From Octopus sinensis (lineage: Eukaryota), in contig NW_021836668.1 of assembly GCF_006345805.1 (NCBI RefSeq), positions 1 through 23,161 of the forward strand: DNA of 23,161 nucleotides, written 5' to 3'. Under the pieces are notes generated by a model. That model searched no databases. It was not told the origin of the DNA and was given only the letters and a program-made list of their open reading frames with translations. Each line of letters opens with the position of its first letter. Positions within the stretch are counted from its first letter, which is position 1. The position numbers and the translations under genes are program-made. Shown piece by piece: positions 1 through 23,161 of this stretch.

Positions 1-29
1 TAAAAGAATAAAAGAATAAAAGAATAAAA
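1..29 (+). repeat. (TAAAAGAA)n tract, probably the 3' tail of a family-A SINE upstream of the window
   Basis: TAAAAGAA x3.5; resembles the (TAAAAGAG)n tails at 3623-3638 and 15399-15415. Confidence 0.5.
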
Positions 30-32
30 AAA

Positions 33-155
33 TTCTTGCTCTCCTGTCTCTTTCTCTCTCTCTCTCACACTCACCTTCACTGTCTGTCTCTTCTCTGTCT
101 TTCTCTCTCTATTTATATATATATATACATACATATATACTTTGATACTTTGATA

Positions 156-200
<45 letters not shown>

Positions 201-434
201 TATATATATATACATATATATACACATACATATATATATATATACACACACACACAACACACACATTATATCTATACATACATACATACATATATATATA
301 TACACATACATATATATATACATATACATATATATATACATATATATATATACACATACATAATATATATACATATACATATATATACACACACATATTA
401 TATATGTACACATATATTATATATACATATATAT

Positions 435-492
<58 letters not shown>

Positions 493-700
493 GCTTATGC
501 ATATGTATATGCATGTACATACGCACACGCACACAGGTAGAGAGAAAGAGAGCGAGAGAGAGAAAAAGGGACCGAGAGAGAAATATACAGAGTGACAACG
601 GAGAAATGGAAGGAAATTAGAGAGGGAATAGGAGGAGAGAGGGGGGAAGCGAGAGCTGGATAGAAAATAAGAGACACACAACAAAGGAAAGAGAGAAGGA
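33..700. repeat. Compound microsatellite: (CT)n, (TA/CA)n, GA-rich
   Basis: Direct reading; explains ORFs 109..684, 398..598 and 495..677. Confidence 0.95.
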
Positions 701-783
701 AAGATTCAAAGCGTTTTCGCTGGTGTAGTAAGACATCTCTAGCAGAGATAATAAAAGAGACGAAGGCATGAAGACGACCTCAC

Positions 784-834
784 CCAACGCCTTCGCACCC
801 TAACACTTTTGATGTCTGGACTGAGGAGTGAAAC
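784..834 (-). CDS. Candidate 51-nt exon (phase 2/2 reading FHSSVQTSKVLGCEGVG), product unknown
   Basis: Unique island between microsatellites; minus-strand acceptor tttaag| and donor GG|gtgagg; phase-compatible with candidate exon 5671-5752. Confidence 0.25.
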
Positions 835-934
835 CTTAAATATCACGTAATAAACAAGATAGAGATTGCTGGTATGTATGATGTCGGTGGGGGTGATGGG
901 CGGAAGCGGCGCGCTGTTTAATCTGTGCATATAC

Positions 935-955
935 TAAATACACACGAACAAACAC

Positions 956-995
<40 letters not shown>

Positions 996-1462
996 CACAC
1001 ACTCACACACACGCATACAAACACACTGGCACATACATACTGTCTAGAAATACAGTTTTATTCACATATATGTACAAAAATATACATATACATACAAACA
1101 TATATATACATACGTATATTTGTGCGTGTGTGTGTGTGTGTTTAGGGAGAGAGAGAAAGAGAGAGTGGTGTGTATGTGCGTGTGTCCGGTGTCCGTGTAT
1201 ATATGTTTATAAGTAAGCGTAAATCAAAGTATGTTAAATCTGTGTCTCTTCACTATTTATCTCCATGTATGTGTGTGCGTGTATATATATCTAGAGAGAG
1301 AGACAGAGAGATGTATTTATATATATTTATGTGTGTGTGTGTGTGTATGTATGCATGTGTGTGTGCGTGTGTGTGTATATATATATATGTGTGTGTGTGT
1401 GTGTGGTGTGTTGTGTATGAATGTGTGTGTGCGTGTGTATATATATATATATTATATATATA
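935..1462. repeat. Compound (CA)n/(TG)n/(TA)n/(GA)n microsatellite block
   Basis: Direct reading. Confidence 0.95.
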
Positions 1463-1467
1463 TGATG

Positions 1468-1757
1468 GCTTCCCCCTCGTTATCGAGTATGGCCATTGCA
1501 CGAAGCTCAACTGTTATTGGTGCTGTGATCGAATGTCACTTTTATTTGCTTTTTAAGGCTACAGCCAGCCATTCAGTTGAGACTCACAGCACCATCAACA
1601 ATTATGAACAATGTTGTTATCGTGCAATGCCTGTGCAGGAAATTTTTTTTTAAAGTGAGGAAAGACTGTGCACTGAGTGAATCCCTCTCACTAAGCAACA
1701 GCAGCCATAATCCAAAAAGAACAAGTCAACATCATTGGTAACCACTGAGCCGCAGGT
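1468..1757 (-). mobile_element. RTE-related non-autonomous retroposon remnant (RTE 5'UTR-like segment plus RTE-like 3' tail)
   Basis: caatgcctgtgc...ttaaagtgaggaaaga.tgtgcac and ccctcgttatcgagtatggccat resemble, from recall, the reverse complement of RTE/BovB-clade UTR segments. Confidence 0.4.
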
Positions 1758-2019
1758 TTTATGTTGAAGTTATCCCAGTTACCTGAGTTACCATCTCCTA
1801 GAAGGATGCCCGAACAAAGGCTAGGAGTCCTTCACTCCCAATGGTTTAACCGCGCGATCGGGTATTCAGTCCGATTATTTCTATGTCCCCACGCATGATA
1901 CAGCCTTAAGCCTTAAGAAAAAAAAAATTACACATTTAATGGATGGCCGTTGACTCTCAAGAGTTCCTCCGCCCTATACATACACACATACATACATATA
2001 ATATGCAGATAAACAGCGT

Positions 2020-2020
<1 letters not shown>

Positions 2021-2083
<63 letters not shown>
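2021..2083. repeat. (TA)n microsatellite
   Basis: Direct reading. Confidence 0.97.
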
Positions 2084-2089
2084 TTACTT

Positions 2090-2320
2090 TATTTAAAGCA
2101 GCAGAAAATTCAACAAAACCTGTTACTCTGAGTTTTCCGTTGCCGTTCATCGGACTGTTTTTGCTAGAATAGCAAAAACAGTCCGATGAACGGCAACGGG
2201 AAACTCAGAGTAACTGGTTTTGTTGAATTTTCTGATGCTTTAAATATAGCATATTACTCTACCACTGGTATTTGAGTACTCTTTTTTCCACCTTGTTTCA
2301 CATTTATGTGTTTACTCCGG
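2090..2320 (+). mobile_element. Penelope-like element terminal remnant: 77-bp inverted repeat (2090-2166 / 2170-2246) plus unique tail, embedded in (TA)n
   Basis: Arms match with 3 mismatches around a 3-nt loop (GAA); arms contain a minimal hammerhead; (TA)n on both sides. Confidence 0.7.
2171..2224 (+). ncRNA. Minimal type I hammerhead ribozyme (variant core CCGAUGA)
   Basis: Stem I agcaaaaacagt 2171-2182 / actggttttgtt 2213-2224; CCGATGA 2183-2189; stem II ACG-GCAA-CGG; GAAA 2200-2203; stem III A-CTC-A-GAG-T; GUA triplet, predicted cut after 2212. Confidence 0.7.
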
Positions 2321-2342
2321 TATATATATATTTATATATATG

Positions 2343-2885
2343 CAGGGTGCGATTGGTTAAATAATTGCCATTTTGTATTTTTTAATTTCGCGCATGCGCA
2401 TAATTTGGCTTAGATTTTGTCGACTACACAGTACAGTAGGCTCAGTTGGGCACCGTCTATGAGAAAACCAGCAGCATGACGCAATCCACTCTGCCAGAAA
2501 TTTGGAAACGACATGCTGTACTGCTTGGCCTTTGTACCGGAAGCTCCAATACGAACATTTTGGAGTGTTTAGATGTCAATGTGAGAACATTTCGTGATAA
2601 AACACAAACATCCAGTCAACATCATGGTATTTGAAGTGATCACTAGTGCTGGCGACGTTATGCCTCAATACACTTTCCCACACGGCCTCAGACTCAACAC
2701 CGAAGTCTACATCAAATGCTTGGAGGAGGTAATACTGCCCTGGGTTAAGATGGTAGCTGCTGGAAGACCCTATGTCTGGCAACAGGACTCTGCACCATGC
2801 CACACAAGCAGGAGGACCCAATTATGACTGTCATACATTTTTTTTGCAACTGCATCACCCCTAACATCTGGCTACTTAACTCCGC
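2343..2885 (+). pseudogene. Decayed, internally deleted Tc1/mariner (maT/DD37D-like) transposon
   Basis: Begins cagggtg next to a TA tract; N-terminal MTQSTLPEIWKRHAVLLGL...; catalytic region KHPVNIMVFEVITSAGDVMP...LNTEVYIKCLEEVILPW...YVWQQDSAPCHTSRRTQ; stops and frameshifts follow. Confidence 0.88.
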
Positions 2886-2967
2886 CCCCCACCATCGCTT
2901 GACAACCGATGTTGATGTGTTTACGTCCCCGTAACTTAGCGGTTTGGCAAAAACTACGGATAGAATG
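2886..2967 (+). mobile_element. SINE family A internal fragment
   Basis: catcgcttgacaaccgatg...tttacgtccccgtaacttagcggtt matches copies at 3241-3638 and 6313-6775. Confidence 0.85.
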
Positions 2968-3020
2968 ATCATGAAATTGCCCTAGAAAGTTACTTTCCGA
3001 GGCACATCTTCTATGGGCAG
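2964..3020 (-). mobile_element. Fragment of the SINE family D (RTE-like) tail
   Basis: gaatgatcatgaaattgccctagaaagttactttccgaggcaca aligns with 14836-14880. Confidence 0.6.
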
Positions 3021-3240
3021 ATATTAATTTAATAAATCAAGAATTTATGTTGTATGGTATTTGATATGCCTTCATTTGCCGATGCTATTCAAATACATGC
3101 TATTGGCTATTTTAAGCTGTTTCTCTTTGTTCTTTCTAGGTTAAATTAAGCGTGGATGAGGAATGGCTAGATGGCTTGATAATTAGTTGGCATCGTAGAC
3201 GGATGGATGGTCGGGTGGCTGTTGCTTTGTCCAATTCTGT

Positions 3241-3638
3241 GGAGGAGTGGGTGTGTGTTAAGTAGCTTGCTTACCAACCACATGGTTCCGGGTTCATTCC
3301 CACTGCGTGGCACCTTGGGCAAGTGTCTTCTACTATAGCCTCGGGCCGACCAAAGCCTTGTGAGTGGATTTGGTAGACGGAAACGGAAAGAAGCCTGTCG
3401 TATATATGTATATATGTGTGTGTGTATGTTTATGTGTCTGTGTTTGTACCCCCAACATTGCTTGACATCCGATGCTGGTGTGTTTACGTCCCCGAAACGT
3501 AGCAGTTCAGTAAAAGAGACCGATAGAATAAGTACTAGGCTTACAAAGAATAGGTCCTGGAGGCAATTTGCTCGACTAAATGCGGTGCTCCAATATGGCC
3601 ACAGTCAAATGACTAAAACAAGTAAAAGAGTAAAAGAG
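3241..3638 (+). mobile_element. tRNA-derived CORE-like SINE, family A, near full length
   Basis: B-box-like GGTTCATTCC, CORE-like accttgggcaagtgtctt, internal (TG/TA)n, tail (GTAAAAGA)n; many copies in window. Confidence 0.93.
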
Positions 3639-3654
3639 TTGTGTAATCTGGGCT

Positions 3655-3735
3655 TTTGTTTTTAGCCCCAAGTAAACCCTTCTTAAACAGTCCTATGATC
3701 AAACGCATTCCAGCCACGTGCATTCCATCCTTTTT
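3655..3735. mobile_element. Short interspersed repeat (family F), similar to 6063-6133 and 22811-22862
   Basis: Shared tagcc.caggtca...atcaaa.gcattccag...accat.c motif, usually beside TTG/TTA-rich tracts. Confidence 0.5.
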
Positions 3736-3900
3736 TAGGAAGAGTAGGGTCTAGGACTACGTAACCTCAAAGTCCTTTTTAAAAAGGCAACAAAATACGG
3801 TTTGAGGGAAATTTCACTGCAATTTCTTGCAGACCGTGCGATCACGTAGAGGCATTTTCCGAAGCTCTTGTTGTTTAGAGGGTTATCAACAAGGAGTCTG

Positions 3901-4072
3901 TCGCGTGTGCGTGTGGATGCGTGTATGTATTTGTGTATGTGCGTATGTATATGTTTATGTGTGTTTGTGTGTCCGTGTATCTGTGTGTTTATGTGTGTGT
4001 TTGTGTGTGTATGTATGTGTCTGTGTTTATGCGTGTTTGTGTGTGCGCGTATGTATGTGTTTGTGCTTGTGT
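3901..4072. repeat. Degenerate (TG)n microsatellite, resuming at 4508-4690 after the MITE
   Basis: Direct reading. Confidence 0.9.
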
Positions 4073-4073
4073 A

Positions 4074-4506
4074 GGATCTTTTCGGTTTGAACGGCAGTTT
4101 TTCTAGCGGTGTCATATGAAATTGTCACCCATAATTATGACCCTAGTATCGATCTATTGCGTTTCAATCTATTTTAGGGTTAGGGTTAGGGTTAGGGTTA
4201 GGGTCAGGGATGGGGGGGAGGGTATCTTTTTTTCTTCACAAATGTAAATAAACCCAATCTCTTTCTTAAACGAGGGACATATTCATACGGCACAATGTTT
4301 TTTTACCTCAGTAAACGTCAGTGATTGGTTGAAATTAAGAAATTGAAGAAAAAAAAACAACAAATATCTTACAAACTATAGAATTTTCTCAATAAAGCCA
4401 AGAGAAAAAGATGTTTTATAAACACATTCTACCAGCATACGATGTTTAAAATTTTTTAGTTACCAAGAAATTATGTTAAAAACTGCCGTTCAAACCGAAA
4501 ATATCC
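4074..4506. mobile_element. Non-autonomous TIR element (MITE) with internal (TTAGGG)5
   Basis: 29-bp TIRs ggatcttttcggtttgaacggcagttttt / aaaaactgccgttcaaaccgaaaatatcc (1 mismatch); TTAGGG x5 at 4174-4203; related copy at 8173-8436. Confidence 0.9.
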
Positions 4507-4694
4507 CTTGTGTGTATGTGTGTGTGTTTGCGTGAGCGTATGGTTGTATTGTTGGGTGTGATTGCGTGTGCAAATATACAGCTATTTCTCTTCCCTGTAC
4601 ACCTATGTGGGTGGACAGATGAGTGGGCGTGTGCGTATTTGTATGCGTTTGTTCCTGCGCACGCGTGTATGTGTATGCATATTGTGGTGAGACA

Positions 4695-5407
4695 GTGATG
4701 ACGGTGGCGAAGGTGGAGAGGTTGATAGTGACGATAATCTGTGGAGATGGCGATGGCGGTGGTGGTTCTGGAGAAGATATTTCCAGAGACAGTCCCCTCG
4801 CTTAGTTCTGTCGTTCGTGGTGGCGACAGCGGTTGGTGGTAGTGGTGATGGTGGTGTTGGTGGTGATGGTGGTGATGGTCATGTTGGTGGTGCCGGTAGT
4901 GGCGCCGATGGTGGTGGTGGTGGTGGTAGTGGTTTTGGCTGGAACTGGAGGTGATACACTTGGTGACAGCTGTTGAAGGTGGCGGTGGCGGTAAAGTGCG
5001 GTGGTGGGGTGGTAGTGGTGATGGTGGTGGTGGTGGTGGTGGTTATGGTGGTGATGGCGGTAAAGTGCGGTGGTGGAGGTGATAGTGGTAATGGTGGTGG
5101 TGGTGGTGGTGGTGTCGGCATTGGGAGCAGTGGTTTTGTGGGGTAGGTGGTGCTGGGGTAGCGAGATGGTAGCAGAGATTGTGCTGCTGGTGGTGGTGGC
5201 GATGGGGCAGTGATTTAGGTGGTGGTGGTGGTTGTGGTGGTGGTGGGTGGTGGTGGTGGCGGTAAAGTGCGGTGGTGGAGGTGGCGGTGATGGCGGACAC
5301 TTAATGGTGTTAATGGCGGCGGGGTTGATTGTGGTTGGACTGGAGAGAGGGGTTGGAGCTGGTGTCGGTATAAATGATGGCGACATATAGATTGGAGGTG
5401 GTGGTTG

Positions 5408-5445
<38 letters not shown>

Positions 5446-6060
5446 ACGGCGGGAGGAGGTGACATTTGGTGAAAGCAGTGGTGTTGGCGATGTAGGTGAT
5501 AGCAGTGGTGGTGGTGGTGGTGGTGGTGGCGCTGCTGGTGGTGGTGGTGGAGCTGGTGGTGGTGGTGGTGATGGTGGTGGTAGTGGTGGTGGCGACGGCG
5601 GTGGTGTGAGTGTGATATTTTCTGCTTTATCGTCACCTTGACAAATCGGTTTCTTTGATCTTTCCATTACCTACCCAGGTAGTAGTCAGTACATTTGACT
5701 AGTCTCTGTAGGACGGCTCCACCCTGTCGCATTAATCTGCCGTGTAATTCACCTGGTGGCGGCGGCTTTGCTGGTGATACTGGTGATGGCGGCGGCGGCG
5801 GCGGTCGTGGCGGTGGTGATGGTGGTGGTCCTGTAATGATGATTGTGATGGTGGTGAGGGTGGTTTGGGGGAGTGTTGATTATGTTGACGGCAATGATGG
5901 GAGTAGGGCATGATTCTACTGGTGGTGGTGGTGGTGGTGGTGGTGGTGGTGATGGAGATGGTAGTTTAGTGATACTGACGTCCTGTTATTATTGTTATTA
6001 TTATTGTTGTTGTTTTTGTGGTGGTGGTGATGGTGGTAGTGTTAGTTGTTGTAGTTATAA
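4695..6060. repeat. Degenerate (GGT)n low-complexity block containing (CTG)n at 5410-5445
   Basis: Direct reading; gives poly-P/H/T/G/V ORFs in several frames. Confidence 0.9.
5671..5752 (-). CDS. Candidate exon (ELHGRLMRQGGAVLQRLVKCTDYYLG), product unknown
   Basis: Complex island inside (GGT)n; only one minus frame open; ccag| acceptor without a polypyrimidine tract; donors AG|gtaatg or GG|gtaggt. Confidence 0.25.
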
Positions 6061-6062
6061 TT

Positions 6063-6133
6063 TATTCAACCGCAGGTCAGTTCTGATAGGGCATACCTCA
6101 CAATCAAAGGCATTCCAAGAGTAACCATCCTGT
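6063..6133. mobile_element. Short repeat family F copy
   Basis: caggtcagttctgat...atcaaaggcattccaagagtaaccatcc; see 3655-3735. Confidence 0.5.
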
Positions 6134-6230
6134 TGTTATTGTTATTATTGTTCTTACTATTGTTCTACATTTTGTTGTTGTTATTGCTGTCGGCATTATA
6201 TTGTAGAAACTGTATTATCTAACACGAGAA

Positions 6231-6812
6231 GGGCAGCGGATTGGCAGTGTCGTTATATACCTTAAGGCCATTTACTCTGAATATTTTACGTTCTAAGTTC
6301 AAATTACGCAGAGGCGTAGAAGTGGCTGTGTGGTAAGTAGCTTGCTTACCAACCACATGGTTCCGGGTTCAGTCCCACTGCGTGGCACCTTGGGCAGGTG
6401 TCTTCTACCTTAGCCTCGGGCCGACCAAAGCCTTGTGAGTGGAGTTGGTAGACGGAAACTGAAAGAAGCCCGTCGTATATATGTATATATATGTGTGTAT
6501 GTGTACATGTGTGTGTGTGTACATGTGTGTATATGTTTGTGTGTCTACATGTGTGTATATGTTTGTGTGTCTGTGTTTGTTGCCCCCCCCAACATCGCTT
6601 GACAGGGGACGTAAACACTGGTGTGTTTACGTCCCCGTCACTTAGCGGTTCGGCAAAAGATACCGATAGAATAAGTACTAGGCTTACAAAGAATAAGTCC
6701 TCGGCTCGATTTGCTCGACTAAAGTTGATGCTCCAGCATGGCCACAGTAAAATGACTGAAACAAGTTAAAGAGTATGTCAAACTTTGTCTTTGGTCCATC
6801 GGGGGTCGATAC
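6231..6812 (+). mobile_element. Old SINE family B copy (6231-6312 plus 6776-6812) split by a family-A insertion
   Basis: acgttctaagttcaaattacgcagagg resumes after the insert as gtcaaactttgtctt...ggggtcgata. Confidence 0.7.
6313..6775 (+). mobile_element. SINE family A, full length
   Basis: A box TGGCTGTGTGG, B box GGTTCAGTCC, CORE-like segment, internal microsatellite, tail. Confidence 0.95.
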
Positions 6813-6859
6813 AATTGTAAATATGCAGCTTAGAGCTGTAAAAAAGGGAAGCGAAACTA

Positions 6860-7285
6860 ATTGTGCTGGATGTGACGATAGGGAAATCCTATAATTTTAT
6901 AAAGGCATTGAAAATATCATCAGGATAAGTAGTACAATGGGAGTTGGGTGCTTGGTGCAGGAGAAAAGGGTCCAGGAAAAATGGTGCCCGATTGAGATCC
7001 TCGATCGTTTATGCGAAACACTTTCGCCCATTATGATACAATAGATATTACCAGGAGCGTGTTCTATATCCAATGTGTGGCCTTCCTATATTAAGTTTAG
7101 GTCACTTTTATATTTGCGAAGTTGTGAACCATTTTATTCAATTTTGTCGATCCAACGATAAGAGCTTCCATTCACAGACGATCGAAGGGCGATGGATGCT
7201 CGCCAAGAAGAAACTCGGGTGACAATGCAGAACAAGTGATGTTTTACTTACGGCATATTTATATGAGCATCTGTGGTAAAATAGC
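6860..7285 (+). pseudogene. Decayed Merlin / IS1595 (ISXO2-like DDE) transposase
   Basis: Reading across stops and frameshifts: KYHQ..GSWVLG, DRLCETLSPIM..ILPG..SISNVWPSY, VVNH..NFVDP, HSQTIEGRW..AKKKL, AYLYEHLW, collinear with Merlin motifs. Confidence 0.82.
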
Positions 7286-7336
7286 TCTGCACTGCGAGAA
7301 CACCTTGTATGTTAAGTGCTTTGTTTCCATATTATA

Positions 7337-7515
7337 TTGGTGTCAAATGTCGGCACAAGACCGGTTATTTCAGGGAGAGGCCAGTCGATCACATCGACCC
7401 CAGTGCACAACTGGTACTCATTTTATCGACCCCGAAAAGATGAAAGGCAAAGTGGACCTCAGCGGAATTTGAACTCAGAACGTAAAGATGGACGAAATGC
7501 CGCAAAGAATTTTGT
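7337..7515 (-). mobile_element. SINE family B variant (alternative tail)
   Basis: actggtactcattttatcgaccccgaaaagatgaaaggcaaagt...gaatttgaactcag. Confidence 0.85.
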
Positions 7516-7528
7516 GAACTAATCATTC

Positions 7529-7759
7529 TTATTTCTTTACTGCCCACAAGGGGCTAAACATAGAGGGGACAAACAAGGACAGACAAAGGAATTAAGTCGA
7601 TTACATCGACCCCAGTACGTAACTAGTGCTTAATTTATCGACCCCGAAAGGATGAAAGGCAAAGTCGACCTCGGCAGAATTTGAACTCACAACGTAACGG
7701 CAGACGAAATACCGCTAAGCGTTTCGTCCAGCGTGCTAACGATTTTGCTAGCTCGCCCC
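7529..7759 (-). mobile_element. SINE family B, full length (tRNA-derived head, conserved central domain cctttcatcctttcggggtcgataaa)
   Basis: High identity to 11463-11693, 20753-20985 and 22553-22784. Confidence 0.95.
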
Positions 7760-8055
7760 CTTGTTTTCATGTTATATTAATATAATGAAATTATGGGATT
7801 TTTACTGTCGTCACTTCTGGTTTCCATCGCGATTTACTTTCACTTTTTAAGACACTAAACTGCATATTAACCGAATCAGTAAGGAGCCAGCCAAGTACTA
7901 AGATCGATAGCATCAACAAAGCCCTTCTCGACTAATCCTCTCCGTCGCTAATATATAATTTTTACCCAGCTCGCCAGCTATTTGCGACAGCAGTGACTGA
8001 TAAGTCACTGTTTTCTATATACGAGTAGAAGCTAGGTTGACAGGTAACAGTAATA

Positions 8056-8116
8056 GTGGATATCTGCTACTGATGAAGTGCAAACATGCTGAAATCACGT
8101 GATATGGCAGTTCCAC
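8056..8116 (+). ncRNA. Type I hammerhead ribozyme with intact core and palindromic stem III
   Basis: CTGATGA 8070-8076; stem II AGTG/TGCT; GAAA 8091-8094; ATCACGTGAT 8094-8103; AUA triplet, predicted cut after 8104; stem I CTGCTA/TGGCAG plus distal GTGGA/TCCAC. Confidence 0.85.
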
Positions 8117-8172
8117 CGCCGGTGCTGGAAAATTTTCTGTACTTTTAAGTACTTCACGTCTATACAATATAG

Positions 8173-8436
8173 GACAATTTCATATGACACCGGAAATAAT
8201 TGTTGTTGACACATTACGGCAGAAATCGTTTTCACCTCAATAGACGTCATTGATTGGTTGAAATTGCCGAAATGCAAGAAATTAAAGACCAAATATCTTA
8301 CAAACTACAGAATTTTCTCAAGAAAGCCAAGAGAAAAAGATGTTTTATAAACACAGTCTACTGGTATACGAAGTTTAAAATTTTTTAGTTACAAAGAATT
8401 TATTTTTAAAATTTGCCGGTCAAACCGAAAGGATCC
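8173..8436. mobile_element. Partial second copy of the MITE family at 4074-4506
   Basis: 8215-8436 aligns with 4285-4506 including the right TIR ...caaaccgaaaggatcc followed by TA. Confidence 0.88.
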
Positions 8437-8443
8437 TACATAA

Positions 8444-8444
<1 letters not shown>

Positions 8445-8506
<62 letters not shown>
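8445..8506. repeat. (GATA)n microsatellite
   Basis: Direct reading. Confidence 0.98.
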
Positions 8507-8776
8507 TGTACGTAGGTGTGCGGGCGCGCATGTGTTTGTATGGACACGCGCGCTTACGCGATTACTTTGAGTATTTTTAACTCCCTTACGTTTACTCCCT
8601 CCCACTACTTAGCGGTCATTCTAATAGCTCTTTTGTCTTAATAACGGTCGATCACACAAGGCTGAACACAGACGGGACAAATTACAAAGTAGAGCTTTTC
8701 TTTTTGGGGAGAAAAAAAGTGAGATAAGTTTTCGAGAGAGAGAGAGAGAGATAACAAGCTTCCACACTGTTTATTA

Positions 8777-8866
8777 ATAAAGCATTGGTAGGCCTAAGGT
8801 ACCACGGATTGGGACTGAACCCGAAACTACATGGCTGCAAAGTGAACTTCTTAACGACGCAACCAT
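8777..8866 (-). mobile_element. Old, deleted family-A-like SINE head
   Basis: aaggtaccacg..tgggactgaacccgaaac.acatgg. Confidence 0.65.
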
Positions 8867-9804
8867 ATGATAATGAAAAAAAATGTTCAGAATTAGATCC
8901 TTCATATCGAACGATAATGTGTGGCAGCAGTCAATGAGTAACTTTGTTCTGGCATTGAACTCTTAAGCCCTATCTTTACAGCTAGATACACATTGCTGTC
9001 AAATACAATGGATTCTAGAAAGATCGGCACCAGACAGACCAGCGAGGAAAGATCTAATGAACAGGTGGCGCTTGTGAAAGAAAAATTTCAGGCGATCAAG
9101 ACGTTAAGATTGGCTGTTAAAAGGTGGAGGTCAATGAGAACACAAGTTAATAGATACAAAATGGAGGTCAGCAAACGAGCAAATTAAAATCTTTAACTGA
9201 AAACAAAAATGAAGTAGAATAGAATAAAATAGGATGAAAATAAAGTTAGATACACAACACACGCCAGCAGACCAATACGATAAAATAACTGACAATAATA
9301 ACTAAGGCAAAACAGAGACAGAGATATATTGAGCGTATAATGTAGGGTAGATTTCCTATCGTGTCTTTACTGGGTCACATTTAGTGCAACCAGTAAATCC
9401 GGCAGACTAAGCACATTCCAGCGGGAATGGCTGAGGTTTATCGTCGGTTGAAATCTGGGGACTAGTTCGTGGGAGGGGAATAAAGCCGGGGCAAAGATGC
9501 GGCCGATTACAGCCACAGACAAACTAAAGCTTTTTGCGGTGGACACACAGATTCGTCTAGATTATAAGTTCTGGCTATTGAAAGTGTGCGCAAAACCGAA
9601 CAGAGATTTATTTGACTGATTACTCTCGTTGACCGTTAGAGCTATTAAATCAAATAGCGAAACGGTTCCCAAGTGTCCCCTTTTTTTCTTTAATTATCAC
9701 ACTTTTAATAAAAATATTAATTGGCACGAAAACATTTTTTTAAAATCTGTGTTCGGCCAAGATGACTGAAAAATCTTAATTATAAAAAAATATAATAATA
9801 CTTT

Positions 9805-10258
9805 CGTATTTAAGGTACGAAGCCAGCTTTCTGAAGGGAGGGAGTTAGTCTATACCCTCGTTCCCAATTCTTAAATGTACCCTTTTAAAGCCTAGCCAGG
9901 CTCATGGGCCTGGTTTCCCTGTTTCAATGGCGTATGTGTTCTCCAGCTGGATGGGACGCCAGTCCGTCGCAGCGTTACTCATTTTTGCCAGCTGAGTGGA
10001 CTGGAGCAATGTGGAATGAAGTGTTTTGCTCAAGAACACAATGCGTCGCCCCGTCCAGGAATTGAAACCACAATCTTACGATCATGATGTTGACACCCTA
10101 ACCACTATGCCACGTGCCTCCGCAGTTCTTAACTGGTACTTTATTTTAACGACCCCGAAAGAACGAAAGGCGAAGCTGACCTTAAAATGTAATGAGCCGG
10201 AAAAATGCTGCTGAGCCTTCTTTTCAAGTGCCTTAACGATTCTTCTTGCTCGCTGGCT
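9805..10258 (-). mobile_element. Old SINE family B variant (9805-9874 plus 10123-10258) split by a family-C insertion
   Basis: aactggtactttattttaacgaccccgaaagaacgaaaggc follows the insert; variant tail precedes it. Confidence 0.7.
9875..10122 (-). mobile_element. tRNA-derived CORE-like SINE, family C, with 10-bp TSD
   Basis: cagctgagtggactggagcaa..gaagtgttttgctcaagaacacaa shared with 12199-12333 and 15020-15130; TSD caattcttaa 9865-9874 / cagttcttaa 10123-10132. Confidence 0.9.
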
Positions 10259-10318
10259 GCAAATAATTATATCAAATTATGGTACAAGTCGAGCGGTTTT
10301 ATGGGAAGTTGGTCAATT

Positions 10319-10540
10319 CAGCAGTTCTCAACTGGGATACACATAACAATTTTAGGGGGTCCACGCAATCAAAATAGTAAATAGGGAATTCACAAGTAGC
10401 ATTTTGAGGGTCCATGAAAAAATTTAAGATGTATTTATTGCAAGAAACGGCTAGGTTTCTTTCGCCAACGTTTTACATAATTCGACCTATACAAGTGAAC
10501 ATGGGAAAGACAAGATGTGAAAGAAGTATCTACAAAATTA
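10319..10540 (+). mobile_element. hAT (Charlie-like) non-autonomous element fragment, one terminus only
   Basis: Starts cagcagttctcaactggg, like CAGTGGTTCTCAAC termini; internal ggggtcca motifs. Confidence 0.5.
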
Positions 10541-10551
10541 GTTTCTAAACA

Positions 10552-10740
10552 TAGCAATTTTCGGGAGAATGGTGGGGTGGGGTTAGTTCGATTGCATCAA
10601 TCCCAAGCGCATAACAGGTACTTACTTTATTGACCCCAAAAAGGGGAGGAAAGGCAAAGTCGACCACAACGGAAGTTGAACTTAGAACCTTGAAAAGCCG
10701 TGAAAAAATGCCGCTAAGCATTTTGTTCGACGCACTAACG
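10552..10740 (-). mobile_element. Old SINE family B variant
   Basis: ggtacttactttattgacccc...gaaaggcaaagtcgacc...aatgccgctaagcatttt. Confidence 0.8.
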
Positions 10741-11462
10741 CCCAATAAAAATAATAACAATAATGCTTTCTTTATTTATACAGTAGGCGCACAAACGTTC
10801 GAAACCTCAGTCCCATGTATTCAATGAACTTTAAACACACACACACACACACCACACACACACACACACACACAGAGAAAATAAAGATAAAATAAACGGA
10901 CTTTGTTCCTTTCTTTCTTTCCTTCTCTCTTTATTGTTTGTTATTGTTGTTTTGTGTTTAGAAAGGCAATTTGTTTTCTGGTTTTATTCTTATAATTCTA
11001 TGCGTTTCTTTCCAGCAAGCGCTGAATGGGCCTCGCTTCACTTGCTTCTAAAATCTCACTTGCTCTATTCACCTCTAAAAACCTTTCGGTGCAGTTCGAT
11101 TATTCCAGCCAATGAATTCACTTTGTCCCGCCATTATAACTAAACACACACACACACACACACACATACACACACACATTTTTATATACATGTGTGTGAG
11201 TGTCGGTGTGGGTGATAAACAGTTCAGTACGAACCAACAAGGAAGCTTGTGTCAGAAGTTTTTAACCTGGGTAATAAGCGCCACCTCGCCTGTATTTTGA
11301 ACCTGTGTAAAAACGTCCCACTCGCTTTTCGTGGTTAACCTTGATAGCTGCACTTTTGAGGATATCGTGAGCTTACAAGAGAGCAGCAAATATCAAGGGG
11401 GTTAACTAAAGGCTATAGGAGCGTTAAGTATTTAAGGAAGACAAATTTTCTTAGAACTATAT

Positions 11463-11693
11463 ATTTCTTTACTACCCACAAGGGGCTAAACACAGAGGGG
11501 ACAAACAAGGACAGACAAACGGATTAAGTCGATTATAATGACCCCAGTGTGTAACTGGTACTTAATTTATCGACTCCGAAAGGATGAAAGGCAAAGCCGA
11601 CCTCGGCGGAATTTGAACTGAGAACGTAACGACAGACGAAATACGGCTACGCATTTCGCCCGGCGTGCTAACGTTTCTGCCAGCTCGCCGCCC
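11463..11693 (-). mobile_element. Young full-length SINE family B with perfect 18-bp TSD
   Basis: attttcttagaactatat at 11445-11462 and 11694-11711. Confidence 0.96.
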
Positions 11694-11821
11694 ATTTTCT
11701 TAGAACTATATTTAAAGAAGTACAATACTTGCATGTTTTAGCTCCCTTCGCCCTTTTTTTTTTTTTTTGTAATTTGTCCACGTTACTGTATTTTTTATGC
11801 ACTGTATGTAAAAAAAAAATA

Positions 11822-12011
11822 GGTGCAGGAGTAGCTGTGTGGTAAGTAGCTTGCTTACCAACCACATGGCTCCGGGTTCAGTCCCACTACGTGGCACCTT
11901 GGGCAAGTGTCTTCTACTATAAGCATTGGACCGACCAAAGCCTTGTGAGTGGATTTGGTAGACGGAAACTGAAAGAAGCCCGTCGTATATATGTATATAT
12001 GTGTGTGTGTT
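11822..12011 (+). mobile_element. SINE family A, 5' half, ending in the internal microsatellite
   Basis: Matches 6313-6500. Confidence 0.92.
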
Positions 12012-12119
12012 TGGTATTTCTAAATAAAATTTGAAAATTCTATTTTTATTTATCAGCTGTTGCAATCCTCAAAGTGACCTTTTTCTTTTCTGTTTTTTTT
12101 TTGCGTTACATATGTATTA

Positions 12120-12333
12120 TGAGGTTCAAAGGTCCTTCCCGAGCCAAAGGCTCACAAGGGACGGTTTCTCGGATTCCCTTTTTTTTTTTTTCTTTTGCCA
12201 GCTGAGTGGACTGGAGCAGCATGAAATGAAATGCTTTGTTCCAGACCAAACGCATCGCCCGGTTCAGAAATCGAAACCACAATATTACGACCATGCGTGC
12301 AACACCTTCACCACTAAACCACACGCCTCCACA
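12120..12333 (-). mobile_element. SINE family C variant
   Basis: tttgccagctgagtggactggagcagcatgaaatgaa...gaaaccacaat..tacga aligns with 9983-10122. Confidence 0.85.
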
Positions 12334-12335
12334 TA

Positions 12336-12913
12336 CACAGACATGCAAGAAATAAATAGACACCTTTAATTTTCAAAATTTCTGATCTAAGCGTCTTAAT
12401 ATGTTTTCAACGGTGTAGAATTTACAATGTAATTATTCTTTTTCATTCCAGGTGCCATTATATTAAACATTTGCCAAGAGTAACCGTGCCACGCACAAAA
12501 TATTCAGCAGAACTGCCAGATTTTCAAACAGGTCGTATTGTTGGGCAATCTGTGGCTGGTCTTAGCCAGCGAAAAATTGCCGAAAATTTTCAAATTTCTC
12601 TTGCTGCTGTTAATAGAATTATAGTGCAATTCAAAAGCCAAAGAAAAGAATCAATAGATTCTCATTCCGGCCGACCTGGGTCCTCGGAAAGGAATCTTCG
12701 CTGTTTGAAGAGAATTGTGGAAAACGAACCCCGTTCGAAAGTTTCTGGCATTGCCAAACAGCTAGAAGTTAGTCCAAGAACGTGTGCTACATATCTGCAT
12801 AAACTTGGGTATTATGGACGAGCAGCTAGAAGAAAACCTCTCCTTCACCCAATTAATATCAAATAAAAGATTTTGAAAATTAAAGGTGTATGTTTACTTC
12901 CTGCATGTCTGTG
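12336..12913 (+). mobile_element. Internally deleted Tc1-like element with 44-bp TIRs and TA TSD
   Basis: TIRs 12336-12379 / 12870-12913 (4 mismatches); TA at 12334-12335 and 12914-12915. Confidence 0.93.
12471..12866 (+). pseudogene. N-terminal paired-like HTH domain of a Tc1 transposase, DDE domain absent
   Basis: ELPDFQTGRIVG...GLSQRKIA...SGRPG...LHKLGYYGRAARRKPLL; uninterrupted frame ending at the right TIR; no ATG start. Confidence 0.9.
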
Positions 12914-12915
12914 TA

Positions 12916-13298
12916 TACTCTTTTACTCTTTTACTTGTTTCAGTCATTTGACTGCGGCCATGCCGGAGCACCGCCTTTAGTCGCAGTCAAATGACCCCAG
13001 GACTTATTCTTTGTAAGCCTAGTACTTATTCTATCGGTCTCTTTTGCCGAACCGCTAAGTTACGGGGACGTAAACACACCAGCATTGGTTGTCAAGCGAT
13101 GTTGAGGGGACAAACACACACACATATATATACATATACATATATACATATATACGACGGGCTTCTTTCAGTTTCCAAAGCTTTGGTCGGCCCGAGGCTA
13201 TAGTAGAAGACACTTGCCCAAGGTGCCACACGGTAGGACTGAACCCAGAACCATGTGGTTGGTAAGCAAGCTACCTACCACACAGCCACTCCAACACC
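12916..13298 (-). mobile_element. SINE family A, near full length with a small internal deletion
   Basis: Reverse complement of the family A consensus with (TACTCTTT)n tail. Confidence 0.94.
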
Positions 13299-13394
13299 TA
13301 TATATAATAATTAGCTTGCATATTTATTATATTTTGTGTTTTGTTATGTGCATGGTTACTTAACCCATGGAGGACATGTTCTGCATAAAATGCA

Positions 13395-13414
13395 AAAAAG
13401 GTTGGGAGCCGCTG
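13395..13414. mobile_element. Isolated hAT-like terminus
   Basis: aaaaaaggttgggagccgctg resembles the ...GGTTGGGAACCACTG ends of hAT MITEs. Confidence 0.35.
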
Positions 13415-13899
13415 CCTTACGGTGTTCGATCCAAGTCTGTCCGCTCTGTGTAAAAAATCCCGCCGTGACCCGCTTTAATACTATTTTAAAGACAACAACA
13501 CTAATTAATTGCGTAAACATTGACTTTCTAAAGTATTGATTCTAGGTCAATAATAATTGTGTGAAGTTACTACTTAAATCACCCATTTTATGTTCTGGTT
13601 ATTCGATAACTTTTAAAAGTTGTCGCTAATTATTCCCGTCTCTCTTTTCGTCACTTCGAAATGTTCTTTCTTTAGCAGACGATTCCAGTCGTCTCCATAA
13701 TTCATTGTTCAACCCCCCCCCTCATGTCCTTCACATCTTCACTCATTCCAGAATCCTTCCGCTCAATTTCCCACACTTTCTACACGTTCAGCCCTTCCCC
13801 GCCTCTCCCCCACCCCATATTTTATAATTCATTCTCCTTTTCTTACTTTCCCTGCTACCCTTTCTTGCGACTGTCTCCTAACCCAATTAACTTTCTACA

Positions 13900-14343
13900 T
13901 AATTAATAGCACCAGAAGTATAAATACCAAAAGGTAATATTTAACCCCACTTAAAAGCGGGTGTTGTGTTAGAACACAGTATACTGGGTTATTTAGTATA
14001 GAAGAACCTCTCATATGGACTTGTGGTGCATATAAGCACTCGTGTTTATATCACTAGCAGGAAATAATCATCCGCTATCACCACCAGACAACCAGATCAC
14101 GTAATTTCGGCCTTCCTTGACCTCGTCAGTTGTAAACGCCCGAATGTAGAAATAGCTGCGATTCCTCCATCAGCGATGTACGTAGAATCTCAGTATCTAA
14201 TTAGGCACTGGAGTCACAAATAGCCATTAGGCTTATTAAAAAATAATTAATAGAAACAGAAGCAGTATTATTGCCAAGAGGTAATATTTATCTCTACCTA
14301 ATAGTGGAGGTTGTGTTAGAAAACAGGATACTGCGGTAATTAC
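13900..14343 (-). mobile_element. Terminally redundant ~344-bp unit with one hammerhead (Penelope pLTR or retrozyme-like)
   Basis: Diverged direct repeats 13900-13995 and 14244-14343 (taattaatag..cagaag...ggtaatattta...gttgtgttagaa.acag.atactg) flank the ribozyme. Confidence 0.65.
14085..14142 (-). ncRNA. Type I hammerhead ribozyme with intact core and near-palindromic stem III
   Basis: Minus strand: cgggcg-ttt-acaa CTGACGA GGTC-aaggaa-GGCC GAAA TTACGTGA TC tggt-tgtctg; AUC triplet, predicted cut between 14095 and 14094. Confidence 0.8.
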
Positions 14344-14353
14344 CATTCTGTAT

Positions 14354-14733
14354 ACTCTTTATTCTTTACTCTTTTACTTGTTTCAGTCATTTGACTGCGG
14401 CCATGCTGGAGCACCGCCTTTAGTCGAGCAAATCGACCCCAGGACTTATTCTTTGTAAGCCCAGTACTTATTCTATCGGTCTCTTTTGCCCAACTGCTAA
14501 GTTACGAGGACGTAAACACACCAGCATCGGTTGTCAAGCAATGCTAGAGGGACAAACACACAAACATACACACACACATACATATATATATATATACATA
14601 TATACGACAGGCTTCTTTCAGTTTCCGTCTACCAAATCCACTCACAAGGCTTTGGTCGGCCCGAGGCTATAGCAGAAGACACTTGCCCAAGATGCCACGC
14701 AGTGGGACTGAACCCGGAACCATGTGGTTGGTT
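14354..14733 (-). mobile_element. SINE family A lacking the extreme 5' end
   Basis: Matches other family A copies. Confidence 0.93.
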
Positions 14734-14811
14734 ACCTATAATACAACATTTTATCAATAAGTCAGTTATAACTTTAAGGATTAGAGAGTAGCTATAGTAA
14801 AATAGTAAAAT

Positions 14812-15130
14812 AGGGTAAAGACTCCCTTCGGTCATGAATGAACCTAGGATTGCACATAGAAAGTTCCTCTCCGGTGCACAAGTCCGGGCAAGGTTGTTTA
14901 AGGAAGACCAGCAGTCGCCCATGCGTACCAGCCTCCCGCTCTCCACGCCACCGATGTTATTCCAAAGGAAAGGCAAAGGCTGATACAGCTTGGCATCAGT
15001 GACGTCACAACTCATTTCTACGGCTGAGTGAACCGGAGCAACGTGAAATAAAGTGTCTTGCTCAAGAACACAACATACAGCCCGCTCCGTGAATCGAACT
15101 CACTACCTCGTGATTGTGAGCCCGACGCTA
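14812..15130 (-). mobile_element. SINE family D: family-C-like head/CORE with a different, RTE-like tail
   Basis: gctgagtgaaccggagcaacgtgaaataaagtgtcttgctcaagaacaca shared with family C; tail cccttcggtcatgaatga differs. Confidence 0.82.
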
Positions 15131-15156
15131 TGTTTCTTTTATCCTTTTATCTGTCA

Positions 15157-15415
15157 TTTGTTTCAGTCATTGGACTGTGGCCATGCTGGGGCACCGCCTT
15201 GAAGGGTTTTAGTCGAACAAATCGACCCCGGTATTTTTTGACAACCGATGATGTTGTGTTTGCGTCCCCGTAACTTAGCGATTCGACAACAGATACCGAT
15301 AGAATAAGTACTAGGCTTACAAACAATAAGTCCTGGGGTCGATTTGCCCGACTAAAGGCGGTCCTCCAGCGTGGCTGCAGTCAAATGACTGAAACAAGTA
15401 AAAGAGTAAAGAGAG
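15157..15415. mobile_element. Two family A 3' fragments in inverted orientation (15157-15233 minus; 15238-15415 plus)
   Basis: ttgtttcagtcatt...aaatcgacccc versus ggggtcgattt...aatgactgaaacaa. Confidence 0.88.
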
Positions 15416-15699
15416 TCTAACTTTTGTTGAGGAATGTCGTTCGAAACTATACTTTTGTTAAGATATGTCAAGTTTATTGAGACAACGTGACTCGCAGAAA
15501 ATACCAATTCTGTTTTTTTGGTAAATATTTATCGTTATGACTGGAATAGCCATGAAATTGAATTTCGTAGTTAAAAAGTTAAACGATATTTGGCGCTCCA
15601 GTCTAGTACCAAAAATTTCATATTTACAAATTACTCAACATCTCAACTGGAATTACAATTATAAAAGACATTGCAATTTTGTGACTAATGAGAATATAG

Positions 15700-15755
15700 G
15701 GTGAGCTCGCAGGTGAGATCACAGGTAAGATCAAATGTGAGAGCACAGTTAAGAT
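15700..15755. repeat. 12-bp minisatellite, about 4.7 units (GGTGAGATCACA)
   Basis: ggtgagctcgca ggtgagatcaca ggtaagatcaaa tgtgagagcaca gttaagat. Confidence 0.8.
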
Positions 15756-16250
15756 GAAACATGGATGACATTATTGTAATTTTTTAAGGAAAAACACAAA
15801 GGAATGCAGAAAGACGGGGTGAAGTAATTATTCATGGATGGTAGGGTTTGCTATCTCCCTTGCTGAAGTCCAGTGCAAATAAAATTTAAAAAGAATAAAT
15901 TAGAATTGGATTAAAATTTAAATAACCATTGGAATATTTAAAAACTAAAATGATATAGTAAAATATATTATGGTAAAAATATAAAGATTTGGAATAAGAG
16001 ACGTTGACGTCTCACTTCAACTGTAATCCTGACCCAAATTCTCGCCAGCAATAACAGCAGAATGTTCTTTGTAATTCGAATTCATGTATAAAAAATGTTG
16101 ACTGATTTATTATATGAAACCTTAGGTACTTGATTATTAACTGGAATTTTATTAAACTATTAATTGTCCGTCTTCTGTTATTGAGGATTACTACTTCCAG
16201 TTCGTTAGTAACGTGTGTATATACAAGCATGCTCATATATAAATATATAA

Positions 16251-16349
16251 ATGTATGTATGTATGTATGTATGTATGTATGTATGTATGTATGTATGTAT
16301 GTATGTATGTATGTATGTATGTATGTATGTATGTATGTATGTATGTATG
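16251..16349. repeat. (ATGT)n microsatellite
   Basis: Direct reading. Confidence 0.98.
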
Positions 16350-16611
16350 CATGCATGCAAAGCAATCAAGTTGGGTGTGGAAGCATTGAAGGTTGCCTAA
16401 AGGTGGCTGTAGATCAGGAGGTGCGAGTCATGGAAGGGCAGTGCCCCCAGGGGTAATGCTAACTGGACATAAACTGCGGCTTGACCAACCCCGGCCGGAT
16501 CACCTAAGTGAGAGTGCCTGATGTTGAAAGAACCGAAACGCCTAATAAGCCCAAGAATCATTACTGATGAACTGTCCAGGTACACGAGCGGATGATGTAA
16601 GGAAAAACTCA

Positions 16612-16647
16612 ATATATATATAGATATATAAGTGTGTGTGTATGTGC

Positions 16648-16694
<47 letters not shown>

Positions 16695-16772
16695 TATGTC
16701 TATATATATGTATATATATATATATATATGTATGTATATATATATAATATGTCTATATATATATATATATAT
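16612..16772. repeat. (TA)n/(TG)n microsatellite
   Basis: Direct reading. Confidence 0.95.
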
Positions 16773-17322
16773 CTTTTACTCTTTTACTTGTTTCAGTCAT
16801 TTGAATGTGGCCATGCTGGAGCACCGCCTTTGGTCGAGGAAATCGACCCCAGGACTTATTCTTTGTAAGCCTGGTACTTATTCTATCGGTCTCTTTTGCC
16901 GAACCGCTATGTTACTGGGACGTAAACACACCAGCATCGGTTGTCAAGCGATGTTGGTGAGACAAACACAGACACACAAACACACACACACATACATATG
17001 TATAAACATATATACGACGGGCTTCTTTCAGTTTCCTATTTCTTTACTACCCACAAGGGGCTAAACACAGAGGGAACAAACAAGGACAGACAAATGGATT
17101 AAGTCGATTATATCGATACCAGTGTGTAACTGGTACCTATTTAATCGACCCCGAAAGGATGAAAGGCAAACTCGAGTTTCCGTCCACCAAATCCACTCAC
17201 AAGGCTTTGATCGGCCCGAGGCTATAGTAGAAGACACTTGCCGAAGGTGCCACGCAGTGGGACTGAACCCGGAACCATGTGGTTGGTAAGCAAGCTACTT
17301 ACCACACAGCCACTCCTACGCC
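16772..17322 (-). mobile_element. SINE family A, full length, interrupted by a family B insertion
   Basis: Consensus ...ctttcagtttcc|gtc.accaaatcc... is split at 17036/17175. Confidence 0.94.
17037..17174 (-). mobile_element. 5'-truncated SINE family B with 7-bp TSD
   Basis: AGTTTCC at 17030-17036 and 17175-17181. Confidence 0.93.
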
Positions 17323-17328
17323 ACTCCT

Positions 17329-17361
17329 ATATATAGATATATATACACACATATGTCTACT

Positions 17362-17401
<40 letters not shown>

Positions 17402-17500
17402 CACACGCACACACGTTCTGCCAAATAGCAGGATGAGATCGAACTCGCTTAACTGCATAATCATGTTTTTTTTTTGTTTTGTTTCTTTGTTGTTGCTGTT

Positions 17501-17535
<35 letters not shown>
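17329..17535. repeat. (TA)n, (TG)n and (TTG)n microsatellites
   Basis: Direct reading. Confidence 0.9.
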
Positions 17536-17536
<1 letters not shown>

Positions 17537-17548
17537 TTCTCCATCGAG

Positions 17549-17630
17549 TCCCAAAATGGTTTAAAGGTAAAGGTCTCCGTTCCTGGAAGGTTTAGAACTA
17601 GGACAACGAGGTGTCGTGGGGTAGAGAAGG
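17549..17630 (+). CDS. Candidate internal exon (SQNGLKVKVSVPGRFRTRTTRCRGVEK), product unknown
   Basis: Strong donor AAGG|gtgagt; acceptor uncertain (17549 or 17567); phase 1 end fits 18980-19107. Confidence 0.3.
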
Positions 17631-17739
17631 GTGAGTGTTATCTAAATACCACCACAGAACACATCCTGTATCCTGCCATGCGCCAATCATCAAACGAACG
17701 CCATCTTTATTAAAGATTTTATTGCTTTGCTTTGCCAAA

Positions 17740-18290
17740 TTCTTTCTTTCTTTCCTTCCTTCTTTCTAGCTCTCTATCTATCTTTCTCTCTTTCAATCCT
17801 TCTATCTTTCTTTATGCCTATTTTCCTTTCTTCCTTTATTCTTTCTTTCCTCCTTCCTTTCTTTCAATCATTCTTCACTTGCTCTTGCCTCCTTCTCATT
17901 CCTCTTTCTTTTCTACGTCTTTCATCATTCTCTCTGTCTTTCTTTTCCCTCTTTTATTCTCGCTTCCTTCTTTCTCTTCCTTTTTCCTCCAAACTTTCGT
18001 TCTTACTTCGTTTTTTTCTTTCTCCTTTTTGTTCTTTCGTTTCTTTGTTTCTTCTACCTCTTCTTTTTCTCTCTCTCTCTCTCCCTCTCTCTCTTTTCCT
18101 CTTTCCTTCGCTCTCCCTCTCTCTTTTCCTCTTTCCTTCTCTCTCTCTTTCCCTCTCTCTCTCTCTCTCGTTTCCTCCTTCCCTCTCTCTCTCCTTCATT
18201 CTTTTTTTCTTTTTCTTTAGTTCGTAACGTTCTTTCATTTTACTTTCTTTTCTCTTTCGATCTTTCCTCATTCATTTCTTTCATCCAGCT
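17740..18290. repeat. Polypyrimidine (CT/CTT) low-complexity tract
   Basis: Direct reading. Confidence 0.95.
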
Positions 18291-18354
18291 CCACCCCCAC
18301 CCCCACAACTTTATGTTTTCTTCTTCCCGTCATCCATTTCTCCTTGTTAATAGT

Positions 18355-18439
18355 ATTGTGATGGTGGTAGTACGCTGTAGTGATAATAATTTTGTTGATG
18401 GAGACAGTACCGGCGATAGTAGTAGTAGTAGTAGTAGTT

Positions 18440-18475
<36 letters not shown>

Positions 18476-18744
18476 TTGTTACTGATGCTCATTATAACTA
18501 CGGCTGTTACCACTGTCGATGTTGGTGTTGTTGATGATGCAGATGGTGATGATGTTAGCGTTACGGTTGTCACTGATGAGGACGACGATGATGATGATGA
18601 TGATGAGGAGGAGGAGGAGGTAGAAAAAGAAGAAGAAGAAGAAGAAGAAGAAGAAGAAGAAGAGGTGGAGGAACAGGAGGAAGACGAGAAAGAGGATGAT
18701 GTATATGATGATGTTTTTGACGTTGTAGTCGATGATGTTGATTG

Positions 18745-18788
<44 letters not shown>

Positions 18789-18940
18789 TGAGGAGGAGGA
18801 GGAGGGTAGGAGGAGGAGGGGATGGAGGAGGAGTGGTAGGAGGGGTAGGAGGAGGAAAAGAAGCCAGAGTATGAAGTCGATGATGATGAGGTTGATATTA
18901 CTGTTGTTATCGATGATGATGATGATGATGATGATGATTT
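18355..18940. repeat. Compound trinucleotide block (TAG, GAT, GAG, GAA, GGA)
   Basis: Direct reading. Confidence 0.93.
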
Positions 18941-18979
18941 CCTTTTATCATTCATTCGTTCGTATCGCCGTTTCTTCAG

Positions 18980-19107
18980 CCCCCCCCACTCTCCTTCCCA
19001 GACCCTCACCTCCTCACCGCCGCCACTACACTAATGTTAAACCCGTCATGCTTAACCAGCGTCATCACCACCATCACCACCACCATAACCCCTACAACCT
19101 CTACTAG
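18980..19107 (+). CDS. Candidate terminal exon (PPTLLPRPSPPHRRHYTNVKPVMLNQRHHHHHHHHNPYNLY*)
   Basis: Acceptor gtttcttcag|; phase 1; in-frame TAG at 19105-19107. Confidence 0.3.
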
Positions 19108-19610
19108 CACCATCATCTACACCACCACCACCACCACCACCACAACTGTGACCGCCACCTACCACTACCCCAACCCCTTGTACCCCTGATCCCTACTCCC
19201 ACCTCTGTCACCACCACCATCGTTCACCACCACCACCATCACCACCACCACCATCACCACCACCACCATCACCACCACCACCATCACCACCACCACCACC
19301 ACTGCGACCGCCACATACCCCGACCCCTTCGTACCCCTGATCCCTACTCCCACCCCTCCCCCTCCCCTCCCGACAACTTTACTTCCTCCATTCAATATTT
19401 GTCTTTCTTGTTATATCACTCCACCTCTGGACCCCCCCCCGCCACCGCTCAATTGACTCCCTGCTGCTTCCCTTTCTCTCCCCCTCCCCCCTCACCCCCA
19501 ACTAACCAGCTCACCGCATCGTCCCTATTGCCCCCTTCGTTCCCTATTGCGCCCCAATCAAAAGTTAAAAGTCTCCCTCTCTCCAACGATGCCACCAACA
19601 TATCTCTACA
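19108..19610. repeat. (CAC)n and C-rich low complexity with an internal ~55-bp duplication
   Basis: 19145-19203 is repeated at 19301-19353. Confidence 0.85.
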
Positions 19611-19631
19611 CACCTAATATAGGTCCTCAAT

Positions 19632-20138
19632 ACACACACACACACACACACACACATACACAGACACATAACACACACATACACTAACATATATATATAT
19701 ATGCACACATAACACACGCATACACACACTCTCTCTCTAACTCGCTCTCTTTTTCTCTCCTTCTTATACGAATACACAAACCCACATACATATATACACA
19801 TGCTCTCGCGCACACCCACACACACACATATATACACTCACACACAACAAGCACACACACACACATACAGACACACTCACACACCCGACACACACATAGA
19901 CCTACTCACACACACGACATACACATATACACTCACAACAAGCACACACACGCATACAAACACACTCACACATCCGACACACACATACACCACATAGACC
20001 TAATAACACACACACACACACTCAGATATACACTCACACACAACAAGCACACACGACACAAGCACACACACACACACGACACACATACACACACAAGCAC
20101 ACATCCACACACACACCCGACACACATACATACACACA
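19632..20138. repeat. (CA)n block with ~95-100-bp higher-order repeats
   Basis: atatacactcac..aacaagcacac at about 19830, 19925 and 20026. Confidence 0.9.
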
Positions 20139-20274
20139 AATAAAGTCCCCTTATTACAAGGGAGTAATTAATTCCTAATTAGGCTCGTCTCATAAAAGAA
20201 ATCAACCGTCGAGAATGAATGGGTGAATGACACGCTACAAACAACATCGCAATAATTGTTTGGAAATATCCTCA

Positions 20275-20307
20275 TTGTTATCATTATTATTATTTTTATT
20301 ATTATTA

Positions 20308-20348
<41 letters not shown>
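20275..20348. repeat. (TTA)n microsatellite
   Basis: Direct reading. Confidence 0.95.
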
Positions 20349-20549
20349 TTCATTTCGCCTTGATTTTCTATATAAATCCCACCGCCAACACACTTTGTAA
20401 CCTGTCTCCTTAATATCCTCTCTCATCCGTCGCTCTTGTGGTTATAATAAAGAAACGATTATTGGTTTTATCGTCATTATGGTTGTTGTTGTTATTGTTA
20501 TTGTTGCTGTGATAGTTGTTGTTGCTGTTGTTGTTGTTGTTATATGAGA

Positions 20550-20728
20550 ACAGTCAACTGACAGAATCGACAGAGCATCGCACAAAATTGCCTTGCTGTA
20601 TTTAGCAGCCTACCTTTGTGTGTTTTGAGTTCAAATCGTGCAAGTGATTAACTTTCTCTTTAATCTTCTCTGGGCGGAGCGACAAAATTAAGTACCAGTC
20701 ATCTACTGGAGTCGATATTTTCGACTAT
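20550..20728 (+). mobile_element. Old SINE family B variant
   Basis: gagttcaaat...aaattaagtaccagtc...ctggagtcgatattttcgact. Confidence 0.75.
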
Positions 20729-20752
20729 ATTCTATAATCTATTTAAAAGTAC

Positions 20753-20985
20753 ACGGCAAGCTGGCAGAAACGTTAGCACGTCGGGCGAAATGCTGAGCAG
20801 TATTTCGTCTGCCGCTACGTTCTGAGTTCAAATTCCGCCGAGGTCGATTTCGCCTTTCATCCTTTCGGAGTCGATAAATTAAGTACCAGTTACGCACTTG
20901 GGTCGATGTAATCGACTTAATCCCTTTGTCAGTCCTTGTTTGTCCCCTTTTTATTTAGCCCCTTGTGGGTAGTAAAGAAATAGGT
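20753..20985 (+). mobile_element. SINE family B, full length
   Basis: gctggcagaaacgttagc...gagttcaaattccgccgagg...taaagaaataggt. Confidence 0.95.
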
Positions 20986-21254
20986 TCATACTGCGATGTA
21001 TATTCCATAGGTTCATACTACAATGCAATGAGTCGGCGAACTAAAAGGGTCACAATCAGAGGTAATAATAGTGATAGTAATTTCTAGTTTATTTTCAGTT
21101 TTGTAGCACAACATAGCGTTATGGTGAGTGCAGAGGTGACGGTCGAATGGGGTCGGTACAGAAAGATACATTCTGATGACTCTCAAAAACTACTGGATCA
21201 TTCTGAAGCTGTGTTCTGTTGTGGATGCGGGAACAAAGAGAAATTCAACTGGTA

Positions 21255-21357
21255 GGGCAACGCAAGGCAAAGCAGGCACACAAAGCAACACAGGCAACAC
21301 AACACAAGGCAACGCAAGGAAACGTAAGCCAACACGGGGCAACGCGGGGCAACACGG
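21255..21357. repeat. Degenerate 10-bp minisatellite (GGCAACRCRR)
   Basis: ggcaacgcaa...ggcaacgcgg ggcaacacgg, about 10 units. Confidence 0.8.
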
Positions 21358-22122
21358 AGCTATGGGTAGTTATATGAATGGATGTAGATCAACGTATACA
21401 GGGGTTCCTACTCCGAGGAACTGGAAACGTAAAGACAGCAGCAGAATCAGTAATATCAATCGCAGCAAACCCAAGACACTACTAAACCAATATCAATGCC
21501 AGTTGTACCCTGATTGCAATCAAAAACATGCTCAAAATATTCGCCTTGTCTTCAGGAGTTGGGGCTGGTGGCCAGGAGCTGATAACCAAGGTTGACGACT
21601 TGGAGTCCCAACCCCTCATGTTGTGTCATTCAATCACCCCCTGAAAGTGAGGAGCAAATAAAGGCTGCAGTGTAGCAGACCATCACAGAAAGAAAGAACA
21701 TTAAGGAAAGATAATGGAAATTGTTGAGCAAAGCACGAAGAGGATTCCAACGTTGCGGAGCACCAAAAGGCCCACAATCGTGTTGGTCAGCAACGTTGTT
21801 CTGAGGTTTTCTCCTAGATACATAATACTTAATAACAGTAAATGTTTAAACCCAGTTTAAGGGAGAGACTATAAGGTTATGTTCAATGGCGCTCCAGTTG
21901 CGACTATCCTGCCTTTTCTCTTTATAAGTTACACCTAAGACAACATTTATCAAAATGTCTGAGCCATGGCTTTATTTTATTACGAACCTACTGTAGGTAT
22001 GCGCCAAAGGCTCGTTGTTCTGCTTCTCAGGGTAATCCTGGATCTGAGGGGGTTCTCTGATCGGCCCTAGCTGGAGTTCCTCCTATATCCAGAAGACCGC
22101 ATCATCCACGTGTTCACATACA

Positions 22123-22319
22123 TTGTGCGGGTAGCACGTAAAAAGCACCCACTACACTCACGGAGTGGTTGGCGTTAGAAAGGGCATCCAGCCGTAGAAA
22201 CACTGCCAGATTTGACTGGGCCTGATGAAGCCTTCTGGCTTCACAGACCCCAGTAGAACCGCCCAACCCATGCTAGCATGGAAAACGGACGCTAAACGAT
22301 GATGATGATGATGATGATG
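22123..22319 (+). mobile_element. 3' part of a retroposon (family E) ending in (GAT)n
   Basis: ggttggcgttagaaagggcatccagccgtagaaa...acccatgctagcatggaaaacggacgctaaa plus (GAT)n; recalled as a widespread SINE/LINE 3' module. Confidence 0.75.
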
Positions 22320-22552
22320 TATCCTATATATAATTTTATCCCATTTCACCGTCTCTTCTCTTTCTTTCCCTTCAATTTTTATGTAAAGCCCACCCCCACA
22401 GAAACTGTAGACTATCCTTGTACTGTTCCCCTCATTAGATGCCCCTGTGGCAAATAAATTTTCTGTTTTAATTGAAGCCTTCACAGGTACATCCTTCTTT
22501 TATTAAGGTAATTATTATTGGGCGAGGGGCTCCTTGTTGATGATGGTGGTAT

Positions 22553-22784
22553 GGCGAGCTGGCGGAATCGTTAGCACGCCGGGCGAAATGCTTAGCGGTA
22601 TTTCGGTTGCCGTTACGTTGTGAGTTCAAATTCCGCCGAGGTCAACTTTGCCTTTCATTCTTTCGGGGTCGATAAATTAAGTACCAGTTACGCACTGGGG
22701 TCGATGTAATCGACTTAATACCTATGTCTGTCCATGTTTGTCCTCTCTATGTTTAGCCCCTTGTGGGTAATAAAAAAATAGGTA
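22553..22784 (+). mobile_element. SINE family B, full length
   Basis: Matches 20753-20985. Confidence 0.95.
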
Positions 22785-22894
22785 TTGCTGCTGTTGTTGT
22801 TGTTGTCGTTGCCTAGCTGCAGCTCAATGCTGACTGGGCAGTTCCAGTCGTGACCATTCCATTGAGTCTCTTTCTCTCTACGTCTGATCCACAG

Positions 22895-22966
22895 TCAATC
22901 TCTTCCCACTGCTCCGCCGGTCAGCCACTCTTTGAAAACAAGTCCGTCGACTCGGTGCCCGTCTAA
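22895..22966 (+). CDS. Candidate terminal exon (phase 0 reading SISSHCSAGQPLFENKSVDSVPV*)
   Basis: Pyrimidine-rich acceptor tctctttctctctacgtctgatccacag|; TAA at 22964-22966; AATAAA at 22979-22984; phase not established. Confidence 0.3.
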   Translation, partial: SISSHCSAGQPLFENKSVDSVPV

Positions 22967-23005
22967 GAAATTAATTTGAATAAACACAAAACCGAACAAA
23001 AATCT

Positions 23006-23161
23006 CCACCAACACCACCACCACCCCCACCACCACCACCACCACCACCAACCACCACCACCACACCTCCACCACCACCACCCCACCACCTCCACCACCA
23101 CCACCACCACCACCACCACCACCACCACCACCACCACCACCTCCACCACCACCACCACCCC
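23006..23161. repeat. (CAC)n microsatellite running off the window end
   Basis: Direct reading. Confidence 0.95.

What the first reader, a model, noticed from the sequence alone, without database searches (positions are those of the whole stretch)
8056..8116. Best-preserved hammerhead: complete core, perfect 10-nt palindromic stem III, bulged stem I
Seen: GTGGA-tat-CTGCTA CTGATGA AGTG-caaaca-TGCT GAAA TCACGTGA TA TGGCAG-t-TCCAC. All conserved core nucleotides are present. A monomer would need a 2-nt loop III, so the palindrome suggests dimeric folding. The stem I internal loop could contact loop II. This is the most likely of the three to be active.
Basis: partly seen in the sequence, partly recalled or inferred. 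Interest (0 to 1): 0.78.

Follow-up and report, generated by a model that had tools for sequence, protein, structure and literature searches.

The report
Hammerhead ribozyme in a fossil retrozyme
This is a real, complete hammerhead self-cleaving RNA motif inside a lone, truncated copy of a 346-base mobile repeat (a retrozyme) scattered through this animal genome and likely spread by Penelope-type retrotransposons; it is a new example of a known kind, and whether this copy still cuts is untested.

Summary
The motif is real: all core bases, stems I-III and the 10-nt palindrome are present at 8056-8116. A strict descriptor hits once in the window and 0 times in 200 shuffles; Rfam HH9 scores 26.5 bits, below its cut-off of 52. 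It is a canonical metazoan type I hammerhead in a solo, 3'-truncated copy (about 7931-8171) of a dispersed 346-bp repeat. 69 other copies were examined, and a sister family (349 bp) also has a copy in the window. Across copies the core is 93% conserved against 75% for flanks, and stems covary, so the family's masters were selected to cleave. Copy ends cluster and abut microsatellites, and 5' ends often carry inversions: a Penelope-type insertion signature. This copy has the most complete hammerhead of the 70, but its stem II is weakened by two G·U pairs, its stem I extension is largely lost and it has no partner in cis. A monomer does not need a 2-nt loop: 2 bp plus an ACGU tetraloop is the normal form. 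Verdict: new member of a known kind (non-LTR retrozyme), probably an inert fossil in vivo. Interest 0.3.

The parts
8056..8116 (+). Canonical type I hammerhead ribozyme motif
   Evidence: Sequence; Rfam HH9 26.5 bits, below cut-off 52; descriptor 1 hit vs 0 in 200 shuffles
8056..8069 (+). 5' arm of stem I: distal 5 bp (8056-8060), UAU internal loop (8061-8063), proximal 6 bp (8064-8069)
   Evidence: Pairs with 8105-8116; pair probabilities 0.96-1.0 for 9 of 11 pairs in the 61-mer; covariation
8070..8076 (+). Catalytic core 5' strand C3-A9 (CUGAUGA)
   Evidence: Core columns 93% conserved vs 75% for flanks; C3-G8 to U3-A8 covariation with family B
8077..8090 (+). Stem-loop II: A-U, G-C, U·G, G·U, loop CAAACA; the two wobbles sit at CpG-decay columns
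   Evidence: CpG columns 8079/8080 and 8087/8088; hairpin +1.5 kcal/mol vs -3.0 for the 3-bp family-majority stem
8091..8104 (+). GAAA core (8091-8094), palindromic stem III (8094-8103) and UH (8103-8104); predicted cut at 8104/8105
   Evidence: Sequence; palindrome duplex -12.9 kcal/mol; family triplet AUC in 39 of 69 copies, AUA in 1 of 69
8105..8116 (+). 3' arm of stem I, with the single U8111 of the internal loop
7931..8171 (+). Solo, 3'-truncated copy of a 346-bp retrozyme-type repeat (family A) that carries the hammerhead; 17-nt deletion after 8131
   Evidence: (nhmmer 7938-8171, E 2e-64); the deletion is absent in the orthologous locus of run X7
8172..8440 (+). One arm of a high-copy inverted-repeat (MITE-like) element that replaces the 3' part of the retrozyme copy
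   Evidence: Genome hits start at 8172 and occur as inverted pairs; homologous to window 4070-4126 and 4286-4506; the X7 orthologue stops matching at 8165
13942..14346 (-). Copy of sister family B (349-bp unit); its hammerhead is at 14143-14083 with 4 of 6 stem I pairs

Best explanation
The motif is a complete canonical type I hammerhead inside a solo, truncated genomic copy of a 346-bp non-LTR retrozyme family, likely inserted by Penelope-type retrotransposon enzymes and now likely a neutral fossil. How the family works (inferred from anatomy and from PMC7229834): multimeric transcripts self-cleave after AUC, with the palindromic stem III allowing double-hammerhead folding between adjacent units. 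Monomers are ligated into self-paired circles of about 346 nt. A Penelope-type reverse transcriptase/GIY-YIG endonuclease copies circular or multimeric RNA into microsatellite targets, starting at preferred sites 140-210 nt past the cut. This gives permuted copies of about one unit with the ribozyme intact in the middle, ragged 5' ends and frequent 5' inversions. Shown: the motif, the family, its covariation and its end pattern. Inferred: cleavage, circles and the mobilising enzyme. This copy would be predicted to cut at 8104/8105 in vitro, slowly as a monomer and better as a dimer (about 65%). It cannot make a circle, having one ribozyme and about 240 of 346 nt, and a role in vivo is unlikely (about 10%).
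For: Family: 69 other distinct copies examined; unit 346 bp, circularly permuted; 40% GC; majority unit folds as a circle at z -4.7; no Penelope ORF beside any copy. Selection on masters: core 540/581 (93%) vs flanks 6041/8016 (75%) in 53 similarity-found copies, and 279/297 vs 3032/4054 in the 27 found with another copy as query. Covariation over 48 A + 20 B sequences: 81% of cells paired vs 72.5% shuffled and 18-45% slid; 170 two-sided changes vs 67. Stem III stays self-complementary through changes of sequence and length (outer pair of the central four Watson-Crick in 52 of 59). Insertion signature: 49 of 66 3' ends lie at +140..+210; a microsatellite follows 27 of those 49 vs 8 of 66 at 5' ends and 12.6% background; an inverted piece lies beside 25 of 66 5' ends (20 of about 60 loci) vs 1 of 66 3' ends; 35 of 69 copies are at least one unit long. 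Autonomous RT + GIY-YIG elements exist in the genome and end at microsatellites in 15 of 16 cases. Fossil state of this copy: 77% identical to the majority; CpG decay in stem II; 6 of 30 stem I extension pairs kept vs median 21; truncated by a MITE-like arm; the orthologue in run X7 differs at 11 of about 280 positions, at least two of them inferred to lie in the ribozyme.
Against: No cleavage was measured. Rfam score is below cut-off. ViennaRNA gives the hammerhead fold p = 3e-6 (9e-6 for the family majority too) and z -1.5 for the 61-mer. RNAalifold recovers only 3 bp of stem II. Two of five covariation measures do not exceed the shuffles (428/500 and 100/500), and two-sided changes largely reflect a few family or subfamily events. 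Direct tandems are rare in family A (2 of about 60 loci), unlike classical retrozymes. The 30 Penelope-type loci examined share no sequence with either family (best E 0.79), so the mobiliser is not identified. The copy's ribozyme is unusually intact for its decayed flanks, which pure neutrality explains only through ascertainment.
Confidence: 0.8

Rival explanations
1. This copy has been co-opted: the host keeps the ribozyme to cut a transcript running through the locus, as with intronic HH9/HH10 hammerheads of amniotes.
For: Only copy of 70 with a full core and all counted pairs, while its stem I extension ranks 67 of 70. The two ribozyme differences inferred against the X7 orthologue (8069, 8106) both keep pairing.
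Against: The finding was picked for being intact and served as the query. At least 2 changes in 61 nt is about what 11 in 280 predicts (2.4), so there is no excess conservation (inferred). Stem II carries two decay wobbles. No host gene was seen in the 23-kb contig: the 9 window ORFs scanned gave only a transposase.
Confidence: 0.08
2. The repeat is not an independent retrozyme but the detached terminal repeat (pLTR) of an old, extinct Penelope-like element, left as 5'-truncated insertions.
For: The insertion signature is Penelope-like (passages of 10.1101/2021.04.23.441226). Long arrays are rare. bioRxiv 10.64898/2026.07.22.740005 derives retrozymes from pLTRs.
Against: No RT or GIY-YIG domain in the 91 longest ORFs around the copies. 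Copies that extend 5' run into the previous unit rather than into an ORF. The hammerhead is canonical, not the minimal form in this genome's Penelope elements. Tandems of 3-4 units exist in family B.
Confidence: 0.1
3. The motif is an obligate dimer and is inactive as a single copy.
For: Self-complementarity of loop III is kept across subfamilies. The monomer MFE mispairs core UGAU with the palindrome's AUCA, while the cofold takes the double-hammerhead topology. Axolotl motifs with similar weak stems need dimers (PMC7229834 passages).
Against: A 2-bp stem III with a tetraloop is called typical of invertebrate hammerheads, most of which cleave efficiently (PMC7229834). Nearest-neighbour folding ignores tertiary contacts.
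Confidence: 0.35

Closest known systems
Metazoan non-LTR retrozymes (Cervera and de la Pena 2020, PMC7229834; mussel 350-390 bp, axolotl 330/350 bp, coral 220-240 bp)
   Same: Non-coding 346-bp unit, 40% GC, one canonical type I hammerhead per unit, self-paired circular fold, two related families, coexistence with autonomous Penelope elements that carry minimal hammerheads.
   Different: Copies here are old (median 65% pairwise identity) and mostly solo, permuted copies of about one unit rather than arrays. No circRNA was shown. This copy is truncated.
Canonical type I hammerheads of Schistosoma Sm-alpha and newt satellite DNA (PMC4209133, PMC6155905)
   Same: Helix I 6 bp plus internal loop, helix II 4 bp, short helix III with a palindromic loop; double-hammerhead option.
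   Different: Base of stem II is non-canonical in about half of family A (C·A 22, A·A 11 of 69). This copy has A-U there and an AUA triplet.
Rfam Hammerhead_HH9 (RF02275)
   Same: Full-length alignment including the internal loop and loop II.
   Different: 26.5 bits vs cut-off 52. HH9 is, from recall and the PMC6155905 passage on conserved intronic amniote hammerheads, a domesticated motif; this one is a repeat copy.
Penelope-like element pLTR hammerheads (PMC4209133; 10.1101/2021.04.23.441226)
   Same: Microsatellite targets, 5' truncation, 5' inversions; U3-A8 core variant in sister family B.
   Different: No adjacent RT/GIY-YIG ORF; canonical rather than minimal hammerhead; no sequence match to the 30 Penelope-type loci examined.

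Membership tests
Canonical type I hammerhead | Conserved core CUGANGA / GAAA / UH | tested here: met
   11 of 11 core bases plus H17 = A
Canonical type I hammerhead | Helix I 6 bp open-ended, helix II 4 bp, helix III 1-2 bp with a small palindromic loop | tested here: met
   helix II has 2 wobbles
Canonical type I hammerhead | Loop 1 - loop 2 tertiary contact nucleotides | tested here: inconclusive
   Aligns to the HH9 loops; 8063 is U where 23 of 32 copies have C; contact not modelled
Canonical type I hammerhead | Site-specific self-cleavage | not testable with these tools
   Needs an in vitro assay
Rfam HH9 (RF02275) | Gathering score of 52 bits | tested here: not met
   26.5 bits; a relative, L041, scores 31.2
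Non-LTR retrozyme | Non-coding unit of 150-450 bp, GC below 50%, one type I hammerhead per unit | tested here: met
   346 bp, 40% GC, no Penelope ORF
Non-LTR retrozyme | Occurs as tandem repeats | tested here: inconclusive
   Family A: 2 direct dimers in about 60 loci, 35 of 69 copies at least one unit long; family B: 3-4 units in L069 and L079
Non-LTR retrozyme | Highly self-paired circular fold | tested here: met
   Majority units z -4.7 and -5.3 vs 40 shuffles; computed on the majority sequence, not on this copy
Non-LTR retrozyme | Expressed as linear and circular RNA | not testable with these tools
   Only assembled contigs were available, which cannot show ends, strand or circles
Active retrozyme (definition of 10.64898/2026.07.22.740005) | [quoted passage not shown] | tested here: not met
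   One family-A hammerhead in the contig
Penelope-like element | RT + GIY-YIG ORF flanked by pLTRs | tested here: not met
Penelope-like element | 5' truncation, 5' inverted copy, microsatellite target | tested here: met
   Met for the family; this copy has lost its 3' end and has no inverted piece

The most novel reading that the evidence does not exclude
Two retrozyme families in this genome share one stem III palindrome (88 exact sites) and cross-compatible stem I arms. Solo copies like this one could therefore act in trans, forming mixed double hammerheads that cleave or license the RNAs of either family. The dispersed copies would also record, in their fixed 3' ends, microsatellite targets and 5' inversions, how Penelope enzymes copy retrozyme circles.
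Probability: 0.12. Interest if true: 0.6.

Novelty: new member of a known kind. Interest (0 to 1): 0.3.

Why it matters
The single motif matters little: canonical type I hammerheads occur by the thousand in animal repeats. The family is of moderate interest to retroelement specialists. PMC7229834 names Penelope elements only as 'a strong candidate' for mobilising animal retrozymes, and the 2026 preprint argues from co-occurrence and phylogeny in 31 vertebrates and 4 invertebrates. The end pattern found here (clustered 3' ends at microsatellites, 5' inversions, permuted copies longer than one unit) is direct insertion-site evidence for that route and for a circular or multimeric template. I found no paper describing retrozymes in octopus: 'hammerhead ribozyme'+'octopus' and 'retrozyme'+'octopus' listed only incidental co-mentions. 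The library is open-access only, and the supplement of PMC7229834 could not be read.

Tried and rejected
Expression: no RNA holder was listed for 7880-8200. Two possibly-RNA contig sets (X13, X16) held only short pieces of other family members. Neither is evidence either way. Young arrays of family A: none among the 40 scored candidates of each DNA search (175 and 555 first-look candidates) or the pattern hits; not exhaustive. The first genome search was swamped by the downstream MITE-like arm, and the first read-laying by flanking repeats. Autonomous partner: 30 of 147 GIY-YIG loci were fetched and none resembles the families. Pfam on 91 locus ORFs and 9 window ORFs gave no RT or GIY-YIG; the stretch 6790-7320 was scanned only through its ORF 7128-7469. 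Thermodynamic folding does not discriminate active from inactive copies, since the majority sequence misfolds too. RNAalifold was uninformative. A bacterial promoter/terminator scan is irrelevant here; its hairpin at 7989-8012 is part of the repeat. A paper search with loose terms returned unrelated cephalopod papers. Three look-ups of earlier findings returned nothing. Chance motif: rejected (and the family evidence).

Full report
Observation. The 61 bases at 8056-8116 are as described: core CUGAUGA 8070-8076, GAAA 8091-8094, triplet AUA with the predicted cut at 8104/8105, stem I of 6 + 5 bp with a 3x1 internal loop, stem II of A-U, G-C, U·G, G·U with loop CAAACA, and a perfect palindrome at 8094-8103. 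A strict type I descriptor hits only this site in the window and never in 200 dinucleotide shuffles. Rfam HH9 aligns over its full length at 26.5 bits (E 0.0088; cut-off 52). The window is a whole 23-kb contig of a 2.72-Gb, microsatellite-rich genome. That it is octopus-like is my recalled inference, not a tool result.

What it sits in. Searching the genome with 7790-8170 gave dispersed matches of about 200 bp at 69-81% identity. Alignment shows a circularly permuted unit of 346 bp, family A. The window copy spans about 7931-8171, lacks 17 nt after 8131 and is followed by one arm of a MITE-like element at 8172-8440. A sister family B with a 349-bp unit and 67% identity between majority sequences has a copy at 13942-14346 on the minus strand. 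I examined 69 distinct family-A hammerheads besides the window's: 53 found by DNA similarity and 16 by pattern. Only 40 candidates were scored per DNA search, so these are samples, not copy numbers. In the first 33 copies the median pairwise identity was 65% and the window copy was 77% identical to the majority. An exact pattern for core, stem II length and this palindrome matches 88 genomic sites, mostly family B, against 0 for the reversed control.

Selection and covariation. Core columns match the majority in 540 of 581 cells (93%) against 6041 of 8016 (75%) for flanks. In the 27 copies found with a different copy as query the figures are 94% and 75%. The copies therefore descend from many diverged masters whose cores were kept. 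On an alignment of 48 A and 20 B sequences (47 of the 53 similarity-found A copies plus the window's; 20 of 37 B copies), 81% of cells pair against 72.5% in shuffles and 18-45% in slid controls, and 170 cells show two-sided changes against 67, including C3-G8 to U3-A8 in the core. Against this, the two measures that count pairs or pair types do not exceed the shuffles (428 and 100 of 500), RNAalifold recovers only stem II, and a flanks-only tree shows the 8064/8110 C-G to U-A change largely marking one subfamily. The covariation is real but rests on few events. Stem III keeps self-complementarity while changing sequence and length: the outer pair of the central four bases is Watson-Crick in 52 of 59 copies, and the inner pair is Watson-Crick or a CpG-decay product in 47 of 59.

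Monomer or dimer. PMC4209133 (part 1 of 4 read) describes most metazoan hammerheads as helix I 6 bp, helix II 4 bp and helix III 1-2 bp with a 2-4-nt palindromic loop, folding as dimers in tandem repeats. PMC7229834 (passages and section 14; supplement unreadable) reports co-transcriptional cleavage of cloned coral and mussel retrozyme copies at about 0.8 and 0.1 per min, and dimer dependence in axolotl. A monomer here can use 2 bp plus the loop ACGU, so the '2-nt loop' argument fails, although dimers remain likely for the family. Cofolding two copies gives the double-hammerhead topology at -41.1 against -31.8 kcal/mol for two monomers. The monomer MFE mispairs the core with the palindrome, and the hammerhead fold has p = 3e-6; the family majority fares the same (9e-6), so this does not rank activity. 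No second family-A copy lies in the contig.

State of this copy. It is the only one of 70 with 11 of 11 core bases and 19 of 19 counted pairs; 22 of the 53 similarity-found copies have an intact core. The sample is biased towards the query. Its stem II has two wobbles at CpG-decay columns and scores +1.5 kcal/mol against -3.0 for the majority's 3-bp stem. Its triplet AUA is rare in the family (1 of 69, against AUC in 39). It keeps 6 of 30 pairs of the long stem I extension as aligned (median 21, rank 67 of 70), and in the context 7935-8168 stem I forms with probability about 0.48. Runs X2 and X3 hold the locus with 2 differences in 469 bp. Run X7 holds an orthologue with 22 differences over 7736-8165, retains the 17 nt and continues differently after 8165. 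From the distance-to-end column I infer that X7 has the family letters at 8069 and 8106; about 5 of its 11 differences in 7886-8165 could not be placed. At least 2 changes in 61 nt matches the local rate, so there is no sign of extra conservation.

How the family spread. Relative to the cut site, 49 of 66 3' ends fall at +140 to +210, while 5' ends scatter (SD 46 vs 99 nt). A microsatellite follows 27 of those 49 ends, against 8 of 66 at 5' ends and 12.6% background. An inverted piece adjoins 25 of 66 5' ends (20 of about 60 loci, five counted twice) and 1 of 66 3' ends (three duplicate or tandem rows were dropped from the 69). 35 of 69 copies are at least one unit long and carry the ribozyme intact in the middle, which a cleaved linear monomer could not template; a circle or multimer could (inference). 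5' truncation, partial tandems, 5' inversions and microsatellite bias are described as Penelope traits in 10.1101/2021.04.23.441226 (passages). The genome has many GIY-YIG elements (147 of 150 scored); the two tested carry RT plus GIY-YIG. 16 of 30 fetched loci carry a minimal U3-A8 hammerhead, and 15 of those 16 end at a microsatellite. None shares sequence with family A or B, so the partner is inferred, not identified. Majority units fold as self-paired circles (z -4.7 and -5.3).

Comparison and novelty. It works like, and fits most defining features of, the non-LTR retrozymes of PMC7229834; tandem organisation is weak and expression untested. bioRxiv 10.64898/2026.07.22.740005 (part 1 of 5 and passages; supplements closed) already describes solo monomers and a Penelope origin, and this copy fails its definition of an active retrozyme. 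PMC6155905 was seen as passages. Searches for octopus retrozymes or hammerheads listed only incidental co-mentions. For the bolder trans reading: the window copy's 5' stem I arm makes at least 5 of 6 pairs with the 3' arm of 23 of 29 fetched palindrome-bearing sites (after removing 6 duplicate rows; these sites were chosen for the palindrome), but mixed dimers are weaker than the homodimer (median -4.5 over all 35 rows vs -9.3 kcal/mol).

Verdict. A real hammerhead and a new member of a known kind; the family is better evidenced than any function for this copy. Interest 0.3.

Noticed in passing
window 14143-14083 (minus) and loci L063-L091, L180-L208: Sister family B mostly has the U3-A8 core variant (UUGACAA) with canonical stems, while other members have C3-G8 or mixed cores; it shares the stem III palindrome with family A.
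   Followed up: partly
L203:1189-1840: Five tandem 130-bp units at 98% identity, each with a family-B hammerhead: a recent local amplification of a partial unit, or an assembly artefact.
   Followed up: partly
L157, L166, L156 and others among L150-L179: Abundant Penelope-type family with RT, a CxxC linker and C-terminal GIY-YIG (ORFs up to about 780-880 aa), a minimal U3-A8 hammerhead with a palindromic loop III, and (TA)n targets.
   Followed up: partly
window 8077/8090 column across family A: The base of stem II (10.1-11.1) is C·A in 22 and A·A in 11 of 69 copies, U-A in 18 and A-U in 11: a mismatch is tolerated at a usually paired position.
   Followed up: partly
L038:1297 (+), L038:992 (-), L048:1178 (-): A third hammerhead type with a longer stem II, unrelated to families A and B; an inverted pair in L038.
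   Followed up: no
window 2127-2209: Near-perfect hairpin of about 40 bp (inverted repeat) with a CCGAUGA core-like string on both arms.
   Followed up: no
window 4070-4506: Fuller copy of the MITE-like element, with (TTAGGG)6 inside at 4174-4209.
   Followed up: no
window 12360-12863: Tc1/mariner-type transposase fragment (PF01498).
   Followed up: no
window 7318-7760, 11462-11692, 17037-17267, 20754-20982, 22553-22789: Many copies of a very high-copy SINE-like repeat of about 230 bp, on both strands.
   Followed up: no
window 821, 16518, 16564: Core-like strings that fail the hammerhead descriptor; possibly decayed minimal hammerheads.
   Followed up: partly
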